Part shown: piece after piece, positions 1 to 64,000 of the stretch
How positions within the stretch are numbered: the first letter of the stretch is position 1
How the letters are laid out: each line of letters starts with the position of its first letter
Source of the DNA: Pseudomonas phage TIETA
Direction: 5' to 3' (one strand)
Sequence record: PV800129.1
DNA length: 64,000 nucleotides
Made by a program: the position numbers and the translations under genes
The notes under the pieces: generated by a model
Databases searched by the model: none
The model's input: only the letters and a program-made list of their open reading frames with translations
Told to the model about the DNA's origin: nothing

Positions 1-109
1 AGCGACAGCTTACATCCGCTCTCATTTTGCAATGAGAATTGCGTACAGTTCATCATGCGCCTCAGAAGTGACTTCACTTTGCATGCGGATGCATGCTATA
101 GTATACCCT

Positions 110-301
110 GTGATAGCTCCGCTATCCCGTTTTGCATGGCACACGAATTGCATAAGCATGACAAGGGTAACCCTCGAAAGCGGAGCTTTCAAAGTGTAGC
201 CTCTACCCTTTAGTATATTGCGACCGGAAGTAGTGACACTGAAAACCTTGACTCCAGCCCAGCAAATACGTTAAACTAAAAGGTTGATAGCTGCCGCTAT
301 C
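110..301. repeat. Palindromes GATAGC-N3/4-GCTATC (110-124, 286-301) and variant CTTAGC-TGCC-GCTAAG (1076-1091) flanking the AP2 gene
   Basis: Read directly: gatagctccgctatc, gatagctgccgctatc, cttagctgccgctaag; 6-bp arms around a TGCC-like core. Confidence 0.5.
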
Positions 302-331
302 GAGTAACCAACATTCACACAAGGAGGTACA

Positions 332-934
332 ATGACAAGCAACAATCATGCCAAGATTCACATCCATTACGCTAAGCAAATCTACTACGCCATGCGTAAA
401 CGTGCCATCGCAAGCGATGAGATATGCAAGGAATGGGCCAAGCCCAAGACAGGCTTCGAAGCGTTCTATGATTGGGTGGTGAATGTGTCAGGGTACGCCG
501 TAGGCTACCGCCTAGACAGGAATATTCTCTTCCCGGGAAACAAGCTCTATGCTCCGCATACATGCGAGTTCACACCTACATACATGCATACTCTATTCAC
601 CAACTGCGACAAGGCATGCAATAGCCGTGCCAATACGTGGGATAGCTATATCCCTCTAGGCGTCCGCCTAGCACGCTATGACAAGTATGGGATGCCTGTA
701 TACGTGGCTCAGTGTAGGACACTTGGAAAGCAGTCTACCCTTGGATCGTTCGACGATCCGATGCAAGCCCATGCGGCATGGCAACATGCCAAGGTAGCAG
801 CCATCCATGAATGTATCGATCTCTATCAGATGGAAGACGTTCACAGTGTAAACGTTGTTCAAGCGTTGCTTGAGAGAGTGGACAAACTTGGCAAGGATAT
901 TGCACAGGGGAAAGAGACTACATTGTTGCAGTAG
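332..934 (+). CDS. AP2-domain DNA-binding protein, probable free-standing homing-endonuclease-like gene
   Basis: RBS AAGGAGG 7 nt upstream of ATG; C-terminal GVRLARYDKYG...LGSFDDPMQAHAAWQHA matches the AP2 signature (GVR..., LG.F, AA.A); + strand gene isolated inside a - strand module. Confidence 0.45.
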   Translation: MTSNNHAKIHIHYAKQIYYAMRKRAIASDEICKEWAKPKTGFEAFYDWVVNVSGYAVGYRLDRNILFPGNKLYAPHTCEFTPTYMHTLFTNCDKACNSRANTWDSYIPLGVRLARYDKYGMPVYVAQCRTLGKQSTLGSFDDPMQAHAAWQHAKVAAIHECIDLYQMEDVHSVNVVQALLERVDKLGKDIAQGKETTLLQ

Positions 935-1332
935 ATCGACGGAGCCATGGTCAACCCCTCTTAGAGTGCGAGTAATCCGATAGCGAAGCTATCAAATGTA
1001 TATGCATATTCCATGCCAACATGTGGAAAGATTTTACCCGGCAGGGCGGGAGCCCGTTGGCATTAGTTTTGCATAGCTTAGCTGCCGCTAAGAAGGAAAG
1101 ACCACGGCCGCCCATTATTTTGAATTTACTAAGGGTTAGGGTAGCGAGGTGGGTTCGTGGTTAAGTAGCTCGGAAATAAATCCATAACTGGCAGAAGGCG
1201 AACCAGCAGAGGGTAGGCCCGCTCCCTCCATTATTTTCCCAGCAGTAGAGGAGGCACACTCTACAAACGTATCACTCTCTTCGGCGGGGGTTTAGGATTC
1301 GAATATACCTTTAGCGGCTAAATGCCATCATT

Positions 1333-1361
1333 GCTTATTTCCTATTTTCGTGCTATAATCC
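1333..1361 (+). promoter_or_regulatory. sigma70-like promoter (TTGCTT-N17-TATAAT) for small ORF
   Basis: ttgcttatttcctattttcgtgcTATAAT read in sequence. Confidence 0.4.
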
Positions 1362-1440
1362 TTATAGGATGTGCTTATTCTTCATTATAGCTGGATAAGC
1401 GATGGTTGTATAGATTCACCACAAATAGAAGGAATATAGA

Positions 1441-1598
1441 ATGGAAGATAATATTCAAGCTCCGCTTGCAGCTAGTGCAGGTGGCAAATTCGCAACTGTA
1501 TACGAAGCTATTGTCGCACTCGGAGTAGAAGGGGCTGCCGCTGTGTACAGGGCAGGTGTAGGGAATAGATTGACAACAGCTAGACCATCGGCGTGGTA
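1441..1598 (+). CDS. small hypothetical protein (52 aa, Ala/Gly-rich)
   Basis: ATG with GAAGGAA RBS, ends at TAA just before terminator; below ORF-track size cutoff. Confidence 0.3.
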
Positions 1599-1603
1599 AA
1601 GAG

Positions 1604-1643
1604 AAGCCCCGGGCAGCGAAAGCTGATCCCGGGGCTTTTTATT
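1604..1643. terminator. bidirectional rho-independent terminator (AGCCCCGGG...CCCGGGGCT + TTTTATT)
   Basis: 9-bp GC stem, T-run downstream on + and T-rich flank on -; sits where + and - units converge; near-identical copy at 50743-50780. Confidence 0.7.
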
Positions 1644-1652
1644 GCCTTGAGT

Positions 1653-1919
1653 TTATGTATGAAGAGATTCCAGTTGTCTCTGCTCTTCCATATACTCCCT
1701 AGTGGCGTAGTTCATCATGAGGTTGCAATACTCTTCGTTTATCTGGTCCATGTATTGCAACACTTTCTCCATGCTCTGGCACGGACTGAATCCGTTATGA
1801 CGGAGAATCTTGTTTAGATTTTCACTTCCCCAGAAGTCTCTGGCCCAAGCCTCCAAAGCTACTGCGTAGAGGCTTTTGATGCACCCGATAGGGGCTGGAT
1901 ACCAATATTGCTCAGACAT
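1653..1919 (-). CDS. hypothetical protein (88 aa)
   Basis: ORF at end of leftward operon, no motif recognised. Confidence 0.45.
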   Translation of the reverse strand: MSEQYWYPAPIGCIKSLYAVALEAWARDFWGSENLNKILRHNGFSPCQSMEKVLQYMDQINEEYCNLMMNYATREYMEEQRQLESLHT

Positions 1920-2344
1920 TAGACCCTCCCGAACGTTACGATCACGCCTTGCTTGGCTAGGGTTGCTTGTAGCTCATCCAGTGAGAGGGGCTTACCGCCC
2001 ACGATGACATACTTATCTGCCTCTCCTAGAGTCATCACACACTTAGTCTGGAAGGTAGGCCGATACAAGTCATACACATCGGGTTGCCACTTGCTTCGCA
2101 GGCCAGTTCCGTAGCTAATGAACCGGTCTTCGGGATGATCCCGGATGTATAGGCACCGGGGACTATCATCTGGCCCATCTACGGAGATAGGGTGTTCCAT
2201 CCACTCCCTGATCTTATCAACGACGCCCTCTCCTACCTTCAATTGAGCGTACTGACAGTACTCAAGGAACGCATCAAACTGTTCGGCAGTGAAATTGCTG
2301 ACATCGATCTCTTTAGTTTTCATTCTCTTCCTCCATGTCTGCAA
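1919..2344 (-). CDS. hypothetical protein (141 aa)
   Basis: ORF, start-stop overlap with neighbour. Confidence 0.5.
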   Translation of the reverse strand: MQTWRKRMKTKEIDVSNFTAEQFDAFLEYCQYAQLKVGEGVVDKIREWMEHPISVDGPDDSPRCLYIRDHPEDRFISYGTGLRSKWQPDVYDLYRPTFQTKCVMTLGEADKYVIVGGKPLSLDELQATLAKQGVIVTFGRV

Positions 2345-2735
2345 TGATTTCCTTCAACGCTTGAAGCGTGTAGGTGCCATTTAGCTCTGTAGTAGGACCA
2401 GTGTCACACTCATGAAGCGTGTACGCGGTCACTTTCTTCTCAGTGACGAAATGGAAGTCTACCCTTCGGAAGTCGTAGGTCGATTTCGAGTATCCAATGG
2501 CCTCTTTGAGTTCTTCCTCGTACCACAGGAATGTCATTGGACTTCCGTCGCTTTTACGAGTGTAGTCCAGCAGATTATCTCCAACCCACAGTAGCACTTG
2601 AGCCTTGTCGTACATGAAGCCGTTTCCGCTCCCAAACTCGATACCATAAGCCTTAAGGTGCTGTTGTACTGCAATGTTCTCTTCGGGGGTCTTCACAATA
2701 GTGTAAAACTTCACCAAACGCTCTTTCAATTTCAT
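2313..2735 (-). CDS. hypothetical protein (140 aa)
   Basis: ORF, operon context. Confidence 0.5.
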   Translation of the reverse strand: MKLKERLVKFYTIVKTPEENIAVQQHLKAYGIEFGSGNGFMYDKAQVLLWVGDNLLDYTRKSDGSPMTFLWYEEELKEAIGYSKSTYDFRRVDFHFVTEKKVTAYTLHECDTGPTTELNGTYTLQALKEIIADMEEENEN

Positions 2736-2751
2736 TCCTCCTGTCTGTGTT

Positions 2752-3459
2752 TTATGGGAGTGTAAAACGTTCCCAGTCCATTGTCAAGCTCTCTGTGGGG
2801 ATAGACCGTTCCAGACGCTCTCTAGCCTCTTTTAGAATGATATCCCACTCATCGCCTTCTTGGACTCCTACATACTTCTCCATCATCAACGCACGGTCAA
2901 TCAGACCAGCCTTGTAGTTATCCCGGCTACGCTTGCGGGCTACCAGCTTGTCGATGTAGTCCTTCTTATCTGCCAAAGCGGCGATAGCCTTCCTAGCCAT
3001 AAGGGCAGCGTATTCTTTTTCCTCCGAAGTCATCCACGGCATATTGGTCAGTACGAGGTCAGCGGCGTCCCTGACCAAGGGGATATCTCTCCATAGGAAT
3101 CCTACCGGTCTCAGGTCTGAGTCTGCGGTAGCTCTCCACTGTAGCACTGTTCCGGTCTTAGAATCTGTAATATGCACCTTCTCATCGATACGGTGGGCCA
3201 TCATCGAAAATCTCCAGTTGCGGTCTACGATCCATCGCTTCCAGTCGAAGAATGTAGCACAAATAGCCTTAACCGGGTCTCCGACCTTAGCATCCAGTTC
3301 CTTCAGACGTTTAATCTGCTTAGCGTTTATATACTTTACAGGCCGGGAGGCTGGATCATAGCACTCCTCTACCTGAAACTCCTCAGCCCGAGACTCCAAC
3401 ACTTTAGGCTCATCGTTACTTTCTTCCTCTCGGAACCATGCGAACAGCTTCTTAAACAT
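2752..3459 (-). CDS. hypothetical protein (235 aa)
   Basis: long ORF, no motif recognised. Confidence 0.5.
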   Translation of the reverse strand: MFKKLFAWFREEESNDEPKVLESRAEEFQVEECYDPASRPVKYINAKQIKRLKELDAKVGDPVKAICATFFDWKRWIVDRNWRFSMMAHRIDEKVHITDSKTGTVLQWRATADSDLRPVGFLWRDIPLVRDAADLVLTNMPWMTSEEKEYAALMARKAIAALADKKDYIDKLVARKRSRDNYKAGLIDRALMMEKYVGVQEGDEWDIILKEARERLERSIPTESLTMDWERFTLP

Positions 3460-3461
3460 AT

Positions 3462-3740
3462 TCAGTCCTCCTCTCCTGTGATAGCTACCCTAGTCAGTCT
3501 CCACACTTTCCGAGGGAGCCTAACGAGGAATAGCATAGTCATAAATGGTACTGCGATAGGCCAGAATATTCCAGCCAACACCGCCCGGGCCTCTCTCTTA
3601 CGCCTCTCTGTACTTTCTCCCCTCCACCCAAGAAGTGGTCGTAGAGATTCCCATACGAACATCCCTATCACAGAGTAGAACAATAGGCAGACCACTCCGA
3701 CGACTATGCATACGAGAATGAGAAGCCCTACTTGTTCCAT
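3462..3740 (-). CDS. small membrane protein (92 aa)
   Basis: hydrophobic stretches LLILVCIVVGVVCLLFY and IFWPIAVPFMTMLFLV. Confidence 0.5.
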   Translation of the reverse strand: MEQVGLLILVCIVVGVVCLLFYSVIGMFVWESLRPLLGWRGESTERRKREARAVLAGIFWPIAVPFMTMLFLVRLPRKVWRLTRVAITGEED

Positions 3741-4039
3741 GGTGCGATCCTCTTAAGTAGTTTACGGCTGTTCCAGATAGACAGAGCCCACTTAGGTAAC
3801 AACACCACTTTCAAAACGCTGTATGTTGCGTAGAGTAGCAGAAAGCTAGCATACACTGTGAATGTAATAGGCCATAGCAGTCCCAGTACAATGGCAAAAG
3901 CCTCGATACCCTCTCTGTGATCTTTAGTCGCACTAGCTGGGAAGTTATCTTTGAAATACTCCGTGATACCCATGTAGGTCCACATGAACGCAATTCCCCA
4001 CGCGAGCGCGAGGACGAATAGCATTGGGATTATCTCCAT
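3728..4039 (-). CDS. small membrane protein (103 aa)
   Basis: three hydrophobic helices. Confidence 0.5.
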   Translation of the reverse strand: MEIIPMLFVLALAWGIAFMWTYMGITEYFKDNFPASATKDHREGIEAFAIVLGLLWPITFTVYASFLLLYATYSVLKVVLLPKWALSIWNSRKLLKRIAPWNK

Positions 4040-4455
4040 TACTCACCTCCTTTGCGAATCAAGTCGAAGTAGGCCCACACGTAAAAGTTACACCATAGCC
4101 GGCCAAGAGCCGAGTTAGCCGATGTGTCAACCTCGTCTCCTGTGGAAACTAGGTCAGCGAATACCTGAGACGCTACGTTTCTATAGTCGGTCAGGATTTG
4201 GTCCGGCGGATTATTCGCAAATATAGCCACAAGATCAGGATCATGTCTTTCGTCTAGATTACTCATTACCGAGTTGAGAGGACCGATTCCAAAGTTTTTA
4301 TCTAACCATCCTTTAAAATACTGAACATCTTCGACGGTTACGTTAGAGCTAGTATCCATGGCAAGCTCCTCCAGAATATAACACATGTAAGGTTCCGGCT
4401 GGTTTAAGAAGAATATCCGCATGCCTTCCTTGATCAGTGCTGCAATAGAATTCAT
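4039..4455 (-). CDS. paralogue B of tandem small-protein pair; carries inserted ~37-aa segment identical to the N-terminus of baseplate J-like protein
   Basis: probable start MNSIAALIKEG with AAGGAGG RBS; shares EPYMCYI...NFYVW(A/S)YFDLIRK with upstream paralogue; segment DQILTDYRNVASQVFADLVSTGDEVDTSANSALGRL equals residues ~15-50 of 42463..43926. Confidence 0.55.
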   Translation of the reverse strand: MNSIAALIKEGMRIFFLNQPEPYMCYILEELAMDTSSNVTVEDVQYFKGWLDKNFGIGPLNSVMSNLDERHDPDLVAIFANNPPDQILTDYRNVASQVFADLVSTGDEVDTSANSALGRLWCNFYVWAYFDLIRKGGE

Positions 4456-4736
4456 TTCCCCTCCTTTCGAATCAGGTCGAAATAAGACCAAACGTAAAAG
4501 TTTTTCCAGTTTACCTCGGTATCCTCCAACCGGTTGATCCGCAGGTAATCGCTAACTGACTCCCAAGTGGAGATGCCGTGAGCTTCTAGTAGCCACTCCC
4601 TGAACGATCGATACTCCTTGGAGGTGATCTGCTGCTCTTCTACGAGATCACTCATGATATAACACATGTAAGGTTCTTGATTGTTAACCAAGTAGTCTTC
4701 TAGTCCGATCTTTATCAACTCTGCAACAGTTCTCAT
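4452..4736 (-). CDS. paralogue A of tandem small-protein pair
   Basis: probable start MRTVAELIKIG with AAGGAGG RBS; motifs EPYMCYI and NFYVWSYFDLIRK. Confidence 0.55.
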   Translation of the reverse strand: MRTVAELIKIGLEDYLVNNQEPYMCYIMSDLVEEQQITSKEYRSFREWLLEAHGISTWESVSDYLRINRLEDTEVNWKNFYVWSYFDLIRKEGK

Positions 4737-4790
4737 TGTTCCTCCTTTGAGAGCCCCACTAGGGCTCAAAATTTTTGCTTCGACCTGCGG

Positions 4791-5006
4791 TCAACACATC
4801 ACAACCCAGTTGTACAGGTCAGCCTCCTCGTAAGCCGATGGGTAGCGATTGTACTCCAAGAAGAACGCATGGTCAATAGCTGCGTATTTGGTTGCGAAGC
4901 TGTTGATGTACGTTATAAACCCGTTGTCGCCCCGGCTAAACAGGGCGTATTCCTCAGTACCATCCTTGAACGTATCTAACGCGATAATATACTTGTCGAA
5001 GATCAT
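4791..5006 (-). CDS. hypothetical protein (71 aa)
   Basis: ORF. Confidence 0.4.
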   Translation of the reverse strand: MIFDKYIIALDTFKDGTEEYALFSRGDNGFITYINSFATKYAAIDHAFFLEYNRYPSAYEEADLYNWVVMC

Positions 5007-5344
5007 AGCATTTCCTCCCGGCTGATGTAGTAGTTGTATTCATCCTCTTGGACGAGGAATGCTCGATAGAATCCCTTCTCGAAATCTCCTTTGACCAGTA
5101 CCAGATTTCCATCCACCTTGCAGGTGTAGATGTACATGGTGTTCGCTACTCGGATAACAGGATCATCCCCGGGACGAACATCCAGAGCAGAGAGCATAGC
5201 CTCCATTGGCATGCTTGTCAAGTGTGCAACTACAGCCGAGCAGTATTCTGCATCGCGGCCAGAAGTGTCCTCTGCATAAGCAGGAGCGACCCCGCACGAA
5301 TGCAGGGCGAGTGTAAACGCAATAGCTACGAGTTTCTTGAACAT
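5003..5344 (-). CDS. secreted or periplasmic small protein with signal peptide
   Basis: MFKKLVAIAFTLALHSCGVAPAYA then EDTS: n-region, hydrophobic core, AxA cleavage site; start at internal Met of track ORF. Confidence 0.5.
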   Translation of the reverse strand: MFKKLVAIAFTLALHSCGVAPAYAEDTSGRDAEYCSAVVAHLTSMPMEAMLSALDVRPGDDPVIRVANTMYIYTCKVDGNLVLVKGDFEKGFYRAFLVQEDEYNYYISREEML

Positions 5345-5345
5345 A

Positions 5346-5849
5346 CTAACCCTCCTCTTGGTCTGTCTGGGGAACATCCGGCTTGGGGTAGACGAATGTC
5401 TCTGGATACTTCATGCATCTTAGCTCATCTTTGCAGAACCCGTCAATCAATTTCTCATGTGCGAATTCCGCAGCCTTGTAGTAGCGATTAGCCTGTCTTG
5501 CCTCCACTCGAAGGAGGTGGCTTATCGTGTGAGCGTTGATATTACTAAGACTTGCAAAAATTGTCAAGAGCTTTTTTGCAGAAAGAGGAATCGACCTTTC
5601 ATCGGGTCTGTACCAGTCCAGCCGGGCAACTCCTTGGAGAACGTCGTCTACCCACAACGGGTAGTCTCCGTCTAGCTCGACCATGACTTCGTACATTTCA
5701 GGCTGAACAGCGTTGAAAAAGAAAGAGGGCTTTCGCCCTCTGCTGGTATCTAGAGGAGGAACAAGCCCCCTCTCCACCTTGTGAATCAACCGATCAGCAT
5801 TCGCCCCTATCCGAGACTTTAGCTCCTCGATCTCTTCACATGTCAACAT
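5346..5849 (-). CDS. hypothetical protein (167 aa)
   Basis: ORF; possible helix-turn-helix near LSNINAHTISHLLRVEARQANRY, unconfirmed. Confidence 0.45.
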   Translation of the reverse strand: MLTCEEIEELKSRIGANADRLIHKVERGLVPPLDTSRGRKPSFFFNAVQPEMYEVMVELDGDYPLWVDDVLQGVARLDWYRPDERSIPLSAKKLLTIFASLSNINAHTISHLLRVEARQANRYYKAAEFAHEKLIDGFCKDELRCMKYPETFVYPKPDVPQTDQEEG

Positions 5850-6294
5850 ACGGAGGGCACACCTTAGATTTCTCGATAGTGAACACGCCTTCGCATGTCA
5901 GGTTAGCAGGTCCATACCACTTGAACATGTTGTTGATATCGTATCGAATCAACTGGCGGAACTTCTGCCCGTCGCACATATCAACGTCGAACCACGCCAC
6001 GACCCATCTGACGTAATCTTCAGGGTCGTTCTCTTCTCGCCATCTGCACTCTAGATCAACGTGACTGGGCTCTAGAACGTAAATGTCTTCGAACCCTGTA
6101 CTCTGGTTGTTCTTAAGTCGGATGATTCGAGCGCGAATCCATTGCATGCACCTGCGGTTTGGGTCTGTGATATCGCAGACTACCGGAACCTCTGGAACCT
6201 CAACTGTATACATGATTGTACCTCTATTTGTTTTACAAGAACGCCATGATTCTGTCTCTATCTGCATGGCGGTACAGATTGAAGCAAGGCACAC
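5836..6294 (-). CDS. hypothetical Cys-rich protein (152 aa)
   Basis: ORF. Confidence 0.45.
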   Translation of the reverse strand: MCLASICTAMQIETESWRSCKTNRGTIMYTVEVPEVPVVCDITDPNRRCMQWIRARIIRLKNNQSTGFEDIYVLEPSHVDLECRWREENDPEDYVRWVVAWFDVDMCDGQKFRQLIRYDINNMFKWYGPANLTCEGVFTIEKSKVCPPYVDM

Positions 6295-6814
6295 CTCTAG
6301 AGGACGCCAGTTGCCAAGCGGTCCTAGTCCCGCCTTCTGGAATCCCGTTGTGGTCTGTCTTGCTCCAGCACACCAAGAACTTGCTAGGCGTGTTGAGATC
6401 GATTCCCAGCACTTGGAAAACGTTCCGAGTGTGGGCTCGTCTTGCGAACGGGCTTAGAACGGACCTCCCGTCATTTCTGACAGAGTTCCAAGCCGGATGA
6501 ATTTGACTGGCAATGCCTTTAGCTTCTTCCCATTCAGCCGGCAACTCTTTCTCTGGCAGGATGGTAGCTCCGAGCGTCTCAGTTATCACATACTGATTGA
6601 ACCCGGGCTCCGGCAGATAGATTTCTGCTGTAGTTCCTCCTCTATTATTGGAGATATAGTCTAGCCATCCTGCCTCGAACGCGGAGTCCGCCCCCTTCGC
6701 TCCTCCTGACCGAAGAATAAAACCTCGTTCCGCTAGTTTACGACCTAGCTCCCTGAGAATGCCCCACTCCTTGTTAGGCGTATCTCTACTTCCGACTCCT
6801 GTATAGTACTTCAT
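6233..6814 (-). CDS. DprA/Smf-like Rossmann-fold protein (SLOG superfamily)
   Basis: start at internal MKYYTGVGSRDTP (ATGA overlap with upstream stop); motifs GVGSR, SGGAKGADSAFEAG, PFARRAHTRN, GGTRTAWQLASSRGVPCFNL line up with DprA blocks GSR / SGxAxGxDxxAH / RNR / SGSxxTA. Confidence 0.6.
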   Translation of the reverse strand: MKYYTGVGSRDTPNKEWGILRELGRKLAERGFILRSGGAKGADSAFEAGWLDYISNNRGGTTAEIYLPEPGFNQYVITETLGATILPEKELPAEWEEAKGIASQIHPAWNSVRNDGRSVLSPFARRAHTRNVFQVLGIDLNTPSKFLVCWSKTDHNGIPEGGTRTAWQLASSRGVPCFNLYRHADRDRIMAFL

Positions 6815-7122
6815 CAATCCACCATCTGTCCAAGTTCTCCAGATGTTACCCAGTGTTGACGATAATCCCCTTCCGAGGTAGTGTACTCCACTAACACTGG
6901 ATAGAAGTCGTCTTCGTAGTCTATGGATACCACCTTGCATTCACATCCTCTGGGGATAGTGTACCCATCGCTTTTCATGGTTAGTAGCATTCCCCGGTAC
7001 ACGTCCTTTACCTCTAAACCGCTTCCTTCAGACGCTTCAAACTTGTGTCTCAATTTCTCGACTATTTGAACTTGCAAATAGAGAAGTTCATATGTTGTCA
7101 AGTTGTCCAGATCGATAGCCAT
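6814..7122 (-). CDS. hypothetical protein (102 aa)
   Basis: ORF. Confidence 0.45.
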   Translation of the reverse strand: MAIDLDNLTTYELLYLQVQIVEKLRHKFEASEGSGLEVKDVYRGMLLTMKSDGYTIPRGCECKVVSIDYEDDFYPVLVEYTTSEGDYRQHWVTSGELGQMVD

Positions 7123-7123
7123 G

Positions 7124-7273
7124 TCACTCCCTCCCTTCTAGCTTTTTGAATTCCTTGTCCAGCTTAGTTAGATGCTTATCCAGCTTATCTAGCTTTTTAT
7201 CCTGATAAAGCTGGAAAGCCTCCGAGCCCGGGGCCAACCAAGTCCCCTTATACTTAATTGCACCCCGGATCAT
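7124..7273 (-). CDS. small coiled-coil protein (49 aa)
   Basis: internal Met with AGGAGGAG RBS; KKLDKLDKHLTKLDKEFKKLE heptads; ORF trimmed to avoid overlap with macro gene. Confidence 0.35.
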   Translation of the reverse strand: MIRGAIKYKGTWLAPGSEAFQLYQDKKLDKLDKHLTKLDKEFKKLEGRE

Positions 7274-7284
7274 ATCTCCTCCTA

Positions 7285-7764
7285 TTACAGTTCGTAAACG
7301 TACACTTGAAACTGGCCCAGCGTCTCCTCTATAAGAGGCTCGACATTGCTCCAGTCCTCTCCGGCTAAACCGCATCCAATCTTCGGCAGACCTACACACA
7401 ACTCCGAGGTAGGAATCGCCCGAGCGTCAGCCTCTGCCTCAAGGAACAGAGACATAGTGTACAAGGCTTGGCCCAGTGCGTCAAGCTGAGTGTAGACTCG
7501 ACCCTCTTCTCGGCCATAGTTGTACTGTCCGTACAGATTATAAATCGATCCGTACTCGTTCATTGTGAAGGTGAGGGATCCGAGCTTTGCTCGGTCCCCT
7601 TTCTCCGTAGCTAGGTCCGCCTCGTAAGCTTCCGGGAATTGCTCCCGGATTTGCTTAGCAATGCCGCTGCCCATGGTGTTGAAGCAATTAGCCTGATGTG
7701 CAATAGCGTGCAACTCTTTGTTTTTGAACGCTGCGATAAGATCGCCCTTTCGGTATTTAATCAT
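7285..7764 (-). CDS. macro domain protein (ADP-ribose binding/processing)
   Basis: HQANCFNTMGSGIAKQIREQFPEA and GLPKIGCGLAGEDW match macro-domain signatures (NAAN...GGGV, P.IG.GL.G). Confidence 0.7.
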   Translation of the reverse strand: MIKYRKGDLIAAFKNKELHAIAHQANCFNTMGSGIAKQIREQFPEAYEADLATEKGDRAKLGSLTFTMNEYGSIYNLYGQYNYGREEGRVYTQLDALGQALYTMSLFLEAEADARAIPTSELCVGLPKIGCGLAGEDWSNVEPLIEETLGQFQVYVYEL

Positions 7765-7958
7765 TTGAACCTCTCTACACTTGTGTATCTGATATTCAAA
7801 CCTTCCGCATCAGCTCTGATCTTATCGTACATCAAGTCTAATGCTGCGAATGGAGACCAGTACCCTTTCTCCCAGATTTTAAACTTGAACAATCTATGTC
7901 CTTTATTCTCTGGTCGGCCTTGCTCACAGAAGGTTGTAAAATAATATTTAGCCAACAT
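7761..7958 (-). CDS. hypothetical protein (65 aa)
   Basis: start at internal Met with AAGGAGG RBS. Confidence 0.4.
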   Translation of the reverse strand: MLAKYYFTTFCEQGRPENKGHRLFKFKIWEKGYWSPFAALDLMYDKIRADAEGLNIRYTSVERFK

Positions 7959-7968
7959 CCTCGCCTCC

Positions 7969-9657
7969 TTACACGCCGTTCTTAATCCGATAACGGATGG
8001 ATTCCAGATCATTGTTCTTCAAATCTTCCGTGTCCCACTTACCGTCTTTGAAGAACGTCCGCAGATGCCCGGTAGCTTCCTCTTCCTTCGACACATCATC
8101 CTTCAGTCGGAGGAACCGTCCATTGTCTTGGTCCCGGTACACTTTCAAGAGACCTTTAGCCGACTTCTTCTTGCTATCAGTCTTGGGGTCTTTGAAGATT
8201 GCAATGCCTTCTCCATTCACCTCGGTGTAGGTGGCCTTCACTGCGAACCCGAAGGTGTCTCGGGTATTGCACTGATAGGTGTAACTCCCAACTCCGAAGA
8301 CCACGTTCAAGGATGCGAAACCTTTCTCCTTGAGCCGCTCCAAGATTTTGGCTGCCCGACGTGTGGTGATCGAATCCCCATAGATCAAACCGATATGAGA
8401 ATCCAGCATCTTATAACCAGCTTCGTTTACAGTACCACCGAAGGTTTCCCAAAGAACTTGGATAGCACCTTTCACCTGAGCCTCGCTAACTTCCTCTAGT
8501 TTATAGCCAACTACATACTCGTACTGGTCCCACTCGGTTGGAATGACCTTGAAATATTTATCTTCGAACTCTAGAACAAAAGCGTCATTTCCGTTGACCG
8601 CATCCATGATATCCCAGTGCTCAAGAGATTCAACAACTTCCACATCGCCCAGTCCGCAGATAACCTCTACAGGATCGCCAGAATCGGGACGAACAACCAG
8701 CTTGCCGTCACGTTCCATGATCTGATCCTTGATGGACGGCAGAATGTCAGTAAGCACGCCCCAGAAGTCGAAGCTGTCTGCCACGTAAGACAGAATACCA
8801 CTCGGGAACTTACCCATCAGTTCAACAAGGAATCGACGTTCTGCTTCCTCACGGCCACCTTTACCTTCTCCATCCTTCATTTCTTTCTCAATGCGGAGGA
8901 TGTTACTAGTAGCTACAGCGTGTTCAGTCGCAGGAACGGAGCAAGCTACCAAACCAGTCGCGTTATAGTAGTCCTCAGCATAAATAGCTGCTGCCAATGT
9001 GTCCGAACCTACGAACGAGGTCAAGTGACCAACACCACTTCGGGCCGCGTCTTCAATCCCACTCATACCCCGGGCACTGAAGTCGTGAAACTGAACGGAC
9101 AGCAGGAAGTCGTCGTAGCACCCAGTGTGGTTCGCGTAGTACCGGCCCATAGCTGCGTATTCTGCGGCAATGGTTGCGTTGGTTGCGGTCTTCCAAGTCA
9201 TAGCCGAAATCAGGGTCTCATGGTAGTTAACCAACCAATAGAACTCCGGCAGGGTGTTCTTGATAGTAAGCACCGGTACGCCCATAGGAACGCTAACGCC
9301 CTCGGTCAAAGACTTGACCTCCAGAGGCAGATAGCCGAGCTTGTGTAGGGCTCGAAGCTGCTCCACAGCCTCCATTTCACGGCCAAAGTAACCAGTCAGG
9401 AACCGGGCATACCGGCCAACTGCGTTCTCTTCGTCAGCCTTGAAGAAGCCTTCCCAAGACTCTACGATCTCCATCCAAGCAGCCCGCCCGCCAACCCATT
9501 TAAGAGTGCCGTCGTAGAAGTCGGTGGCGTGAGTCTTACGATAAATTTTGTCGGAACGAGGAGTCAGGTTGCTGTAGACGAGCTGAGTCCCTTCCGAGTA
9601 CATCGAGCCGTGCCCAATCTTATAGCCATCGGTGGACAGGTGTGGCAGAATTTTCAT
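7969..9657 (-). CDS. nicotinamide phosphoribosyltransferase family protein (NAMPT-like; candidate nicotinamide ADP-ribose transferase of NARP1)
   Basis: 562 aa; N-terminus LSTDGYKIGH typical of NAMPT; adjacent to PRS-like gene. Confidence 0.85.
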   Translation of the reverse strand: MKILPHLSTDGYKIGHGSMYSEGTQLVYSNLTPRSDKIYRKTHATDFYDGTLKWVGGRAAWMEIVESWEGFFKADEENAVGRYARFLTGYFGREMEAVEQLRALHKLGYLPLEVKSLTEGVSVPMGVPVLTIKNTLPEFYWLVNYHETLISAMTWKTATNATIAAEYAAMGRYYANHTGCYDDFLLSVQFHDFSARGMSGIEDAARSGVGHLTSFVGSDTLAAAIYAEDYYNATGLVACSVPATEHAVATSNILRIEKEMKDGEGKGGREEAERRFLVELMGKFPSGILSYVADSFDFWGVLTDILPSIKDQIMERDGKLVVRPDSGDPVEVICGLGDVEVVESLEHWDIMDAVNGNDAFVLEFEDKYFKVIPTEWDQYEYVVGYKLEEVSEAQVKGAIQVLWETFGGTVNEAGYKMLDSHIGLIYGDSITTRRAAKILERLKEKGFASLNVVFGVGSYTYQCNTRDTFGFAVKATYTEVNGEGIAIFKDPKTDSKKKSAKGLLKVYRDQDNGRFLRLKDDVSKEEEATGHLRTFFKDGKWDTEDLKNNDLESIRYRIKNGV

Positions 9658-9713
9658 GTTATTTCCTCCTGTTGTGTTGAATGGGCCCAGACTATATCAA
9701 TCTGGGCCTTATG

Positions 9714-9932
9714 TCAATACTCAATTTCTTCTGCTGGCAGTGTCAGCACAGGGTAGATGCATGGAAGACGCAGTAATGTTTGCTTCTTGCTATGAAAGTC
9801 TTCCCAAAACTTCTCATGTAGCACCTTGTACCGGGCGTCCAGTTCCTCCTTGGTGTCGAACTCCTCCACCTTGACAACCCTCTTCTCTGGAGCCGAACGC
9901 TTATACTCTACAATCCAGATACTCAAGCTCAC
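9714..9932 (-). CDS. hypothetical protein (72 aa)
   Basis: ORF. Confidence 0.4.
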   Translation of the reverse strand: MSLSIWIVEYKRSAPEKRVVKVEEFDTKEELDARYKVLHEKFWEDFHSKKQTLLRLPCIYPVLTLPAEEIEY

Positions 9933-10795
9933 AGGCGTTCCGCCTTAGAGTATTCAACCGGAATGACAGTTAGCGCTTCGTGCTCTTTTTGAGGGAGCGT
10001 GTCCGAGGTGTAGATGCATCCGAAGGAATCCAGCAAGCAGTCGATACCCTTACTGAAGATTCCATGAGTGACGAACAGGTCAGGGAGCACTTTACTGTAC
10101 TCTCTTAGGGCCTTAGACACGCTTCGGAATGTAGCACCTCCGTCACAGATATCGTCGATCACCAGAAGCGGAAGTTCAGGATCGATATCCGAAGGATTCA
10201 GAATTTCAAAGCCTTCGATTTTACCGGTCTGGAGATCGCGCTTCTTATTGCAACGAATTACAGCGGCTGCTCCGGCCTTCTTTGCAAAATCCTCGGTCCG
10301 CTTTGTTGCTCCGATATCAGGGGCTACGAGTTGATATTGCTCCCACTCTGAACGGCTCAGTAGGCCACCGAAGACCGAAGATTGACGGACAACTTCGACG
10401 TTGTTAATCAGGTGCAGAGTTGCGTCGCTGTGAGGGTCCACAACGATAACTCGGTCATATCCGGCAGAGTTCAGCATGTTTGCAAACACTTTCAAACTGA
10501 AGGCGTCGCCCGGATTGCACCGACGGTCTTGGCGAGCATACGGGACATAACCCAGCAGAAGAGTCATGTGCGGATTAATCATTTCTGCTCGGATCGCCTC
10601 GGTGACGTTGAGAAGAGCCATGATATCATCACTATTCTGAATCTGAGCTTTAACGTTTACGAACGCATGGCTTTCGATGCCGCCCACATTAACGCCCACT
10701 TCGCCGCCCGGGAACGTCCACACTTTTGCCTCTTTCCACGGACGGCTCATAACACCTTCCATTTCCTGAAGGCAACCTACAGCATAACTAATCAT
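9929..10795 (-). CDS. ribose-phosphate pyrophosphokinase family protein (PRS-like; candidate ADPR pyrophosphokinase of NARP1)
   Basis: YARQDRR and PRPP-binding loop VIDDICDGGATF. Confidence 0.85.
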   Translation of the reverse strand: MISYAVGCLQEMEGVMSRPWKEAKVWTFPGGEVGVNVGGIESHAFVNVKAQIQNSDDIMALLNVTEAIRAEMINPHMTLLLGYVPYARQDRRCNPGDAFSLKVFANMLNSAGYDRVIVVDPHSDATLHLINNVEVVRQSSVFGGLLSRSEWEQYQLVAPDIGATKRTEDFAKKAGAAAVIRCNKKRDLQTGKIEGFEILNPSDIDPELPLLVIDDICDGGATFRSVSKALREYSKVLPDLFVTHGIFSKGIDCLLDSFGCIYTSDTLPQKEHEALTVIPVEYSKAERL

Positions 10796-10804
10796 ACATC
10801 CTCC

Positions 10805-11221
10805 TCACAGTTTCACAGAGAAGCGATTCCGCATTGCTTCCATCGTGCTCTCGGGAACATCGTGTACAGACTTATTCCCATGACGATTCTCTACAATCAG
10901 AGAGATAACAGTGTAGCCAAACTCTTCAGCCATGTCAATGTATGGTGCTACCTCTCGCTCCCGGGTACTAGTATTGGATACGATAACCGCATCTAGTCCT
11001 ATCTCCATAGACCGTCGCGCTTTGTCCATGCACTTTTTGTGAGATTCAACTACCCTCTCAGCTTTCCACACATACTTGCCGAACTCCATTTGGTAATCGT
11101 CCGCTTCGCAGATAGACGCCTGCCGGCCTGACTCCCAAGTTTTGTTATACAGAATCTCGGCAAGAGAGGACTTCCCGGAGCCCGGGAGTCCTCGAATGAT
11201 ATACATGATCTTTTCCTGCAT
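10805..11221 (-). CDS. polynucleotide 5'-kinase, P-loop (T4 Pnk kinase-domain-like)
   Basis: GLPGSGKSSLA Walker A; ...DDY... and IVSNTSTREREVAPYIDMAEEFGY parallel T4 Pnk CPGSGKST...DDYR...ISDTNLNPERR...EYGW. Confidence 0.7.
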   Translation of the reverse strand: MQEKIMYIIRGLPGSGKSSLAEILYNKTWESGRQASICEADDYQMEFGKYVWKAERVVESHKKCMDKARRSMEIGLDAVIVSNTSTREREVAPYIDMAEEFGYTVISLIVENRHGNKSVHDVPESTMEAMRNRFSVKL

Positions 11222-11231
11222 ATTCCCTCCT

Positions 11232-12149
11232 TTAAATTCTAGTCATATCGAAGTAGGTTTCGATCAGAAGACGCCGCTGGGCATCAGTCATTTCTACGAA
11301 ACAGGACTCCTCTACTTCATTTACCAAGAAGTCTACCAGAGGATAGAACTCTTCGTCAAGCGTCTGCTTGAATCCAGCCGGGTCTTGGTACATCGCATTG
11401 ACCTTCTTACTACCCATCCTCATGATAAACTTCTTGCCGAGGTAGTGAGTTGACTTGCACTTCACTGTCCCTAGCCCTGTTTGTACCATGTAACCTTCTT
11501 TCTCACAAGAACTCAGAAGACCCTTTGCATGTTCCCAGCTACACTCTATGTGCTCTGGACGAAGAATCTTTACAGAACTGTGGTCCGTTACACCTAGGGC
11601 GTGAGAGTCAAGAATATATTCTGAAAGCTGGCCCCCAGTGAAGATATCGCGGATACCGATCAAATATGCCCCTTCTTCTTCCTCGACAATGTGAGGGTCG
11701 TCTGGAGAGCATATCTCGAAGTTATATGTGAAGCCTGCGATGTAATCATCTGGGTTATTCGACACATACTTCTGACCAAGGGCAACGTAATCGCCGGTCA
11801 ATGACCCCGTAGTACTGAAGATAAGGGAGCCATTGTGCTTAGTCACGGAGAACATGAATCCATTCACTTTCTCAATCAGCCGCACACGGAATTTAGGATG
11901 GAGGAAACTCCCAGCACCATTCTCTCCCAGATTAAACACCTTCTCGAAGGGGCGTACAATACAATCACCGGAGTGCTGGTCAAATACATGACCCCGTGCC
12001 TCCAGAAGGAGCGGATGCTCATTCCACAGGTTCTCGTAGAACACCTTCCGGGCATACTTTATAATCGACATACCGTTGAAGTGCTTAACAGTCACCAGCT
12101 TATTAGCGATCAGGTCTTTGTACATTGCAATGTTGAGATTACCTTCCAT
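11232..12149 (-). CDS. RNA ligase 1 family (T4 Rnl1/gp63-like)
   Basis: LEARGHVFD...KVFNLGENG and TKHNGSLIFST resemble T4 Rnl1 LECRGIMFE...KFFNLNENP and lysine motif TKEDGSLVSTY. Confidence 0.7.
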   Translation of the reverse strand: MEGNLNIAMYKDLIANKLVTVKHFNGMSIIKYARKVFYENLWNEHPLLLEARGHVFDQHSGDCIVRPFEKVFNLGENGAGSFLHPKFRVRLIEKVNGFMFSVTKHNGSLIFSTTGSLTGDYVALGQKYVSNNPDDYIAGFTYNFEICSPDDPHIVEEEEGAYLIGIRDIFTGGQLSEYILDSHALGVTDHSSVKILRPEHIECSWEHAKGLLSSCEKEGYMVQTGLGTVKCKSTHYLGKKFIMRMGSKKVNAMYQDPAGFKQTLDEEFYPLVDFLVNEVEESCFVEMTDAQRRLLIETYFDMTRI

Positions 12150-12160
12150 CCTACTTCTCC

Positions 12161-12568
12161 TTATTTCAATTCGACAATTGGGCAGAATTTAGCCTTCTTT
12201 GCCTTTAGATACGATACCAGAATCCCATCCTTGCTGGACGATTTACTCGACATAAAGCGAGAGAATCGGTAGAAAACCCACACGCCATAAAAGACGGCGA
12301 TGATTCCAATCCATACAAACCCCATGACAGCCAGAGTCCCACCTAGAACATATCCGGTAAGTGGACCGAGAGCCAGAGAATACAATACAGAGCCTACAAC
12401 AGCAGCGAGCGCTACAACCGTTAACGCCAGCCACACGACGAGGAATACTGTCTGCCAGAAATAAGAGCAGAGGGTTACAATTTGCCAACCGCTTGAGATA
12501 GCCGAATAGACCGGGGTCTCGAACGTACGATGGAGCCGCATATGCCACGAATTCTTATCAATCTTCAT
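12161..12568 (-). CDS. integral membrane protein (135 aa)
   Basis: four hydrophobic helices. Confidence 0.5.
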   Translation of the reverse strand: MKIDKNSWHMRLHRTFETPVYSAISSGWQIVTLCSYFWQTVFLVVWLALTVVALAAVVGSVLYSLALGPLTGYVLGGTLAVMGFVWIGIIAVFYGVWVFYRFSRFMSSKSSSKDGILVSYLKAKKAKFCPIVELK

Positions 12569-12840
12569 GCTTGTTCCTCCGGGAAGATGTTGAAGTTAAG
12601 TACGTTATGCTCTTCAAGTTCCATGGAGGCTACCATCTTATAACCTCCGAGCTTGTGAACGATCTCCAGTATACTCTCAATAGAGAATTTGTCAACATGC
12701 TGCTTCATCAGATTGGAGATTCGGCTCTGATGGGTTCCACACCGCTCTGCCACTTCCCGTTGAGTCAGCCCAGACTGAGTGATGTAGTGTGCAGCAACAA
12801 CCATTACAGTTTTCTTGAAATCCTTGACCGGATCATTCAT
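12565..12840 (-). CDS. XRE-type HTH DNA-binding protein
   Basis: GLTQREVAERCGTHQSRISNLMKQ helix-turn-helix. Confidence 0.6.
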   Translation of the reverse strand: MNDPVKDFKKTVMVVAAHYITQSGLTQREVAERCGTHQSRISNLMKQHVDKFSIESILEIVHKLGGYKMVASMELEEHNVLNFNIFPEEQA

Positions 12841-12841
12841 G

Positions 12842-13078
12842 TTAGTCCTCCTTATTGCTCAGCGTTACTTTGCCATCGAATACTCGGAATTGAGCGATCT
12901 CAAACTGATCCGTCCAGCGGGCGTCCTCGAAAGCCACTCCTTCAAAAGTCCCGTCTTGTTTAACATCAGAAGTCATGAGGACGATAAAAGGAACTCCGTC
13001 GTCATGGATCAGTTCCACCAGAGTGTTAGCTTTAGGTTTAACATCCTCCTTGTCACGCGAAATCAACACATTGACCAT
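12842..13078 (-). CDS. hypothetical protein (78 aa)
   Basis: ORF. Confidence 0.4.
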   Translation of the reverse strand: MVNVLISRDKEDVKPKANTLVELIHDDGVPFIVLMTSDVKQDGTFEGVAFEDARWTDQFEIAQFRVFDGKVTLSNKED

Positions 13079-13090
13079 TCTTTCCTCCTT

Positions 13091-13645
13091 TTATTTATGG
13101 TGGTCTACAACCACAAACTCTTGCTCTCGCATATATTCCCTCACTTCATCGTAAGAGAATACCTGATGATCTGGGTGATTGTCAATACCTACATCAAGGC
13201 GCTTACCCTTGGAAGGCAGGCTACCGTGAGTGTGACCATGCAGGTGCCAAGCGCCATGATGAGCGGTATTCCACGTCTCGAAAGGATAGTGGCACATGAC
13301 GATCTTAACTCCGTCGATCCTCACTTCCTTGTAGTCTCGGATATCTTCGACGTGCGATAGGTTGCTGTCTTCAATCAGCTTCCACAGTCGGCTATCACAG
13401 TGATTACCCTTGAGGAAGGTGATCCGACCGTTCAACTGTCTAATGATATCCAGTACAGCTTGCAGCTTGTTCTTACCTGCGAAAGCGAAATCACCTAAGT
13501 GATACACTTCATCCCGAAGACGGACCCGAGAGTTCCACCGAGAGATAAGCTCCTCGGTCTGCTCCTCGAAAGTCCACGGCCTGTTGCAATACTCGATCAC
13601 ATTCTTATGGAAGAAGTGTAGATCGGAAGAGAAAAATACAGACAT
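13091..13645 (-). CDS. calcineurin-like metallophosphoesterase
   Basis: SDLHFFH, GDFAF, GNHC, HGHTHG motif series. Confidence 0.75.
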   Translation of the reverse strand: MSVFFSSDLHFFHKNVIEYCNRPWTFEEQTEELISRWNSRVRLRDEVYHLGDFAFAGKNKLQAVLDIIRQLNGRITFLKGNHCDSRLWKLIEDSNLSHVEDIRDYKEVRIDGVKIVMCHYPFETWNTAHHGAWHLHGHTHGSLPSKGKRLDVGIDNHPDHQVFSYDEVREYMREQEFVVVDHHK

Positions 13646-14076
13646 TATGCCTCCATTTCAAATTCGTAAATTTTGTTAATCCTGCGGATGAGTCGCATAG
13701 CGGCCCCTCCCAGCAGATGTTCACGCTCCGGCTCCATACTAGCCATAGCCTTGAACTCTGATAACATATCTCGACGCTCGTAGTGGAAATCTACTACCCA
13801 GTAATGGTCCGCACTAATCTTACCCTCTCGGTACAGATGCCCTTCTACGCCCAGCCAGTGATCTACTGCGTCTTTCTTCAGAAGCTCCTTCGGAGACCAC
13901 TTATCTACACCTCGCAGCTTCTCGAAGAAAGAGTAAGGACGCGAATAGCTGATGATAGCTTCCTCTACAGCCGATTCAGCCTGCAATTGGACTAACTCCC
14001 ATCTTGCAAGGACTTCTTTAATCTCCCCGGTGGTGACTGGGGTGTAGCTGTACTGCTCTTTATATTCATTCCACAC
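13645..14076 (-). CDS. hypothetical protein (143 aa)
   Basis: ORF. Confidence 0.45.
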   Translation of the reverse strand: MWNEYKEQYSYTPVTTGEIKEVLARWELVQLQAESAVEEAIISYSRPYSFFEKLRGVDKWSPKELLKKDAVDHWLGVEGHLYREGKISADHYWVVDFHYERRDMLSEFKAMASMEPEREHLLGGAAMRLIRRINKIYEFEMEA

Positions 14077-14626
14077 TGTACTGTTCTCCTACATAGCCTT
14101 TGAATTTGTCGGAACGAGTTGTCTTCTTCCGTGCCTTGTTTTCCAGAACTGATGCCTCCCTTTCGAGCATGCTCAGTTGGTTGCTATACTTCTTGATCCG
14201 CTTCGAGTTACCACTCATCACAGAATTTGTAAGATTTGCGATAGTATCGCAAATTTTCACTTCTCTTGCAACCGGATGATTACGGCAAGCTTCGATATAC
14301 TTACGGTAGCTCTCAGCACGGTTCTTATCGAGAATGACCAAAGCCTCTACGATGTGAGGCATCACGCCCATGGACTCCAAGTCTTCCTCTGTCAACTCTG
14401 TATCCTCCAGAACGTCGTGCAGGAAGCACACAGCGAGAAGAGTGTCCATGTACGGAAGGTCGGAGAAAGCCTGACCCGGGTCCATATCTTTAGGAGCGTT
14501 GCGAGCCACGCAGACTGTATGCACCTGATTCAGATGGTAAGCATACGGGAAGTTGGTCTCTCCGTACCGCTGACCTTCGTGAGCCGAGAGTGCGATCTCA
14601 ATAGCGATACCAAGCTGAGTGTTCAT
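14066..14626 (-). CDS. HD-domain hydrolase, RelA/SpoT-type (candidate small alarmone hydrolase)
   Basis: YHLNQVHTVCVA...DTLLAVCFLHDVLEDT matches SpoT HD core (H...HD..ED). Confidence 0.65.
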   Translation of the reverse strand: MNTQLGIAIEIALSAHEGQRYGETNFPYAYHLNQVHTVCVARNAPKDMDPGQAFSDLPYMDTLLAVCFLHDVLEDTELTEEDLESMGVMPHIVEALVILDKNRAESYRKYIEACRNHPVAREVKICDTIANLTNSVMSGNSKRIKKYSNQLSMLEREASVLENKARKKTTRSDKFKGYVGEQYSVE

Positions 14627-14627
14627 A

Positions 14628-15188
14628 TTAGTCTCCTTTGTAGAATGTGTGGTTGCCTATCTTGATTGTGCGCTTGTATTTCCTAGCCCACCGAGGAAGC
14701 TTGCCATTATTAGCCCGTCTCACCTTCCTCTCGTTGAGGTAGTGATCGGCTCCTCTCGTTGGATCGACAGTATACCCATATAGGGCGTTGTATGCAACAT
14801 GTTTCGCTGCCTCCCACTTGTCAAGCTCCTTGACACCTTGCCGCATACTCCCATCGCAGGTGTAGGAATACTGGCACTTGAAGTAGAGCACTCCGGCTAC
14901 TGTGCTCGGCCACCTGTCGTGCTTCATTCTGTTCACTACGGTATGAGCTACAGCAATCTGACCGATCTCCGGTTCTCCCCGGGCCTCGAAGTATACAGCT
15001 TCAGCCAACAACCTGCAAGGCTTTCTGTACTCACACAAGGTGCGCTTGCTTTCTATGATTTGACCGGGACTGGCTTGGAATTCCACTACAGGCTCCTTGC
15101 CGTATTTTAGACGAGAGTATTCCATGTCGAGGAACATCCCAATGAAGGCTAGAAGGATCGACAAAACGAGAGCTTCTAAGGTTTCCAT
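14628..15188 (-). CDS. SleB-type cell-wall hydrolase with N-terminal membrane anchor
   Basis: N-terminal TM LVLSILLAFIGMF; AEAVYFEARGEPEIGQIAVAHTVVNR is the Hydrolase_2/SleB signature. Confidence 0.7.
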   Translation of the reverse strand: METLEALVLSILLAFIGMFLDMEYSRLKYGKEPVVEFQASPGQIIESKRTLCEYRKPCRLLAEAVYFEARGEPEIGQIAVAHTVVNRMKHDRWPSTVAGVLYFKCQYSYTCDGSMRQGVKELDKWEAAKHVAYNALYGYTVDPTRGADHYLNERKVRRANNGKLPRWARKYKRTIKIGNHTFYKGD

Positions 15189-15252
15189 AACACCTCCTTA
15201 GACAAAGAAGCCCGCCTTGTGGGCGGGCTGTATATCACTCGGCTATTATACT

Positions 15253-15714
15253 TCAGCCCAAGTTGTAACGACGGGCGTAGTCTTTGTTGGGGAACTCGAC
15301 CATCATCGACTGAATGTGGATGTTGCCTTTACGATCCTTCTGGATTTTGGCATTTTTCACAATCTTACTAGCCTGCGCCTTTGCCATAAGCTCTGGACTT
15401 ACAACCAGATCGATGAATTCTGCACTCCGATGCCCGGCACCAGCCGGGGCCCAGAAGCCGTACTGGGTCACCGTCGATGTAGGTACAAGGTACAGGTTGT
15501 GCAGACGCACCGCAGTGTTGAAACTCAGCTTACTGATGTGCTTCGCTCCCCGGGTTTCAGTTTCAAAACACCCAGTCATGTAATTGAATTTGTAAGTGAG
15601 AGCATCCATGAACTGAATGACACTTCGAATCTGGATAGCAGAAGTATCCAAGAGCTGGAATTTCTCAGCAGATTCGATTGCAGTGGTCACATTGACAGAC
15701 TTAGCGTTGAACAT
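15253..15714 (-). CDS. hypothetical protein (153 aa)
   Basis: ORF. Confidence 0.45.
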   Translation of the reverse strand: MFNAKSVNVTTAIESAEKFQLLDTSAIQIRSVIQFMDALTYKFNYMTGCFETETRGAKHISKLSFNTAVRLHNLYLVPTSTVTQYGFWAPAGAGHRSAEFIDLVVSPELMAKAQASKIVKNAKIQKDRKGNIHIQSMMVEFPNKDYARRYNLG

Positions 15715-15726
15715 TTTATATCCTCC

Positions 15727-16935
15727 TTATTCTTCAGGGACAAATACACCGCCGATTACCCGGCCAGCGCGAATTAGTTTACCAGTTGGGAACTGAGCAC
15801 GCAAGGTCTTTTTGAAACGACTTTGAATTTGCACAGTCAACCACTTACCCCGATAGTTCTCAAAATTAGTGATCTGGTCCTTACGGGCTTCAAAGTCACC
15901 ATACGTCACCTCAAGCATCTCTTGAGGCACAGGGTCGAACACCACCAGAACAGCGTTTCCATTCTTGTCCACCACGTAGTTCACGATCTGCATTTCCATA
16001 TCGAAGAACTCTTTGTATTTCTGGAGTCCACTGGAACGCTTACCAGACTCGTACAGCCCTTCCGGGCTACGCCACATGATGCCCTCATAGCCGTTCTGAC
16101 GATACACGTCGTGAAGGCGTTTGAGGTCTTCGAAAGTAGAGCAGAATACGTACTCGACGAAGCGAATTTTACCGATCCCGGCAACAGTCGCAGCCTTGAA
16201 CTGGAAGTCTACCAGACGCTCCTTGAATGTCAAGCCTTCTTTCACGATATCGAATACGTGAAATTCCATCCGCTTACGAAGACCGTAAATAAAGGACGTG
16301 CTGTCCACTTCATTCAGGAGACGATCATACTCCTCCTCTCCGTTCTCTAGAGCGTAGGCGTCAAGAGCCTTCTCAGCCTTCATCCACTTATCGTAGGCAT
16401 CCTCTCGCTTGACCGCCGAGTTGATATCCTCCAGCACCTCACCGTGGACGTACAGTTCGCCGTCCCACACATCACCCTCTTGCATGATCTCTTCGAGTTC
16501 TTTGATGATGTGCGGTACATTGTAAGGTTTACCCATGCGAGACGCTAGCGTAACTACGCCATTGGCTTTCTTAGCCATGCAACGCAGGCCGTCTAGTTTA
16601 GGAGAGCCATACCCCTCTTTGTATTTAGCGGGATCAAGCGGTTTTGCGAGCATAGCCATAACAGGGAGATCGTTGAGTTCTTCCTTGGTTGCACGATAAC
16701 CCTTGTCCAACTGCTTGCTCACCTTGGACTGAGCCTCAGACACGGCCTGCTCCTCTACAGAGCGTTTCTGCTTACCAACTCGGATGTTGGTAACCTGAGA
16801 GGTCATGGCTCCATGTTCTTTGCCGTATTTCACGACGATATTGAAGCTACCGTCTTCCTCTCCGACCACCTCTACAGTCCACTCCTTGAACCCGCCTTTC
16901 TTGTCGAGTCCATACAGTCGTTGAAAATAACTCAT
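15727..16935 (-). CDS. ATP-dependent DNA ligase
   Basis: adenylation motif I KLDGLR; later EGIMWRSP and LQKYK motifs. Confidence 0.8.
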   Translation of the reverse strand: MSYFQRLYGLDKKGGFKEWTVEVVGEEDGSFNIVVKYGKEHGAMTSQVTNIRVGKQKRSVEEQAVSEAQSKVSKQLDKGYRATKEELNDLPVMAMLAKPLDPAKYKEGYGSPKLDGLRCMAKKANGVVTLASRMGKPYNVPHIIKELEEIMQEGDVWDGELYVHGEVLEDINSAVKREDAYDKWMKAEKALDAYALENGEEEYDRLLNEVDSTSFIYGLRKRMEFHVFDIVKEGLTFKERLVDFQFKAATVAGIGKIRFVEYVFCSTFEDLKRLHDVYRQNGYEGIMWRSPEGLYESGKRSSGLQKYKEFFDMEMQIVNYVVDKNGNAVLVVFDPVPQEMLEVTYGDFEARKDQITNFENYRGKWLTVQIQSRFKKTLRAQFPTGKLIRAGRVIGGVFVPEE

Positions 16936-17348
16936 TGATCCTCCTCGTATTTGATGACAAGAACATCATTCTCCCGTAGGTGCCTAAGACCTTCGTCGAG
17001 CCGATATTCGTGCTTATAGTACACTACTTTGATCCCAGCTTCAACCACCGAGATAGCACAATTTTTACAGCAAGAGTGAGTGACGAACAGGGTAGCCCCT
17101 TGGGCACTCTCAGGGCTGCGTATAAGAGCCCTCAGTGCGTTTTCTTCGGCATGCCTCACCTCTGCCTTGGTTACTCCCGTTTCGTCCTCCAGCGGCCCGT
17201 TTAGGTGCTCTGGAAGGGCATTATACCCGCAACTGATGATACGGTTACGTTTTACTAGAACTGCACCAACCTTGGAACGAGTCGAGTCGCTGCACTTAGC
17301 GAAGGCCTCAGCGGCCTCCATGTAAGCTTTAATATGCTTGACCTTCAC
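16932..17348 (-). CDS. dCMP deaminase
   Basis: HAEENAL and CCKNCA zinc-binding motifs. Confidence 0.8.
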   Translation of the reverse strand: MKVKHIKAYMEAAEAFAKCSDSTRSKVGAVLVKRNRIISCGYNALPEHLNGPLEDETGVTKAEVRHAEENALRALIRSPESAQGATLFVTHSCCKNCAISVVEAGIKVVYYKHEYRLDEGLRHLRENDVLVIKYEEDQ

Positions 17349-17350
17349 GA

Positions 17351-17587
17351 CTAGCCTCCAATTAGAACCGCGATCTCCTCGTAGTACCCCTCTTCAGGGC
17401 ACGCGAATTCCATGTAGTACTCGTCAGTGTCAGTCAGATAGACAACGCTAGGTGGGTAATAGCTCCAAGTCGGGTCTCCGTGTTCAGTCTCCGCTACCTT
17501 CAAGTTGCCGTACACATCTCGAAGAGTCTGTAGAGCCTCGATCACATCGTCGATACGCATTACAGTGGGTTCAGTCGGTTCAGTCAT
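17351..17587 (-). CDS. hypothetical protein (78 aa)
   Basis: ORF. Confidence 0.4.
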   Translation of the reverse strand: MTEPTEPTVMRIDDVIEALQTLRDVYGNLKVAETEHGDPTWSYYPPSVVYLTDTDEYYMEFACPEEGYYEEIAVLIGG

Positions 17588-17596
17588 ATCTCCTCC

Positions 17597-17809
17597 TTAG
17601 TTTTCTACTTTACAAACGGCATCGCCACGTCGAAGGAAAACTTGAATTGACGGTTTTCCGCTCCACTTGTCCCACGCTTCAGCTTTAACACTGACAGTCT
17701 TAGGATTGATTGCAACCACCTCGCCTACCAGCATAACCATTCCAGTCCCGCCTAGGCAGAATGCTACTGCGTCGCCGATCTCGATATCCCTTCCTGCTAC
17801 GTCCTTCAT
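17597..17809 (-). CDS. hypothetical protein (70 aa)
   Basis: ORF. Confidence 0.4.
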   Translation of the reverse strand: MKDVAGRDIEIGDAVAFCLGGTGMVMLVGEVVAINPKTVSVKAEAWDKWSGKPSIQVFLRRGDAVCKVEN

Positions 17810-18075
17810 TTGTACTCTCCATCTGCACCCTTGATTAAAATAACGAAGTCCGAGGGATCATCACTGCCGTAGGCCTTTGCCCGAAACTCCTGCTCGTATT
17901 TATTCACCGCCTCCGGATCACTTTTAACCTCAAGCTCTTGGTAGAGGTCTTCCATAAACCAACCCAAGTCCGTGGTCGCAGCCGAAGCCGAGAGGTGACC
18001 AAGAAGTCCTACCAGCATATTGATCTCGTCGCTCTCCAACTCCAACTTGTGACCGTTACGTTTTACTACTTTCAT
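17806..18075 (-). CDS. hypothetical protein (89 aa)
   Basis: ORF. Confidence 0.4.
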   Translation of the reverse strand: MKVVKRNGHKLELESDEINMLVGLLGHLSASAATTDLGWFMEDLYQELEVKSDPEAVNKYEQEFRAKAYGSDDPSDFVILIKGADGEYK

Positions 18076-18083
18076 ATTTCCTC

Positions 18084-18434
18084 CTATCGCTTCTGTCCGC
18101 GACGAGTGGCTACGCCGTAAGCTGGCTTGCTCCCCTCGCCCGTGTTGTGTTTCTTCTGCACTCGGCTGGCATTGACGGTGTAACGCCCTTTGCCATACTC
18201 TTCATCTATCCACGCTTGAGCCTTAGCTCGCTGAGATGTGTGGACAAAGATGTAGTAGCCTGATGCATCTTTGATGAACCAAGTGGCCGGAGGCTGGAAG
18301 TCCAGCCGTGAAAACTCTTCGTAGTCAATCACGGTCACCTTCTGCTTAGCCACTGTATACTGCCCCACTACCGACTCTTTTGCAATGATTTTATCAATCA
18401 TCTGAGTTGAAAGATCAGAGTTCTTCGAGGTCAA
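18084..18434 (-). CDS. hypothetical protein (116 aa)
   Basis: ORF. Confidence 0.4.
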   Translation of the reverse strand: MTSKNSDLSTQMIDKIIAKESVVGQYTVAKQKVTVIDYEEFSRLDFQPPATWFIKDASGYYIFVHTSQRAKAQAWIDEEYGKGRYTVNASRVQKKHNTGEGSKPAYGVATRRGQKR

Positions 18435-18693
18435 TTTCTACCTCCTTTCCTAGTCCAGTATCTGCAAAGAAGCTATCGAGACTCAGAGCGTGGTATTGAG
18501 ACACTTTGTAACCACCACTCTTCAGAAGGCTGTGAGCGGCCTCCTCTACTTTGTCCTCTGTCAGTCTCCAGTCCGCACCTAGGAGTACTTCAGCTAACTG
18601 CTCTACACTCGGAGGGTTCCCAATCCACAGACCCATTCTACTGTCAGGCTCGTAATCTTCTTCCCATACAAGTTCCCACACTAGGTTACTCAT
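18415..18693 (-). CDS. hypothetical protein (92 aa)
   Basis: ORF. Confidence 0.4.
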   Translation of the reverse strand: MSNLVWELVWEEDYEPDSRMGLWIGNPPSVEQLAEVLLGADWRLTEDKVEEAAHSLLKSGGYKVSQYHALSLDSFFADTGLGKEVEIDLEEL

Positions 18694-18968
18694 TGGTACA
18701 CCTCCTTCTTACGAATAGAATACATAACCCACTCGTCTTTTCCTGTCTTCCCGCACGGAATGTCTACTTCACACTCTGCGTTTACAATCAGGCCCGCTAC
18801 GATGAAATCAAGAAGCTCCTCGTCTGGTTCTGGCAAGCCCGGGTAGGACGATACAACCCTGCGGATAGTCTCCGCTTTGGTATTGCCCAGTACCCCAAGC
18901 ATGTGGAGATCGAACTCTCCACTGTAGTCGTCCCAGAGTTGTCCAAATATCACCCATACACTATTCAT
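18690..18968 (-). CDS. hypothetical protein (92 aa)
   Basis: start moved to internal MNSVWVIFG with GAAGGAGG RBS; Arg-rich N-terminal extension in track ORF is unlikely to be coding. Confidence 0.4.
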   Translation of the reverse strand: MNSVWVIFGQLWDDYSGEFDLHMLGVLGNTKAETIRRVVSSYPGLPEPDEELLDFIVAGLIVNAECEVDIPCGKTGKDEWVMYSIRKKEVYQ

Positions 18969-19002
18969 ACCTAGTAATCCTCCTTCAGCTTGTTGGTGTC
19001 CA

Positions 19003-19188
19003 TTAGGCAGCCTCCTTCTTCTTGTCCAGCAACTTAAGGCATCGTTTGCAGGTGATATGATTGCGGTAGCGGGAGAAGTTCTTCTCCTCGAAGTCGCCAT
19101 CGGTGCCACAGAAGACGTCATACGGTTCTTCACTGTCCGCTTCTGTGCCGCCGTCCCACTCGTCGTAGTGAACTGTTCGCGTCGCCAT
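19003..19188 (-). CDS. small zinc-finger-like protein (61 aa)
   Basis: Cys pairs FCGTD...CKRC. Confidence 0.4.
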   Translation of the reverse strand: MATRTVHYDEWDGGTEADSEEPYDVFCGTDGDFEEKNFSRYRNHITCKRCLKLLDKKKEAA

Positions 19189-19491
19189 TCACTTCACCTC
19201 GATTCCGGCTTGCTGGAGGGCTTCTTTCACGGCATCAAGCACTGCGTTGTAGCTGCCGATTATCAGGTTGCCGTAGATGTTTCTTGTGGGCTCCATTTTC
19301 TCCGGCAACTCCACCCTCAGAGCCGCGCGGCTGGCTTGCCATATCCGCCAGTCATGATGTGGTGTGTCGTGGATGTATTGATGCGGCGGATGCTCATATC
19401 GATCAAGGGTGAAGCCATGGTGCCCATCCTTAATTTGGGCCGCGTAGTTACGCACGAACCACGCTTCAAACTCGTCTCTCATACTCCGCAA
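19189..19491 (-). CDS. hypothetical protein (100 aa)
   Basis: ORF. Confidence 0.4.
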   Translation of the reverse strand: MRSMRDEFEAWFVRNYAAQIKDGHHGFTLDRYEHPPHQYIHDTPHHDWRIWQASRAALRVELPEKMEPTRNIYGNLIIGSYNAVLDAVKEALQQAGIEVK

Positions 19492-19664
19492 TCCTCCTGA
19501 ATCTCTTTTAGCAGATCGGAAGGCATAACCGATAGCGCCAGTTCCTCCAGAGCATGGATGTAATCCTCAACATATTTCCATTCCTTTCTGATCTTCTGAA
19601 GGTACACGCCTTCTTTACTGTTGTCAATAGCCTGACCCTTCAGTTCCTGCATTAGTTCGAACAT
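19479..19664 (-). CDS. hypothetical protein (61 aa)
   Basis: ORF. Confidence 0.35.
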   Translation of the reverse strand: MFELMQELKGQAIDNSKEGVYLQKIRKEWKYVEDYIHALEELALSVMPSDLLKEIQEDCGV

Positions 19665-19724
19665 CTTGTATATCCTCCTTTGGCCGCAAAAATGGCCGGC
19701 GACTACTGTCCCGGCCTGATGATA

Positions 19725-20273
19725 CTACTCTGAAATTTCTTCCATTGCAAGGCGTTTCTTTTCAAAGAAATCGCTGAGCTTGTCTTCCAGCTCTTCGCCA
19801 CCGATGTAAAGCTCTTCCCCTGCCTTGACACGCTCTAGCTCCTTCTCAGTCAAGAAGTCACTGTAGACGTGATCTACCCATTTATCGCACCACGCTGAGC
19901 TAAACGCTGCATTCCTCAGACTATTCCTGAAATCAGCAGATACAACGCCAAAAGAAGGCGCGTGGATCATGAAATATGTGAACTGGTCGATCTCAACGGA
20001 GTCGCAGGCTAGCGCGATGGCAGTCATGGCAGACGCACACTCACCTTCGAGACGAGCATGCACTGGAGCTTGACACTCCTTGATCGCTCGGATTATAGCG
20101 TTGGCGGTCTCTACCTGTCCACCGCATCCGTTAATGGTGATGTACACTTCATCATTCTGACCTGCATTTTCAAGGGTCCAAAGCTCCTCTGTGAGTTCTT
20201 CGAGGCTCTTGATTACGTATGGCAGAAGGATGGAGTAACGATTGCTAACACTTTGTGTACATGAAACAGGCAT
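19725..20273 (-). CDS. ClpP-family serine protease homologue
   Basis: ITINGCGGQVETANAII, GECASAMTAIALACD (Ser region) and FMIHAPSFG (His region) follow the ClpP/S14 pattern. Confidence 0.65.
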   Translation of the reverse strand: MPVSCTQSVSNRYSILLPYVIKSLEELTEELWTLENAGQNDEVYITINGCGGQVETANAIIRAIKECQAPVHARLEGECASAMTAIALACDSVEIDQFTYFMIHAPSFGVVSADFRNSLRNAAFSSAWCDKWVDHVYSDFLTEKELERVKAGEELYIGGEELEDKLSDFFEKKRLAMEEISE

Positions 20274-20280
20274 AATACCT

Positions 20281-20312
20281 CCTTTACAAAAATGGGCCCG
20301 AAAGGGCCCTTA
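20281..20312 (-). terminator. hairpin GGGCCCgaaaGGGCCC with T-run on - strand (terminator or attenuator ahead of ClpP-like gene)
   Basis: perfect 6-bp GC stem; rc flank gives ATTTTTGT. Confidence 0.45.
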
Positions 20313-20320
20313 TTACTGAA

Positions 20321-20677
20321 TCACTCCTCGCTTTCTTTCTGGCCAGAGCCCAGCATTGCAAAGAATGGAAGGAGGATTGTGCTCAGCTCTCCGCTGACAG
20401 CTTCACCAACTTCTGCACCAGCCTGAGCTACACTCAGGAACTCTTCAGTGCGTACAAACTTGTCAACCTTAACGAGGGTTTTAAAGTCTACTCGTTCCAA
20501 GAACGCAGCGCCGGCTGCTTCCGCCAGAGGTTCGAGGTTTACGACTTCCATAGCGCGATCCAGAGCTTCCTGATTGATCTCTAGGCCGTTCTGTGCGGCA
20601 ACCTGCATCAGGGTAGACTTCACAGTCTGGATTGCGTAGTCTTTGAAAAACTCACGTTGTGCTTTGTTAAACTTCAT
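20321..20677 (-). CDS. hypothetical protein (118 aa)
   Basis: ORF. Confidence 0.45.
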   Translation of the reverse strand: MKFNKAQREFFKDYAIQTVKSTLMQVAAQNGLEINQEALDRAMEVVNLEPLAEAAGAAFLERVDFKTLVKVDKFVRTEEFLSVAQAGAEVGEAVSGELSTILLPFFAMLGSGQKESEE

Positions 20678-21141
20678 TCACTTTTCTCCTTTGTAGTACG
20701 ACGACGGCGGGTTTTTGGTTTATCTTCCGATTCAGTCTCTTGGACTTCCTCTACAGGAACTTCCTTAGCTACTTCTGTAGCCTTTTCCTCAGTCTGCTTC
20801 TCTGCACCTTCTCGGACCATCTTGACAGACTTGAGAGCGAAATTCATGTTAGCGAAGTGCGGGTCTTCCACATCAATTCGGAAGCCTTGGTCAAAGGCGT
20901 TCTGCATGCCCATCAGAAGACTGAAAACGTCCCATTCTTGCACAATGACTTCATTGCCGTCAAGCTCTTTTTCGATTTCCTCAGAAATGCCCTCTTGACG
21001 GAACATCTGTACTTGACAGAGGGTGCCGTACACAGGGTAGCCTTCAATGGAGCGGACGACTCGGAAACCTTCCTTCATGTGGGCGTGAATCGAGCGAAGC
21101 CAGACGATAGGGTTGTATTCTACGATATTGATAACTTGCAT
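20674..21141 (-). CDS. hypothetical protein with acidic/basic C-terminal tail (155 aa), first gene of leftward operon
   Basis: ORF directly downstream of - strand promoter. Confidence 0.5.
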   Translation of the reverse strand: MQVINIVEYNPIVWLRSIHAHMKEGFRVVRSIEGYPVYGTLCQVQMFRQEGISEEIEKELDGNEVIVQEWDVFSLLMGMQNAFDQGFRIDVEDPHFANMNFALKSVKMVREGAEKQTEEKATEVAKEVPVEEVQETESEDKPKTRRRRTTKEKSE

Positions 21142-21175
21142 ATTCTTTTTACTCCTTGCGGGTTAGTGTTTTACA

Positions 21176-21203
21176 ATAATACCACGTTTCTCAGGAATGT
21201 CAA
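21176..21203 (-). promoter_or_regulatory. consensus sigma70-like promoter for leftward early operon
   Basis: reverse complement reads TTGACA-N16-TATTAT. Confidence 0.6.
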
Positions 21204-21225
21204 CCCATTTTGTTCTGGTAGAGGC

Positions 21226-21253
21226 TTGACATAGAGGAAATCTGTGGTATTAT
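21226..21253 (+). promoter_or_regulatory. consensus sigma70-like promoter driving ncRNA copy A
   Basis: TTGACAtagaggaaatctgtggTATTAT; divergent from the - promoter 25 bp away. Confidence 0.65.
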
Positions 21254-21259
21254 CAATAT

Positions 21260-21541
21260 TCAGCGTGGGAGAGATATGTCTGAAAGCACTCACCGGCCCA
21301 CGCCTAGCGCCTATGAAGAGGAATCCACAAGGGCAACCTGAACTCGAATGCTGTTAAAGGGTGGAGACGACGCGAAAGCGGAATGACAGCAATCCGATGC
21401 AGCCTACATGCTGCCCCTCACCGAACTCATCTGCATGAGTAAGAGGAATTGGATAGAGCCAAGGCACGTCTTAGGCAGATTAAATTCTGTATGGCGAGCC
21501 TTGGGACGACTCTATCCTTCCCTAGCCGAATCTATCTGCAT
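21260..21541 (+). ncRNA. structured non-coding RNA, copy A (~280 nt; paralogue of 54181-54460)
   Basis: no ORF; colinear blocks shared with copy B (cactcaccggcc, tatgaagaggaa, cgacgac, ctcaccgaactcatctgcat, gtcttaggc, gtatggc, atctatctgcat); compensatory changes preserve helices gcgtggg/cccacgc vs ctgctgg/ccagcag, gcagc/gctgc vs ggagc/gctcc, ggatagag/ctctatcc vs gaggcagacc/ggtctgcctc, gcag/ctgt vs gcgg/ccgt. Confidence 0.6.
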
Positions 21542-21615
21542 GGGGTGTTCTCCTGATACACATACACAGAATACCCACCACAGATAATCCATCAATCAAC
21601 CCATAAGGAATTTCT

Positions 21616-21804
21616 ATGAGATGTAAGTGCTGTGATAGCGAACTCTCGTTTGAGACTCCAGTCATCAATAAACATACTGGTAAGGAGGACGATCTCTGCT
21701 CCTCTTGCCGTAGGTTTGCTCTCAATCCTACACTGGATCATGAGTATTTTGGTGGTTGGTATCCAAGCGAAGGGGTTACCGCTCCTCTACCGACCGGGGA
21801 CTGA
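21616..21804 (+). CDS. small zinc-ribbon protein (62 aa)
   Basis: CKCC...CSSC pairs; AAGGAA RBS. Confidence 0.45.
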   Translation: MRCKCCDSELSFETPVINKHTGKEDDLCSSCRRFALNPTLDHEYFGGWYPSEGVTAPLPTGD

Positions 21805-21879
21805 CATTGTATATAGAGTGCGCGTACTCTGACAATACATATAAATAATAGATTACGGTGCGAATAATTCTTTAAGGGC

Positions 21880-21907
21880 TTGACAACAGGAGATTTCGTG
21901 CTATAAT
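21880..21907 (+). promoter_or_regulatory. consensus sigma70-like promoter (TTGACA-N16-TATAAT), preceded by palindrome AGAGTGCGCGTACTCT
   Basis: read in sequence. Confidence 0.6.
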
Positions 21908-21946
21908 CGGAGTATATGGGGCTTACAAAGCTTCAGAGGATTTAAT

Positions 21947-22270
21947 ATGACTCAAGAAAGAAACAAGGGCGGTCGCCCTACGAATGCCGAGCTAGAAGCC
22001 CGGGGTATCATTCAAACAGACCTAAAAGCAGGACTCAGACTTCTAAAGAAGAGCTTTGCAGAGAACATTAGGTTCCTACAAGAGCAATCTGACAATCCTG
22101 AGGTTTCTCTACAAATGAGAATCAAGCTCAAGAAAGAGCTTTCTGATATGTTCGTCGCTTACTACAAAGCTGACATTGCACTCAAAAAAGAGCTTGCAAA
22201 AGGAACAGAATCAGGAGATAATGAGAACACTGAAGAGGACAAGGCTCCCGGAGTAGTTCTCGCGTTTTGA
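21947..22270 (+). CDS. DNA-binding protein with N-terminal KGGRPT motif (possible small terminase subunit)
   Basis: MTQERNKGGRPTNAELEARG resembles the GRP HTH start of many TerS proteins; coiled-coil middle; assignment tentative. Confidence 0.4.
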   Translation: MTQERNKGGRPTNAELEARGIIQTDLKAGLRLLKKSFAENIRFLQEQSDNPEVSLQMRIKLKKELSDMFVAYYKADIALKKELAKGTESGDNENTEEDKAPGVVLAF

Positions 22271-22275
22271 TTAAT

Positions 22276-22349
22276 TGCCGCTTCGTTCAATGGTAGGACG
22301 CCAGACTTTGAATCTGGAGATGATGGTTCAATTCCATCAGTGGCTGCCA
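22276..22349 (+). tRNA. tRNA-Gln (anticodon TTG)
   Basis: anticodon arm ccaga-cTTTGaa-tctgg, T arm gatgg-ttcaatt-ccatc, CCA encoded; T.T at 1:72. Confidence 0.65.
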
Positions 22350-22430
22350 AATGTGGTAAAAGAACATTCACCCGACAAGGAATGTGTCTCGCTCAGAGGA
22401 CAGCGAGTAATAAGTGTCCTCCAGAATTAA

Positions 22431-22507
22431 GGGTCGGTGAGCGTAATTGGCAACCTACTGGATTCCAAATCCTCGTATTCTCTGTTCGAATCGGAGTCGG
22501 CCCGCCA
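22431..22507 (+). pseudogene. degenerate tRNA-like gene (intact acceptor and T arm; anticodon-like loop ttCCAaa but unpaired stems; possible tRNA-Trp remnant)
   Basis: acceptor gggtcgg/tcggccc + G + CCA, T arm ctctg-ttcgaat-cggag; no foldable D or anticodon stem. Confidence 0.4.
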
Positions 22508-22554
22508 AATTAGTGTTGACAGGGGCGAAGGTCTCCTGTATAGTGACGCCAATT

Positions 22555-22629
22555 GCTCGTATAGTGTAACGGATGCACAACGGTCTTCTAAGCCGTAAGG
22601 TCTAGGTTCGAATCCTAGTATGAGCGCCA
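22555..22629 (+). tRNA. tRNA-Arg (anticodon TCT)
   Basis: acceptor gctcgta/tatgagc, D stem gtgt/gcac, anticodon arm acggt-cTTCTaa-gccgt, T arm ctagg-ttcgaat-cctag, CCA. Confidence 0.8.
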
Positions 22630-22636
22630 AATTAGA

Positions 22637-22713
22637 TGGACGGAAGCTAAAGTGGTCCCGGCATCTGGCTTTTAACCAGACCTTAGTGAGTTCGAGTCTC
22701 ACCCGTTCAACCA
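22637..22713 (+). tRNA. tRNA-Lys (anticodon TTT)
   Basis: anticodon arm tctgg-cTTTTaa-ccaga, T arm gtgag-ttcgagt-ctcac, acceptor tggacgg/ccgttca, CCA. Confidence 0.75.
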
Positions 22714-22718
22714 ATTTT

Positions 22719-22806
22719 AGTGAGTAAATCAGATAGGTTCTGAGGCTCCCTGCTAAGGAGTACGTCTGCTAACGCGGATGTGGATCGAGACCACTGCTCA
22801 CTGCCA
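22719..22806 (+). tRNA. tRNA-Ser (anticodon GCT), class II
   Basis: acceptor agtgagt/gctcact + G + CCA, anticodon arm gctcc-cTGCTaa-ggagt, long variable arm. Confidence 0.6.
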
Positions 22807-22836
22807 AATCACTGCCAAAATAAGTGATTTTAAGTG

Positions 22837-22865
22837 TTGACAAACTGAGTTTTTCATGTTTTAAT
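22837..22865 (+). promoter_or_regulatory. sigma70-like promoter inside tRNA cluster (TTGACA-N17-TTTAAT)
   Basis: read in sequence. Confidence 0.5.
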
Positions 22866-22890
22866 ACACTTATCAGATCAAGAAATACTT

Positions 22891-22980
22891 AGCGAGTAGC
22901 CCTGAGTAGGTCGGGAACTAGTCTAGAAAACTAGGCCACTGTGATGAACGGTGAGGGTTCGACTCCTTTACTCGCTGCCA
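22891..22980 (+). tRNA. class II tRNA (Ser-like; anticodon ambiguous, possibly AGA)
   Basis: acceptor agcgagt/actcgct + G + CCA, T arm gaggg-ttcgact-ccttt, long variable arm; anticodon arm ctagt-cTAGAaa-actag is unusual. Confidence 0.5.
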
Positions 22981-22986
22981 AATTAA

Positions 22987-23071
22987 GGCCCTGTGGTGGA
23001 ATTGGTATACACATCAGTCTTAGAAACTGACGCCGAGAGGATTGAGGGTTCAAGTCCCTCCGGGGCCACCA
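22987..23071 (+). tRNA. tRNA-Leu (anticodon TAG), class II
   Basis: acceptor ggccctg/cggggcc + A + CCA, anticodon arm tcagt-cTTAGaa-actga, T arm gaggg-ttcaagt-ccctc. Confidence 0.75.
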
Positions 23072-23228
23072 AATTAAGAATCTCTTTTGCTATTTGGTAA
23101 GGGTTCGAGTCCCTTCCCGGCTGCTATGGTCGGTCTACGGTGGCCAAATAGTGAGAGAGCTAGGGGACATGACGAAGGTAGCGCTGCTTTCCGATCTCCC
23201 CGGCGCTATAAAAGTTATCATGAAGGGG

Positions 23229-23256
23229 TTGACAAACAAGAAATTCATGATAATAT
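23229..23256 (+). promoter_or_regulatory. sigma70-like promoter inside tRNA cluster (TTGACA-N16-TAATAT)
   Basis: read in sequence. Confidence 0.5.
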
Positions 23257-23281
23257 AGGTACATAGAGTAACAAACAATAT

Positions 23282-23357
23282 AGCCGGATAGCTCAATTGG
23301 TAGAGCACCCGACCGATAATCGGATGGTTGAAGGTTCAAGTCCTTCTCTGGCTACCA
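23282..23357 (+). tRNA. tRNA-Ile (anticodon GAT)
   Basis: acceptor agccgga/tctggct + A + CCA, D arm gctc-aattggta-gagc, anticodon loop ccGATaa (C at position 33), T arm gaagg-ttcaagt-ccttc. Confidence 0.7.
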
Positions 23358-23366
23358 GAATTTATA

Positions 23367-23445
23367 GGCCCATTAGCTCAGTCTGGACTAGAGCAAGCCC
23401 CTGTCTAGGGCAAGGTCGTCGGTTCGAATCCGACATGGGTCGCCA
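23367..23445 (+). tRNA. tRNA-Asp (anticodon GTC)
   Basis: acceptor ggcccat/atgggtc + G + CCA, anticodon loop cTGTCta, T arm gtcgg-ttcgaat-ccgac. Confidence 0.7.
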
Positions 23446-23449
23446 ACAA

Positions 23450-23536
23450 GGTCGTTGTAGAGATAGATGGCTACTATCATCCGGCTGTAACCCGGACGCC
23501 ATAGGCTAGAGGTTCAATTCCTTCCTTCGACCACCA
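23450..23536 (+). tRNA. tRNA-Tyr (anticodon GTA), class II, imperfect acceptor stem
   Basis: anticodon arm tccgg-cTGTAac-ccgga, D stem gata/tatc, ACCA 3' end; two U.U mismatches in acceptor. Confidence 0.5.
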
Positions 23537-23539
23537 AAT

Positions 23540-23620
23540 AGCGAGAGCGTTAAGACTGGCTGGAGCTGTCACTCGGCTCATAACCGAGCACAAGTGGTTC
23601 GATTCCACCTCTCGCTACCA
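23540..23620 (+). tRNA. tRNA-Met (anticodon CAT) with unusually long D region
   Basis: acceptor agcgaga/tctcgct + A + CCA, anticodon arm ctcgg-cTCATaa-ccgag, T arm gtgg-ttcgatt-ccac. Confidence 0.5.
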
Positions 23621-23895
23621 AATTGCACTCCGAGGAACCCTAAGACTGAGGGGGTTCAGTGTCGCTACCTATCTCGGTAAGGGGAAGCGCCTAAGCTGGC
23701 ACGGGTAATTGAGTAGCTGTGATAAGCTATTGGCAGCCAGCATAAATCGTCCGGCTCGGGCCCGTTATAGCCCTTAGATTCAAGAATACTTCTGACGCTT
23801 CTCATAGCGCACCACAGAAGTAGTTGAATTAGATGCTGTAAGCCATAGGAGGTGATCCAGTATCTCCCGGAGGGGCCCGGGTTAACAACCTCATG
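23621..23895 (+). other. 275-nt tRNA-free non-coding spacer within tRNA cluster (possible stable RNA)
   Basis: no ORF >=60 aa, no T-arm motif; contains TAGGAGGTGATCC (13-nt complement of 16S 3' end) not followed by a start codon and a GC hairpin cccggaggggcccggg. Confidence 0.35.
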
Positions 23896-23901
23896 AATTT
23901 A

Positions 23902-23978
23902 GCCCGCGTTGGCCGAGAGGTTTAGGCGGCGGATTGCAAATCCGTCTCACATCGGTTCAAATCCGATACGCGGCTCCA
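23902..23978 (+). tRNA. tRNA-Cys (anticodon GCA)
   Basis: anticodon arm gcgga-tTGCAaa-tccgt matches E. coli tRNA-Cys; T arm atcgg-ttcaaat-ccgat; 3' acgcggc-T-CCA; one extra C bulged in 5' acceptor strand. Confidence 0.7.
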
Positions 23979-23988
23979 AGGTTTATAT

Positions 23989-24064
23989 TGGGATGTAGCT
24001 CAGTTGGTAGAGCAGGGAGCTGTTAACTCTCAGGTCGCAGGTTCGAACCCTGCCGTCCCAGCCA
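23989..24064 (+). tRNA. tRNA-Asn (anticodon GTT)
   Basis: acceptor tgggatg/cgtccca + G + CCA, D arm gctc-agttggta-gagc, anticodon arm gggag-cTGTTaa-ctctc. Confidence 0.75.
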
Positions 24065-24097
24065 ATTTCCAAAAGAGACTCTTCGCTTTAGAAGCAG

Positions 24098-24127
24098 AGT
24101 CGAACGCCCGATACGGGCCTTATTATC
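24098..24127 (+). terminator. hairpin GCCCGatacGGGC followed by CTTATTAT (weak terminator or processing site inside tRNA cluster)
   Basis: read in sequence. Confidence 0.35.
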
Positions 24128-24204
24128 TCCTCGTAGCTCAGTCTGGTTAGAGTGTCGGATTTGGAATCCGAAGGTCGAAGGTTCAAATCCTTCCGGGGTG
24201 ACCA
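24127..24204 (+). tRNA. tRNA-Pro (anticodon TGG)
   Basis: anticodon arm tcgga-tTTGGaa-tccga, T arm gaagg-ttcaaat-ccttc, acceptor ctcctcg/cggggtg + A + CCA (one U.U). Confidence 0.75.
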
Positions 24205-24375
24205 ATTAGGAGTACATAGTGAAGATCAAATCGCGTGTATGTCCAGCGAAGACTGAGTATCATCGCAAACGAAACAAATGTCCTTGCTGTACGCGGCCCA
24301 ATTACGTAATGGAGTTGAGGCGTCGTCAGGAACTCAAGGAAGCGAGACTTATGGTGTCTCTAGTGTAAAATCAAA

Positions 24376-24451
24376 GCGGGTATAGCTCAGTTGGTAGAGC
24401 GTCTGCCTTCCAAGCAGTTCGTCGTCGGTTCGAGTCCGTCTATCCGCTCCA
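24376..24451 (+). tRNA. tRNA-Gly (anticodon TCC)
   Basis: acceptor gcgggta/tatccgc + T + CCA, D arm gctc-agttggta-gagc, anticodon loop cTTCCaa. Confidence 0.75.
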
Positions 24452-24468
24452 AACAATGCAGAGGTGTC

Positions 24469-24984
24469 ATGAACTACGAGAGACTATACTACAACATCGT
24501 TAGGACCGCCAGAGACAGAAAAACACCCTCTGGATATTTCGAGTCTCACCATGTAGTTCCTAGGTCTCTTGGAGGTTCAGATGACCCGGAGAATCTTGTA
24601 AACGTAACTGCAAGAGAACATTTTATATTGCACTACCTGTTAACGAAGTTCCACAATGGTGCAGATAAAATCAAGATGCTTCATGCGTTCATGCTGATGA
24701 GCGGCGGAAACGACAGACAACACCGATACATCAATGGTAGGCTCTATGAGGCCAAGAAGTCTGATTTTGCAAAAGCTCAGCGTGATAGATTCTCTGGAGT
24801 ACCTAAGACAGAAGAGCATAAACGTAAAATATCCGAATCCCTTAAAGGTCGGACTACTTCAGAAGCTACTAAAAAGAAGCAATCTGAGTCCGCCAGTAAG
24901 AGAAAAAGGAAACAATTCTCTCCTGAGTACAAAGAGGCTATGTCTCTCAGGATGAAGAAGATTAAGAACAAGAAGGGACTGTAG
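24469..24984 (+). CDS. HNH homing endonuclease with C-terminal NUMOD3-like repeats
   Basis: GAGGTG RBS; SGYFESHHVVPRSLGGSDDPENLVNVTAREH is the HNH core; EEHKRKISESLKG and SPEYKEAMS are NUMOD3-like; stop TAG lies inside tRNA-Phe. Confidence 0.75.
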   Translation: MNYERLYYNIVRTARDRKTPSGYFESHHVVPRSLGGSDDPENLVNVTAREHFILHYLLTKFHNGADKIKMLHAFMLMSGGNDRQHRYINGRLYEAKKSDFAKAQRDRFSGVPKTEEHKRKISESLKGRTTSEATKKKQSESASKRKRKQFSPEYKEAMSLRMKKIKNKKGL

Positions 24985-25051
24985 CTCAGAAGGTTAGAGC
25001 GGTGGATTGAAATCCCACAGGTCGGGCGTTCGATTCGCCCCGGTCCTACCA
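24975..25051 (+). tRNA. tRNA-Phe (anticodon GAA); 5' end overlaps HNH gene stop
   Basis: acceptor gggactg/cggtcct + A + CCA, D arm gctc-agaaggtta-gagc, anticodon loop tTGAAat, T arm gggcg-ttcgatt-cgccc. Confidence 0.7.
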
Positions 25052-25057
25052 AACAAT

Positions 25058-25133
25058 GCAGTTATAGATTAAATGGATAAATCGCCAGACTTTCAATCTG
25101 GTGTTCCGGGTTCGATCCCCGGTAACTGCTCCA
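25058..25133 (+). tRNA. tRNA-Glu (anticodon TTC)
   Basis: acceptor gcagtta/taactgc + T + CCA perfect, D stem gatt/aatc, anticodon arm ccaga-cTTTCaa-tctgg, T arm ccggg-ttcgatc-cccgg. Confidence 0.8.
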
Positions 25134-25139
25134 ATCAAG

Positions 25140-25190
25140 TCCAAGCCGGAACATTCCTCCGTATGTGCTTTCAGCCGGCTTGGCATTATT
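25140..25190 (+). terminator. 9-bp hairpin CCAAGCCGG...CCGGCTTGG followed by CATTATT
   Basis: read in sequence; between tRNA-Glu and tRNA-His. Confidence 0.35.
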
Positions 25191-25193
25191 CGT

Positions 25194-25269
25194 GTGGAGA
25201 TTGTGTAGCCCGGATGCTGCCTTTCGGTTGTGACCCGATTGTTGGGGTTCGAGTCCCCGCCTCCAACCA
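25194..25269 (+). tRNA. tRNA-His (anticodon GTG)
   Basis: anticodon arm ttcgg-tTGTGac-ccgat, T arm gggg-ttcgagt-cccc, 3' gcctcca-A-CCA, candidate G-1 at 25194. Confidence 0.6.
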
Positions 25270-25588
25270 ATGTCGTGCAATGGTATATCGCGTTGACGCT
25301 TTTAGGCTCTCTGGATCGTAAGCCAGTAAAGCGAGAATAGCGGGCTCTCGCAGCAGAGCGATAGGTGGTTCGATTCCACAACATGACACTCTTTCCTCCT
25401 CGCCTGTGCTGAACGGTTTCCTCCTCCTTTCCCGTCTCACAGGCTCTATTCCCTGCCCTTTAAGCATTTATGGTGATGCACCGGCTTTGTAACCCGGCGA
25501 ATTCTGTTCAAGTCAGGAATGGGGCACCAATTCACTATCAAAGAACCCGCAAGCTCCCGATAGGGTTCACACTCTATAAGGTTGTAGC

Positions 25589-27109
25589 ATGGAAAACACG
25601 CAGGTTCCTGATAAAAAACTCGGACCAATCGCGCTAGCGCTTAAAGAGGCCAGAGAGAATTTCGATCTCAGCCCTCATGTTATTGGTCCAAAATCTTTCA
25701 AACAGAAAGAGTTCACAGACAGCGATGCAAAGATCACTGTATTCGGTGGTGCTGCTGGTGCTGGTAAGTCTTATCTCGGTGTAATGGACTTCATGAAATA
25801 TATCCATGATCCTAACTTCCGAGGTGTAATGACTCGTCGTACTACTCCTCAGATTAAAGGCCCGGGCGGTCTGCTTGAAAAAGCAACAGACCTATTCAAG
25901 CTCGTTGACCCTAAAGTCAAGTGGAAAGACAAAGACGGCAAGTTTGTGTTCTCTTCTGGTGCAGTTATTTTCCTTCGACACTTCGAACAAGAATCTGACA
26001 AAGACTCCTTCCAAGGTTGGGAGGTTAGTAAGTTCCTAGTCGACGAAGGTCAGCAGTTCACAGAAGGCATGGTGACATACCTTATCTCTCGTATGCGTAA
26101 CCCGAAATGCTCGGTTGTTCCGCACATGAAGATTACATGTAACCCTGATTACAATTCGTTCCTTCGTAAATGGATTGAATGGTGGCTAGACCCTGACACA
26201 GGAATCCCGATCCCTGAGCGCTCCGGCGTAACTCGCTGGTTTGTACGCAAAGGCGGTAAGATGTTCTGGGGAGACACCAAGGAAGAGTGCATTGCCCTTC
26301 ATGGTAATCCCAGTCTAGCGCCTGACGATGAAGATCAGGTGAAGCCTATCAGCTTCAAATTCATCGCGGCTAACTGTTTCGATAACCCAATCTTGATGCT
26401 CAACGACCCTGAGTATGTAGCTAACCTTGAAGCCCTTCCTAGGGTAGAACGTGAAAAGCTCCTAGACGGTAGCTGGCACGCTAGAGAAGAGGGAGCTGGA
26501 TACTTCACAAGGGACTGGTGCCAAATCGTTCCCCACCCGCCTCTACGGGTGCTTAAAAGGGTACGTGCATGGGACATCAGCGGTAGCATCGAATCCGAAA
26601 CCAACAGAAACCCCGACTGGACAGCCGGCGTGCTGATGAGCCGTACAAAAGAAGGCTTGTTCACTGTCGAGGATGTTGTCAGAGAGCGTAGGTTGTTCGG
26701 AGGTGTTTTCGACCTCATTCTAGAAACAGCCAAGCAAGACGGTCAAGACGTTGAAATTCAAATCCCATGTGACCCGGGTGCTGCTGGTAAAGCTTATGCT
26801 GCCCAGCTAATTAGAGACCTAGCGGATCATGGATTCCACGCCAGACCGAAGACAACTAACAAATCGAAAGTTACTCGATTCGCCCCGTTCGTATCTGTAG
26901 CTGAAACTAAATCAGTGCAAGTCGTTGCGGGAGATTGGAACGAAGATTACTTCGATGAACTTGAGCGATTCGACGGAAGTAAGGCTATCAAAGATGACCA
27001 AGTTGACGCTACATCAGATGCATTTAATGCTCTATCCCTTGGCAGCTTGATTATCCCTGATTTCCTACCGCCTGATATGACTCAATCCAACAAATTCAAA
27101 CTAAATTAA
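25589..27109 (+). CDS. terminase large subunit
   Basis: Walker A VFGGAAGAGKSYLG at N-terminus, 506 aa, first gene of morphogenesis module, followed by portal. Confidence 0.85.
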   Translation: MENTQVPDKKLGPIALALKEARENFDLSPHVIGPKSFKQKEFTDSDAKITVFGGAAGAGKSYLGVMDFMKYIHDPNFRGVMTRRTTPQIKGPGGLLEKATDLFKLVDPKVKWKDKDGKFVFSSGAVIFLRHFEQESDKDSFQGWEVSKFLVDEGQQFTEGMVTYLISRMRNPKCSVVPHMKITCNPDYNSFLRKWIEWWLDPDTGIPIPERSGVTRWFVRKGGKMFWGDTKEECIALHGNPSLAPDDEDQVKPISFKFIAANCFDNPILMLNDPEYVANLEALPRVEREKLLDGSWHAREEGAGYFTRDWCQIVPHPPLRVLKRVRAWDISGSIESETNRNPDWTAGVLMSRTKEGLFTVEDVVRERRLFGGVFDLILETAKQDGQDVEIQIPCDPGAAGKAYAAQLIRDLADHGFHARPKTTNKSKVTRFAPFVSVAETKSVQVVAGDWNEDYFDELERFDGSKAIKDDQVDATSDAFNALSLGSLIIPDFLPPDMTQSNKFKLN

Positions 27110-27121
27110 TAGGAGGCGGCG

Positions 27122-28561
27122 ATGGCCGAGACTGAAAAGACAGCACCGGGTATCCCGCGACTTCGCCTAGGCGAGATTGGTAGTACAGGCCTTAAACAAG
27201 TCAATGGTACTATTCTGGAAGAACGCCGACCAGAACTTCGGTTCCCTAGGGCATGCAGAACATTCCAAATGATGGCAGAAGACCCTACCATCAAATCAGC
27301 TCTTGATCTCTTCGAAATGATGATGAGCAGGGTTGACTGGGAAGTTGATCTAGGAGTTGACCCCGACGAGGCTATGAAGGCCCGTGGTAAATTCCTGAAA
27401 GAGTGCATGCATGACATGGAGCACAGTTGGTACTCCTTCATCAAAGAGGTTACTAGCTTCTACACCTACGGATTCTCCGTACATGAAATGGTGTTTAAGC
27501 GACGTGAAGGATACCCTGTATCGAAGTACAATGACAACAAATTCGGTATTAAAAAGTTGCCAATCCGCTCTCAGTCTACTATCACCAAATGGTTGTACTC
27601 TGAAGACGGTAGAAACTTCCTAGGGTGTGAGCAAAGTCTTGCCAATGTTGTCAATGGCGACCGTTACGTCAACCTAGGTAATAAGGATGGAACTGTAGAG
27701 ATTCCAGCTAAGAAGATGCTTCTTTTCCGGGTCGATGCTAAACGTGACAGTCCTGAAGGTAACAGCCCTCTCCGTGCGTGCTATAACGCTTGGAGATATC
27801 GAGTAGAGATTGAAGAGCAAGAGTCCGTTGGCGTAACACGCGATATGAACGGTATGCCTACGCTCTATCTGCCTCCTCGATATATGTCCGAAGATGCTAC
27901 AGAAGCTGAGAGGGCAGTCTACGAATACTACAAGCGAGTAATTCGTAACATTCAAATGAATGAACAATCTGGACTTATCCTTCCTCAAGCGTTTGACCCA
28001 GAAAGCCGACAACCTCTGTTCAAATTCGAACTGACCTCTTCGCAGGGCAGTAAGATGTATGATACAGATGCCATCATTCGTCGCTGGGACAACAAAATTC
28101 TGCAAGCCTTGTTTGCCGATATGCTGAAGATGGGTCAGGACCAAGTTGGCTCTTACTCTCTAGCTGGTGCCAAGACTAACATCATGGCTATGGCGATTGA
28201 ATCGCGGCTCCGCGAAATCAAAGACGTACTAGATAATAAACTCATTCCTACGCTGTTCGCACTGAACGGTGATTATAGTCCAGACTTGCCGAAGCTGCAA
28301 TACGGTGAGCTAGATGAAATCGATCTTGAAGAGTTCTCGAAAGGGATTCAGAGAATCGGTTCTGTCGGTGGTCTTGAACGTGACCGTGAGGTTTACAACA
28401 AGATTCGCAAAGCTCTCAAGATTAAGCCTCGACCAGACGACGAGCCTGTTGATGTGGATAATATCATGGGTGGTCAGTCTCAAGCAGGTAAAGCTGGAGT
28501 AGGTAATGGTGCATCAACATCCGCAGCCGGTAGAGACAACGCCGCTGCAAATAACGCATAA
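27122..28561 (+). CDS. portal protein
   Basis: 479 aa directly after TerL (stop/start 12 nt apart, GGAGG RBS); Gly/Ala-rich C-terminus. Confidence 0.7.
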   Translation: MAETEKTAPGIPRLRLGEIGSTGLKQVNGTILEERRPELRFPRACRTFQMMAEDPTIKSALDLFEMMMSRVDWEVDLGVDPDEAMKARGKFLKECMHDMEHSWYSFIKEVTSFYTYGFSVHEMVFKRREGYPVSKYNDNKFGIKKLPIRSQSTITKWLYSEDGRNFLGCEQSLANVVNGDRYVNLGNKDGTVEIPAKKMLLFRVDAKRDSPEGNSPLRACYNAWRYRVEIEEQESVGVTRDMNGMPTLYLPPRYMSEDATEAERAVYEYYKRVIRNIQMNEQSGLILPQAFDPESRQPLFKFELTSSQGSKMYDTDAIIRRWDNKILQALFADMLKMGQDQVGSYSLAGAKTNIMAMAIESRLREIKDVLDNKLIPTLFALNGDYSPDLPKLQYGELDEIDLEEFSKGIQRIGSVGGLERDREVYNKIRKALKIKPRPDDEPVDVDNIMGGQSQAGKAGVGNGASTSAAGRDNAAANNA

Positions 28562-28570
28562 GGAGACAGA

Positions 28571-29041
28571 ATGCTGACTCTTGAAAGTGTTATTGAAGCT
28601 CTCAGCAATGCTTTCGGGGCTCCCGCCAAGGCGGAAGAAGCCCCGGCTGTAGAGGTCACAAAGTCCCTAGACAATGAAAAGAGGATGGCTTTGTTTGTCG
28701 TTCTTGAGCCCCAAGAAGGCGACTCCACGACTGACCTACACGCAGACACCTACTCCGAAGAGGAAGTAGAGAAAGCTTGCATCAACTTCAATACTCATTG
28801 CAACGTAGCTAATATCTTCCACAAGATTGAAACACAGGAAGCTGAGATTGTCCAGTCCTTCATCGCTCCATCCGCATTCACAACTGATGACGGAAGAGAG
28901 ATCAAGAAAGGTACATGGCTCCAGTGGTGGCACTTCCCTGAAGGCTCTGAAGTAGCCGATGCACTATGGGAAGGCGTTAAATCTGGTGAATTCACAGGCG
29001 TCTCTATCGGTGCCAGAGCTACAGTCGAGGATATCGAATGA
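28571..29041 (+). CDS. head assembly protein between portal and scaffold (function unassigned)
   Basis: 156 aa; acidic; ATGA overlap with scaffold gene. Confidence 0.4.
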   Translation: MLTLESVIEALSNAFGAPAKAEEAPAVEVTKSLDNEKRMALFVVLEPQEGDSTTDLHADTYSEEEVEKACINFNTHCNVANIFHKIETQEAEIVQSFIAPSAFTTDDGREIKKGTWLQWWHFPEGSEVADALWEGVKSGEFTGVSIGARATVEDIE

Positions 29042-29955
29042 CCGTAAAAGCAAAACGTAAACTGACCGATATCAAGTTTGAACACGAAGGTGCTCATGTC
29101 GCTCTGGTCAGTAAGCTCCAAGGTGGTGCAGCCAACGGGCACACTACTCTAATCACAAAAGCTACCAATGGCGTAACTGAAGAGCTTATCGATAAAGCTG
29201 CTGAAGTTACAGTCACAATGCAGTTCCCTGAGTTCCTTCGTAAGTTCTTCGGGATGTATTATGAAGATGCCGAAGTTCTCTCTGTTGCCATGGGATATGG
29301 CAGAACGGAGTATCCAGAACTAGATCACAAAGACTGGATCGACCAGCGGGTCGAGTCTATGTCCATTCTTAAGTCGGTTTATAAATCGGCTGACCTGAAT
29401 CAAGCTCTCTCCGAGCTTACCCCTGAGCAGACCCTTTCCCTTAAACAGGATCAGGAACTGCTTGAAAAGGCTCTGGAGGTAGTCTCCGAGCAATCCAATG
29501 AAAATCCATCCAAGGAGATTACCAACATGGAAACTATCCTGAAATCGGCCCACCTAGAAGCTCTAGCTGACGCTATTGCAGTTGAAAAAGCTGCTGGTGT
29601 CGCTGCTGTTGCAGAAGTTCAGAAGCAACTAGACGCCGCTAATGTAGAGCTTACAGCTCTTCGTGAAATTGTCAAGGCTGCTGAGGCAGAGAAAACCGCT
29701 GCTATCGCTAAAGCCCGTAAAGAGCAACTGGCTGAAGTCCTCCCGGCTGACCAAGTAGAAGATACTTTCAAGTCTCTGGAAGTTCTGGACGATCAAGCTT
29801 TTGCACAAACAGTAGGAACGCTCCGCATTCTTAAAGCTGCTGCTGACCAAAATGACATGCTTGTCGAGAAAGGTGTATCGGGCGCTGGGGAAGAAGACGA
29901 CTCTGTTGTCGCCGGTGTTGCCGCTATCCTGAAAGCTCGCCACGGCTCCAAGTAA
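29038..29955 (+). CDS. scaffolding protein
   Basis: Ala/Glu/Lys-rich coiled coil LEALADAIAVEKAAGVAAVAEVQKQLDAANVELTALREIVKAAEAEKTAAIAKARKEQ; position before capsid gene. Confidence 0.6.
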   Translation: MTVKAKRKLTDIKFEHEGAHVALVSKLQGGAANGHTTLITKATNGVTEELIDKAAEVTVTMQFPEFLRKFFGMYYEDAEVLSVAMGYGRTEYPELDHKDWIDQRVESMSILKSVYKSADLNQALSELTPEQTLSLKQDQELLEKALEVVSEQSNENPSKEITNMETILKSAHLEALADAIAVEKAAGVAAVAEVQKQLDAANVELTALREIVKAAEAEKTAAIAKARKEQLAEVLPADQVEDTFKSLEVLDDQAFAQTVGTLRILKAAADQNDMLVEKGVSGAGEEDDSVVAGVAAILKARHGSK

Positions 29956-29982
29956 TATCTAGCCAATCTAGAGGAATTCCAA

Positions 29983-30393
29983 ATGGCTCAAAACATTATC
30001 GCAAAAGATCATCAGCGTCTTAGCAACTGGCTGAAAGAAGAACAAATGGGCCACCGTGGCCTGTTCTACACTCGCGAAACTCTGCCTGTCGCTGACATTG
30101 ATGTTAAAACAACTGGTTCTGTCCTAGACAGCACTGGCAAGCTGGTAACTAAGGCTACTATCGCCGACGCTACCTACATCCTAATTACCGACCTGCACGA
30201 CTATGCCAACGCTCAGATGAGCCACGCTGTCGTCCTTGCTCGCGGTTTTGCCAAGATCGGCTCCAAGGCTGTTATCTTCGGTGCTGACGTTGACGACGCT
30301 GATAAAGCTACCGTCTTTGAAGCTTTCAAAGCCAAGAACATCTTCGCCGTTGACCAGATCGAAGGCGCATTCGAGAACGTTACCTTCGCGTAA
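29983..30393 (+). CDS. head decoration-like protein
   Basis: 136 aa between scaffold and major capsid genes, the position of lambda D; assignment by synteny only. Confidence 0.4.
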   Translation: MAQNIIAKDHQRLSNWLKEEQMGHRGLFYTRETLPVADIDVKTTGSVLDSTGKLVTKATIADATYILITDLHDYANAQMSHAVVLARGFAKIGSKAVIFGADVDDADKATVFEAFKAKNIFAVDQIEGAFENVTFA

Positions 30394-30436
30394 GCGAGGG
30401 TCGTTCCAGTAAATAAATACTAGGAGTAACTTTAAA

Positions 30437-31471
30437 ATGGCTAACACCCGTTCCTACCTAAACGATGGTCAGTTCTACATTGCCGACCAGACTGAAAACC
30501 TGCTTATCATCCCGAACACTTGGACCCTCGTCGAGAACATGGGCGTCTTCACAAGTGAAGGTGTGACTCAGAACACTGTCCAGTTCGAAGAGATCGAAAC
30601 TCGCTACGGTCTGGTTAAGGATGCCATCCGTGGAACTCGTCACCAAGTTGCTAGCGACCAACGTCGTCAACTGCGTGCCTTCGCGATTCCGCACTTCAAC
30701 CAAGACGACTACATCACTCCAGAAGACATTCAAGGCAAGCGCGCTTTCGGTGCTGACCGCGAAGAAACTCTGAACGAGGTTCGTGCTCGTAAGCTGGAAA
30801 CCATCCGTCGCAACTGGGCTAACACCGCTGAAGTTGCTTCCGTTAGCGCTATCGTAACAGGTAAGAGCTACGCCCCAGCCGGGACCATCGAGTACGACTG
30901 GTACGACCTGATGGGTAAAACTCGTAAGGTTGTCGGCTTCGACCTGACCAACCCTACCGCTGACGTTATGGGCAAGACCGAAGAAATCTTCGTCCATATG
31001 CAAGACAACAGCCAAGACGGTCTGATCCGTGGTGACTTCGTTGCCCTGTGCTCTCCTGAGTTCTTCACTGCCCTGATTAACCATCCGAGCATCAAAGAGT
31101 TCTACAAAGCTTACCAAGCTAGTCCTCAATACTGGCGTGAACGTCTAACCGCTCGCGGTCTGGACCTTCGCTTCCGTGAGTTCTACTTCGGAAACATTCA
31201 CTTCATCGAATACCGTGGCGTTGACCCGTACGGCAACCGTCTGATCCCGGCTGGCGATGCTTACTTCATCCCAACCGACAGCGGTGACCTGTTCGCTCGT
31301 TACTTCGGCCCGGGCAGCACTTTCGATGACCTAGGAACTCTGGGTAAAGAACTGTACGCTACCGAGCGTATGGCTGAAGACCGTCGTTCGATCCTGATCG
31401 AAACCGAGTCCAACTTCATCCACGTTCTGCGTCGTCCACAGATGATCGTTCGCGGCACTGTGAATGCGTAA
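30437..31471 (+). CDS. major capsid protein
   Basis: 344 aa, TAGGAG RBS, followed by strong terminator; position after scaffold and decoration genes. Confidence 0.7.
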   Translation: MANTRSYLNDGQFYIADQTENLLIIPNTWTLVENMGVFTSEGVTQNTVQFEEIETRYGLVKDAIRGTRHQVASDQRRQLRAFAIPHFNQDDYITPEDIQGKRAFGADREETLNEVRARKLETIRRNWANTAEVASVSAIVTGKSYAPAGTIEYDWYDLMGKTRKVVGFDLTNPTADVMGKTEEIFVHMQDNSQDGLIRGDFVALCSPEFFTALINHPSIKEFYKAYQASPQYWRERLTARGLDLRFREFYFGNIHFIEYRGVDPYGNRLIPAGDAYFIPTDSGDLFARYFGPGSTFDDLGTLGKELYATERMAEDRRSILIETESNFIHVLRRPQMIVRGTVNA

Positions 31472-31479
31472 AGACTTCA

Positions 31480-31503
31480 GGGAGGCTTCGGCCTCCCTTT
31501 CGT
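31480..31503 (+). terminator. rho-independent terminator after capsid gene (GGGAGGC-ttcg-GCCTCCC + TTT)
   Basis: read in sequence. Confidence 0.7.
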
Positions 31504-31523
31504 CGTAGGAGGGTACCAAAAAA

Positions 31524-32000
31524 ATGGCTTACACTGGTGATCCAGCAAACAACCCTATCGACCGTCTACGAGAGATTGTAGGGGACGTGTGGGAGCCTCC
31601 GATGCTTTCCGACGAAACCTATCAATGGGTGTTGGACAAGAACGAAGGCAACGAAAGACGAGCCGCACTTGAACTTATGCGTATGATGCTCTTCCGCCTG
31701 ACAAGGGGAATGAGAGAACGCACAGGTGATATCGAAGTATATGGTGCTGAGTATTTCAACAACTACTTGAAAGCTCTTCAGCTCATTCTCAAAGACCCGA
31801 ATATTGCAATTTCTCTGGCCGTGCCATACGCTGGCGGTATCTCCAAATCGGATATGCTGGCTAATGACCTAGACCCCGACAACGTAACACGGGAATTCTA
31901 CATCGGTTTTGCAAGACGGGAGAAGCTTTACAACCAGTGCAACCCCGGTCCTCAAGACCTTAGCATGGGGTGTGATTATCTTGGCAAGCTTCAGTTTTAA
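31524..32000 (+). CDS. head completion / head-tail connector protein
   Basis: 158 aa after capsid gene, AGGAGGG RBS. Confidence 0.45.
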   Translation: MAYTGDPANNPIDRLREIVGDVWEPPMLSDETYQWVLDKNEGNERRAALELMRMMLFRLTRGMRERTGDIEVYGAEYFNNYLKALQLILKDPNIAISLAVPYAGGISKSDMLANDLDPDNVTREFYIGFARREKLYNQCNPGPQDLSMGCDYLGKLQF

Positions 32001-32451
32001 AACAGATCGCCGTCGCCTCACATCCTTGATTAAGAGGGTGGAGGCTCTAGACGGAACAACGGTAGAAGTTGGTTTCTTCCCCGAGGACCGATATGGTTCT
32101 GAAAATGGAAACCTACCAGTTGCACAAGTTGCAGCTTACAACGAATTCGGTACTACTCGCAACCCAACCCGGCCATTCATGGCTCCAACCTTTGAAGAAT
32201 TCACATCTCAATTCCACTACGCAAGACTAATGAAGTCCACGTTCGAGAACGTCCTACGCGATGGAAGGCAGACGAATACTCTTCTGAAGAAATTGGGTAA
32301 AATGGTTGCAGAGCAGATGCAAGTTAACATTGACGACTATCCGGGCTCTAACAGTCCGGCATGGGCAGCTTACAAAGGATTTAACGATCCTCTATTCCAT
32401 ACTGGAAAGATGCTTGAGTCTGTCAAGTTCCAAATCCATCGGAGGCAATAA
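31909..32451 (+). CDS. neck/tail completion protein (start uncertain: TTG in track; overlaps previous gene in +1 frame)
   Basis: ORF in +1 frame relative to 31524..32000 with 92-nt overlap; no in-frame ATG before residue ~90. Confidence 0.4.
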   Translation: MQDGRSFTTSATPVLKTLAWGVIILASFSFKTDRRRLTSLIKRVEALDGTTVEVGFFPEDRYGSENGNLPVAQVAAYNEFGTTRNPTRPFMAPTFEEFTSQFHYARLMKSTFENVLRDGRQTNTLLKKLGKMVAEQMQVNIDDYPGSNSPAWAAYKGFNDPLFHTGKMLESVKFQIHRRQ

Positions 32452-32831
32452 TGCTCTATCCTACCTTCTCCATGACCAACTTTGTCAAGCTAGATTTGAT
32501 TAGAAGAGGGCAGCCCGGAGACGACGGTTTTGGAAGACCTACCCCTCCAGTTGAGACAGTAGTAACAATCACAGCTAACGTTCAACCTATCGAAAAATCG
32601 ACAGACACTCGTATCCTTCCAGAGGCCGACAGAAGCAAGGCTTGCTTCAAGGTGTACTCCAGAGGCGAAGAGATTCGCCAGTTAAAGGAAGGACCGGGAG
32701 GGTGGAGTGCCGATAGATTCATGTGGGAAGGAGAGTTGTATGAAGTTATGAAAGTCATCAACTATTCGATGGGAATCCTAAACCATTACAAAGCAATTTG
32801 TATGAGAGTAGAGAGGAATAGTACAGCATGA
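32451..32831 (+). CDS. head-tail adaptor protein
   Basis: 126 aa, ATGA overlap with neighbours; synteny. Confidence 0.4.
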   Translation: MLYPTFSMTNFVKLDLIRRGQPGDDGFGRPTPPVETVVTITANVQPIEKSTDTRILPEADRSKACFKVYSRGEEIRQLKEGPGGWSADRFMWEGELYEVMKVINYSMGILNHYKAICMRVERNSTA

Positions 32832-33391
32832 TCCATACAGAGCTAGAAAACTCTCTCTATCTTATGATAAAAGAGTTGTTCCCTGATTGGCGTGTAATTC
32901 AAGCTTACACGAATAATCAGGAACCGCAAACCCCTTATCTGGCTATCGACATTAAGAGGCTGGATGAACTGGGAAGGGAAAATGTCTCCAATATGAGCGA
33001 TCCCATTAGTCCTTCGCATGGAACTATTCAAGTTCAACAGGACTTCGCAGCCAAAGTCGTATTCGAACTGATTGGCAAGTATGGAGAGACAGCAAGTGTC
33101 TCTGACATGGCAATGGCGATTACTCGGGCAATGCGTACTCCAGCAGGACACGCCGCCCAAAGAAAGTTTAATCTATCCCTTTTCAAACTCCCTAGCACAA
33201 GACGAGTTCCTATGCTAAGAGAAACAGATATGTACATGTTCTATCAAGTTACATGTGAATTTGGATTCTCTGTGATAGAAACCACAACTCAAGAGTTTGC
33301 TGCTGGGGCTGATATTCACGGCGTTTATTACGACGCTGGTCGCCCGGGTCACATTATTGAGTCCCACATCGACATAAACTTCGAACACTAA
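32828..33391 (+). CDS. tail terminator / neck protein
   Basis: 187 aa immediately upstream of sheath gene. Confidence 0.4.
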   Translation: MIHTELENSLYLMIKELFPDWRVIQAYTNNQEPQTPYLAIDIKRLDELGRENVSNMSDPISPSHGTIQVQQDFAAKVVFELIGKYGETASVSDMAMAITRAMRTPAGHAAQRKFNLSLFKLPSTRRVPMLRETDMYMFYQVTCEFGFSVIETTTQEFAAGADIHGVYYDAGRPGHIIESHIDINFEH

Positions 33392-33403
33392 TAGGAGACA
33401 GGA

Positions 33404-34690
33404 ATGACTGTTCTTACTGATGTAATTGACATTCAGATCAGCCGTGAGACTGCTGCTGTCGCACAGACAAACTTCAACGTTCCTCTGTTCATCGCTTCTC
33501 ACACAAACTTCTCGGAACGTGCCAGAGTCTACAACAGCCTGAAAGGTGTCGCTGAAGACTTCGGAGAATCCGATCCAACATATCTTGCCGCTGTTCGCTA
33601 CTTCGGTCAAGCTCTCAAGCCTCGCAGTCTAGTTATCGGTCGTAGACAAGTTCCTTCTGCTACCGTATCTGTCAGTGTTGTTCAGGAAGGCCAGAGCTAC
33701 GTTCTGACCGTCAACGGACTACCAGTCAGCTACGTCAGCCAGCAAGACGACACTGCCACTCTGATTGCCACAGGCCTAAAGGCAGCTTATGACGTAACTC
33801 CGGTAGCCGGCGTAACCGTCACAGACAACGAAGACGGAACTCTAACCGTCGCTTCTAACGAAGACTGGAGCCTGAAAGTTTCTTCTAACCTGACAATGGC
33901 CGCTGCTCCTTCTACTGAAGGCTGGCCGGCAACTATCACTGCTGTTCAGGGAGAAAACGACGAATGGTATGCTCTGAGCATTGACAGCCACGCCGATGAT
34001 GATATCATGGCAGTAGCTACTCATATCGAGGGCACCAAGAAAGTGTTTATCGGAGCCACTGCTCAGGCTGACACCAAGACTTCCGCAGAGAATGACATTG
34101 CTTCTCGTCTGGTCGCTGCCGGGTTCCAACGTACGGCTCTAATTTACCATCCAAACGCTGACGCTCAATTCCCTGAGTGTGCTTGGGTAGGGTACCAACT
34201 GCAAGAGCAACCGGGTAGCAACACATGGACCCATAAAGCTCTGGCCGCTGTAGACGCCTACCGTCTGACTCCAACCGAGTCTACCAACCTGAAGAACAAG
34301 AACGTTACCACGTTCGAGCGCGTTGGTGGTGTCAACCGTACATTCGGTGGCGCTATGGCCGGTGGTGAATGGATCGACGTAATGATTTTCGTGGACTGGC
34401 TGGAAGCCCGCATGACCGAGCGTCTGTGGTTCCGTATGGCTAACTCCAAGAAAATCCCTTACGACGCCGTTGGTGCAACAATTCTGGAATCGGAAATCAG
34501 AGCCCAGCTTAACGAAGGAATTCGTGTTGGTGGTCTGGCTGAAGCTCCGGCTCCTAAAGTCTTCGTACCTGATGTTCTATCCATGTCTCCGAACATGAGA
34601 GCACAGCGTATCTTTGAAGGCATTGAATTTGAAGCCCGTCTGGCCGGTGCCATTCACTTCGTTCACATTCGTGGAACTGTGACCGTCTAA
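33404..34690 (+). CDS. tail sheath protein
   Basis: 428 aa, first large gene of tail module followed by tube-like genes, chaperone with frameshift and tape measure (contractile-tail synteny). Confidence 0.6.
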   Translation: MTVLTDVIDIQISRETAAVAQTNFNVPLFIASHTNFSERARVYNSLKGVAEDFGESDPTYLAAVRYFGQALKPRSLVIGRRQVPSATVSVSVVQEGQSYVLTVNGLPVSYVSQQDDTATLIATGLKAAYDVTPVAGVTVTDNEDGTLTVASNEDWSLKVSSNLTMAAAPSTEGWPATITAVQGENDEWYALSIDSHADDDIMAVATHIEGTKKVFIGATAQADTKTSAENDIASRLVAAGFQRTALIYHPNADAQFPECAWVGYQLQEQPGSNTWTHKALAAVDAYRLTPTESTNLKNKNVTTFERVGGVNRTFGGAMAGGEWIDVMIFVDWLEARMTERLWFRMANSKKIPYDAVGATILESEIRAQLNEGIRVGGLAEAPAPKVFVPDVLSMSPNMRAQRIFEGIEFEARLAGAIHFVHIRGTVTV

Positions 34691-34720
34691 GGACGGTCCT
34701 TCCCATAAGGAGATTACTAA

Positions 34721-35245
34721 ATGGCTGTTCAACGTCTAGCGACATTCTCTCCGGCTGATGTTACCATTGTTATTACTCACCCTGCAACTGGTGAGAGCAT
34801 GGTTCTCGGCGGATTCAGCGAAGACAGTATCGTTAACATTGAAAGAAACGCTGACACTTACGTGATGTATACCGGAGCCGACAACACATCGACTCGCGTC
34901 TACAACGCCTCTAAGTCTGCTACCCTCACTGTTAGCCTTCAACAAACTTCGCCTTCGAACGACTTCCTGACTGCTCTTTACAACTACGACGACGCCCGTC
35001 GTTCGTCTGAGGGATTGTTCACAATCCACGTTAAAGACAACTCTGGTCGTTCCGACTACTTCAGTGATGACGCCTATGTCGGTGTTGTTCCGGGTTCTAA
35101 CTTCTCGAACAGCATGCAGACACGCGATTGGGTTATTCATGCACACAACCTGCAAACTCTAATCGGCGGTAACGCCAAGCTGAGCCCGGGTGATGCGGAT
35201 ACTCTTCGTAACCTAGGTGTCACACTAGACCAGCGCTGGCTGTAA
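34721..35245 (+). CDS. tail tube-like protein, paralogue 1
   Basis: shares TFSPADV...VYN...LQQTSPSNDFL...IGGN pattern with the next two genes. Confidence 0.5.
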   Translation: MAVQRLATFSPADVTIVITHPATGESMVLGGFSEDSIVNIERNADTYVMYTGADNTSTRVYNASKSATLTVSLQQTSPSNDFLTALYNYDDARRSSEGLFTIHVKDNSGRSDYFSDDAYVGVVPGSNFSNSMQTRDWVIHAHNLQTLIGGNAKLSPGDADTLRNLGVTLDQRWL

Positions 35246-35261
35246 TATAGCGCTTATGCCA

Positions 35262-35305
35262 CATCGACGGGGAGCTGCCTTAACGGGTGGCTCCCTTTGT
35301 TGTTT
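35262..35305 (+). terminator. hairpin GGGAGC...GCTCCC followed by TTTGTTGTTT
   Basis: read in sequence. Confidence 0.55.
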
Positions 35306-35319
35306 CTGGAGGATAGAAA

Positions 35320-35820
35320 TTGATTACCACCTACTCGCCGCGTGACGTGGTTGTAACTCTCGCTGGTATCCATTCCGTGACAGGGTACGCAGAGGGAGAG
35401 TTTATCAGAATTGTAAAAGATATTAAGCCTTTCATCAAGCACGGTTCGATGGATGGTGAAATCGCAAGGGTCTACAACAAAGACCAAGGCTGGCGAGTAG
35501 AGTTGACAATCATGCAATCCTCGCCGACCAATGATATCCTTTCGATGCTTTACAACGTGGACATTGCAACCCGAATGGGAAAATTCCCACTGATGATTAA
35601 GGACACGAAGGGTTCTACAAGCTTCCTAGCTCTGACAGCATGGGTGGAAGACCTACCTAGGGTATCTTTCTCTGGACAACTGGAGACCCGCACTTGGATT
35701 CTAGGGTGCTCTGAGGTCGCCATGAACATTGGCGGAAACGTCGATCAAAGTTTGGTCGAGCAAGCTATCCTGCTGGGAAGCTCTCTTCTGCCAGCCCTTA
35801 CGCAATTCGGAGGCTTCTAA
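35320..35820 (+). CDS. tail tube-like protein, paralogue 2
   Basis: TYSPRDV...VYN...MQSSPTNDIL...IGGN. Confidence 0.5.
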   Translation: MITTYSPRDVVVTLAGIHSVTGYAEGEFIRIVKDIKPFIKHGSMDGEIARVYNKDQGWRVELTIMQSSPTNDILSMLYNVDIATRMGKFPLMIKDTKGSTSFLALTAWVEDLPRVSFSGQLETRTWILGCSEVAMNIGGNVDQSLVEQAILLGSSLLPALTQFGGF

Positions 35821-36299
35821 TGGCTAACACGGTATTGACATATAGCCCATCTGATGTTAAAATTGTCCTTTGTGGGTATGCTCTCACTGGTGTAGTTTCT
35901 TTCGAAATGTCTTGGCTTTCGAGACCCTACACAATGGTTCGAGGAATCAGAGGGCACCACACCCGGGTCTTCAATAGAGACCTTTCTGCGCAGATTAGAA
36001 TCGAGGTTCTTCAGACTTCGGTGTCTAATGATGCATTCTTCTCGCTAGTAGAGCAAGACCGAAGAACACAATCCGCCCGAATCACCTTGTCTGTCAAGGA
36101 TACCCACGGTAGCACCATGATGAGCACAGACAACGCTTATGTCAATGGCTACCCTAGCATAACATTCACCGATGGAATCGAGAACAGGGTCTGGACTATT
36201 GATGTTCTGGACTGGACCGATGGCACGGTAGGCGGAAACCAGCAAGTCGGCTTCGACGTGTTTGGAACTGTTCAAGGCGCTCTTAGCTACCTCAGATAA
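35820..36299 (+). CDS. tail tube-like protein, paralogue 3
   Basis: TYSPSDV...VFN...LQTSVSNDAF...VGGN. Confidence 0.5.
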   Translation: MANTVLTYSPSDVKIVLCGYALTGVVSFEMSWLSRPYTMVRGIRGHHTRVFNRDLSAQIRIEVLQTSVSNDAFFSLVEQDRRTQSARITLSVKDTHGSTMMSTDNAYVNGYPSITFTDGIENRVWTIDVLDWTDGTVGGNQQVGFDVFGTVQGALSYLR

Positions 36300-36312
36300 A
36301 TAAGGAGTATTT

Positions 36313-36684
36313 ATGTTCGGAAACCAACGTACTATCATCCACAATGGGACAGAATACACTATCAACCTTCTGCCAGCAACTCGCGGTATCAGCGTACTGA
36401 AGCAGCTAACCAGCTTGCTGGGTCCATCCCTTGCCAAGTATCAAGCTGACCACGACTTCTCTGGAGCCATGAAAGAACTGTTCGATAACATCGACAAGGT
36501 TCCTGTTGAGAATTTGATCCAGAATCTGATGCTGACAGTTTTCAAAGGTTCGATGGCAATCAATTTCGACACCGAATTCGCTGGCAAGTATGACCTGCTG
36601 TACGCACTCACAAAAGACGTGATCGAGTTCAACTTCGGCTCGGTTTTTTCTCTAATCGGTTTCGCAGAGGCACCGACGGTATAA
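36313..36684 (+). CDS. tail assembly chaperone (gpG-like)
   Basis: 123 aa acidic protein immediately upstream of tape measure gene. Confidence 0.65.
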   Translation: MFGNQRTIIHNGTEYTINLLPATRGISVLKQLTSLLGPSLAKYQADHDFSGAMKELFDNIDKVPVENLIQNLMLTVFKGSMAINFDTEFAGKYDLLYALTKDVIEFNFGSVFSLIGFAEAPTV

Positions 36685-36943
36685 AGACCGGGGATGGGCA
36701 GTCCGAGACTTCAGTCACTACTGATCGAGTTCAGAGTGATCGGAGGGTTAGGGAGGCCCACCAGAAGTTCTCGCAGCATTGGGAGATTTATGTGGCTATC
36801 ACTCACCCTCTCAAGCTAACGACGTATGGGGAACTGAGTACAGTCCTCACTACAGAAGATTTGTACAACATCCTTGAGGTTATAGACGTTCACGATACTA
36901 TCACTCAAGTGGCAAAAGAACACGCAGAGGCTGATAAGAAATG
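36645..36943 (+). other. -1 frame extension of chaperone (gpGT-like programmed frameshift product)
   Basis: -1 frame is open from the T-run GGTTTTTTC (36642-36650) near the end of the chaperone ORF to TGA overlapping the tape-measure ATG. Confidence 0.55.
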
Positions 36944-39307
36944 ATTACAGAAAGGATTGCCCAGCTAACTGGGGAACTTAAATTTACAGTCGATTCCCGG
37001 CCTCTCACTGCTTTTGACAAGAAGCTCGCTGGGGTCGAAGCCCGGCTAAGAGAATTCTCCAAGCTGACGAACAAGCGGTTTGGAGTTAAGCTAACTCTAG
37101 ATACAAAAACTCTGAGAGAGGAGCTTGCCAAGGCAGCCACTCAAAGGGTAGTCTTGAAGAACATCGCGGTAGATGCTGCCGCTGTTCGTCTTATCTCTGA
37201 GAAGCTTCAAGAAAGACTGAATGCAACGCCGATCAGGTTGAAGTCTGTTAGGCTAGACCTTAGCGGTATCCGAGATCAGAAAAACTTCGTAAAGACGGCT
37301 CTCGGCCAGACCAAGGTCGATCTACCGGTTGAACTGGGCTTGGCTCAGGCTAGCCGTACGCTGTATGAATGGAAGAAGCGCACAGAGAGTCGTTTTAAAA
37401 TTCATCTGAATGCAGACATTAGCCGCTCTAAATTGCTCCAGAATGCACGAAACACACTAAGGGATGTGCAGGGTAGGCTAAACGGTCTTGCTGTCGCTAC
37501 GCCTCAAATTAGGCTGTCTGTAGACCGTGCCCATCTTCGTAGAGAGATTCAAGATGTTCTTGAGCAAATCAGACGCGAAGTGAGAATCCGCATTGACCTA
37601 GAGTCTTCCATCCGAGGACGTGGTGCAGGTGGATCGAGAGGTACTGCCGGCCATATCCGTCAAGGTATGGGAATGGGGATTGGTAGCGAGCTAGCCGGGT
37701 GGGGACGCGGGTTTATTCCCGGCCTTGGTGGTGCGTTCGCTATTATGCAGCTTAACCGTGCTAACCAAGAACTGCAAGGTCAACGTCTGGCCATGCAAGC
37801 TGTCGGTGGTGGAGTACAGGGTGGTCAAGAGCTACAAGCCACCCTCCGCGATATCTCTCAGCGTCTCGGTCTTGACGATAGAGCAATAGGTAGCTCCTAT
37901 GTTAAGATGATGGCTGCCGGACAAGCATCCAACTTCGACAAAACACAGGTTGATGGTATCTTCCAATCCATGGCTGAATATGGACGAGTGATGGGTCTGG
38001 ACGGGGAGGCTATGAAAGGCTCCTTCCGTGCCGTAGAGCAGATGATGGGTAAAGGACAGATCATGTCCGAAGAATTGAAAGGTCAGTTGGCCGAAAGATT
38101 CCCCGCTGCTGTAGCTCTGATGGCTAAGTCTCAAGACATGACTATCGCAGAGCTAATGAAAACCATGGAGAAAGGGGAGCTTAAGAGTGATGCTCTGATC
38201 CCATTCGCCAGAACTCTAGCGGAAGAAGCTCGTAAAGGTGGCGCTCTGGACGCGGCTATGCAAGGTACAGCCGCTCAGCAGGGCCGATTCCAGTTCGGAT
38301 GGAACCGCACTATCGAGGCCTTCGCGGCTGGAGGATTCGACCGAGGAATGAGCGACTTCTTCAAGATTGCTGCCCAAGGCATGAAAGAAGCGCTTCCTCT
38401 GGTAACTGCACTTGGTGGCGGGTTCGAAGCTCTTATGAGGCCTGTCAACGCTCTGGTCGGTATTGGAGGGGAGCTTGGTTCCCAGTGGGAGAACATTGCC
38501 AAGCAGTTCAACATGACCGGCACAGGGCTGACTCTTACCACGGCTCAAACCCTAGCCTTGCTGACCCCTATGGGCAGGTTGATCTCTGCTATTAGCTGGG
38601 GTGCGTTGGCACTGGAAGACTTCATTGTCTTCTTGGAAGGCGGTGATTCGGTGTTCGGGGACTTCTTGAACAACAACGTACAAGCTGCCGAGACATTCGA
38701 AAAGCTAGCCAGTGAATCCAGTGAACTGAAGAACAATCTCGACGGTATCTTCTCTGTTGTCCCGGGGCTAGCTGAAGCGCTCAAAGGTCTAGAGTTCAAT
38801 GAAATGCTGGTCAGCACGATGAGAGAACTTGCTGCCATCATGGAGTTCTTCAACAGTGTTGTAGAGAGATTCGCAATAGCCGGCAAGTACAGGGACGCTA
38901 AGATTGCTGAAGCCGGAGGAGACAGAAGTACTATAATGTCGAACATCGACACGATGTACGCTATGTTCAATCCGGAAGATGCAAAAGACAAGGCCACCTT
39001 CATCGGTGACAGGCTAGTAGCTCAGAACATTGACGCGATCCAGACAGAGACTCATACCCGTGCAACCCAGTCCTTGACTCCAGACCAGTTTGGGTATATG
39101 ATGCAACGTGGTCAAGTTAGAAACGAAATGGAGGGTGCCCTCAAGAAGAGTGCCATTGACATTAGTTTCAACCTCAATGTTTCTGGTATCGATGCTCAGG
39201 GTAACGTCATGACAACTGAAGCGCAAGAGCGAGTACGAGAGATCGTTAGTAACGTTCTTGAGGAAGAAATCTCCAGAGCTTCGGCAAGTTATAAGGAATC
39301 CCAATGA
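36941..39307 (+). CDS. tail tape measure protein
   Basis: 788 aa, coiled-coil N-terminus, Gly-rich stretches, downstream of chaperone. Confidence 0.8.
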   Translation: MITERIAQLTGELKFTVDSRPLTAFDKKLAGVEARLREFSKLTNKRFGVKLTLDTKTLREELAKAATQRVVLKNIAVDAAAVRLISEKLQERLNATPIRLKSVRLDLSGIRDQKNFVKTALGQTKVDLPVELGLAQASRTLYEWKKRTESRFKIHLNADISRSKLLQNARNTLRDVQGRLNGLAVATPQIRLSVDRAHLRREIQDVLEQIRREVRIRIDLESSIRGRGAGGSRGTAGHIRQGMGMGIGSELAGWGRGFIPGLGGAFAIMQLNRANQELQGQRLAMQAVGGGVQGGQELQATLRDISQRLGLDDRAIGSSYVKMMAAGQASNFDKTQVDGIFQSMAEYGRVMGLDGEAMKGSFRAVEQMMGKGQIMSEELKGQLAERFPAAVALMAKSQDMTIAELMKTMEKGELKSDALIPFARTLAEEARKGGALDAAMQGTAAQQGRFQFGWNRTIEAFAAGGFDRGMSDFFKIAAQGMKEALPLVTALGGGFEALMRPVNALVGIGGELGSQWENIAKQFNMTGTGLTLTTAQTLALLTPMGRLISAISWGALALEDFIVFLEGGDSVFGDFLNNNVQAAETFEKLASESSELKNNLDGIFSVVPGLAEALKGLEFNEMLVSTMRELAAIMEFFNSVVERFAIAGKYRDAKIAEAGGDRSTIMSNIDTMYAMFNPEDAKDKATFIGDRLVAQNIDAIQTETHTRATQSLTPDQFGYMMQRGQVRNEMEGALKKSAIDISFNLNVSGIDAQGNVMTTEAQERVREIVSNVLEEEISRASASYKESQ

Positions 39308-40065
39308 CAATTGCTATCAAAAGAGAGAACGGAGACCTAATCTGGTTCGACGCTGTTACAGAGTTCGGAAGACAGTACCGTGGCTCTGTGAGTTCCAACC
39401 CAATCGAAACGGGAGGAAAAATCACAGACCACATTACCACAGAAAACCCAGTCTTCACTCTTACAGCCGTCGTATCAGACGCAGACTTCAACTTGAACAG
39501 GCCCGTTATCAACGACAACGAGGCCCAGACATACAAGATCAACAACAAAGAGTTCGTGAATACGCAGCCGGTAACCATCCCGGCTGTTATCTCAACCTCT
39601 AGACTAGACCCTAGCAGAATCTTTCCAGAAGTTATCACTCAGTTTATTCCTCCTGAGATTCCTTCTGCAACTGTCCTCCCTCAAAAGGGTGATAAAGTCG
39701 CTTATGATATTGAGCGCCAACTGATCGACATGCAGCGTAATGCTGAGGTCTTCAGTTTGCTGGACTTCCGAGACGGTATCATCTGGGATCAAATCGAAAG
39801 ATGCATCTTCACCGACTTGTCTTTCACTGAAAACGCCGAGACAGGTAGCAGCCTTCAACCTCGTATGACAATCGAGGCTGTGACATTCACAGATACTCGT
39901 TATGTCGAGGTGAGGGTTAACAAGGGTAGAAAGACCGCTAAGAAAGAAAAGAGAGACACCAAAGAAGGTGATACCGGGGCTAGCAATGCTACCAGCCAAG
40001 ACTCTCCTACATTCAAGCGTAGTCAAATGAAAGAGGCTCAGATTAGAACTCAGGTTGCGAGGTAA
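39304..40065 (+). CDS. tail/baseplate protein (253 aa)
   Basis: ATGA overlap with tape measure; basic Ser/Thr-rich C-terminus. Confidence 0.4.
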   Translation: MTIAIKRENGDLIWFDAVTEFGRQYRGSVSSNPIETGGKITDHITTENPVFTLTAVVSDADFNLNRPVINDNEAQTYKINNKEFVNTQPVTIPAVISTSRLDPSRIFPEVITQFIPPEIPSATVLPQKGDKVAYDIERQLIDMQRNAEVFSLLDFRDGIIWDQIERCIFTDLSFTENAETGSSLQPRMTIEAVTFTDTRYVEVRVNKGRKTAKKEKRDTKEGDTGASNATSQDSPTFKRSQMKEAQIRTQVAR

Positions 40066-40070
40066 ACTAA

Positions 40071-40427
40071 ATGAGCACGACTTATATCGACACACTTCCT
40101 CTTTACCAAGATCGGAAGTACAGGTACGCAGTAGCTATCGAGGGAATCTCAAGAGTCCTTCAATTTTACTGGAATAGCCGCTCTAGGCAGTGGCACATGG
40201 ATATATTCGACGAGGAGCTTACTCCGATCCTGACAGGACTGGCGGTTGTTCCTCAGTACCCGATCATGGCAGATTACGCCATGCAACATATAGGTTTCAA
40301 TGGCTACTTCCTGCTGATGCCTGTCAACCTAGAACAGGTGCAGTATAAGCACGATGCGAGTGACATTGTACCACAGTTTTTCGAACTGCTATACGTGAAC
40401 GTTGACTTGGAGGATGACGTAGAGTGA
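40071..40427 (+). CDS. tail/baseplate protein (118 aa)
   Basis: ORF in baseplate block. Confidence 0.4.
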   Translation: MSTTYIDTLPLYQDRKYRYAVAIEGISRVLQFYWNSRSRQWHMDIFDEELTPILTGLAVVPQYPIMADYAMQHIGFNGYFLLMPVNLEQVQYKHDASDIVPQFFELLYVNVDLEDDVE

Positions 40428-41341
40428 AACAATATGACAGAGTGTATAAACTAACGCTCGGTAACACTGAATCCGGGCAAGGTGTAGAGATTACAAACCT
40501 CCACCCTGACGGAAGTTTGAACAGAGAGGGACTTCAGTTCCGGTTCGATATCTCTAAAAGTTCAGATAACAAGAAGAGCGGAAACTCGGCGACTGTTGAG
40601 ATATACAATCTGTCTATTGCCACTCTGAACATCCTTGAAACTGAATATTTGACGTGCCGACTAGAGGTTGGTTATAAGGAGATGGGAACTTCTGTTGTGC
40701 TAGATGGCAACGTTGTTGAAACTTCGACTAGAAAGAGTGGCAATGATTACGTCACTCAGCTTATTCTAGGCGAAGGGTACACAGCACTAACAGAGACCAA
40801 GCTGAAGGGCACAGTATCTCCGGGCAAAACTGTAAAGGATGTTATCGAAGAGATTCGTCTTCAAATGCCGGGAGTGGACAGAGGAGCTTATACAGGCCTC
40901 AATTGCAATAACCCGATCATGTACGGCTATCAACTCCGTGGTCTAGCCAAAGACGCTCTAAACAGCGTGTGTGAAGCCAACAATATTGAATGGAACATCA
41001 GTGGAAACGTTCTAAACGTCACAGACGTTAACGGACCAACAACGAAGAGTGTTCAAATGGCTCCTCTCGTAAACAGAGAGACCGGTCTGATCGATATCCC
41101 ATTCTACGCCAGTGCCAGCGGAACGGCACAGAAGAAAGATAAGCGGAGACGGAGAGGCGTTCAATTCAAATGCCTTCTCAATCCTGAGCTAACTCCCGGG
41201 GTTCTTGTCCGGGTAGAGTCGGATAGATTGTCAGGAACTTTCAGAATCAACAACGTCCGAATCTCGGGCGGATACAGAGACAACGAATGGTACACTGAAT
41301 GTTGGTGTTCCGATCTTAACCAAGAGGATATTGACCAATGA
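40424..41341 (+). CDS. baseplate hub-like protein
   Basis: 305 aa directly upstream of spike gene. Confidence 0.4.
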   Translation: MKQYDRVYKLTLGNTESGQGVEITNLHPDGSLNREGLQFRFDISKSSDNKKSGNSATVEIYNLSIATLNILETEYLTCRLEVGYKEMGTSVVLDGNVVETSTRKSGNDYVTQLILGEGYTALTETKLKGTVSPGKTVKDVIEEIRLQMPGVDRGAYTGLNCNNPIMYGYQLRGLAKDALNSVCEANNIEWNISGNVLNVTDVNGPTTKSVQMAPLVNRETGLIDIPFYASASGTAQKKDKRRRRGVQFKCLLNPELTPGVLVRVESDRLSGTFRINNVRISGGYRDNEWYTECWCSDLNQEDIDQ

Positions 41342-42078
41342 GGAGAACAGGCCTACAAGAGCTTCTGAACCTGCACTCGTCCACGGAAGGCTCGAAACAG
41401 TATACTGCCATACCTTGTGTGGTATTGCGCGTTCTGGACGATTTTAGACGCCTTTCTGTCGATGTTAGACCAGTGGTCAATGACCTGTACAAAGACGGCA
41501 CATCAGAAGAGCAACCAGAGATTCTATCTGTCCCTGTCATTATGCCGGGAACAGCTAACACCCTTATCAGCTTCCCATTGAATGTCGGGGATACGGTGTT
41601 GTGTGTATTCTCTCAAAGAACTATGGACGTGTTTAAAGGCTCTGCCACTGGACAGCCTCACACTCCAAACGATCTTCGTAAGTTCAACATGGCGGATGCC
41701 ATTGCCATTCCCGGGCTGTTCACCTTCCCTAGGTCGATGAACGACCCTGCAAGACATAGTTGGCCACATGATACCAAAGACCTTACTATTGCCCACAACC
41801 TGATGACGGGACAAGAGGCGGAAGTTAGGATCAAAGCCAATGGAGATATTCTAATCAACAGCCGCAAGACTATAAGCATTAATGCTCAAAATGTCAACGT
41901 CAAGTGTGCTTCACTCACTGTCGATGCAGCCCATACAACATGGAACGGGAACATTGCACATACAGGTAACTACGTGCAGACTGGTGGAACTTCTACATTC
42001 AACGGTATTCCATTCCATACCCACAAACACGGTGGTGTTATGCCGGGCGGTGGTGTTACTGCTGTCCCACAAGCTTAA
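41338..42078 (+). CDS. baseplate spike protein (gpV-like)
   Basis: C-terminus GIPFHTHKHGGVMPGGGVTAVP resembles the H-x-H-G...P tip of P2 V / Mu gp45-type spikes. Confidence 0.55.
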   Translation: MRRTGLQELLNLHSSTEGSKQYTAIPCVVLRVLDDFRRLSVDVRPVVNDLYKDGTSEEQPEILSVPVIMPGTANTLISFPLNVGDTVLCVFSQRTMDVFKGSATGQPHTPNDLRKFNMADAIAIPGLFTFPRSMNDPARHSWPHDTKDLTIAHNLMTGQEAEVRIKANGDILINSRKTISINAQNVNVKCASLTVDAAHTTWNGNIAHTGNYVQTGGTSTFNGIPFHTHKHGGVMPGGGVTAVPQA

Positions 42079-42089
42079 AAGGAGATCAT

Positions 42090-42461
42090 ATGGACTTGTT
42101 TGTCAACCCCGACACACATGACTTGGTTTTTATAAATGGTGAAGCTCCAGTCACTCAACGAATGGTTGATATTGTTGCTCAGCGACTAAAGATCAAACTG
42201 TACACATTCCTAGGTGAGTGGTTCTTGGATGATAGGATCGGCATCCCCTACTTCGAGAGGATTCTTGGTAAGTCTAGGAGCCTTCCCGCTGTTGACGCGA
42301 TATTCCAATCTGAGATTATGAGAGACCCCGGCGTCCTTGAGATTACATCTTGGCAGTCGGGGATCGACCCTCACACACGTGAATACTCCATGGAGTTCAC
42401 AGTCAGAACCACAGACAATACAGAATCCCTTCCCATCACTTTCAGAATGATAGGAGTTTAA
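42090..42461 (+). CDS. baseplate protein (gpW/gp25-like)
   Basis: 123 aa between spike and J-like genes. Confidence 0.45.
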   Translation: MDLFVNPDTHDLVFINGEAPVTQRMVDIVAQRLKIKLYTFLGEWFLDDRIGIPYFERILGKSRSLPAVDAIFQSEIMRDPGVLEITSWQSGIDPHTREYSMEFTVRTTDNTESLPITFRMIGV

Positions 42462-42462
42462 T

Positions 42463-43926
42463 ATGGCTGGAATTACAGCAGAAGGTCTAACGATTAAAGA
42501 CTTGGACCAAATCCTGACAGACTACAGAAACGTAGCCTCTCAGGTCTTCGCCGACCTAGTTTCAACTGGAGACGAAGTTGACACGTCTGGTAACTCTGCT
42601 CTAGGCCGTCTGATCGGCGTAGTTGCTCCATCGGACGAAGCTATCTGGGAAGTTATCCAGATGGTGTATAACTCCTTCAACCCGGCAGCCGCAACTGGCG
42701 TGGCTCTGGACAACCTAGTGTCCTTCTCGGCAATTAGCCGGCATGCTGCCCGTCCGACCCGGGCTCAGGTTGTTCTAGAGGGCAACATCGACACCGTTAT
42801 TAACTCGCCTCCCGCTAAGATGATTTCCAGCAGTACAGGCCGAGTGTTCCACCTGCTACAAGGCGTGATCCTCACTCCTAAAGCTTGCTCTGGTGTTGGA
42901 ATCTTCCCTCAGACAGTAGGCAACGACCTGACATACGAGCTTAAGATGTACGTTGATGACATTAACACAACGTCTATCAAGTACACAAGCCCTACCACTG
43001 GTACAGTAACATCCGAGTCCATCCTAGCAGGACTGGCCGCAGACGTAGCTACAAATCACGGAAATACCTTGACAAGCTACGAACAGAATGGTATACTTTT
43101 CATAGTACCTATTGACCCATTCAACACCAAGACTTTCGAAGAAGCCTCCAACCTGAGTATTCAGAAGGTTAGAAAGCTTGGTATCGCTGTTGACGACGTT
43201 ATTGGTCCTGTGCCTCAGCAAGCTCTAGCTATCGATACGATCTCCATTCCTATTGCCGGATGGGACAGCGTTATCAACCCTGTTCCAGCTATCACTGGCC
43301 GTCTGCGTGAGACCGACGATGAGCTTCGCGAGAGATTTCGAAACTCTAAATTCGTACAAGCCACCAACATTCTGGAGTCCCTGATCGACGGTCTGATGAA
43401 CGTAGAAGGAGTCGAGGATGTTAGGATTATCGAAAACGATACCGACAACCTAGACCCCGTTCACGGAGTCCCGGGTCACTCGTTCCTTCCAATCGTTCTT
43501 GGTGGTATTCCTACAGAGGTTGCACAGTCTATCTGGCTGAACAAGCCATTCGGGATTGGCTCTGTTGGAGATACAGAGGTTCAGGTGGTAGACAGTCTGG
43601 GCTATACACATAGAGTCAACTACCAACGCCCTGTTGAGGTTCCAATCGAGATCAAGATCAGTGTAACAAACACAGGATCGATGCCAGAGAACATTGAAGA
43701 TATCCTACGGCCAAGGATTGTAGCGTACGGAACTGAGAATTACAAGATCGGAGACGACGTAATTTATTCTCGATTCTATGCCCCAATCATGGAAATCCCG
43801 GGCTTCCAAGTGAACAGCCTGACGATTGCTAAGAAAGGACAAACTCAAGGTATGGCGAACATCGAAATCGGGTTCAAAGAAGTGGCTACATTCGCCGCAG
43901 CAGATATCACCGTAACTACGGTGTAA
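42463..43926 (+). CDS. baseplate J-like wedge protein
   Basis: 487 aa following W-like gene; N-terminal 36 aa duplicated in early gene 4039..4455. Confidence 0.5.
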   Translation: MAGITAEGLTIKDLDQILTDYRNVASQVFADLVSTGDEVDTSGNSALGRLIGVVAPSDEAIWEVIQMVYNSFNPAAATGVALDNLVSFSAISRHAARPTRAQVVLEGNIDTVINSPPAKMISSSTGRVFHLLQGVILTPKACSGVGIFPQTVGNDLTYELKMYVDDINTTSIKYTSPTTGTVTSESILAGLAADVATNHGNTLTSYEQNGILFIVPIDPFNTKTFEEASNLSIQKVRKLGIAVDDVIGPVPQQALAIDTISIPIAGWDSVINPVPAITGRLRETDDELRERFRNSKFVQATNILESLIDGLMNVEGVEDVRIIENDTDNLDPVHGVPGHSFLPIVLGGIPTEVAQSIWLNKPFGIGSVGDTEVQVVDSLGYTHRVNYQRPVEVPIEIKISVTNTGSMPENIEDILRPRIVAYGTENYKIGDDVIYSRFYAPIMEIPGFQVNSLTIAKKGQTQGMANIEIGFKEVATFAAADITVTTV

Positions 43927-43944
43927 TGATAGAAGGAGAATTCC

Positions 43945-44676
43945 ATGGCTGTCAACCAATTTGACAGAGAAGATTATCTGGAGGTGGCCCGGGAACGGGT
44001 CACTGAACAGTTTAAAGAGAAGCCGATCTTTGATCGCTTCCTGCAAGTGCTATTGTCTGGTAAGTTTGATATCCAGAATGCACTGGAAGACCTCCAGACT
44101 CTCCGGTCTCTGGACACAGCCACCGGGAAGCAACTGGACATTATCGGAGACATTGTAGGGCGACCACGCGGTCTAGTGTACCAAGATATTTTCAACTATT
44201 TTGGATTCGCTGGAACGGAGCGTGCAGGTTCTTTCGGAAGCCTGTCGGACCCTACGGTCGGTGCTCCATGGTACTCGGTCGGTGCTCCAACTGGTAACGC
44301 CAGAGAGCCGAGCGACGAAGAGTATCGGATGATCCTGAAAGCAAAGATCATCAAGAACAGAACAAACTCAACCCCAGAGCAAGTTATCGAAGCTTATAAA
44401 TTTGTATTCGGGGTTCCTGAAGTATTCCTAGAGGAGTACGCTCCCGCTGCTGTCCGTATCGGCATCGGTAAGATTCTAACGAACGTAGAGCGTAGTCTTC
44501 TATTCGACCTAGGTGGTGCGGGGGCGTTGCTTCCTAAGACTATCGGGGTTAACTACACATACACTGAGTTCCAAGCTGGCCGGGTATTTGCTACAGAAGG
44601 CTTCCCCGGAGGACAAGGCGTTGGAGACCTAAACGATCCCACTGTTGGTGGAATTCTGACCAACCTAGTGACATAA
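43945..44676 (+). CDS. baseplate protein (gpI-like)
   Basis: 243 aa between J-like and fibre genes. Confidence 0.4.
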   Translation: MAVNQFDREDYLEVARERVTEQFKEKPIFDRFLQVLLSGKFDIQNALEDLQTLRSLDTATGKQLDIIGDIVGRPRGLVYQDIFNYFGFAGTERAGSFGSLSDPTVGAPWYSVGAPTGNAREPSDEEYRMILKAKIIKNRTNSTPEQVIEAYKFVFGVPEVFLEEYAPAAVRIGIGKILTNVERSLLFDLGGAGALLPKTIGVNYTYTEFQAGRVFATEGFPGGQGVGDLNDPTVGGILTNLVT

Positions 44677-44686
44677 GGAGTTATAA

Positions 44687-46744
44687 ATGGCTGATTACGG
44701 TCAACTACCTATTGAAAATATCTGGTCCACAGGCGGGGATATGGTAGCCCCGACCCCAGCGCAGCAGCAAGGCGGATGGGGTATTCAGTCGGTTCCTCGC
44801 CAGTGGTGGAACTGGAAATGGAACCTTCACGATACCAACCTAGCGTATCTGCTACAGAAGGGCATCCCAGAATGGACCAGCACTCAAGAGTATATCGCAA
44901 ACAAGTCGTTCTGCACAAGAAACGGTTTCGTCTACAAGGCTGTCCGTACCCATACAGGTAGCGACCCGGCCACCGTTAGTTCTAACTGGGCCCGAGCTTT
45001 CGCAGACTTTACCACAGCTAGCTCTGCACTTGGAAGCCTGACTCCGAGAGAAGGAGGGATTCCTTTCTTCATTAGCGCATCTGGTGCAGGTGTGTTTGAC
45101 TCTACGGATTATGGACGTGGCATGCTGAACGTAGCCAACGCAGCGGGAGCTAGAAACTACATTTCGGCTCAAGAGAGTTCTGTTGTCCTGTCTAACCTAT
45201 CTACTGTGACTAGGGCTGCCAACGCGGTTCCGTACTTCAACACCGACACCTCGATGGCGACCTTCAACATTACAGCGTTCGGAAGAGGCCTAGTCAACGC
45301 TGGCGATGCAACTAACGCAAGAACCTTCCTAGGCCTAGCTAACTCTGCTACTATCACGGCTGATCCAGCCAACAGAGCACACACTCTGGTCTATAGAGAC
45401 GCTGCTGGTAACTTCAACGCTGGTGTGATTACAGCCACTCTTTCTGGTAACGCGACTACAGCCAGCAAGCTCAGGGCTCCAGTTACGATTAACGGCGTAG
45501 CGTTCGACGGAAGCCAGAACATTGTTCTGCCGGGCCTAGATACAAGCTACGCCGGGGTTGTAGCGAGGCTCCATATTAATGGAGCTAACATGACCGGAAC
45601 AGATAAGACTACCCAGTTGGCTCTTAGAAATAAATCTGATACAGATTGGATTAGCTTGGTGACTCCTGATGACAGCTCGTTGGTATTTCAATTTAGAGGG
45701 CCAGAAGCGGCTAACGCCACTCTGCGGGTTAACTCTAATGTTGTGTTCCACGCGGGAAACCAGTATGGACTAGGAGCTACTCAAACTCAAGCCAGAGAGC
45801 GGCTCATGGTTGACAGGCTGGCACAGAACACGACTCAGACTGTGCTGTACAACGCAGATAAGAGCAGGTACTTCTGGTTGCAAGATAACGGTGTTTCCGG
45901 TATCTGGGACGCAACGACTAACACCCCTCTATGGCGTTTTTCTAGACTAGGCCAGCTCGACTACGGAACAGTCCCTGTTGCACAAATTACAGGATTGGCC
46001 AACTCCGCGACAATTCCGGCATCCGCCTCCAATCTGACTAATCAGATTGTTGTGAGGAGCGGAACAGGAGATATCGCAGTACAAGGCGTTACAGCGTTTG
46101 GCGCTGTTCTGGGAACAGACTATATTAGAGTAAGAGCCAGCACTGGTAACGCTCACCTAGTATTCCAGAGGAATGATGGAGCAGAGGTAGGGCTTATTTG
46201 GGGAATCCCGTCTGCCAACTCTCTGAACTTCAGGACCGCAGGCGGTGCGACAGGCATGTCTCTGGCTGGTCAGGACTTGACTGTAGTTGGCAGGGTGAAT
46301 GCTGCGACACTCAATTCGTCTGGCAACGTCAACTCTGGCAACAGCGTGATTGCTGCCGGGAACGTGCAGGCTGCTGGCCGTGTGTACTGCGGCGATGCTT
46401 TTATGAGCAGCAACGGCAACCTTACTGGCGGAGCTTTCGGCTCTTATGGGACTCTTACCAACTGGGTAGACTCTGTATACGCCAGAAAAACTGACGTAAT
46501 GACTGATGCCCAAATCTTGGCTGCCACTTCTAGAGGTAGTGCTCAGGCTGTGGGAACATATGTCTTTGCGATTGCAGCTAGCGGAAGTGGGGATGTTGGG
46601 ACTGTAGTAGCTGGTACGTCTCTAAGGTCTTCGTCTCCCGTCAACTACCACGGAACTACGCTATCCGGTAGCTACAGGTGCATGGGTAGGTTCGGAGCCG
46701 GAGGTTCTAACCAGATTACCTTGTTCCAGAAGGTTGCAGATTAA
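44687..46744 (+). CDS. tail fibre protein 1
   Basis: 685 aa; N-terminal domain paralogous to 47174..48673 (GIPEW.S..EY...G..YK..RTH...W..AF); NARTFLGL repeat; Gly/Ser-rich C-terminal region. Confidence 0.65.
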   Translation: MADYGQLPIENIWSTGGDMVAPTPAQQQGGWGIQSVPRQWWNWKWNLHDTNLAYLLQKGIPEWTSTQEYIANKSFCTRNGFVYKAVRTHTGSDPATVSSNWARAFADFTTASSALGSLTPREGGIPFFISASGAGVFDSTDYGRGMLNVANAAGARNYISAQESSVVLSNLSTVTRAANAVPYFNTDTSMATFNITAFGRGLVNAGDATNARTFLGLANSATITADPANRAHTLVYRDAAGNFNAGVITATLSGNATTASKLRAPVTINGVAFDGSQNIVLPGLDTSYAGVVARLHINGANMTGTDKTTQLALRNKSDTDWISLVTPDDSSLVFQFRGPEAANATLRVNSNVVFHAGNQYGLGATQTQARERLMVDRLAQNTTQTVLYNADKSRYFWLQDNGVSGIWDATTNTPLWRFSRLGQLDYGTVPVAQITGLANSATIPASASNLTNQIVVRSGTGDIAVQGVTAFGAVLGTDYIRVRASTGNAHLVFQRNDGAEVGLIWGIPSANSLNFRTAGGATGMSLAGQDLTVVGRVNAATLNSSGNVNSGNSVIAAGNVQAAGRVYCGDAFMSSNGNLTGGAFGSYGTLTNWVDSVYARKTDVMTDAQILAATSRGSAQAVGTYVFAIAASGSGDVGTVVAGTSLRSSSPVNYHGTTLSGSYRCMGRFGAGGSNQITLFQKVAD

Positions 46745-46751
46745 CAAAATA

Positions 46752-46775
46752 GGCCCGTAAGGGCCTTTATAACTG
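46752..46775 (+). terminator. terminator AGGCCC-gtaa-GGGCCT + TTATAA
   Basis: read in sequence. Confidence 0.55.
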
Positions 46776-46787
46776 GAGGTGATTTTA

Positions 46788-47162
46788 ATGGAATTCAGAA
46801 ACGTTGTAAAAATTAAAGCGGGGTTCGAGTGCGAAATAAACCATCCAGAATTCGGGTGGATTCCGTACGGAGCTGTAGAGGGCTGTCCCACATCTCATTC
46901 TATGTACGTGAGGATCGCCAAAGCAGTTGAAGATGGCTCTACGGGGGTGGTAGAAGAAGAGGCTAAATATGACACCTTTGAAGCCAGATTGTGGAGAGAT
47001 AACGAGCTAATCCGGGCTGATCGTCAAGTAGAGATTGCTATCGACGATGAAGACGAAGTAAGAGAAAAGGCTTGGCGTAAATATCGTTCTGCACTCCGTA
47101 AGTGGCCAGAGCACAAGAACTTCCCATCCGAAAAGAGTAAACCAAAAGCTCCGAAGGAGTGA
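46788..47162 (+). CDS. tail fibre assembly protein (Tfa)
   Basis: GGAGGTGA RBS before ATG; C-terminal AWRKYRSALRKWPEHKNFP fits the Tfa signature (W..YR..L...WP..P). Confidence 0.65.
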   Translation: MEFRNVVKIKAGFECEINHPEFGWIPYGAVEGCPTSHSMYVRIAKAVEDGSTGVVEEEAKYDTFEARLWRDNELIRADRQVEIAIDDEDEVREKAWRKYRSALRKWPEHKNFPSEKSKPKAPKE

Positions 47163-47173
47163 GGTAAGATAAT

Positions 47174-48673
47174 ATGCCAAACATTATGAAGCCTACGGGA
47201 ATCAACGCTATCTGGTCTGAAAATGGCCAGAAGGTTGACCCGGGTGCTGTGAAAGTAGGGCTAGGCTGGGTTACGGAACTTCCTCCGTACCAGACTGCAA
47301 ACTTCATTGAATATAAACAAGACCTGTTTAACGCTCACGTCAACCAACATGGTATCCCTGAATGGGATAGCGTGACAGAGTATCAGGGTAACCTGAGCTA
47401 CACTCAAGGCGCTAACGGGATCATCTATAAGTGCCTTAGAACCCATTCCGACAAGATTCCAACTGACCCTCTGAACATTACAGCCGGATATTGGCGAGTG
47501 GCGTTTGAGGATGCGGGAGAGGCAGCTAAGGTTCAAGCCAACCTTGATCGGCATGTAACAAACTACAACACCCTCTCTGGGATTGGCAACGTAGTTATTG
47601 CAAGACAAAACCTAAGTGTGTATAGTAAAGCTGAAGGCGACGCCCGGTACGCTATGAAGCACGGGAACGGCTCTAATGTTTTCAGCGTCGCCACTGCCAC
47701 ACAGCCAACTCACGCGATCCCGCTGAGCCAGCTATCGACTCTCGTTCCTCCTGCGACCGAGACTGTAGCCGGGGTTATGGCAGTTGCTACGACTATCGAG
47801 ACAGAAGCTGGAGCCAATGATACCAAGGCTGTGAGTCCGCTCAAGGCCGCACAGGTGTATCTGAAGAAGAAAGACAACCTTTCCGGTCTGTCTAACGTCA
47901 CTGCCGCAAGAGCTAATCTAGGACTGTCGGATACAGCGACTATGCCTTCTTCTACATTCCTGAAGGCAGGTAGCAATCTGGCAGATGTGCCTAACAAGGC
48001 GCTGGCAAGATCGAATCTTGGAATTACAAGTAGTGCTACCCAGCCGGAAACCTATTTCTTGAGGAGCGCTCAGAACCTAGCAGATGTACCTAACAAGGCA
48101 CAAGCTAGAGTCAACCTAGGCCTCACTGGGATGGCTACAACAGACCCTGCGGCGGTTATGATGAAGGCAGACAACCTTGCTGGATTGGCTAACACTGCTA
48201 CCGCTCGGTCCAACCTAGGGCTAGGCACAGCTTCTACTAGAAATACAGGAGACTTCCTGTCGTCTGGGGCTAACCTGTCCGACCTCACGAACGTCCAAGC
48301 AGCTAGAAACAACCTAGGGTTGAAGGGAGCGGCTACGCTCGATGTATGGGGTCTTCCTGCGAATACAACTGCTATGGACTTCCAGTCCAGTCAGTCGGAT
48401 ATTTCCAGAGGATGGGCTCGACTACCAAACGGCCTTCTGCTACAATGGGGAACTGGTCCCGGTCTGTCTGATGACACAAGGACGAATATCCAACTCCCTG
48501 TTCCAGCACGAATCTTGAACGTTCAAGTGACCGTAATGGGGACGTTTAACAACTCCATCGGCCCGGGCGCTTTCATGACGGATATGTGGAGCAACACCGG
48601 GTTTAGAGTTAGCTGCAACTGGGGCAACTGGTCTTACCCGTTCAACTGGTTTGCTATCACTTCCACCCTGTAA
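47174..48673 (+). CDS. tail fibre protein 2
   Basis: 499 aa; repeated AR.NLGL units (ARANLGLSD, ARSNLGITS, ARVNLGLTG, ARSNLGLGT, ARNNLGLKG) typical of phage fibre repeats. Confidence 0.65.
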   Translation: MPNIMKPTGINAIWSENGQKVDPGAVKVGLGWVTELPPYQTANFIEYKQDLFNAHVNQHGIPEWDSVTEYQGNLSYTQGANGIIYKCLRTHSDKIPTDPLNITAGYWRVAFEDAGEAAKVQANLDRHVTNYNTLSGIGNVVIARQNLSVYSKAEGDARYAMKHGNGSNVFSVATATQPTHAIPLSQLSTLVPPATETVAGVMAVATTIETEAGANDTKAVSPLKAAQVYLKKKDNLSGLSNVTAARANLGLSDTATMPSSTFLKAGSNLADVPNKALARSNLGITSSATQPETYFLRSAQNLADVPNKAQARVNLGLTGMATTDPAAVMMKADNLAGLANTATARSNLGLGTASTRNTGDFLSSGANLSDLTNVQAARNNLGLKGAATLDVWGLPANTTAMDFQSSQSDISRGWARLPNGLLLQWGTGPGLSDDTRTNIQLPVPARILNVQVTVMGTFNNSIGPGAFMTDMWSNTGFRVSCNWGNWSYPFNWFAITSTL

Positions 48674-48689
48674 TTCAGGAGTATCAAAA

Positions 48690-49250
48690 ATGGCTCTAAC
48701 TGAGCAAGACTTCCAATCGGCTGCCGATGATCTCGGAGTCGATGTTGCCAGTGTAAAGGCCGTCACTAAAGTAGAGAGTCGTGGGAGCGGCTTTCTACTT
48801 TCTGGCGTCCCTAAGATTCTATTCGAAAGGCACTGGATGTTCAAGCTTCTCAAAAGGAAGCTAGGTCGTGACCCTGAAATAAACGACGTTTGCAACCCTA
48901 AAGCTGGAGGATACCTCGGCGGACAAGCGGAGCACGAACGTCTAGATAAAGCAGTCAAAATGGATAGAGACTGCGCACTTCAAAGTGCCTCTTGGGGCCT
49001 ATTCCAGATTATGGGATTCCATTGGGAGGCACTAGGTTATGCGAGTGTTCAGGCATTTGTCAATGCCCAGTACGCCAGCGAAGGATCGCAACTAAACACT
49101 TTTGTGCGCTTCATCAAGACCAACCCGGCAATTCACAAAGCTTTAAAGTCTAAGGACTGGGCAGAATTCGCAAGAAGGTATAACGGGCCGGATTACAAGA
49201 AAAACAACTACGATGTTAAGCTAGCAGAAGCCTATCAATCCTTCAAGTAA
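48690..49250 (+). CDS. endolysin (N-acetylmuramidase-like)
   Basis: start at MALTEQDF with AGGAG RBS; ESRGSGFLLSGVPKILFERHWMF... resembles the muramidase (DUF3380-type) family; lies just before holin and spanins. Confidence 0.6.
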   Translation: MALTEQDFQSAADDLGVDVASVKAVTKVESRGSGFLLSGVPKILFERHWMFKLLKRKLGRDPEINDVCNPKAGGYLGGQAEHERLDKAVKMDRDCALQSASWGLFQIMGFHWEALGYASVQAFVNAQYASEGSQLNTFVRFIKTNPAIHKALKSKDWAEFARRYNGPDYKKNNYDVKLAEAYQSFK

Positions 49251-49267
49251 ATCTAGGAAGGTTCCTA

Positions 49268-49522
49268 ATGAAGAAGCTATTCAAAAGCTGGAAGTTCTGG
49301 GCTGCTGTAGGCTCTGCAACTTTTATGGCTCTGGAAGCCATGGTTCATCTTTGGGAGCCTATCCTTCCTCCCGGCGTGTTCGCCGCAGTAGCCACACTGG
49401 TAGCTGTTGGTGTGAGAATTTCGGCAGTGTTTGTAACTGCTGGTAAAGTGGAGGAAGCGATTTCGGAAACCATGGAACATGACACCATAGAAGATGGCTC
49501 AATAGAAAATGATACTAACTAA
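49268..49522 (+). CDS. holin (two TM helices)
   Basis: 84 aa, hydrophobic segments WAAVGSATFMALEAMV and VFAAVATLVAVGV, acidic C-terminus; lysis-cassette position. Confidence 0.5.
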   Translation: MKKLFKSWKFWAAVGSATFMALEAMVHLWEPILPPGVFAAVATLVAVGVRISAVFVTAGKVEEAISETMEHDTIEDGSIENDTN

Positions 49523-49952
49523 ACTCAAAAACTACTCCCTCGTAGTAGCTGCCGCAATGGCAGCAGGGTTTGGATATCTGTCGTTCTCTTTGTACGGCGA
49601 CTTAGCTGTTGCGAAGAATGATATCCAATCTCTTCAAGCTGCGTCTCGACAGATGGAAGAGCAGTTCCAGAAAGAGCGAGCAGGGTGTGAGATCACCACT
49701 GGGAGACTAGAGGCACATATAGCCCAAATGAAGAGCCGACAGGAGCTTCTACAAGGCCATCTGTGTGAGCTTGAGTCTCTACCCAACCCAACCCCAAGGG
49801 AGACCCAAGAAAATGCCACAGAGACGATCTCTGAGCCTTCTACTGGGGATAGTCTGGACCCTGCTCTTACAAGCTTGCTCGACAGGGCCTTCTGTTCCGC
49901 AGTACCAAACGATCCTTATTGTGCCCCCGGCAAGCCTGACCGAGGAGGTTAA
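49509..49952 (+). CDS. i-spanin (Rz-like)
   Basis: N-terminal TM VVAAAMAAGFGYLSF then coiled coil, Pro-rich C-terminus; o-spanin embedded. Confidence 0.6.
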   Translation: MILTKLKNYSLVVAAAMAAGFGYLSFSLYGDLAVAKNDIQSLQAASRQMEEQFQKERAGCEITTGRLEAHIAQMKSRQELLQGHLCELESLPNPTPRETQENATETISEPSTGDSLDPALTSLLDRAFCSAVPNDPYCAPGKPDRGG

Positions 49953-50094
49953 GGTATACCGAGTGGAGCAAGATACAGTTAAGGGGCTCGCTAGAGCTTA
50001 CATTCTAAATACTAACAGTGCTGCCATGTGCAATAGTCAACTACAGACGATAAAGCTATGGGCAGAAGAGCAGAGGGCTCTGTATGGAAAGTAA
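49813..50094 (+). CDS. o-spanin (Rz1-like lipoprotein) in +1 frame overlapping i-spanin
   Basis: MPQRRSLSLLLGIVWTLLLQAC|S lipobox; AAGGGAG RBS; Pro-rich mature region. Confidence 0.6.
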   Translation: MPQRRSLSLLLGIVWTLLLQACSTGPSVPQYQTILIVPPASLTEEVKVYRVEQDTVKGLARAYILNTNSAAMCNSQLQTIKLWAEEQRALYGK

Positions 50095-50389
50095 AGACGG
50101 CAAAGAAGGCCTAATCAAGGTAGCTACACAGGGAGTTATCTCTCTGCTAATTGCTATCCTAATGGCTTGGTCTGGATTCCTAAGTTCCAGTCTTTCTAAG
50201 CAGGAAGAACGTATCTTTGCGATGCAAAGAGATATGGTATCCGAGGCAAAACTTAACGCACTAGAGTCGAGATTCAATAGCCGACTTGAAAGTGAAATTA
50301 GTAACGTTAGAAGAGAACAACAAGAAACCAACCGGTATTTGATTTTGATTATGAATGCCGTCAAGGGTCGGGATACAGCAACTCAATAA
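50084..50389 (+). CDS. membrane-anchored coiled-coil protein (101 aa)
   Basis: TM ISLLIAILMAWSGFL followed by coiled coil. Confidence 0.45.
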   Translation: MESKDGKEGLIKVATQGVISLLIAILMAWSGFLSSSLSKQEERIFAMQRDMVSEAKLNALESRFNSRLESEISNVRREQQETNRYLILIMNAVKGRDTATQ

Positions 50390-50424
50390 ACATAACCCGT
50401 TAACCCCAACTGGGAGACAATATA

Positions 50425-50739
50425 ATGACAAGGAAACAAGACTGGCCGCTGATTTCAGCAGTCGGAGCTTTGTTTATCTCCCTCCTTGTCTGTATGGCTA
50501 TTCTGGCTTTCACAGCGATGACTCCCGAGGCTCGGTTTGACTCTGTACGCCAGACCTACGAGATTCGAATTAGCGAATCTGAGCGGCGGTATGAACTCAA
50601 ACTGAACAGACTACAGGATCAGATAAACTCAGCCTCGTACACACAAGACCGGCAATCCCGCTTGCAATATGAAGAACTCGACTCGCTTAAAAGGAAGATT
50701 AGCGAACTTGAGCGGAAAATAAAAGAAAAACAAGAATAG
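50425..50739 (+). CDS. membrane-anchored coiled-coil protein (104 aa)
   Basis: TM LISAVGALFISLLVCMAILAF followed by coiled coil. Confidence 0.45.
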   Translation: MTRKQDWPLISAVGALFISLLVCMAILAFTAMTPEARFDSVRQTYEIRISESERRYELKLNRLQDQINSASYTQDRQSRLQYEELDSLKRKISELERKIKEKQE

Positions 50740-50742
50740 TTA

Positions 50743-50780
50743 AGCCCCGGAAGCGAAAGCTTGCCGGGGCTCTTTGTTAT
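50743..50780. terminator. bidirectional terminator, homologue of the 1604-1643 element
   Basis: AAGCCCCGGaagcgaaagcttgCCGGGGCTCTTTGTTAT; at convergence of + lysis operon and - operon. Confidence 0.7.
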
Positions 50781-50786
50781 GGGTTT

Positions 50787-51095
50787 TCAGCGAACAACTT
50801 GATAAACTTCGTCGAACAGTTCGTCAAGCTTCTGGATAACCTTTTTAGCCAGCTTCTTGCGAACTTTGTTAGCCTCTGGGCCGGAATGGAGTAGCTTCAT
50901 ATCGGTCGCGTTGCCCCAGTCCATCGCCCCGTTGTCGAACAGCACTTTAACATTCAGATGCATCGAGGCCGAGTCAATATCGACAACTACGCCGGTCGTC
51001 CGGGCGTTGGTCTTTTCGAAGGTAGGCCTTGGCATGTCTGTGTCCAGACTGCCAACCATAACAACCTGCCCTTTCTTAACGTCAGATAGTTCCAT
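50787..51095 (-). CDS. hypothetical protein (102 aa)
   Basis: ORF. Confidence 0.45.
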   Translation of the reverse strand: MELSDVKKGQVVMVGSLDTDMPRPTFEKTNARTTGVVVDIDSASMHLNVKVLFDNGAMDWGNATDMKLLHSGPEANKVRKKLAKKVIQKLDELFDEVYQVVR

Positions 51096-51105
51096 TAAAA
51101 CCTCC

Positions 51106-51426
51106 TTAATCTAACCTCATTAGTGTGTTGAACTGATGCCTCAGAGACTTAAAAGCCTGTGGTCCGTCGTCTTCCGCTCCTTCATGAATGTGATGAGCTA
51201 TAAGGTGTATCAGTCCTCTGTCTCCCAGCAAAATAGAGCTAGGAATCTCTTTTATCCAAGCTACAAAGCAGCAGAAGTGCAATACCTCCGGCATAGAAGC
51301 CTTGAAGCTGGAATCGTCCAGCTTCGACAGGCGGTTATACGTGGCTTTGAGATCGGGATAACTCAACTCATACGTTGCATAATCGTCGATGTGCTCATCA
51401 CCACTCACCATATATTGCAAGCTCAT
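51106..51426 (-). CDS. hypothetical protein (106 aa)
   Basis: start moved to internal MSLQYM with AGAAGGTG RBS. Confidence 0.4.
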   Translation of the reverse strand: MSLQYMVSGDEHIDDYATYELSYPDLKATYNRLSKLDDSSFKASMPEVLHFCCFVAWIKEIPSSILLGDRGLIHLIAHHIHEGAEDDGPQAFKSLRHQFNTLMRLD

Positions 51427-51427
51427 T

Positions 51428-52237
51428 CTACACCTTCTTGCCGCCTTCTGCAAGGCGAGCTTCCCTCTTGTGGTCTGCACGAGTCATGTTGTACTCGATC
51501 TTCTCGATCATAGCCCCTGCAACATCCAGACCCCGTACATTCGCATAGTCCATGATACGAATGGTAGCGTCTGCCAGTTCCACCTCTTCCATCTTCCGCT
51601 CTGGCAAGTGATCGTCCATCAAATCCTTACGGACGCCTTCAGCAGCTTCCGCAATTTCAGTGGTAACGAGCATCAGCATGTGCAGAGCATCACGTTGAAT
51701 AGGCTCTCCTGTGACAAGATCAGTATTCCACTTGCGATTAACAACCTCCAGACCAGTCATCATGTTGTTAAAACCGTTCACAAACTCGAAAACGGATTCA
51801 CGTTCGAATAGCTCACCGAACGTCGGCTCCTGATCCTCAACAATTGCAGTGCTGAAAGGCCACTCCATCCAAGCATCGTGGAATTTTTTGATAAGCTCTT
51901 GTTCATCAATGTACGAGAAGGCCACCTGTCCATCGATCACATTGATAGCTTCGGCTCCCTCCATCCAAATGCACGTACCAATAATACTTGGATCGATTCG
52001 CAGAGAAGTCTTGTAGACTTCTTTCCACGATCTCCATCCTACCATACCATTGCCAAAGTACACAAGGAGTGGCATATAGAATCCTCGCTTTTCCTGCTCT
52101 GGAGTTTCTATAACTACAACAAACGCCGGAACTTTCTCCCCATCTGGGCGTTCAGTCAGTACGAAGTCTCCCAAGTTGACATTCTCCCGACTAGCTGGGC
52201 GAAGAGCTTCCTCGATATGGTCTTTAACTTTACTCAT
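51428..52237 (-). CDS. MazG-like nucleotide pyrophosphohydrolase with N-terminal domain of unknown function
   Basis: C-terminal RDALHMLMLVTTEIAEAAEGVRK...EVELADATIRIMDYANVRGLDV...IEYNMTRADH is the MazG fold signature; start MSKVKDH. Confidence 0.65.
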   Translation of the reverse strand: MSKVKDHIEEALRPASRENVNLGDFVLTERPDGEKVPAFVVVIETPEQEKRGFYMPLLVYFGNGMVGWRSWKEVYKTSLRIDPSIIGTCIWMEGAEAINVIDGQVAFSYIDEQELIKKFHDAWMEWPFSTAIVEDQEPTFGELFERESVFEFVNGFNNMMTGLEVVNRKWNTDLVTGEPIQRDALHMLMLVTTEIAEAAEGVRKDLMDDHLPERKMEEVELADATIRIMDYANVRGLDVAGAMIEKIEYNMTRADHKREARLAEGGKKV

Positions 52238-52389
52238 TAACTTCGTCCTCCTCACAGAACATTTCAAAATAACAATCACAGCATACCAGCATGCCGCCGT
52301 CATTTACAATTTCTTCGACCGGGAGAATGCTTCCACAGCATTCACACCCAGCCCGTTCGACACCACCTGCACAGGCCCAATAGTCCATC
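52229..52389 (-). CDS. small Cys-rich zinc-ribbon protein (52 aa), translationally coupled to MazG-like gene
   Basis: MDYWACAGG...GCECCGS...VCCDCYFEMFC; GGAGGG RBS; 8-nt overlap AATGAGTAA with downstream start; absent from ORF track (<60 aa). Confidence 0.45.
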
Positions 52390-52400
52390 TTCACCCTCCT

Positions 52401-53552
52401 TCACTCCTCCTTCAGAAGGTACTCGTTGCTAATAACCTTGAAACTAAAGTCTCGGCTCATGCTTTTGAACACCAAACCTTCCCGGTACTTACCGTTCAAC
52501 GCAGACTCTCCGCTAGCCATTTCAATTACATCTTGCATGTCTTTTGGAACGCCTACGTCCCACATGTACACCGGCACATGTTTAACATCCTCTTCGCCGT
52601 CATCAGCTAGCGCGTTCAGGATTCCCAGAGTGGCCAGTCGCTCTTCTGGAAGATAGTAACGACTCTCCGAAATGTTGTAGATATCGTACACATAGTATTC
52701 CGGTTTGTCAACTCCCTCGAAGTTGCCTTGAATATTCGGTGCAACCAGTTCACCCTGAAGGGCGATATTTAGACCAAACTCCCGGAGACGTTCACCAAGA
52801 TTAAGCTCTTCTGCCATCGCAGTGAAGTGATTGGAGTCTTTCTTAATCACACGCTTCCAGCCACGACCCTTAAAGAAGTTCTTGACAGCCGTGAAGAACC
52901 CGATCTTCTCGTCTTCCAGACGGAAACCGACATTTCGAGACGCCACGCCTACTTCTCCATCCTTGTGCCAGATGGTGAGAGACGAGCCGTCCAGCTTGAA
53001 TGTCACTTCAAACTTCTCGTCCTTCTGATGAGCCTGATCGTAAGCCATCTGAATATTCTGTACGCGGGCCTGATCCGTTTTCGGGATGAAGTTGGGGAAC
53101 CCTAGCTTAGAGGTGCCTTTTCGGTCGCCCTTAGCCTTTGCTCCGCCGTCAATAGCCGCCTGTTCTGAAGGCTTGACATACTTCAGAATACCCATCTGGT
53201 CAGTGAGGTCTTGATCCTCTTTAAGATTAGGAAGGCCGGCAGCATCAACAGGCACGATCAGACCTTGGCTAAGCTCTTTACGCAGCTTCATAGTTTTGAT
53301 CCGAGAATATTCTTTTCCATCCCGCTCAACCATATTACGGCCTCGCAGGAATTCAAAGATAGGGTTGTCCATAGGGACCATGGAATCCACTTCAATGTAG
53401 ATTGCCAGATCACCAGCCTGATACTCACCTCGTTTGATTACGCACTGCCAGCCACCAACAAGCGCCAGATCAAGGCTGTCAGCGTTAGGATGGGTCTTCA
53501 CATCGTCGATACGCACCACTCGGGCTAGTACGCGGTCTTGGGAATTGCTCAT
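52401..53552 (-). CDS. RNA ligase-like nucleotidyltransferase with N-terminal tRNA-binding-type OB domain
   Basis: N-terminal HPNADSLDLALVGGWQCV resembles tRNA-binding OB folds; central TFKLDGSS lysine motif I (KxDG). Confidence 0.55.
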   Translation of the reverse strand: MSNSQDRVLARVVRIDDVKTHPNADSLDLALVGGWQCVIKRGEYQAGDLAIYIEVDSMVPMDNPIFEFLRGRNMVERDGKEYSRIKTMKLRKELSQGLIVPVDAAGLPNLKEDQDLTDQMGILKYVKPSEQAAIDGGAKAKGDRKGTSKLGFPNFIPKTDQARVQNIQMAYDQAHQKDEKFEVTFKLDGSSLTIWHKDGEVGVASRNVGFRLEDEKIGFFTAVKNFFKGRGWKRVIKKDSNHFTAMAEELNLGERLREFGLNIALQGELVAPNIQGNFEGVDKPEYYVYDIYNISESRYYLPEERLATLGILNALADDGEEDVKHVPVYMWDVGVPKDMQDVIEMASGESALNGKYREGLVFKSMSRDFSFKVISNEYLLKEE

Positions 53553-53583
53553 ATATTTCCTCCTTTATTTTAAATTTACTAGA

Positions 53584-53817
53584 TTAATTGTCAAACCAAC
53601 CGAGATTAAGGGCGTGCTCCAAGGCTGCGAGAAGATTCTCAGCGTCCATGCGGTCGCTAATTGACACGCGGCGCCATGTGATGCCCTCTTTGTTTCTAGC
53701 TACAATATAGGCCGAGGAACTATCTCTTCCCTTTATTAACGAGCTTGCAAACTCAGTCTTTCCCCCGAACACTATCTCGCTAACTTTTTGGGACGGCTCT
53801 CGAATATCAATCTTCAT
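53584..53817 (-). CDS. small protein of MKIDIR family, paralogue 1 (77 aa)
   Basis: start MKIDIREPS with AAGGAGA RBS; shares SEIVFG...DAENLL.ALE.A..LGWF with next gene. Confidence 0.5.
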   Translation of the reverse strand: MKIDIREPSQKVSEIVFGGKTEFASSLIKGRDSSSAYIVARNKEGITWRRVSISDRMDAENLLAALEHALNLGWFDN

Positions 53818-53854
53818 CGTGCTCTCCTTGTTAAAAATTGTTAGATTTGATAGA

Positions 53855-54088
53855 TTACTTGTTAAACCAACCGAGGTCAATAGCTCGCTCTAAGGCCAGT
53901 AGCAGATTTTCAGCATCTAGAAGGTCACGGATCGCGATCCAACTGCCGCTGTCTCCCGGTAGACCATCTGTGATATATACAGGTATGTCGCTGTACTCGC
54001 TCTTTTTAAGCCCGCAGGCACAGGCTACATTGTCTCCGAAGACAATCTCGCTGACTTCCCTTGCCTCGTCTCGAATATCAATCTTCAT
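53855..54088 (-). CDS. small protein of MKIDIR family, paralogue 2 (77 aa)
   Basis: start MKIDIRDEA with AGGAGA RBS. Confidence 0.5.
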   Translation of the reverse strand: MKIDIRDEAREVSEIVFGDNVACACGLKKSEYSDIPVYITDGLPGDSGSWIAIRDLLDAENLLLALERAIDLGWFNK

Positions 54089-54112
54089 TATGTTTTTCTC
54101 CTGTTGTGTTGA

Positions 54113-54141
54113 AAGTCGTTGTATTCTGCCCGGATATCTTC
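54113..54141 (-). promoter_or_regulatory. sigma70-like promoter for leftward operon (rc TTGACA-N17-CAGAAT)
   Basis: -35 perfect, -10 weak; divergent from ncRNA B promoter. Confidence 0.45.
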
Positions 54142-54146
54142 GCAGT

Positions 54147-54174
54147 GTCAATAGCCTTGACAAGAAAATAATCC
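54147..54174 (+). promoter_or_regulatory. sigma70-like promoter driving ncRNA copy B (TTGACA-N16-TAAAGT)
   Basis: read in sequence. Confidence 0.55.
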
Positions 54175-54180
54175 GTGGTA

Positions 54181-54460
54181 AAGTGTGAGGCCTGCTGGAG
54201 AGAAATGTCCACGTCACTCACCGGCCAGCAGTATAGCGTATGAAGAGGAAAGCTGCAAGCGCATCCTGAGTCGAATCTGAGAACAGGGCAGCGACGACCC
54301 GTAAGGGGAAAGCTCAGAGCCTATAAGGAGCCCATGCTCCCCGCTCACCGACTCATCTGCATAATGAGAGCGAGAGGCAGACCAGAGGCATGTCTTAGGC
54401 GGAAAAATCCGTATGGCAAGCCTAGGGACAGGTCTGCCTCCACTACCGATCTATCTGCAT
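54181..54460 (+). ncRNA. structured non-coding RNA, copy B (paralogue of 21260-21541)
   Basis: see copy A; G.U pairs in shared helices fit + strand orientation. Confidence 0.6.
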
Positions 54461-54468
54461 ACAAGAAC

Positions 54469-54497
54469 TTGACAGTATCCTGTAAACCGTGTAGAGT
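54469..54497 (+). promoter_or_regulatory. sigma70-like promoter (TTGACA-N17-TAGAGT) immediately after ncRNA B
   Basis: read in sequence. Confidence 0.55.
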
Positions 54498-54528
54498 AAT
54501 CTCAAATCAACCGCAGAGGAGTGTATAA

Positions 54529-54726
54529 ATGAAGCATGTTATTCACCGTGAAGACCTTATCGACCTACTACGTGATCGTATGAAGCTTGAAGCTCTAGAA
54601 GCTGGCGGGGTGGACAACTGGGACTGGTATGAGGCCTCGCTAATCGACTGCGGATACTTCGATGACGATGGCCGGGAGCTAGAGGTCGAAGCTCTTGCAG
54701 ATTGCTTCCCAACCGTAGGTGCGTAA
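54529..54726 (+). CDS. hypothetical acidic protein (65 aa)
   Basis: GAGGAG RBS. Confidence 0.45.
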   Translation: MKHVIHREDLIDLLRDRMKLEALEAGGVDNWDWYEASLIDCGYFDDDGRELEVEALADCFPTVGA

Positions 54727-55214
54727 CCGTGGAGGAGTCGAAAGCTACCTTCAAAGACCCTTACCCTAGGTTCTTCGACGCTTCTCGTAGGTATGGCGAA
54801 ACCAACGACTGCATGGTGGTGAGCTTTGCAGTCGTATGGAACACCACCTATGAAAAGGCACACCAGCACCTGAAAGTGAAGTGCAAGCGCGGTTACCGGC
54901 AAGGGGCTACTCAGAAGCGCTTCAGCTACGCAGACACTTGGTGCCCTAAGACCCGGATGCTCTACCGGGAGGATGCTAAGGATAAGACTCTTAGGCAGTT
55001 TGCTGAGGAAAACCCTGAAGGTCGGTTCTGGATCACGGTAAAGGGTCACGCTATTGCAATCATCGACGGAGTGTTGTACGATCACACTAATGACAAAAGA
55101 CGCACCATCTGGCACTGCTGGCAAGTGTGGCCCGGGGAGGCACCTGAGAAAATCGAGAGGAAGCCTGATCCAATCTCACCTCCTGTGAGAAAGGCCCCAG
55201 ATTGGTATGTCTGA
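54727..55214 (+). CDS. putative papain-fold Cys/His hydrolase (NlpC/P60- or CHAP-like), start uncertain (GTG)
   Basis: NDCMVVSFAVVWN (Cys motif) and GHAIAIIDGVLYDH (His motif) in the order expected for NlpC/P60-type enzymes. Confidence 0.35.
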
Positions 55215-55236
55215 AGATTACAACTGAGGAGGAATT

Positions 55237-55491
55237 ATGGAAATTATTTCGAGAGGGACGCTCCCTCAAGAGGTTTTGTTTACGGCTAAGTGCCACCACT
55301 GCTTGAGCATTCTCCGGGCTAAGAGGTCGGAACTTGAGTATGTTTCGTTCTCATTCTGCCGTCCCGGAGAGACGGGATACTACTCCGCAGAATGCCCTGT
55401 CTGTCACGAAGAGGTGACTGCTTGGGTTGCAGTCCCTGTCACCCATGTAGCACCTCCTACGACAGAGTACGTAGCAAAGGGGCGTGAATAA
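55237..55491 (+). CDS. zinc-ribbon protein (84 aa)
   Basis: CHHC...CPVC pairs. Confidence 0.45.
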   Translation: MEIISRGTLPQEVLFTAKCHHCLSILRAKRSELEYVSFSFCRPGETGYYSAECPVCHEEVTAWVAVPVTHVAPPTTEYVAKGRE

Positions 55492-55882
55492 CATGGATCA
55501 ATTAGCGGGTTTTATGGGCGAACCTTTTGTAATTGCATTCGATTATGATGAGACAATCAGTCTCTACCCTCTTGCCTTCCGAATCGTCATGGATACCTTC
55601 AGGGGCTTTGGAGGCGCTTTCAATGTGATCGTAGTCACTGCACGCCACCCTGACAACAGCGGAGAGTTAGAGTGGCTACGGGACTACGGGTTCCCGATCT
55701 ATTTCACGGCACAGAAGGCAAAGCGACCATTCATGGAAAATCTTGGAATAAAAGTCTCTGTATGGGTTGACGACAACCCGTTCAGCGTGGATAATGACCT
55801 TCCTCCGTGGACAGTGGAGCAATACGATGCCTACATGGAGGCAAAGAAGCAACGAGCTATCAACAGAGGGAGTAAAGCATGA
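55484..55882 (+). CDS. HAD-superfamily phosphatase (5'(3')-deoxyribonucleotidase-like)
   Basis: motif I FDYDETI (DxDxT) and VWVDDNP. Confidence 0.6.
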   Translation: MNNMDQLAGFMGEPFVIAFDYDETISLYPLAFRIVMDTFRGFGGAFNVIVVTARHPDNSGELEWLRDYGFPIYFTAQKAKRPFMENLGIKVSVWVDDNPFSVDNDLPPWTVEQYDAYMEAKKQRAINRGSKA

Positions 55883-56544
55883 GCGAGATTATGAAGGTTG
55901 AAGTGGGAGATCGGGTGGTCCTTAAGGCCTATTGCGATACATACACTGGATGTGCAAAGCGATGGGCGCAGGCGCATGGACGTTTGCATGAACTGCTAGC
56001 TACGGGGTTTGTAGAAGACAGTTGGGTCCACACCGACGAACTGGCCGGAGGCTTGAAAGGCACCGTTGTGATGACTGAACTGGGACTGAAGGAAGAGTGC
56101 TGTGCAGTACGTCTAGACGCCTACACTGACCACAGGGCTGTTGTAGTTGTTGACGCTTCTGATCTTTACATCGCATGTAAGGCAGCAAAAGCTCCCGTAA
56201 GCACCCTAGACGAGGCCTTCGGTTGTGACCACGACTACCTTATGGAATCTCCGGCTAACGCTCAGCGACTGAATGAGTCCGTCGAGCAGCTACGAACTGG
56301 CCAAGTCGTAGAAGTGGACGTGCCTGTGAGTGTAAATCAAGACGAAACCCCGCCTATCGTAGTGTATGTAGTAGAGAAGATTTACGATAGGAAAGGTAAC
56401 GTACACCTCATTCTACAGTATGAGGTAGCAGGGGCGCTAATCAGGACGGTGGTGGAACAGGGAGAACTCATTTACTTCTTGGATGAAATGCAAGGTATGT
56501 ACTTGACCAAGATTCAACTGGAGGTGAACAATGGAGTTGTATGA
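55879..56544 (+). CDS. hypothetical protein (221 aa)
   Basis: ORF. Confidence 0.5.
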   Translation: MSEIMKVEVGDRVVLKAYCDTYTGCAKRWAQAHGRLHELLATGFVEDSWVHTDELAGGLKGTVVMTELGLKEECCAVRLDAYTDHRAVVVVDASDLYIACKAAKAPVSTLDEAFGCDHDYLMESPANAQRLNESVEQLRTGQVVEVDVPVSVNQDETPPIVVYVVEKIYDRKGNVHLILQYEVAGALIRTVVEQGELIYFLDEMQGMYLTKIQLEVNNGVV

Positions 56545-56698
56545 CCAGTGGCGTAAGTATATGAGCGTTGTAATCTTAGAAGAAGAAGAAGATAATGAGC
56601 GTCAGTGCATGCGGCTTATTGAGGCAGTTGGCGAACTCGATCCCTATATCCAAGATTTCCTAGATTCTTTCTCTATTAAAACTGAAGGAGGTGTGTAA
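56531..56698 (+). CDS. small acidic hypothetical protein (55 aa)
   Basis: ATG overlapping upstream stop (ATGA), open to TAA before next gene; below track cutoff. Confidence 0.3.
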   Translation: MELYDQWRKYMSVVILEEEEDNERQCMRLIEAVGELDPYIQDFLDSFSIKTEGGV

Positions 56699-56700
56699 GC

Positions 56701-57003
56701 ATGAGTCAGAGTAAGCGTGATGAGATTGTAGTTGAAGCACGTGGGCTAGAGAGCTACTTCATTTCCCACTGGAACGGCTGGGATGTGATGGACACTGCTT
56801 GTCTCGGATTTTATATCAAACCTGAGTATGTTCTTGACCCGGATATTCGAGAGCTTGAGCCTAGCTTCTTGGAGCTTGATTTCGAGCGTTGCCGTTTCCG
56901 ATTCTGGGGAAATGAAGACGAAGGCGTGGACGGCAAACTCATGGAGGGCAAGTTGCAGATTATGACCAACTCCTTCGAGTACGTCTTCTTCAAGGAGGTT
57001 TGA
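56701..57003 (+). CDS. hypothetical protein (100 aa)
   Basis: GGAGG RBS. Confidence 0.5.
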   Translation: MSQSKRDEIVVEARGLESYFISHWNGWDVMDTACLGFYIKPEYVLDPDIRELEPSFLELDFERCRFRFWGNEDEGVDGKLMEGKLQIMTNSFEYVFFKEV

Positions 57004-57426
57004 GTGGCTAGACAGACTTACGAGTCTGCATCAGATAGGGCGGTCGAGGAGGCCGTCCGTTCTGAGCTTGAAGGGCGGTGGAAGTGTTCTCTTCATAAGC
57101 TACCTAGAGCCCACTATATGGATTGGGCAGCCTGCCGGAATGGAAAGGTTGTTAGCTTTGTGGAGCTTAAGGCTCGGAATAATGAAATGCAGAAATATCC
57201 CGACTTCTTTGTGTCCCAGATGAAGTGGCTCCATGGGATCGAAATGCAAAGGGTGTTTGACATTCCCGCATTCCTTGTGGTAAAGTGGACGGACTATACA
57301 GGATATGTCAAAATGACAGCCAACGGCGTCAACTACATGAGCATGGGTGGCAGGATTGACCGTGGAGACTGGCAAGACCAAGAAGTTATGGTCCATATCC
57401 CGCTGAAAGACTTCACACGTTTATAG
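57004..57426 (+). CDS. PD-(D/E)xK-type nuclease family protein
   Basis: MDWAACRNGKVVSFVELKAR carries D...E-L-K arrangement. Confidence 0.4.
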   Translation: MARQTYESASDRAVEEAVRSELEGRWKCSLHKLPRAHYMDWAACRNGKVVSFVELKARNNEMQKYPDFFVSQMKWLHGIEMQRVFDIPAFLVVKWTDYTGYVKMTANGVNYMSMGGRIDRGDWQDQEVMVHIPLKDFTRL

Positions 57427-57434
57427 GAGGCCAA

Positions 57435-57548
57435 ATGAAACGACTCTGCTACCGTTGTCTGCATCTTGGAGAGCCTGTCATGCTCCGTCATAAGACTGGC
57501 ATCTGGTATAAGGGTTGCAGTAAATGTGGATCAGGAGTATTCTATGGC
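57435..57548 (+). CDS. tiny zinc-ribbon protein (37 aa)
   Basis: TAGGAGG RBS; CYRC...CSKCG; missed by ORF track. Confidence 0.4.
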
Positions 57549-57672
57549 TAAGAAGAACCCCGTGTTCAAGTTTCTGAATACAGTAAACAAGCCCTCAGTG
57601 GAGAGGGATAAAACCAAATACAGGCGGAAGCCTAAGCACAAGAAGAAGGAGCGATTAAATGAAGAAGGGTGA
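57547..57672 (+). CDS. tiny basic protein (41 aa)
   Basis: AGGAG RBS, ATGGCTAA overlap with previous stop. Confidence 0.3.
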   Translation, partial: AKKNPVFKFLNTVNKPSVERDKTKYRRKPKHKKKERLNEEG

Positions 57673-57850
57673 TAAAGTGAGGATCAACGACGACGCTGAT
57701 ACCATCTTCCGGGGCCGTGTTGCCACTATCATCGCAGTAGACGAAGAGGGTTGCGTTATTGACGTGGGCAGCTACGAAGACGAAAGCGGAGAGCTTATCG
57801 AGTACCTGCACCTGTTCTTCGAGCGTTCTGAGTTGTCCAAGCAGGTGTAG
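57659..57850 (+). CDS. hypothetical protein (63 aa)
   Basis: ORF. Confidence 0.4.
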   Translation: MKKGDKVRINDDADTIFRGRVATIIAVDEEGCVIDVGSYEDESGELIEYLHLFFERSELSKQV

Positions 57851-57859
57851 GAGGGTATA

Positions 57860-58105
57860 ATGAACGGACCCGAGTGCAGATGGTGCGGAGAGAAAACTGA
57901 AGCTGAGTTTGTAGACGTTGGGCTTGGATGGATGCAGCAAGTCACTGGAGGCATGTGTCACCAGTGTGGAGGGTATGAGAACGGTCACTACCAGAACGAC
58001 GGAAGGCTCTCCGAGGTCGAGTTTGCCACCTACTGGAGTGGTCCGTTCGAAGATTATGCGGATTTCTCGCCATTCAATCATATGAGAGAAGGCGACTCGC
58101 CATGA
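57860..58105 (+). CDS. zinc-finger protein (81 aa)
   Basis: CRWCG...CHQCGG. Confidence 0.45.
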   Translation: MNGPECRWCGEKTEAEFVDVGLGWMQQVTGGMCHQCGGYENGHYQNDGRLSEVEFATYWSGPFEDYADFSPFNHMREGDSP

Positions 58106-58287
58106 AGGCTACACTGAGAAACCACAATCTGCTATACATCTACTTCCACACGTTCTCGGAAATGAATGAGTGGTTGACAGAGAACGCTGTAGATCAGTGG
58201 ACAGTCACTACTCTGGGCTCCGGCTATCAAGTGGCTGTTCCTATGGACCGTGCAATGCGGGACCAATACGCCTCGGAGAGGGGTTGA
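58102..58287 (+). CDS. hypothetical protein (61 aa)
   Basis: ORF. Confidence 0.35.
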   Translation: MKATLRNHNLLYIYFHTFSEMNEWLTENAVDQWTVTTLGSGYQVAVPMDRAMRDQYASERG

Positions 58288-58312
58288 CACGAACACAAGG
58301 TGATGCTAAACT
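58284..58312 (+). promoter_or_regulatory. sigma70-like promoter upstream of primase-helicase (TTGACA-N17-TAAACT)
   Basis: read in sequence. Confidence 0.5.
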
Positions 58313-58340
58313 CCGTGGTTGTCTGAAGTAAGGAGGTTTT

Positions 58341-60203
58341 ATGTCCAAAATGACCGTGGCCCAAATTGCGGCTATGCACGGTATCGATCTGTATTCTGAC
58401 CACAAGACTGCTTGTCCCCAATGCCGGAAGAAAGGCGCTGACAACAGCGGAGACAACCTAAAGGTCTATGGTACTGATCGTAATACCGGGGAACACAAAG
58501 GTGCCTATTGTTGGGCGTGTGGGTACACCTTGCTCTCTGAAGAGCAGGAAAGAGACGCCCGGGGAGAAGACGAAGAGGAGTGGAATTTCGTGGGAACTGA
58601 ATTTAACGCAGAGATCAACGCTCAAATTAAAGAGCAATGCTCGTATGATCCGCGTGGTTATCGTGGCTTGTCTAAAGAGACTTGCCAGTATTTCGGAGTG
58701 CTACATGGTTTCGACCCGGAGACTGGCGAGATTGCAACTCAGCTATATCCTACTACTACTAATTATGAACTCACTGGCTACAAACAGCGGATCATGCCGA
58801 AGAACTTCTCAGAGCCTATCGGCGAGACCGGGAAGGATTGCGAGCTTTTTGGTCAGTTCAGGTTCAAGAATAGCAACAGCAAGAAGGTGCTTATTGTAGG
58901 CGGTGAGGTTGACCAGCTATCAGCATTCCAGATGCTCAAGGAGTATGATGACCGGCGAGCAGGCGGTAAGAGTGATTATGAACCGACTCCAGTGGTCAGC
59001 CCTACTATCGGTGAGAGTGGGGCATGGAAGCAGCTACAGGCTCAGTATGAGTGGCTAGACCGGTTCGAGCAAATCATTCTCTGTTTCGACAGCGATGACG
59101 CAGGACGAGAGGCAGCAGACAAGGCAGCCGATAAGCTTCCGAAGGGCAAGGTGTTCATGATGGAAATGAACCGTAAAGACCCTAACGAGTATTTGAAAGC
59201 TGGGCGTCAATCGGAGTTTGTCAGTGCATTCTATCGAGCCCGTACATGGACCCCTAGCGGTATTGTAGGGTCTGATGCACTCGACGCTCGAATGTATGAA
59301 GCTGTGCAGGTTGAGAAGATTCCTCTGCCACCGTTCGCTAAGAAGCTCCAGAAGGCTATGGCAGGAGGCATCCCGTTGGGCCGGATTGTGAATATCGGCG
59401 CTGCATCGGGCATGGGTAAATCTACTGTAGTGGATGAGTTCACTCTGTTTTGGATTTATAACTCGCCTCATATGCCGGGTACTGTGACTCTGGAATCGGA
59501 CTGCGGGGAGTACGCAATCAAGCTGCTGAGCCGTAAGGTAGGTGAGAAGGCAGACTTGTACGAGACCGTTGAAGAGAAAGTGGCGTTCCTTGATCGGCAC
59601 CGTGACGCTCGGTACGACTTGTGGCACAAGGAAGACGGAAGCCCACGCTTCTATCTGATCGATGACCGAGACGGAAGCCTAGCAGCCCTCAAGGCTCAAA
59701 TCGAACAACTGATTATTCAGTTTGAGTGCCGTGTTATTATTCTGGACCCGCTTCAGGATATTCTGGACGGATTGAGCAACGAAGAGCAGTCGGTATTCAT
59801 GCGCTGGCAAAAGGGTATGACCAAGAGCCACCGAGTGACGTTCATCAACATCAACCACGTCCGTAAGAGTGGTGGTGGTCAGAAGGCTAACTCGGCAGGT
59901 GCTGAACTGTACGAAGAAGATTTCCAAGGGTCTTCGTCCATCTTCAAATCTGGTGCAGCTAACATTCTGATGTGGCGGAACAAGGACGCGGAGAACGAGT
60001 TCGAAAAGAACCTGATTAACGTGAAGCTCTCTAAGTGCCGATGGACTGGCCGCACTGGAATGATGGGCAATTGGTACTACGACGTTGAGACTCATACAAT
60101 CTGGGACTTGGACGACTATCTGGACCGATACCCTGACAAGCGCCGTGAATACGAGGCTTGGATGGCTCAGAAGGAAGAGGAAGGCCGGGACACGGAATAC
60201 TAA
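58341..60203 (+). CDS. DNA primase-helicase (T7 gp4-like)
   Basis: N-terminal zinc finger CPQCRKKG...CWACGY, central TOPRIM-like region, C-terminal helicase Walker A GAASGMGKST. Confidence 0.85.
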   Translation: MSKMTVAQIAAMHGIDLYSDHKTACPQCRKKGADNSGDNLKVYGTDRNTGEHKGAYCWACGYTLLSEEQERDARGEDEEEWNFVGTEFNAEINAQIKEQCSYDPRGYRGLSKETCQYFGVLHGFDPETGEIATQLYPTTTNYELTGYKQRIMPKNFSEPIGETGKDCELFGQFRFKNSNSKKVLIVGGEVDQLSAFQMLKEYDDRRAGGKSDYEPTPVVSPTIGESGAWKQLQAQYEWLDRFEQIILCFDSDDAGREAADKAADKLPKGKVFMMEMNRKDPNEYLKAGRQSEFVSAFYRARTWTPSGIVGSDALDARMYEAVQVEKIPLPPFAKKLQKAMAGGIPLGRIVNIGAASGMGKSTVVDEFTLFWIYNSPHMPGTVTLESDCGEYAIKLLSRKVGEKADLYETVEEKVAFLDRHRDARYDLWHKEDGSPRFYLIDDRDGSLAALKAQIEQLIIQFECRVIILDPLQDILDGLSNEEQSVFMRWQKGMTKSHRVTFININHVRKSGGGQKANSAGAELYEEDFQGSSSIFKSGAANILMWRNKDAENEFEKNLINVKLSKCRWTGRTGMMGNWYYDVETHTIWDLDDYLDRYPDKRREYEAWMAQKEEEGRDTEY

Positions 60204-60205
60204 GG

Positions 60206-60234
60206 TTGACAGAGGGGTGATGCTTATGTATCAT
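60206..60234 (+). promoter_or_regulatory. sigma70-like promoter upstream of DNA polymerase (TTGACA-N17-TATCAT)
   Basis: read in sequence. Confidence 0.5.
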
Positions 60235-60263
60235 CCCTTTCGTCGTTTACAGGAGGAAAGGAA

Positions 60264-62978
60264 ATGCAACAACGATTTGAAACAATCGAGCAATACCTCG
60301 AATGGATGGGAAATAACAATTTCACCAACATGACTTGGGATATCGAGGCCACAGGCCTGTTGGATGAAACGTCTATCGATTACACTGCCAGCCCCTACAA
60401 GATTAAGCCTAGCTACAAACACCACTGCATTGTAGTGGAGGAGCACGGTGGCAATATTCTGGCATTCTACGATGGGCCGACCTACGTCTTTGACGGGCGA
60501 GAGTACACTGAGAGACTGCCGAAAGCGTCTTCCATGCTCCACACTGAAGAAGTTGTGACTCTCAAGGACTACACTCCGGTAGAGTATATTCACCTGCCGC
60601 TGAAAGAGTTCAAGAACTATGTGGCCAAGCGTCGGATCAAGCGCGTAGTGGCTCACAACATGATTAACTTCGACCTTATGTCGATGAAGCTTGTGGAAGA
60701 TATGGACTTCACTATCGGCGTAGAGCACAGGGATGGCGGTCTGACTACGTGGTCTGCTGACACTTGGATGGGCAAGCAAGTGGTATTCGACGATACCCTC
60801 GTTATCTCCAAGACTTGTAACCCTGACCTGTTCGGCGGTCACAGTCTGGATAAGCTGTCTCGTCGTGCAGGTGGTGACACCAAGATTGACTTCCGTAAGC
60901 ATTTGGCACCGGATGTTCGATTCCTCGACTTCGCAGCCGATATGCTCTACTACTGTATCTATGACGTAAAGGCGAACACCGCTGTATGGCATTGGTTGCA
61001 GGACCACGAAGATTACCAACTGTCCGACCGTGACAACTACATCAAGAATTGGCTGTCCCCGATTCAGTTGGAGAAGAAGGTTGCAGAGATCATCACCTAT
61101 CAGGAGCACCGAGGGTTTGTTCTGAATGTTGATCTCTGTGAAAAAGCTGTGAAAGACTTGGACGCCAAGATGGAAGAGCGTCGGGCCCGGGTGGAACCTG
61201 TGCTTCCTCCTCGACCGGCAACCAAGAAATTCATGGCAGACTACACTCCACCTGTTCGACAGTTCAAGAAGAACGGGGAGATCACCACTTACCTACAGAA
61301 GTTCATTGAAAAGATCGGCGCTCAATTGAAAGAGGGCGACGACAGAACCATGATCTTTGAGGGTAAGGAGTACAAGCTGCCTCTCCCGGCAGACGTACCG
61401 CTGAAGACGGAAATGCCTGCTAAGATCGGGGACACAACTCACATCAAGCAATGGCTTATGGGTGAGTTTGGTTGGATTCCATCAGAGTGGAAAGAGACTG
61501 ATCTGACTGTGGATCAGAAGAAGATCAAGCTTCCGATGGAAAACATCGTTGCTAAGATCGATCGCTGGCTGGATGTAACGTATAGCACAGCGTACAAGGA
61601 AGAGCGGCTGGACGGGTTCGGGGATTACATGAAGATCACCCCTCGTAGCACCCGCGCGTATGTACGTCAGAGGTTGATTGATCGTGCAAGCAAGGGGGGC
61701 TGTAAGGTTCTCACTAACCCTAGCTTCACAAAGGGCCAAGAGAAAGAAATGTGTCCAGACCTCGAACGCATTGCAGAACAGTTTCCGTTCGCGAAGGATG
61801 TGATTGAGTACCTGACCTTTAAGCACCGCCGTAGTGCTATTCTCGGTGGCGGCATGGACTGGGACGAAATGGAGGATGGAGAGGAGCCGGAAAAAGGTTA
61901 CCTTGCAAGCATTCGTCAGGACGGCAGGATTCCCACGCCTGCTGACACTTGCGGGGCTGCTACTAGCCGGATGAAGCACCGGAAGGTTGCTAACGTTCCT
62001 CGGATCACCTCGTTGTACGGGGCTGAGCTTCGAGAGTTGTTTGGGGTTGGAGATGGGTTCTTCCAAATTGGATACGACTTCGATTCCTTGGAAGCACGTA
62101 AAGAGTCGGCCTACTGCGATCAGTACGATCCGACAAAGGAATATTGCAAATCTCTTATGATGGAGAAGCCATTTGACGTTCACACAATGATGGCTAAGCG
62201 TATTTCTGAGATCATTGGTCGCCAATTTAACCGATCTCCTGCGAAAAACGTAAAATACGGGTGTACGTACGGTGCTCAAGCTGGTAAAGTGGCAAAAACC
62301 ATTGGTGCCGATTTGCAAACGGGTCAACTGGTATTCGATGCGTTCTGGGATGCAGCATTCCCATTGAAAGCTCTGAAGGACGACCTCACCAAGCAATGGG
62401 AAGCCAATGGCAAGAAGTATATCATTGGAGTGGACGGTCGCCGAGTCCCTACTCGTTCGGCTCACGCTATCCTGAACAGCTTGTTCCAGAGTGGCGGTGT
62501 TATCTGTGCTAAACGTGCTATGGTGATTCATGACCAACTGCTGGAGAAAGAAGGTCTGAAGGTTGACTTTTTCAAAGAAGACTGGAAGAACAAGCCGGAA
62601 TTCTGCCAACAAATGATCGCGTACCACGACGAAGCGCAGTTGGAAGTTACAGCTAAGTCGGTCAGCTTCAAGATGTTCCCTTGGTCTCTTGTAGGCGGTA
62701 AGCCAGAAGGAGAAAAGGAACAGGAGGAGGCGGAGAAGAAGCTGAAAGCTCTAGCTCAGGCTTACAAGGACGAACAATTGGCTAGTACTGGCAAGGTGTG
62801 GAGTGATATCGCACACTACAGCAAAGGTGAAGGCGGGGTGTTTGTAGCTTACTGCCGCGCTGGAGAACTTGCCACGAAGGCCGTGAGAGCTGCGGGAGAG
62901 TTCTACTCTACTCCTCTGGTGCCTATCGAGCTGACCGCTGGCTACATCGTTGGTCGATCTTGGAAGGATTGCCACTAA
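60264..62978 (+). CDS. family A DNA polymerase with 3'-5' exonuclease domain
   Basis: 904 aa; exo motif WDIEATGL near N-terminus; polymerase motifs KYGCTYGAQAGK and HDEAQLEV. Confidence 0.85.
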   Translation: MQQRFETIEQYLEWMGNNNFTNMTWDIEATGLLDETSIDYTASPYKIKPSYKHHCIVVEEHGGNILAFYDGPTYVFDGREYTERLPKASSMLHTEEVVTLKDYTPVEYIHLPLKEFKNYVAKRRIKRVVAHNMINFDLMSMKLVEDMDFTIGVEHRDGGLTTWSADTWMGKQVVFDDTLVISKTCNPDLFGGHSLDKLSRRAGGDTKIDFRKHLAPDVRFLDFAADMLYYCIYDVKANTAVWHWLQDHEDYQLSDRDNYIKNWLSPIQLEKKVAEIITYQEHRGFVLNVDLCEKAVKDLDAKMEERRARVEPVLPPRPATKKFMADYTPPVRQFKKNGEITTYLQKFIEKIGAQLKEGDDRTMIFEGKEYKLPLPADVPLKTEMPAKIGDTTHIKQWLMGEFGWIPSEWKETDLTVDQKKIKLPMENIVAKIDRWLDVTYSTAYKEERLDGFGDYMKITPRSTRAYVRQRLIDRASKGGCKVLTNPSFTKGQEKEMCPDLERIAEQFPFAKDVIEYLTFKHRRSAILGGGMDWDEMEDGEEPEKGYLASIRQDGRIPTPADTCGAATSRMKHRKVANVPRITSLYGAELRELFGVGDGFFQIGYDFDSLEARKESAYCDQYDPTKEYCKSLMMEKPFDVHTMMAKRISEIIGRQFNRSPAKNVKYGCTYGAQAGKVAKTIGADLQTGQLVFDAFWDAAFPLKALKDDLTKQWEANGKKYIIGVDGRRVPTRSAHAILNSLFQSGGVICAKRAMVIHDQLLEKEGLKVDFFKEDWKNKPEFCQQMIAYHDEAQLEVTAKSVSFKMFPWSLVGGKPEGEKEQEEAEKKLKALAQAYKDEQLASTGKVWSDIAHYSKGEGGVFVAYCRAGELATKAVRAAGEFYSTPLVPIELTAGYIVGRSWKDCH

Positions 62979-63004
62979 AACTGGAATTAAGCGAGGAAAG
63001 GGGC

Positions 63005-63033
63005 TTGACAGGCCCCTCCGCCTCCTATACAAT
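63005..63033 (+). promoter_or_regulatory. sigma70-like promoter (TTGACA-N17-TACAAT)
   Basis: read in sequence. Confidence 0.5.
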
Positions 63034-63067
63034 GGCCACATATTCACAACATACAAGGAGAAACACA

Positions 63068-63466
63068 ATGACTCTGGCTTTCATTATCTATCTGGTAATG
63101 ACCGTATTCCCAGCCTTGTCGTCGGCTGGTAGCTTTGCCCTGATCGTCACCATCATCGCATGGGTTGCAGGAGGGTTCGTTTACTTGGCATCCATTGGTG
63201 GCCGAGAGAATTCGGCAGTTAAAGCCACACTCAAAAATCACCTACGACCCTTGACATTCAAGCTGTTTCTACCGATCATTGTAATCGGTCATCTGGTCCC
63301 TTCGTCTGAGACGGCATGGTGGATGGTTGGCGGGTACGCTGCACAGAGCCTCTATCAAGCGGACGCTACTCAGCAGGTTCTCAGCGAATCTACTGAACTG
63401 CTCGAAGCTCTGGTTAAGCGGGCTAAGAAAGAAACTCTGAAAGCTGTCGAAGGCAGCAGCGAGTGA
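63068..63466 (+). CDS. membrane protein (132 aa)
   Basis: AAGGAGA RBS; three hydrophobic helices. Confidence 0.5.
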   Translation: MTLAFIIYLVMTVFPALSSAGSFALIVTIIAWVAGGFVYLASIGGRENSAVKATLKNHLRPLTFKLFLPIIVIGHLVPSSETAWWMVGGYAAQSLYQADATQQVLSESTELLEALVKRAKKETLKAVEGSSE

Positions 63467-63495
63467 TACGGTAATCACAGAATAGGAGGTATGTA

Positions 63496-63663
63496 TGAAC
63501 ACGGCTCGACTCTACGTCTACGGCAAATCGTCTATGGTAGGAATCACTGTTGACAACAAGGCCAACCGAGAGTACTATACCTCTAAAGGCTTCGAGGTAT
63601 CGGAGACACCGTTAGCCCATAAAAGCGTGGCTAACAAATACAAACAGAAAGGAGGTAAATAAT
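63496..63663 (+). CDS. small hypothetical protein (55 aa)
   Basis: AGGAGGT RBS; below track cutoff. Confidence 0.35.
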
Positions 63664-64000
63664 ATGTCTGGTGTTATTCCCGGGACTATCGTCAAACTCA
63701 CTCAAGTGGGATGTGACGTCACCGTTGGCTGGCCAAAGGAAGCCCGATATGTAGGCGCATACGCAGTCGCAGTAGATGGACGCGATATCGGTCTCCCGGA
63801 AGGGGAAATCCGGTTCTGCTCCCTCCATTGGTCCATTGACCGAGACGTCAATGATGGACTTGGAGACTACCAATCGATGCTCGCTGACAACGACCGCTTC
63901 GAAATTGTAGCGATCCCGGGTAAGAAGTACTATGTTAAGAGCGCTGCCGAGCGCCCGGACTTGATCTCCCACTACTTGGTTACTTCGGAACCAGCTTTGT
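63664..64000 (+). CDS. hypothetical protein, 3' end outside window
   Basis: GGAGGT RBS, ORF open to window end. Confidence 0.45.
   Translation, partial: MSGVIPGTIVKLTQVGCDVTVGWPKEARYVGAYAVAVDGRDIGLPEGEIRFCSLHWSIDRDVNDGLGDYQSMLADNDRFEIVAIPGKKYYVKSAAERPDLISHYLVTSEPAL

Follow-up and report, generated by a model that had tools for sequence, protein, structure and literature searches.

How does a piece of a phage baseplate protein come to lie inside a small accessory protein, and does it have any role there? The question is raised by a stretch of 64,000 nucleotides from Pseudomonas phage TIETA (sequence record PV800129.1), referred to here as the window. Over the 1.3 kb that was compared, this DNA is 99.9% identical to that of Pseudomonas phage vB_PaM_EPA1 (EPA1), a member of the genus Pakpunavirus. 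One of two small neighboring genes, here called paralogues A and B, shares a peptide with the baseplate J-like protein (J). A preliminary description of the window had proposed that selection maintains this peptide in both of its settings, and that the copy is not recent. The features that are relevant to the question are collected in Table 1.

Table 1. Positions of the paralogues, the shared segment, and the baseplate genes in the window
Feature	Position	Strand	Description or basis
Paralogue A (EPA1_11, 94 aa)	4452..4736	-	Short type of phrog_2614 protein, canonical for the family
Paralogue B (EPA1_10, 138 aa)	4039..4455	-	Small accessory protein of phrog_2614, bearing the J-derived patch
Captured segment, 36 codons (DQILTDYRNVASQVFADLVSTGDEVDTSANSALGRL)	4096..4203	-	Codon alignment; C11-type J allele as source
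Baseplate J-like protein, Triplex large subunit (487 aa)	42463..43926	+	Matches to P7-1 gp88 and phrog_6
Resident J codons 15-50, JG004-type counterpart of the captured segment	42505..42612	+	Codon alignment; inverted repeat
DUF2612 protein (243 aa), putative Triplex small subunit and partner of J	43945..44676	+	APWYSVG motif; context only

Two accessory paralogues and a shared baseplate peptide

Paralogues A and B are adjacent on the minus strand, around 40% identical, and hold in common the motifs EPYMCYI and NFYVW(S/A)YFDLIRK. They had been described as tandem paralogues, and this is borne out by their full-length membership of the same protein family, phrog_2614. Residues 1-93 of A align with profile positions 3-104 of 105 (E 6.2e-33), and residues 1-137 of B align with the same positions (E 1.7e-31). 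Within the family alignment of 12 sequences, Y-M-C-x-I near residue 23 is invariant, as are the columns of the C-terminal W-x-N-F-Y-V-W-x-Y-F-D-L helix; A and B both have the N-terminal helices that the family conserves, as well as its C-terminal W-x-NFYVW-x-YFDLIRK helix. The form of around 94 residues, to which A belongs, is the canonical form of the family. In contrast, the linker of B has 53 residues where canonical members have around 11, and 36 of these 53 are foreign and derived from J. Homologues are found in N4-like Pseudomonas phages (LIT1, PEV2, and KPP21) and in Pseudomonas phages of around 60 kb. A Pfam search with A and B returned no significant match, a PDB sequence search with B returned the J peptide only, and a Foldseek search against PDB and BFVD gave a sole match, to a family member from phage KPP21. 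B is annotated as hypothetical in MN013356, and members of phrog_2614 are frequently mis-annotated as 'wall-associated receptor kinase-like 20-like protein'.

The two genes form part of a longer array. In EPA1, all genes from around position 1650 to beyond 8700 lie on the minus strand in one array, which is found downstream of a nicotinamide phosphoribosyltransferase gene and ends at an annotated terminator. The start codon of B follows a strong AGGAGG ribosome-binding site and shares the bases ATGA with the stop codon of A, which gives B the look of a normally translated gene in a coupled array. The preliminary description had regarded B as a protein expressed early. The homologues of A and B in phage PAK_P4 are gp133 and gp132, respectively, whereas the published early region of that phage encompasses gp080-gp124 (PMC5563952). 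At 4039-4070 and 4452-4475 on the minus strand, the conserved C-terminal codons of the two paralogues (…AAAGGAGGTGAGTAATG and …AAAGGAGGGGAAATGA) double as the Shine-Dalgarno sequence and the overlapping start of the next gene. As the same codons serve both purposes, the conservation of the C-terminal 'RK(G/E)G(E/K)' may partly reflect translational coupling and not protein function.

The second partner in this relationship is the baseplate protein. J matches P7-1 gp88 (PDB 9zd7) over residues 1-487 with 1054 bits and a handful of substitutions, and also matches phrog_6, the baseplate wedge subunit (E 1e-59). It is on these PDB and PHROG matches that the family assignment is based, since the score against Pfam PF04865, Baseplate_J (19.4 bits), is below the gathering cut-off of 21.1. 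J belongs to the group of Baseplate J, T4 gp6, Mu gp47, and TssF-like wedge proteins. B does not. The match of B to gp88 is confined to B residues 84-120 and gp88 residues 14-50, the rest of B being phrog_2614, and thus B harbors a 36-residue fragment without the remainder of the J fold. Residues 15-50 of gp88 are the captured peptide save for one Gly-to-Ala change. The N-terminus of J is itself highly uniform; across 120 Pakpunavirus records, residues 1-60 have an identity of at least 99% (100% in all rows shown), and the six J alleles that were compared encode one and the same 36-residue peptide.

Residues 85-120 of B and 15-50 of J are identical at 35 of 36 positions. The preliminary description, which gave 36 of 37, was therefore correct about the match itself and slightly out in the count. 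At the DNA level 93 of the 108 nucleotides are identical, and of the 15 differences 14 are synonymous and fall at third codon positions, the remaining one being at a second position (GCT Ala in place of GGT Gly), in keeping with the original remark that the differences are nearly all silent. The two copies form an inverted repeat (B arm at 4097-4204), and no other in the 64-kb window reaches 40 nt; in blastn the insert gives an E value of 2e-29 against 2.3 Gb of sequence; the match is therefore not due to chance.

The donor allele and the replacement in B

The relatives of the insert were sought by blastn of its DNA against 50,697 phage records (2.3 Gb). The best matches outside the insert itself are to the J genes of C11, phiMK, PaGz-1, and SPA05, at 95.8%, followed by ITTPL/JHP at 93% and PAK_P1 at 92%, whereas the JG004-type J found in the window and in most of the genus matches at only 87%. 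Expressed as nucleotide differences over the segment, the insert is 4 away from C11 J (104/108 identical, with the first 85 nt identical), 7 from ITTPL, 8 from PAK_P1, 15 from the resident J and from Kat, and 16 from PaSz-1. The first 340 or so nucleotides of J (42463-42803) exist in two allele classes, JG004-type and C11-type, which are around 16% apart in DNA. The J alleles of Kat and PaSz-1 are mosaics, being JG004-type for around 150 nt at the start and C11-type thereafter. A better donor was looked for with exact and degenerate patterns in the IMG/VR and JGI metagenomes, and these searches returned the phiMK J only. At the level of sequence, these comparisons show that the insert was copied from a J allele of the C11/phiMK/PaGz-1 class and not from the resident J. 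The reverse direction, from B to J, was rejected, since other genera, in which B has no insert, preserve the peptide in their J homologues.

This identification of the donor changes how the silent differences are to be read. By Nei-Gojobori counts in the 108-nt segment, the resident J and C11 J differ by 14 synonymous and no nonsynonymous changes (pS 0.49, pN 0). The insert differs from the resident J by 14 synonymous changes and one nonsynonymous change (pS 0.49, pN 0.013), and from C11 J by three and one, respectively (pS 0.106, pN 0.013). Of the 14 silent differences between insert and resident J, 11 are ordinary differences between J alleles. The silent divergence is thus, on these counts, a divergence between J orthologues that arose under the constraint of J itself and was inherited by the insert. 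Since the differences came with a diverged donor allele, they do not indicate that selection acts on the B copy, and the apparent long-term purifying selection in two contexts, on which the preliminary description had relied, is explained away. With respect to C11 J, the closest donor, at most three synonymous changes and one nonsynonymous change have occurred since capture (binomial p = 0.058, not significant). One of these four differences (synonymous; GCT at segment codon 32) is shared with the JG004 allele class, and the other three, one of them nonsynonymous, are found only in the insert; all three lie in its final 24 nt. The case carries a more general warning that a low dN/dS between two copies within a genome does not signify selection on both when the source of one may be a diverged allele of a gene that is itself under strong constraint.

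The nature of the event is best seen by comparison with B orthologues that do not have the insert. The preliminary description had referred to an insertion of around 44 residues. Such a figure holds against paralogue A, but against the orthologues of B the event is a replacement, in which 15 codons (KDWEDYWDGWYMGRA in PAK_P1-type B) gave way to 35, a net gain of 20. The insert-less orthologues (PAK_P1, PAK_P4, and Ab02 types) are 119-120 residues in length, and have D-KDWEDYWDGWYMGRA-W or close variants where B of the window has D-QILTDY...SALGRL-W. The replacement falls in the linker that immediately precedes the conserved C-terminal helix, a region that has 11, 33, or 53 residues in the family alignment.

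Short identities are found at the edges of the replaced segment. At the left junction, PAK_P1-type B reads CC[GGAC]AAG and J reads TT[GGAC]CAA, with GGAC in common. Near the right junction GGCCG is common to both, and neither parent has the codons CGG CTA that are found at the junction itself; the closest B sampled that has no insert is the PAK_P1-type, with a protein identity of only around 74%. Together, the microhomology at the left junction, the replacement structure, and the location in an indel-prone linker point to a patch that would have been made by microhomology-mediated (illegitimate) recombination or by template switching. The incoming ...GRL-W restores the resident ...GRA-W entry (G-R-x-W) to the conserved helix, and this may be the reason why this recombinant survived. 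The replaced and incoming segments also have a common D....DY......GR pattern, which could reflect an older relationship instead of simple microhomology.

Carriers of the insert and its spread

The insert is found in 10 records, representing seven phages, among about 120 Pakpunavirus records that contain the region. The carriers are EPA1, ZGC, SPA01, PaSz-1_45_92k, B8, Pa-U, and GaW-2019a, the last of these a 7.4-kb record. Where recorded, the carriers come from China and Thailand; EPA1 was isolated from hospital sewage, for which the country is not recorded. The insert is identical at 108 of 108 positions in every carrier examined (EPA1, SPA01, PaSz-1, and B8). The idea that the shared segment is a sequencing or assembly chimera, or some other laboratory artefact, which the preliminary description had raised as a possible refutation, has the oddity of a structural-gene fragment within an accessory gene in its favor and nothing else. 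Seven phage records, deposited separately and differing in their flanking alleles, have the identical insert, and the J allele to which it corresponds does not occur in the carrier genomes, so it cannot have come from mis-joined reads of the same genome. An artefact is accordingly ruled out as the explanation.

Around the insert the genomes are variable. The B allele differs by only 0-3 nt among carriers, whereas mosaicism is evident in the genes beside it; in SPA01 the insert-bearing B lies next to a PAK_P4-like A with 66 mismatches, and PaSz-1 diverges at 4800-5000. A near-invariant B allele amid differing neighbors indicates that the insert arose once and was then spread by homologous recombination. 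The resident J is of the divergent type in the segment in all carriers in which it was compared (EPA1, ZGC, Pa-U, SPA01, and PaSz-1, thus excluding B8 and the GaW-2019a fragment, which lacks J), a pattern that is drawn from few independent genomes and is not statistically meaningful.

Beyond these carriers the insert is rare. PAK_P1-, PAK_P4-, and Ab02-type B genes are without it, and in a collection of 5.8 billion proteins the members of the B family fall into four clusters at 90% identity, of which one alone has the insert. The preliminary description had named a lack of insert-bearing B homologues in relatives as a refutation of its proposal, and such homologues are indeed largely missing, as B in most relatives has no insert and the carriers amount to one 90%-identity cluster. 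Independent captures were sought by tblastn against 50,697 phage records, in which second copies at E<=1e-7 appear only in nine known carrier records, with one further weak match at an E value between 1e-7 and 1e-2. A search of 1.84 billion representative proteins with the 36-residue peptide found a truncated J and an unrelated repeat protein only, and the IMG/VR and JGI metagenomes yielded neither independent captures nor more carriers. The sequences thus show a single origin and a restricted distribution, with subsequent spread as the probable course.

Several observations on the region accompany these results. PAK_P1, YS35, and C11/JG004-type phages have the B-type gene only, and both the copy number and the allele combination of A and B vary across the genus. 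In B8 (vB_PaeS_B8, OQ225162.1) a single hybrid gene at 940-1356 replaces A and B (window 4039-4736). Here the N-terminus of A (MRTVAELIKIGLEDYLVNNQEPYMCYI) is fused to the remainder of an insert-bearing B by a 281-nt deletion, as would be expected if the two paralogues had recombined unequally where both encode EPYMCYI. Finally, CP042877.1, 'Bacillus phage GaW-2019a' (7,379 nt), is 99.8% identical to window positions 3700-5000, insert included. It is attributed to a Bacillus cereus phage despite its Pseudomonas Pakpunavirus sequence, and is almost certainly a contamination or a mislabel in the database.

A probable mosaic patch and its possible functions

The account that we favor, and consider probable, is that the segment is a sub-genic mosaic patch, produced by one microhomology-mediated copy from a C11-class J, spread by mosaic recombination, and carried in B as a tolerated passenger. 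In this sequence of events, around 105 nt of the 5' end of J would have been copied in an ancestor, with the J frame kept, into the hypervariable linker of B. The copying would have occurred by template switching or a similar process, either in a C11-type genome by itself or during co-infection by different pakpunaviruses. Homologous (mosaic) recombination would then have carried the chimeric allele of B into genomes with a JG004-type J, including that of the window. The capture would be a single event and fairly recent.

Sub-genic mosaicism in tailed phages is accounted for in the Hendrix/Hatfull model by illegitimate or microhomology-mediated recombination, with templated patch insertion by template switching. 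The present case is alike in that a short ectopic donor piece appears to have been copied between non-homologous genes, with 4-5 nt of identity at or near the junctions and replacement of a recipient segment, and in that the new allele seems to have spread among close relatives by homologous recombination. However, most described mosaic joints are found at gene or domain boundaries, whereas here the donor lies inside an essential baseplate gene and the recipient is a small accessory ORF that lies 38 kb from it and is encoded on the other strand, and the frame and sense have been preserved to give a chimeric protein. The event is thus of a known kind, and what is unusual is the presence of a piece of an essential baseplate protein in frame inside an accessory ORF. 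It provides a datable example of a phage accessory protein gaining sequence, in which the donor, the class of recipient, the junctions, and the spread can be read from public genomes.

That the patch is a tolerated passenger is the most likely reading of its place in an indel-prone linker, together with the restored G-R-x-W helix entry, and it probably has no new function. Three features of the chimera are compatible with a selected function, but do not require one. The J frame and sense are kept in B, the chimera has persisted in phages from China and Thailand as well as in EPA1, and the ratio of one nonsynonymous to three synonymous changes leans to constraint (p = 0.058).

The alternative, in line with the roles of mimic, assembly regulator, or decoy that the preliminary description had put forward, is that the captured helix and loop of J have given B a new function, allowing it to bind a partner in the Triplex of the baseplate or to act as a decoy for a host sensor of the baseplate protein, with selection then keeping the peptide in B. 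The candidate partners would be gp89/GP075, the second copy of gp88, and the N-terminus of the short tail fibre. In P7-1 the Triplex is made of two copies of gp88 in different conformations and one of gp89, joined by an extended helical bundle, and gp89, the Triplex small subunit, acts as the anchor of both tail fibres (PMC13338283). The N-termini of the short tail fibres also touch the helical bundle of the Triplex (PMC13338283). In the window, the counterpart of gp89 is apparently the ORF that follows J, as judged by gene order and size; its PAK_P4 homologue is annotated as DUF2612. Phage K8 has a 243-aa DUF2612 protein, GP075, with the same APWYSVG peptide as this ORF, and tandem duplication of that peptide results in an extended host range (PMC9887876). 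GP074 of K8, which from gene order would be the J homologue, interacts with both GP075 and GP076 in a two-hybrid assay (PMC9887876).

The captured segment comes from the N-terminal region of the Triplex large subunit, and as the Triplex subunits are joined by a helical bundle (PMC13338283), the peptide is plausibly part of a protein-protein interface. In the AF2 model of the J monomer there is a helix at residues 14-32 in an N-terminal 100 residues with pLDDT of 30-44, a low confidence that is expected of a region that folds only in complex. In the model of B the same residues appear as a helix at 85-104 of low confidence, which extends out of a helical core predicted with more confidence. In J the peptide shows strong conservation, other genera included, and the patch is in frame and kept in seven phages, with changes since capture of 1N:3S. 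The main argument for selection falls, however, since the silent differences were inherited from the donor allele. The insert is also rare, of single origin, and invariant among carriers, with no independent capture in the phage, protein, and metagenome searches; it amounts to only 36 residues, and in the model of B its pLDDT is about 50.

A new protein function thus seems unlikely to us. Its specific form, in which the chimeric B would display the conserved N-terminal helix of the Triplex large subunit and so bind a baseplate partner (gp89/GP075, gp88, or the short tail fibre) or else an immune sensor of the host, is if anything a little more doubtful. If true, B would be a newborn assembly modulator or decoy that arose through in-frame capture from a structural gene and is still only a few mutations from its origin. 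In some respects B would then resemble the decoys and mimics of host defense, where a small accessory protein bears a piece of a structural protein, but B has no conservation across lineages and the likeness is by analogy only. A newborn protein with a baseplate interface peptide could be tested by means of the natural insert-plus and insert-minus alleles in near-isogenic phages.

A role at the level of RNA can also be envisaged, in which the 108 J-sense nucleotides in the B transcript would pair with a cis-antisense RNA over the 5' end of J, and so sponge it or perturb the antisense control of baseplate genes. An antisense RNA of this sort, PAK_P4as11, is annotated on the basis of RNA-seq in PAK_P4 (KC862300.1), and covers J nt 13-413, the captured segment included. 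It is found at 1513-1913 of that record, equivalent to around 42475-42875 of the window, and nearby baseplate genes likewise have antisense RNAs (as10 and as12). These RNAs have been proposed to damp the expression of structural genes early in infection (PMC5563952). However, 15 of the 17 antisense RNAs of PAK_P4 are located in structural genes (PMC5563952), so an overlap with the captured segment is expected by chance. Moreover, the insert has around 15 mismatches in 108 nt to the resident J of the carriers compared (15 in EPA1 and 16 in PaSz-1), with a longest perfect run, measured in EPA1, of 14 nt; an antisense RNA made by these phages would be mismatched to the same degree. Such an RNA role is accordingly rated as highly improbable, and the mosaic patch carried as a passenger is retained as the preferred explanation.

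One further repeat was noted in the window. The segments at 53570-53655 and 53841-53926 form an 86-nt direct repeat with 73% identity and a spacing of 271 nt, which may represent another small tandem pair of paralogous genes or repeated regulatory regions.

Follow-up and report, generated by a model that had tools for sequence, protein, structure and literature searches.

Two motifs, G-S/T/A-R and F/L/Y-x-x-R-N/D, mediate the binding of single-stranded DNA (ssDNA) by DprA, and mutagenesis has established that they are essential in Helicobacter pylori DprA (HpDprA) (Wang et al. 2014). In this protein, the two motifs hold one nucleobase and the neighbouring phosphate, and the DprA domain by itself binds ssDNA at about 30 nM. 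DprA-like proteins are also found as antitoxins: ShosA and PsyrA counteract the PRTase toxins ShosT and PsyrT, respectively. A different group of described proteins acts on NAD+ metabolism during infection. Adpp is an ADPR-1''-phosphate phosphatase that turns the product of the aRES defence into a substrate of the NARP1 pathway and thereby lets NARP1 overcome aRES; the combined pathway is termed NARP1-AP, and the three-gene NARP1-AP operon of Vibrio phage Gary, in which Adpp is KNV71_gp137, has been validated (Osterman et al. 2026 preprint, 10.64898/2026.01.28.702374).

Here we analyse a locus in which a NARP1-AP block is followed by the gene for a stand-alone SLOG-fold protein of the phrog_768 family. 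This family is among the largest phage protein families without an assigned function. Its current annotation, 'DNA recombination mediator', reflects a sub-threshold match, and the alternative proposed in the literature, the processing of ADPr-derived signals, is drawn from context. The ligand of the conserved SLOG pocket would fix the annotation of thousands of genes and could expose another layer of the NAD+/ADP-ribose arms race. The DNA analysed (the window, 64,000 nt) was assigned to Pakpunavirus and is 100% identical to Pseudomonas phage vB_PaeM_ZGC. Such phages are candidates for therapy and can be edited with Cas9 (PMC12845329).

Gene order from Adps to the SLOG gene

All genes of the locus lie on the minus strand. 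The first is Adps (9929..10795), the PRS-like ADP-ribose pyrophosphate synthetase that forms enzyme 1 of NARP1 (Pfam Pribosyltran_N, 1e-08; phrog_619, 5e-96); the syntenic gene of phage Adele is annotated as ADP-ribose pyrophosphate synthetase. It is followed by a small ORF of 72 aa (9714..9932, from the ORF list), conservation of which is restricted to Pakpunavirus loci, and by Namat (7969..9657), the NAMPT-like nicotinamide ADP-ribose transferase that forms enzyme 2 (Pfam NAPRTase, 9e-38; phrog_448, 6.5e-194) and has an Adele counterpart annotated as nicotinamide ADP-ribosyltransferase. Next come a Pakpunavirus-specific 65-aa protein (7761..7958; phrog_6997, 2e-44, matching residues 19–83 of a longer ORF), the 159-aa macro-domain protein (7285..7764), a 49-aa protein (7124..7273; phrog_6391, 3e-33) and a 102-aa protein (6814..7122; phrog_8023, 3.8e-48). 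The run ends with the 193-aa SLOG protein (6233..6814). In related phages, the 49-aa protein accompanies the macro and SLOG genes, between which it is found in 14 loci. Downstream of the SLOG gene, the next gene encodes a 125-aa protein (5836..6213; phrog_6932, 1.1e-87, residues 28–152 of the ORF).

The sequence-only reading had placed the SLOG and macro genes in the same leftward operon as the NAMPT-like/PRS-like pair and immediately downstream of it. Both ORFs exist at the coordinates given above, on the minus strand, and both lie downstream of Namat. However, 'immediately' is a little loose, as one small gene precedes the macro gene and two more separate it from the SLOG gene. The run from Adps to the SLOG gene is tightly packed and co-oriented, with gaps of at most 56 nt or overlaps, and no terminator-like site was found on the minus strand from Namat to the SLOG gene. 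A single operon spanning Adps, Namat, macro and SLOG is thus plausible, as judged from the sequence. Adjacency need not mean a shared pathway, since anti-defence and accessory genes cluster in any case. At a larger scale, the SLOG gene is located in the early leftward arm, together with RNA-repair enzymes, NARP1-AP and an alarmone hydrolase, and the replication genes of this phage lie about 50 kb away.

The macro-domain protein and the NARP1-AP pathway

The macro-domain protein falls just short of the Pfam Macro threshold (21.1 bits against a cut-off of 22), and solved macro domains match it clearly: 5e3b (E = 9.5e-11), BT1257, Poa1p (6lfu; 4e-06) and TARG1/OARD1 (7e-05). It keeps the H23/N26/G-rich motif, described as Poa1p-like in the Adele paper, and scores about equally against DarG macro domain models. 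Its identity with the validated Adpp of phage Gary is 41% over 153 aa (E = 5e-31). The NARP1-associated macro proteins tabulated by Osterman et al. (Table S1 of 10.64898/2026.01.28.702374) include the same sequence, from phage C2-10_Ab1. The gene also lies within two genes of the Adps–Namat pair, the distance adopted by Osterman et al., with one 65-aa ORF intervening on the same strand.

By homology and by the published table listing, the macro protein is a member of the Adpp family, which bears out the earlier proposal that it belongs to a layer of NAD+ counter-defence, here that of NARP1-AP. The window and Gary proteins are of the same size, share a Poa1p/TARG1-class macro domain and are encoded beside Adps and Namat; they differ in gene order, in that the Gary gene sits between Adps and Namat, whereas the gene in the window lies downstream of Namat, past the 65-aa ORF. 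In place of the general removal of ADP-ribosylation that had been suggested for it, the family has a specific published role as ADPR-1''-phosphate phosphatase, an activity that we infer for the window protein from its Gary orthologue. RES-type cleavage of NAD+ produces ADPR-1''-phosphate; the macro protein would take off its 1''-phosphate to yield ADPR, which Adps and Namat would then convert to NAD+. The macro gene offers no novelty, being another Pakpunavirus copy of the published NARP1-AP phosphatase.

Fold and pocket of the SLOG protein

The SLOG coding sequence is part of a longer ORF (6233..6940), within which the biologically sensible start is at 6814. The ATG at this position overlaps the stop codon of the upstream 102-aa gene by 1 nt (TGATG), alignments of the PHROG and of homologues begin at this Met, and the same 582-nt coding sequence is annotated in related phages. 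The protein matches phrog_768 'DprA-like' with an E-value of 8.8e-69. Its AF2 model (pLDDT 95.1, pTM 0.91) comprises one domain of 193 aa and confirms a Rossmann-type DprA fold; the earlier assignments to the SLOG superfamily (phrog_768 and AF2 model) and to the macro domain (PDB matches) were thus right. In structure comparisons, the nearest folds are those of DprA and ShosA, ahead of LOG and of the ThsA SLOG domain (scores of 14.6 for DprA, 11.9 for YpsA, 10–12 for LOG and 10.7 for ThsA). A comparison with DprA, LOG and ThsA-SLOG structures, which the sequence-only reading had proposed as a check, accordingly supports the SLOG fold and places LOG and ThsA behind DprA and ShosA.

Similarity to DprA is much weaker at the level of sequence. 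Pfam DNA_processg_A (PF02481) gave 20.4 bits against a cut-off of 29.6 and covered residues 7–48 only, TIGR00732 gave 15.4 against a threshold of 191, and the profile search against PDB DprA was not significant (E = 0.24). Canonical DprA membership by sequence was rejected on these Pfam, TIGRFAM and PDB profile scores. The model nevertheless identifies the SLOG protein as a single-domain 'mini-DprA', a Rossmann-like protein with a predicted nucleotide pocket.

The DprA-defining motifs are 94–100% conserved among 250 phrog_768 members, each taken from a different 50%-identity cluster. Motif 1 is G8-S9-R10 (94–98% conserved in these members), and HMM alignment puts R10 on the Arg of the HpDprA 'R-P-T-P' sequence. 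Motif 2 has the family consensus L-H-T-R-N, in which R130 and N131 are invariant; the window protein carries A-H-T-R-N, which resembles the A-M-x-R-N/D variant. This comparison with DprA relies on short stretches plus the fold, overall sequence similarity being not significant. Further polar residues are invariant and specific to the family (R35, H106, H128, Q134 and N179), and H106 is carried by a helical insert at about residues 67–121. Where LOG proteins have PGGxGTxxE, the SLOG protein has G161-G162-T163-R-T165-A166, with a nearly invariant Ala three residues past the Thr. Since the catalytic Glu is missing, the protein is not an N-glycosidase of the LOG type, and assignment as a LOG-type phosphoribohydrolase was rejected on the same ground. 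The isoelectric point was dropped as a proxy for DNA binding, since family values range from 4.4 to 10.2 (median 7.8) and are uninformative.

These features bear directly on the idea that the SLOG protein is a functional analogue of DprA. As a dimer it would bind ssDNA during replication, recombination or repair, either to protect the phage's own single strands or to load a recombinase (host RecA or one encoded by the phage); it would have no ADP-ribose ligand, and its proximity to NARP1 would be incidental. Its nearest solved folds, DprA and ShosA, fit this reading, as do the conservation of both HpDprA ssDNA-binding motifs, the binding of ssDNA by the isolated HpDprA domain and the binding of ssDNA and RecA by the DprA-like antitoxin ShosA. 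However, the Pfam and TIGRFAM DprA thresholds are missed by a wide margin, the five family-specific invariant residues suggest a more specific ligand or chemistry, the family is not consistently basic, and the EVADES authors found that conservation of the RecA interface is absent in a similarly annotated phage protein. On balance, with the genomic contexts given below, we regard a DprA analogue as rather unlikely.

The fold ranking also weighs on the sequence-only proposal that the protein is a ThsA-SLOG-like sponge (or a hydrolase) for Thoeris gcADPR signals and hence a new anti-Thoeris mechanism. NAD+/ADPr-linked fusions and neighbourhoods in the family would fit such a role, and viral SLOG domains have been proposed to sense or degrade cADPr-type signals (Iyer et al. 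2022, PMC9503650). But ThsA ranks below DprA, ShosA, MCP, TM1055, the LOG proteins and YpsA, the acidic residue of the GGxGTxxE type is replaced (GGTRTA), and the protein neither resembles known sponges nor shows signs of oligomeric pockets. In addition, NARP1 is published to neutralise NAD+ depletion by type I Thoeris, so that there is no obvious need for a sponge, and the family is spread far more widely than one signalling system would predict. With the DprA ssDNA motifs kept, the LOG-type acidic residue absent and Gary NARP1-AP working without a SLOG protein, the sponge proposal found no support, and we give it very little credence. Nor is the broader idea of viral stand-alone SLOG proteins directed against ADP-ribose-derived signals new, as it was already predicted by Iyer et al. 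(PMC9503650).

As a third alternative, the protein could counter defence by inhibiting some unrelated target, such as an Avs/STAND sensor or a different defence protein, as is reported for ORF83 of phage DruSM1 (annotated 'DprA/Smf'; anti-AVAST type III), or it could be a phosphoribohydrolase of AMP-like nucleotides. Deletion of DruSM1 ORF83 lowered infectivity on AVAST type III hosts, EVADES predicts that ORF83 binds AMP, its R-N pair and G-T motif occupying places equivalent to those of the SLOG protein, and counter-defence genes abound in the arm that contains the SLOG gene. By contrast, an HMM search of the first 50 kb of Queuovirinae phage 9g, a relative of DruSM1, found no family member; ORF83, compared by its published description, has an Asp two residues past the motif Thr where phrog_768 has an invariant Thr; and phosphoribohydrolase chemistry is unlikely without the LOG catalytic Glu. 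We regard this alternative as very unlikely.

Family contexts and comparison with known systems

At least 1,507 of 50,697 phage records carry a phrog_768 member, which amounts to about 3% of sequenced phage genomes, and clustering at 50% identity divides the family into 5,858 groups. Fusions to NADAR (P0146) or DUF4326 (P0175, P0198 and L072) occur among strong members (E <= 1e-52), and two 1,475-aa polyproteins (P0122 and P0124) combine the family SLOG domain with YAcAr and LDcluster4 SLOG domains and NADAR. A PD-(D/E)XK nuclease is the fusion partner of one homologue. NAD+ salvage genes are found no more than 5 kb from the SLOG gene in four distinct arrangements: the Pakpunavirus-like NARP1-AP block, Adps-Namat-x-SLOG, NadM/Nudix-NAMPT (NARP2)-x-SLOG and SLOG-NTase-AAA_28-Adps-Namat. 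Among 76 sampled loci, the top-scoring relatives of a query with NAD+ linkage of its own, at least 16 show such linkage; these represent 7 of 39 SLOG clusters at 60% identity, for which the chance expectation is well under one. In about 60 of the 80 loci sampled, and in most of the 1,507 records from phages, the gene is away from NAD+ genes.

Other contexts are of a different kind. In Thalassavirus (Gary and Cody; T5-like), the SLOG gene sits between two NAD-ligase subunits in the replication module, and in Sphingomonad ICE-like regions its companions are SSB, SRAP and SNase (for high-GC bacterial loci, neighbours were clustered with a GC3–GC2 frame filter against wrong-frame ORFs). These contexts and the PD-(D/E)XK fusion are compatible with a plain ssDNA role and count in favour of the DprA analogue. 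In RB49, Phapecoctavirus, N4-like phages and this phage, however, the gene is in accessory regions and not among recombination genes, and a DprA analogue leaves the NADAR and DUF4326 fusions and the repeated NARP linkage unexplained. The SLOG homologue of Gary is about 45 kb from NARP1-AP; a requirement for SLOG in NARP1-AP was rejected because the three-gene operon of this phage works without it. A SLOG component was also looked for in the NARP3 paper, and none was found. The SLOG protein is thus not a core component of NARP1-AP.

What still stands of the proposed link between the SLOG family and NAD+/ADP-ribose biology is suggested by the domain fusions and gene neighbourhoods; Iyer et al. 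(2022) had independently drawn this conclusion from context. The SLOG protein is probably an accessory of an NAD+/ADP-ribose conflict toolkit with a nucleotide or ssDNA pocket. Its DprA-type pocket may bind an adenine- or ADP-ribose-bearing nucleotide, either free or attached to, or part of, ssDNA, and the protein could pass this ligand to ADP-ribose-processing enzymes (macro, NADAR or DUF4326) or act beside them. Both the ligand class and any role in counter-defence are putative. We tentatively favour, at somewhat less than an even chance, a joint reading in which the macro protein is Adpp and the mini-DprA is an independent early accessory of the phage NAD+/ADP-ribose toolkit. A bolder proposal is that the mini-DprA represents a new type of counter-defence, in which the base-gripping pocket would recognise ADP-ribose-bearing nucleotides. 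These could be bases in phage ssDNA that carry ADP-ribose, in which case the protein would cooperate with macro or NADAR hydrolases against DarT-type toxins, or soluble ADPR-derived signals, sequestered in a manner distinct from Tad1 and Tad2. We consider this proposal unlikely.

Among solved structures, the closest comparison of the favoured mini-DprA is with the DprA domain (H. pylori DprA, 4LJK/4LJR; R. palustris, 3MAJ), with which 137 of 193 residues superpose at 18–19% identity. Unlike DprA, the SLOG protein has no SAM or winged-helix domains, scores under all curated DprA thresholds, contains the helical insert with His106, and has its gene in accessory regions of virulent phages. ShosA, a host antitoxin that binds ssDNA and RecA, is larger (about 320 aa) and includes a SAM domain, whereas the neighbours of the SLOG gene in the window, Adps and Namat, are not toxins. 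The ThsA SLOG domain, a gcADPR receptor, and LOG share the superfamily fold and the glycine-rich loops after strands 2 and 4, but their structural scores are lower, and the SLOG protein has neither the Glu of GGxGTxxE nor a fused SIR2 effector. The viral stand-alone SLOG proteins described by Iyer, Burroughs, Anantharaman and Aravind (2022) are the same kind of protein: they are stand-alone or fused to NADAR, DUF4326 or Macro, are enriched in larger phages, and show sporadic fusions to nucleic-acid enzymes. The window family has this context, with members fused to NADAR or DUF4326 and, here, a macro gene three genes away. Most viral SLOG proteins were placed by these authors in a YpsA-like clade predicted to act on soluble cADPr, whereas the model of the window protein is nearer to DprA than to YpsA and keeps the DprA ssDNA motifs intact.

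The leftward run from Adps to the SLOG gene

The SLOG and macro genes lie in one leftward run that begins with the NAD+-rebuilding enzymes of NARP1. It is composed of Adps (9929..10795), a 72-aa ORF (9714..9932), Namat (7969..9657), a 65-aa ORF (7761..7958), the macro gene (7285..7764), a 49-aa ORF (7124..7273), a 102-aa ORF (6814..7122) and the SLOG gene (6233..6814), all on the minus strand and followed by further small genes. The genes overlap or are separated by gaps of at most 56 nt, the SLOG start ATG shares bases with the preceding stop (TGATG), and a search of the Namat–SLOG interval on the minus strand found no terminator-like site; this part of the sequence-only reading is thus confirmed. 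From the tight packing and terminator absence, we infer that the run is co-transcribed. Directly upstream of Adps are genes for a P-loop polynucleotide-kinase-like protein (AAA_33, lacking a phosphatase domain; 10805..11221, minus strand) and, beyond it, a T4 Rnl1-type RNA ligase (11232..12149, minus strand). The RNA- and NAD+-repair genes thus make up a single uninterrupted counter-defence block. The related phage Adele has another RNA ligase annotated farther to the right.

The left genome end is the start of the window. Across 5800..10800 the sequence matches that of Pseudomonas phage vB_PaeM_ZGC at 100% identity, and about 117 further Pakpunavirus genomes (for example, PaoP5, PAK_P4 and Adele) match it at 92–98%. 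A SLOG protein 100% identical to that of the window is also encoded at 982..1560 of CP042877.1 (H21 among our phage-record matches), a 7.4-kb entry labelled 'Bacillus phage GaW-2019a' with Bacillus cereus as host; this entry is probably a Pakpunavirus fragment that was mislabelled or came in as a contaminant. The leftward arm shared with the SLOG gene includes an ORF (14066..14626, minus strand) syntenic with the 'small alarmone hydrolase' of phage Adele, for which PADLOC gave no match; its neighbours encode a lytic transglycosylase, an ATP-dependent DNA ligase, a dCMP deaminase and an HslV-like protease. Inside the tRNA array, an HNH endonuclease ORF (24391..24984, plus strand; motif HHVVPRS...ENLVNVTAREH) is flanked by tRNA-Gly (24376..24451) and tRNA-Phe (24975..25051). 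In Adele these two tRNAs are separated by just 7 nt, so the ORF looks like a homing-endonuclease insertion.

The macro gene and the NARP1-AP pathway

The nearest solved structures to the macro protein belong to the SCO6735, BT1257, Poa1p and TARG1 class of macro domains. The Sorek laboratory reported in a preprint of January 2026 (10.64898/2026.01.28.702374) that RES-domain defence proteins (aRES) split NAD+ into nicotinamide and ADPR-1''-phosphate, the latter unusable by Adps, and that 15% of NARP1 operons encode a Poa1p-like macro protein, Adpp, that removes the 1''-phosphate and restores NAD+ synthesis (the NARP1-AP pathway). Table S1 of that work includes 72 Pseudomonas phage entries (among them PaoP5, PAK_P1/2/4, JG004 and PaP1), and its vB_PaeM_C2-10_Ab1 entry is identical to the window macro protein in every letter. 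The window protein is also 41% identical (E 5e-31) to the purified and assayed enzyme of Vibrio phage Gary, and the phage Adele paper had already noted Poa1p-like catalytic residues in the same gene (PMC12846349). The macro gene is therefore already known, and its role is explained by the published NARP1-AP work: its proposed part in NAD+ counter-defence stands, its novelty does not. DarG macro-domain models also match the protein, as expected for this class of macro domain, so it may have a second activity on ADP-ribosylated DNA.

Family, fold and pocket of the SLOG protein

The SLOG protein matches phrog_768, 'DprA-like DNA recombination-mediator protein' (E 8.8e-69), and falls under the cut-offs of Pfam DNA_processg_A (20.4 versus 29.6 bits, matching only the N-terminal 42 residues) and TIGR00732 (15.4 versus 191). 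Its family comprises 936 matches in a 90%-identity database and 5,858 representatives of 50%-identity clusters (2,042 at E <= 1e-30), mostly stand-alone proteins of 170–200 aa. It is present in 1,507 of 50,697 phage records, including Pakpunavirus, T4-like, T5-like, N4-like, phiKZ-like and rV5-like phages. A confident AlphaFold2 model (46 homologues; pLDDT 95.1, pTM 0.91) scored highest against DprA (14.6 for 3maj, 13.6 for 4ljk), followed by ShosA (8zva; 13.4), Moco carrier protein (13.4), TM1055 (13.0), LOG enzymes (10–12.3), YpsA (11.9) and the ThsA SLOG domain with 3'cADPR (7uxs; 10.7). On this model the closest branch is DprA, by a modest margin, and the original description of the fold as DprA/SLOG-like was correct.

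Among 250 members, each from a different 50%-identity cluster, R35, G37, A39, D43, H128, R130, N131, Q134, G161, G162 and T163 are invariant, and conservation is 97% or higher at G8, R10, G41, H106, G137 and N179. In the H. pylori DprA–ssDNA structure, two motifs are essential for ssDNA binding: G-S/T/A-R, of which Arg52 is the pocket 'switch', and F/L/Y-x-x-R-N/D, of which Arg143 and Asn144 grip the inserted base; R52E and R143E lower affinity 315-fold and 173-fold (PMC3950713). The SLOG protein keeps both (G8-S9-R10 and L/A127-H128-T129-R130-N131), together with the S-G-x-A-x-G-x-D loop. By contrast, the family's invariant polar residues R35, H106 (in a helical insert), H128, Q134 and N179 are absent from DprA, and these residues hint at a more specific ligand, or some chemistry. 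Pakpunavirus members have Glu at position 69, where 91% of the family has Trp, and a 13-residue insertion at 111–123 (SVRNDGRSVLSPF) ahead of the H-T-R-N helix; a few other lineages share this insertion. The acidic residue of the LOG/ThsA-type GGxGTxxE motif is missing (GGTRTA), making a LOG-like N-glycosidase mechanism unlikely. With this residue replaced and ThsA scoring 10.7 against 14.6 for DprA, the headline mechanism of the sequence-only reading, a gcADPR sponge against Thoeris, is unsupported and very improbable.

Genomic settings and candidate functions

A required role in NARP1-AP was ruled out. Gary encodes a clear SLOG family member (gp58; 33% identity, E 6e-22) distant from its NARP1-AP genes (167–169), and this three-gene operon, cloned alone, beat aRES and Nezha in E. 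coli (10.64898/2026.01.28.702374), so the SLOG protein is not a required component.

Several settings point instead to DNA. In the T5-like Thalassavirus Vibrio phages Cody (L082) and Gary (L146), NAD-dependent DNA ligase is encoded as two subunits, A and B, and between these halves, within the replication module, lie the SLOG gene and a single small ORF. The family is rare in bacterial genomes (57 loci), occurring mostly in Sphingomonadaceae and concentrated in Novosphingobium and Sphingobium; there, L098:2637-10924 and about 40 more loci (L091–L142) share a block ordered DUF736, SRAP, two unknown genes, SLOG, one unknown gene, DUF1173 (opposite strand), SSB and SNase, which looks like a conjugative-element region. 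An Armatimonadota MAG encodes a 425-aa fusion of the SLOG domain to a C-terminal PD-(D/E)XK nuclease (L101:5959-7236, plus strand), and the host protein ShosA, a DprA-like antitoxin paired with a PRTase toxin, binds both ssDNA and RecA. These observations point to a plain DprA-like role in ssDNA handling or recombination, which we rank second and regard as rather unlikely. Against a core recombination role, about 50 kb separate the SLOG gene of the window phage from the genes for primase-helicase, polymerase and resolvase; the SLOG gene lies in an early leftward arm with the RNA ligase, kinase, NARP1-AP, alarmone hydrolase and HslV-like protease, a placement that favours host conflict. In Pakpunavirus PaGZ-1, the gene served as an early-expressed qPCR reference in one paper. 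Elsewhere it lies between gp24 and hoc (RB49), between rIIB and a ribonucleotide reductase gene (an N4-like roseophage), amid early phosphatases and methyltransferases (Phapecoctavirus) or among genes of unassigned function (a phiKZ-like phage). An unrelated anti-defence target, such as that of the 'DprA/Smf'-annotated anti-AVAST protein DruSM1 ORF83, is improbable.

Other settings tie the family to NAD+ and ADP-ribose. Among the 80 best IMG/VR loci, which are relatives of the SLOG query, a Namat/NAMPT homologue lies within 10 kb in 26 and the macro protein is present in 18, many of these loci being non-independent because a Pakpunavirus-like lineage has the whole block in common. Three further arrangements occur: Adps-Namat-x-SLOG (L018, L019 and L031), NadM/Nudix-NAMPT (NARP2) followed by a small ORF and SLOG (L033), and SLOG-PolyA_pol-type NTase-AAA_28-Adps-Namat (L056). 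When SLOG sequences are collapsed at 60% identity, an NAD+ salvage gene lies within 5 kb in 7 of the resulting 39 clusters, whereas NARP1 and NARP2 occur anywhere in the genome in about 4% and 1% of phages (10.64898/2026.01.28.702374); this is a large excess, even with the bias from sampling relatives of the query taken into account. Strong members are fused to NADAR (P0146) or DUF4326 (P0175, P0198 and L072), and two polyproteins (P0122, 1475 aa; P0124, 1488 aa) combine the domain with YAcAr and LDcluster4 SLOG domains and a C-terminal NADAR. NADAR is described as stripping ADP-ribose off guanine in DNA, and phage NADARs as countering DarT1 (PMC11825919). The ADP-ribose-enzyme and ssDNA evidence is compatible with one pocket that grips a nucleotide, free or within ssDNA. 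On these grounds we put first, tentatively, a reading in which the SLOG protein would be an independent accessory of the NAD+/ADP-ribose conflict toolkit, its DprA-type pocket binding an ADPr- or adenine-bearing nucleotide.

The SLOG gene is a new member of a family that has many members and has already been annotated and discussed, and the SLOG/macro finding contains no categorically new element; the family merits experiments because it is large, has a pocket under very strong conservation and is repeatedly tied to genes of NAD+/ADP-ribose biology. Iyer et al. (2022) reported these same SLOG associations and predicted for viral SLOG domains a role in sensing or cleaving signals derived from ADPr (PMC9503650), and the general form of the sequence-only SLOG proposal is thus an already published prediction.

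Follow-up and report, generated by a model that had tools for sequence, protein, structure and literature searches.

What are the two long non-coding segments that stand directly behind divergent promoters in the genome of Pseudomonas phage TIETA, and what would an RNA made from them do? We addressed this question computationally in a stretch of 64,000 nucleotides from sequence record PV800129.1 (the whole of it is called the window below), which belongs to a PaoP5/PAK_P4-like Pakpunavirus. A preliminary description had proposed two colinear non-coding segments in which conserved blocks alternate with variable stretches; both are present as claimed, with ends now placed at ~21260-21545 (copy A) and ~54190-54465 (copy B). 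The two copies align colinearly with 77% column identity, keep the same succession of conserved blocks and variable stretches, and are paralogous members of one structured RNA family whose size is ~265-310 nt.

Two loci at the start of the early transcription units

The promoters and transcribed segments of the two loci are as follows.

21176..21203 (running 21203->21176), - strand: leftward promoter of locus A, TTGACA-N16-TATTAT, back to back with the promoter of copy A
21226..21253, + strand: promoter of copy A, TTGACA-N16-TATTAT with a TG extension, predicted start ~21260
21260..21545 (approximate), + strand: whole copy A RNA, from an nhmmer match (21264-21547) and alignments
54123..54151 (running 54151->54123), - strand: leftward promoter of locus B, TTGACA, back to back with the promoter of copy B
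54157..54184, + strand: promoter of copy B, TTGACA-N16-TAAAGT with a TG extension
54190..54465 (approximate), + strand: whole copy B RNA, from nhmmer and alignments, architecture as copy A
54469..54497, + strand: second promoter, TTGACA-N17-TAGAGT, between copy B and its gene

The element sits at the very start of both rightward early transcription units, which also carry the tRNA array and replication genes. As had been claimed, both copies begin ~7 nt past a near-consensus sigma-70 promoter that is back to back with a leftward one, and this arrangement is shared by the relatives: TTGACA...TGnTAnnAT is kept upstream of all homologues and the TGTCAA of the leftward promoter is conserved in them. 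A further consensus promoter lies 3' of copy A (21880-21907), the annotation of phage EPA1 also has a promoter at the site matching 54469-54497, and in member L014 a promoter likewise separates a copy B-type element from the gene. No intrinsic terminator was found on the + strand after copy A or copy B. Both loci coincide with cumulative GC skew minima and points of divergent transcription, and the primase/helicase and DNA polymerase genes start just downstream of copy B.

Selection acts on RNA structure

The model of the family comprises 65 pairs in 11 helices, arranged as a 5' hairpin, two pseudoknots, several hairpins and a long 3' hairpin. Over 35 distinct homologue sequences, on which the covariation statistics were computed (a 28-sequence version was also made), 93.4% of the modelled cells are paired, as compared with 76.0% in column-shuffled controls, which reached the observed value in 0/500 shuffles, and with 34-45% in controls where partners were slid. 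Compensatory changes on both sides occur in 50 of the 65 pairs, and RNAalifold, run independently, finds P1, a, d, e, g, h, k and j. Thermodynamic z-scores are modest only (-2.2 and -1.8). The selection on RNA structure put forward from two copies is thereby strengthened by ~45 homologues, and the covariation support persists when more homologues are aligned.

The segments might instead contain no RNA element at all, being a diverged small protein gene or DNA-level operators or iterons. This reading could call upon direct repeats that look, ~100 bp apart, like operator or iteron pairs, and upon two open reading frames; indeed, taken to the letter, the earlier statement that both copies lack an ORF does not hold, as one conserved ATG opens a frame in each.

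21408-21587, + strand: ORF of copy A, 59 aa
54334-54528, + strand: ORF of copy B, 64 aa, from the same conserved ATG

However, the conserved DNA blocks do not keep one reading frame between the copies, indel lengths are not divisible by three and the spacing of the two repeats has no frame bias. Neither ORF is therefore conserved coding sequence, and the protein-coding reading was rejected. The double compensatory changes speak equally against any reading without RNA, as do the invariant G-U pairs, which would turn into A-C on the opposite strand or at the DNA level and so place the structure on the + strand, as RNA, and the minus strand, which folds no better than shuffled sequence. We consider this alternative effectively refuted.

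Architecture of the RNA

The helices and loops of copy A, with the corresponding helices of copy B, are the following (all + strand).

21263..21303, +: copy A P1 hairpin, GCGTGGG/CCCACGC, around invariant GAGAGATATGTC...CACTCACCGG; 6/7 pairs covary, 98% of cells paired
21309..21365, +: copy A pseudoknot a/b/c region, from covariation and RNAalifold
21309-11 / 21332-34, +: copy A helix a, GCC/GGC, crossing b and c; 3/3 pairs covary
21312-22, +: copy A invariant loop TATGAAGAGGA
21324-28 / 21361-65, +: copy A helix b, TCCAC/GTGGA; 5/5 pairs covary
21337-39 / 21358-60, +: copy A helix c, CCT/AGG; 2/3 pairs covary
21349..21391, +: copy A pseudoknot d region, crossing b and c
21349-54 / 21386-91, +: copy A helix d, TGCTGT/ACAGCA; 6/6 pairs covary, 98.6% paired
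21371-80, +: copy A hairpin e, CGC-GAAA-GCG
21399..21414, +: copy A hairpin g, GCAGC-CTACAT-GCTGC; 4/5 pairs covary
21451..21517, +: copy A long 3' hairpin with helices h, i, k and j, from covariation and RNAalifold
21451-58 / 21510-17, +: copy A helix h, GGATAGAG/CTCTATCC
54192-98 / 54225-31, +: copy B P1
54236-38 / 54260-62, +: copy B helix a
54252-56 / 54288-92, +: copy B helix b
54276-81 / 54313-18, +: copy B helix d
54327-31 / 54336-40, +: copy B helix g
54374-83 / 54431-40, +: copy B helix h

Briefly, P1 and the two pseudoknots form a compact core in the 5' two-thirds of the RNA. Helix a lies across b in the first pseudoknot and helix d across b and c in the second, and the pseudoknots hold three invariant single-stranded blocks (UAUGAAGAGGA, GACGAC and GGAAUGA); in copy A, helix d encloses the invariant GACGAC, hairpin e and GGAATGA. 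Some relatives carry an optional additional hairpin at the tip of P1, and hairpin g is missing in the XD2/Bobbio/PN09 lineage. The 3' third is an irregular hairpin whose internal loops (TTAG/AT) and bulge (GGGACG) are conserved. Family-wide covariation confirms all four helices first recognised by comparing copies A and B. P1 corresponds to gcgtggg/cccacgc vs ctgctgg/ccagcag, helix g to gcagc/gctgc vs ggagc/gctcc, helix h to ggatagag/ctctatcc vs gaggcagacc/ggtctgcctc and helix j to gcag/ctgt vs gcgg/ccgt.

Distribution and novelty of the family

The ~45 homologues all come from Pseudomonas-type myophages (Pakpunavirus, Otagovirus/Flaumdravirus, XD2, Pyxpy01, UAVern, P. putida phages and soil viral contigs). 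None was found in bacteria or archaea, the 10 pattern matches among 185,579 genomes all being due to chance, and a 3'-domain pattern, run on viral contigs to look for relatives with one of the two domains only, led to full-length members or to chance matches. Membership of an Rfam 15 family was defined by a covariance-model score at or above its gathering threshold; at this level the whole window yielded 13 tRNAs and nothing else, and permissive scans of copies A and B and of 10 homologous loci returned sub-threshold noise only, in keeping with the initial failure to match a known family. This noise included eukaryotic scaRNA, miRNA and lncRNA models and a group-II-D1D4-3 match of 14 bits (threshold 32) which is absent from the homologues. 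An ARAGORN scan detected no tmRNA, and an RNase P-like reading of GAGGAA...GGGCA near the tRNA cluster was discarded (no model match at E<=10, different topology).

It had also been asked whether the element might be one of the abundant ncRNAs of Felix O1-related Pseudomonas phages. The sRNA1 and sRNA2 of PAK_P3 (ncRNA1/2, Nankokuvirus) are ~90-210 nt long, late, processed fragments of a 3'-UTR or of the tRNA region without a start site of their own (PMC4933390; 10.1101/2023.10.13.562163). Like the TIETA RNA, they are non-coding and occur near the tRNA region in related P. aeruginosa myophages, but their loci (85,348-85,430 and 86,344-86,477) contain no motif match, and nhmmer searches of L008, L009 and positions 1-45,000 of PAK_P3 gave no match even at E<=10 with filters off; the two are unrelated. 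The 'sRNA' annotation of YS35 is a 13-nt automated feature and is uninformative. Literature searches on Pakpunavirus/PaoP5 ncRNA, small RNA and structured RNA found no account of the element, Pseudomonas phages are unmentioned in the text of a 2023 catalogue of >10,000 candidate viral structured RNAs, and in ~170 GenBank records the element is unannotated or covered by spurious 'hypothetical protein' CDSs. Judged from sequence comparison, the ~285-nt RNA defines a new RNA family that is well supported, by ~45 members and strong covariation, and it is ready for an Rfam entry and for direct experiments. Pakpunaviruses (PaoP5, PAK_P1/P4, JG004, PaP1, K5/K8 and others) are among the most-used therapeutic phages against Pseudomonas aeruginosa.

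Alternative pairing and an internal repeat

Two partners covary with the 5' strand of helix h, and pairing with one excludes pairing with the other. With its own 3' strand it forms a closed hairpin; with the L1 and post-d segments, which flank pseudoknot helix d, it forms a three-way junction. A ~24-nt direct repeat (DR1 and DR2) stands on both sides of the 3' hairpin, its copies being 93-114 nt apart.

21342..21345, + strand: copy A L1 segment, ACTC, alternative partner of the apical end of the h 5' strand
21392..21395, + strand: copy A post-d segment, ATCC, alternative partner of the h 5' strand
21417..21439, + strand: copy A DR1, CTCACCGAACTCATCTGCATGAG, also a local hairpin ACTCAT-CTGC-ATGAGT
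21522..21544, + strand: copy A DR2, CTAGCCGAATCTATCTGCATGGG
54343..54368, + strand: copy B DR1, GCTCACCGACTCATCTGCATAATGAG
54442..54465, + strand: copy B DR2, ACTACCGATCTATCTGCATACAAG

The pairs between the h 5' strand and L1/post-d are 90.7% paired, falling to 28-53% when slid, and 6/9 of them covary; this test was also run on 28 sequences. The unusual post-d ATCC of copy A matches its own h 3' strand TATCC, member L022 has an h 5' AGAC that suits post-d GUCU better than its own 3' strand, and the divergent member L077 keeps the same relations. Taken together, the alignments point to the alternative three-way junction as the signature of a switch.

The repeat has a variable core X which is identical within one RNA and different between RNAs, including the two copies carried by a single genome, and the contiguous h 3' strand + DR2 segment recurs upstream in split form as L1, post-d and DR1. 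This identity rule is a puzzle without current precedent. No complement of core X was found in cis, either within +-500 nt or in the alignment by mutual information, and elsewhere in the window the core occurs at chance level only. Kissing of the repeat loops with the g, f or j loops proved inconsistent by eye and by mutual information. A type III antitoxin or CRISPR-like repeat RNA was likewise dismissed, as there are just two ~24-nt repeats flanking a conserved hairpin; among the flanking genes examined, neither annotation nor searches revealed a toxin or Cas gene.

A candidate leader of early operons

The segments following the element were compared among lineages.

21545..21615, + strand: C/A-rich spacer of copy A (7% G), leading to Shine-Dalgarno AAGGAA and ATG
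21616..21804, + strand: first gene of locus A, 62-aa zinc-ribbon-like protein, phrog_10364
54529..54726, + strand: first gene of locus B, T7 gp5.9-like RecBCD inhibitor (PF25708 E=1.2e-13; phrog_6234)

A-type copies are followed by a spacer of 35-60 nt with 2-8% G and then by AAGGAGAUUGU-AUG-NNN-UAA; the zinc-ribbon-like gene is also found 3' of the A-type copy of Pyxpy01. The DR2 of Otago-like B copies continues straight into AGGAG and the ATG of a DUF4326 gene, and the PAK_P1-type B copy has a DUF4326-like ORF too, ~90 nt further downstream. A putative 5'-UTR position is seen for all A copies and for the Otago-like and PAK_P1-type B copies, with a promoter intervening for TIETA copy B and L014.

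At a probability of about 0.4, we propose that the element is a new cis-acting, switch-type leader RNA of two early operons. Host sigma-70 RNA polymerase, starting at the strong early promoters, would make it as the opening ~285 nt of two rightward units. The pseudoknotted core would sense a ligand or factor, the sensed state would set which partner helix h takes, and this choice would free or occupy the pyrimidine-rich h 3' strand together with DR2, next to which would lie a ribosome-binding site (B-type) or a G-poor, rut-like spacer with its mini-ORF (A-type). The switch may in this way gate the initiation of translation, Rho-dependent read-through into the first early genes, or both, these genes presumably serving host takeover or counter-defence (RecBCD inhibitor, DUF4326, zinc-ribbon protein). 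What favours this proposal is the co-occurrence of a conserved, sensor-like structured domain backed by covariation with mutually exclusive pairing that covaries on both sides, as in switch-type leaders, and in Otago-like B copies DR2 adjoins the Shine-Dalgarno sequence.

The known systems compared (the cobalamin and glmS riboswitches, the S4 alpha-operon leader and the T4 gene 32 leader) resemble the element in their 5' location, a pseudoknotted core with invariant junction nucleotides, mutually exclusive partners and, in many members, a ribosome-binding site nearby. They differ from it in that the TIETA RNA has no Rfam match and no terminator stem, and sequestration of its Shine-Dalgarno sequence is a candidate only. 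Several findings count against the leader switch, the modest z-scores among them. Unlike metabolite riboswitches, the paralogues precede unrelated genes (zinc-ribbon, gp5.9-like, DUF4326), and anti-Shine-Dalgarno pairing of the h 3' strand when its 5' partner is captured is not reproduced by MFE folding, in which blocking h 5' gave no consistent pairing; such pairing is thus retained as a conjecture only. Moreover, in TIETA and L014 a purely cis-acting switch would be bypassed by the consensus promoter between copy B and the gene, and the identity of DR1 and DR2 is left unexplained by this model. If the switch exists, it represents a new regulatory logic for early phage genes and a candidate sensor of the state of the infected cell.

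Competing explanations

That same promoter arrangement, in which TIETA copy B has its own promoter and the genes at once a second one, would suit a free-standing trans-acting ncRNA (RNP scaffold, decoy or anti-defence RNA, or ribozyme) abundantly transcribed from a strong promoter of its own, with the two identical repeat hairpins as binding or processing sites. This is a possibility to be taken seriously, if a doubtful one. Two pseudoknots and many invariant unpaired nucleotides are more like ribozymes or RNPs than leaders, there are two copies per genome, the element is kept whatever gene follows, and identical hypervariable repeat cores fit paired recognition or processing sites. On the other hand, the RNA has neither a terminator nor a defined 3' end, in most lineages it adjoins a ribosome-binding site or the conserved spacer and mini-ORF, our searches gave no partner protein and no complementary target, and the unlike cores X of copies A and B within a genome argue against a single shared trans target. 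GOLLD, ROOL and HEARO/omega RNA, often near tRNA genes and of unknown function when discovered, are similarly large, multi-pseudoknotted and phage-associated; the TIETA RNA differs by its fixed promoter-proximal place, its lack of an Rfam match and a size below that of GOLLD or ROOL, and neither annotation nor searches revealed an IscB/TnpB-type nuclease gene among the flanking genes that were examined. A free RNA would be a new large structured phage ncRNA.

The constancy of the promoter position, as opposed to gene identity, recalls putL and putR of HK022, paralogous antitermination RNAs just past the two early promoters of a phage that uses host RNA polymerase. Here too the paralogues are diverged in sequence, conserved in structure and placed in cis at the 5' end of early operons, and TIETA-type phages depend on sigma-70 promoters. 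The nascent RNA could thus bind its own polymerase and make it termination-resistant over the long rightward units. We hold this to be improbable: put RNA is ~70 nt with two ~35-nt stem-loops and no pseudoknot, and the ~65-75 nt and two stem-loops of the put type contrast with an element ~4x that size and of other architecture (~285 nt, 11 helices, two pseudoknots, a long 3' hairpin, flanking direct repeats). Alternative pairing and adjacency to a ribosome-binding site are not expected of put, the extra promoters at 21880-21907 and 54469-54497 lessen the need for long-range antitermination, and no sequence relation is known.

It is far less probable that the two copies mark two origins whose alternative-fold transcript hybridizes persistently with the template at the repeat-flanked region and primes replication, as do ColE1 RNA II or the R-loops of T4 oriF/oriG. 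The loci do lie at skew minima and divergence points, with copy B just 5' of the replication genes; alternative folds exist, and since L1, post-d and DR1 repeat the h 3' strand + DR2 segment they could pair with the same template DNA. But gene orientation accounts for the skew minima equally well, neither an AT-rich unwinding element nor a G-run is present, and the contact with the ribosome-binding site or mini-ORF is left unexplained. ColE1 RNA II, too, is structured and made from a strong promoter, and it has alternative folds and upstream segments able to contact the downstream template; it has no homology to the TIETA RNA, for which no equivalent of antisense RNA I was identified.

Finally, a rather unlikely but consequential view assigns the element to a categorically new class of large phage RNAs, with a pseudoknotted core that would sense or catalyse, in either of two versions. 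In one, it would be a riboswitch for a small molecule of infection or immunity (such as an ADP-ribose, NAD-derived or cyclic-nucleotide signal) that activates counter-defence genes (DUF4326, RecBCD inhibitor); in the other, the split upstream copy of h 3' strand + DR2 would act on its own template or yield a second RNA of ~100 nt. Were either version true, the identity of the repeat cores within one molecule would reflect a mechanism undescribed for any RNA family.

Two paralogous RNA elements per genome

The window carries two paralogous RNA elements of ~285 nt on the + strand, copy A (~21260-21545) and copy B (~54190-54465), and this observation of paired elements is real and far beyond chance. 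As the preliminary description proposed, they align colinearly, with conserved blocks separated by variable stretches, and each starts ~7 nt after a promoter to which a leftward TTGACA promoter is opposed back-to-back. Column identity is 77%, and the rightward promoters are of the extended -10 sigma-70 type:

21226-21253, + strand: copy A promoter, TTGACA-N16-TATTAT, extended -10 sigma-70
54157-54184, + strand: copy B promoter, TTGACA-N16-TAAAGT, extended -10 sigma-70

The copy A region is 100% identical in Pseudomonas phages PaoP5 and HenuyfyN19 and reaches at least 99% identity in 115 phage records, all Pakpunavirus; copy B is present in 148 records, with 89-100% identity within Pakpunavirus. 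Diverged homologues were found by BLAST in Otagovirus/Flaumdravirus (COT4, KIL1, VCM, PN09, PPSC2, PHB09, Ep020 and 'Pectobacterium' phage Bobbio) and in XD2, Pyxpy01, UAVern, ventosus and P. putida phages, and pattern scans extended the family to viral contigs from soil and other metagenomes, nhmmer serving as a filter that confirmed full-length matches and discarded chance ones. Across 185,579 bacterial and archaeal genomes the pattern matched 10 times, and nhmmer upheld none of these matches as a homologue. In phages with enough sequence, both types occupy the same two syntenic divergent-promoter loci, as in COT4 (21.5 and 56.6 kb), PPSC2, KIL1, PHB09, Pyxpy01 and contig 3300034170_000007. 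The absence of a known family also held, since an Rfam scan of the copies gave no family at any threshold. The element represents a new RNA family, restricted to phages, whose members are large and double-pseudoknotted and occur as two paralogues in each genome.

A possible match to previously described phage ncRNAs was not borne out. The ncRNAs of PAK_P3 (Nankokuvirus) differ from copies A and B, being late, processed species of ~90-210 nt (PMC4933390; 10.1101/2023.10.13.562163) from loci without sequence homology. No homologue was found in the 45 kb of PAK_P3 searched, nor at its sRNA1/sRNA2 loci, and its RNA ligase-to-primase region is unidirectional, without a divergent locus.

The statement that neither copy has an ORF was the only literal error of that description, as ORFs of 59 and 64 aa start from a common ATG; no ORF is conserved, however, because the conserved DNA blocks fall in different frames in the two copies and neither the indels of the family nor the repeat spacing shows triplet bias. 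In many GenBank records the RNA is covered by two or three CDSs labelled 'hypothetical protein', and YS35 (MF974178 39883-39895) bears a 13-nt 'sRNA' feature within copy B; these are annotation artefacts.

Secondary structure

The structure model was derived from MAFFT alignments of 28, later 35, distinct sequences. Hairpin P1 (7 bp, with a tip hairpin in some members) has an interior with the invariant blocks GAGAGAUAUGUC ... CACUCACCGG. The 12-nt loop of pseudoknot a (GCC/GGC) consists of the invariant UAUGAAGAGGA; helices b and c are modelled as stacked. In pseudoknot d (6 bp) the 5' strand falls within the loop of c and the 3' strand follows hairpin e, which has the invariant blocks GACGAC and GGAAUGA on its two sides. 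Not all members have hairpins f and g, and a long 3' hairpin comprises h, i, k and j, with conserved internal loops UUAG/AU and a GGGAC bulge.

The claimed covariation withstood the addition of homologues: with 35 sequences, 93.4% of 2103 cells form standard pairs, against 76.0% for shuffled columns (0/500 reach the observed value) and 34-45% for slid partners, and 50 of 65 pairs show compensatory change on both sides (6/6 in helix d, 5/5 in helix b). RNAalifold, in which pseudoknots cannot be drawn, independently recovered P1, a, d, e, g, h, k and j. Invariant G-U pairs (e.g. 277-292, 271-296) would read C-A if the opposite strand were the one that folds, which identifies RNA of the + strand as the molecule under selection. 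The case for RNA structure rests on covariation, MFE z-scores being modest (-2.2 and -1.8 for the + strand, -1.1 for the minus strand).

Alternative pairing of helix h

By mutual information, two columns of the 5' core covary perfectly with helix h. The variable centre of loop L1 (UGA-NNNNN-AAU), which lies just 5' of helix d, is in every case a copy of the opening 3-7 nt of the h 3' strand, and the middle of that strand recurs in the 4 nt immediately after helix d, termed post-d (AUCU/AUCU, ACCU/ACCU, GCCU/GCCU; AUCC/AUCC in copy A). Since both segments repeat h 3', the h 5' strand is able to pair either with h 3' or with post-d and L1, the latter forming, with helix d, a three-way junction. 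Pairing over the nine alternative pairs stands at 90.7%, compared with 28-53% for slid partners, and 6/9 covary. In one homologue (L022), h 5' (AGAC) matches post-d (GUCU) and mismatches its own h 3' strand, and the rule is kept in the most divergent member (L077). Such three-way covariation, in which one strand tracks two alternative partners, is the classical mark of a conformational switch; the alternative pairing could instead be intermolecular, in an oligomer.

Direct repeats

An imperfect direct repeat of ~24 nt (DR1, DR2) brackets the 3' hairpin in every member, with a spacing of 93-114 nt and no frame bias:

21417-21439 and 21522-21544, + strand: copy A repeats
54343-54368 and 54442-54465, + strand: copy B repeats

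The Otago-like consensus is ACGA-U-CNNA-A-X for DR1 and ACGA-AA-CNNA-X for DR2, where the core X (8-13 nt) diverges widely among RNAs (e.g. GCGUCAUGAG, GUGUCAUGAG, GCUUCAUGAG, UCUACGAG, UUCUGGAUAG, UCUGCAU, ACAGCACA) and does not differ between the two repeats of any one RNA. Where the 'constant' part has changed (CGA to CAA, UGU/UGA, CGC), it has likewise done so in both. X is unlike between the A and B copies of COT4, PPSC2, KIL1, PHB09, Pyxpy01 and one metagenomic contig, and common to both in Pakpunavirus. No complementary partner in cis was found within +-500 nt or by mutual information, and X recurs in the window at chance level only. DR1 forms a local hairpin whose stem covaries; in PAK_P1/EPA1-type copies it is lengthened by an insertion within DR1, made up of an AT-rich perfect palindrome (ATATACATATATGTATAT or shorter) and a third copy of ATCTGCAT (copy B of L025 (PAK_P1), L010 and L062 (EPA1)).

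Contiguous h 3' and DR2 amount to a collapsed copy of three separate upstream segments, L1, post-d and DR1; the first two of these copies are explained by pairing with the h 5' strand, that of DR1 is not. In locus L051 a further DR2-like unit (GAAACTCATACGAGATAG) separates DR1 from helix h, and its core is that of a different lineage (the L024/L029 type), which suggests that repeat units are exchanged between phages.

Genomic setting and possible function

Locus A, the site of copy A, separates a leftward operon (Clp-like protease, dCMP deaminase, DNA ligase) from a rightward unit of a small ORF, 14 tRNA genes (Gln, Arg, Leu, Ile, Asp, Met, Cys, Asn, Pro, Gly, Phe, Glu, His, Thr) and then terminase. 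At locus B, small ORFs, RNA ligase and NTP pyrophosphohydrolase lie leftward, and the rightward operon extends to primase/helicase and DNA polymerase genes. Cumulative GC skew reaches minima at both loci (~20-22 kb, ~52-54 kb), which fits divergent transcription; replication origins would fit too.

21616-21804, + strand: zinc-ribbon gene, 62 aa, phrog_10364, after the spacer and Shine-Dalgarno of copy A
21806-21835, - strand: promoter-like site, TTGTCA-N18-TACAAT, 10/12
21880-21907, + strand: sigma-70 promoter, perfect 12/12 consensus, TG extension, just after the zinc-ribbon ORF
22276-25529, + strand: cluster of 14 tRNA genes (ARAGORN 14, Rfam 13), directly downstream of locus A
52401-53552, - strand: RNA ligase with N-terminal PHA02142 OB-fold (tRNA-binding-like) domain, third gene of the locus B leftward operon
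54529-54726, + strand: T7 gp5.9-like RecBCD inhibitor, first gene after copy B (PF25708, E=1.2e-13; phrog_6234)

The best supported mechanism, to which we give a probability of about 0.4, is a cis-acting switch-type leader of the early operons, coupling the state of the pseudoknotted sensor core to the first early genes. It builds on the structure and alternative pairing seen across the family; we infer a sensed signal and an output step, whereby core state would switch the partner of helix h and so set expression of these genes. A leader is favoured because no + strand intrinsic terminator was found after either copy, because DR2 of Otago-like B copies runs directly into the AGGAG and ATG of a DUF4326 gene, and because the A-type copies give way to a 35-60-nt spacer that is just 2-8% G, a rut-like or ribosome standby region, and then to a strong Shine-Dalgarno, with a mini-ORF in Otago-like phages and the zinc-ribbon gene in this window. 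The PAK_P1-type B copy also has a DUF4326-like ORF downstream, and the phrog_10364 gene recurs after the Pyxpy01 A copy. The role proposed for DUF4326 is the processing of phosphates derived from ADP-ribose during conflicts between virus and host (PMC9503650). In Otago-like A-type loci (L003, L040, L033, L022, L023, L051, L065, L066, L024, L038), a conserved strong Shine-Dalgarno and two-codon mini-ORF, AAGGAGAUUGU-AUG-NNN-UAA, ~40-60 nt after DR2, looks like a regulatory start-stop or leader-peptide device.

Against a leader, a consensus promoter intervenes between copy B of this window and the RecBCD inhibitor gene (L014 likewise has one before its gene), the genes behind the paralogues have nothing in common, and no consistent anti-Shine-Dalgarno pairing emerged when the h 5' strand was blocked during folding. 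A free RNA acting in trans is the strongest rival and not much less probable than the leader; a put-like antitermination element is improbable, an RNA serving as primer or origin very much so, and a non-RNA reading is hardly tenable. The rest of the probability goes to mechanisms not yet imagined, a live possibility because X is identical within each RNA.

The 12/12 promoter re-initiates the rightward unit of locus A ~620 nt past the RNA's own promoter. Many antisense RNAs have been reported for related phages, and the minus-strand site at 21806-21835 could yield an antisense transcript back over the zinc-ribbon ORF towards copy A.
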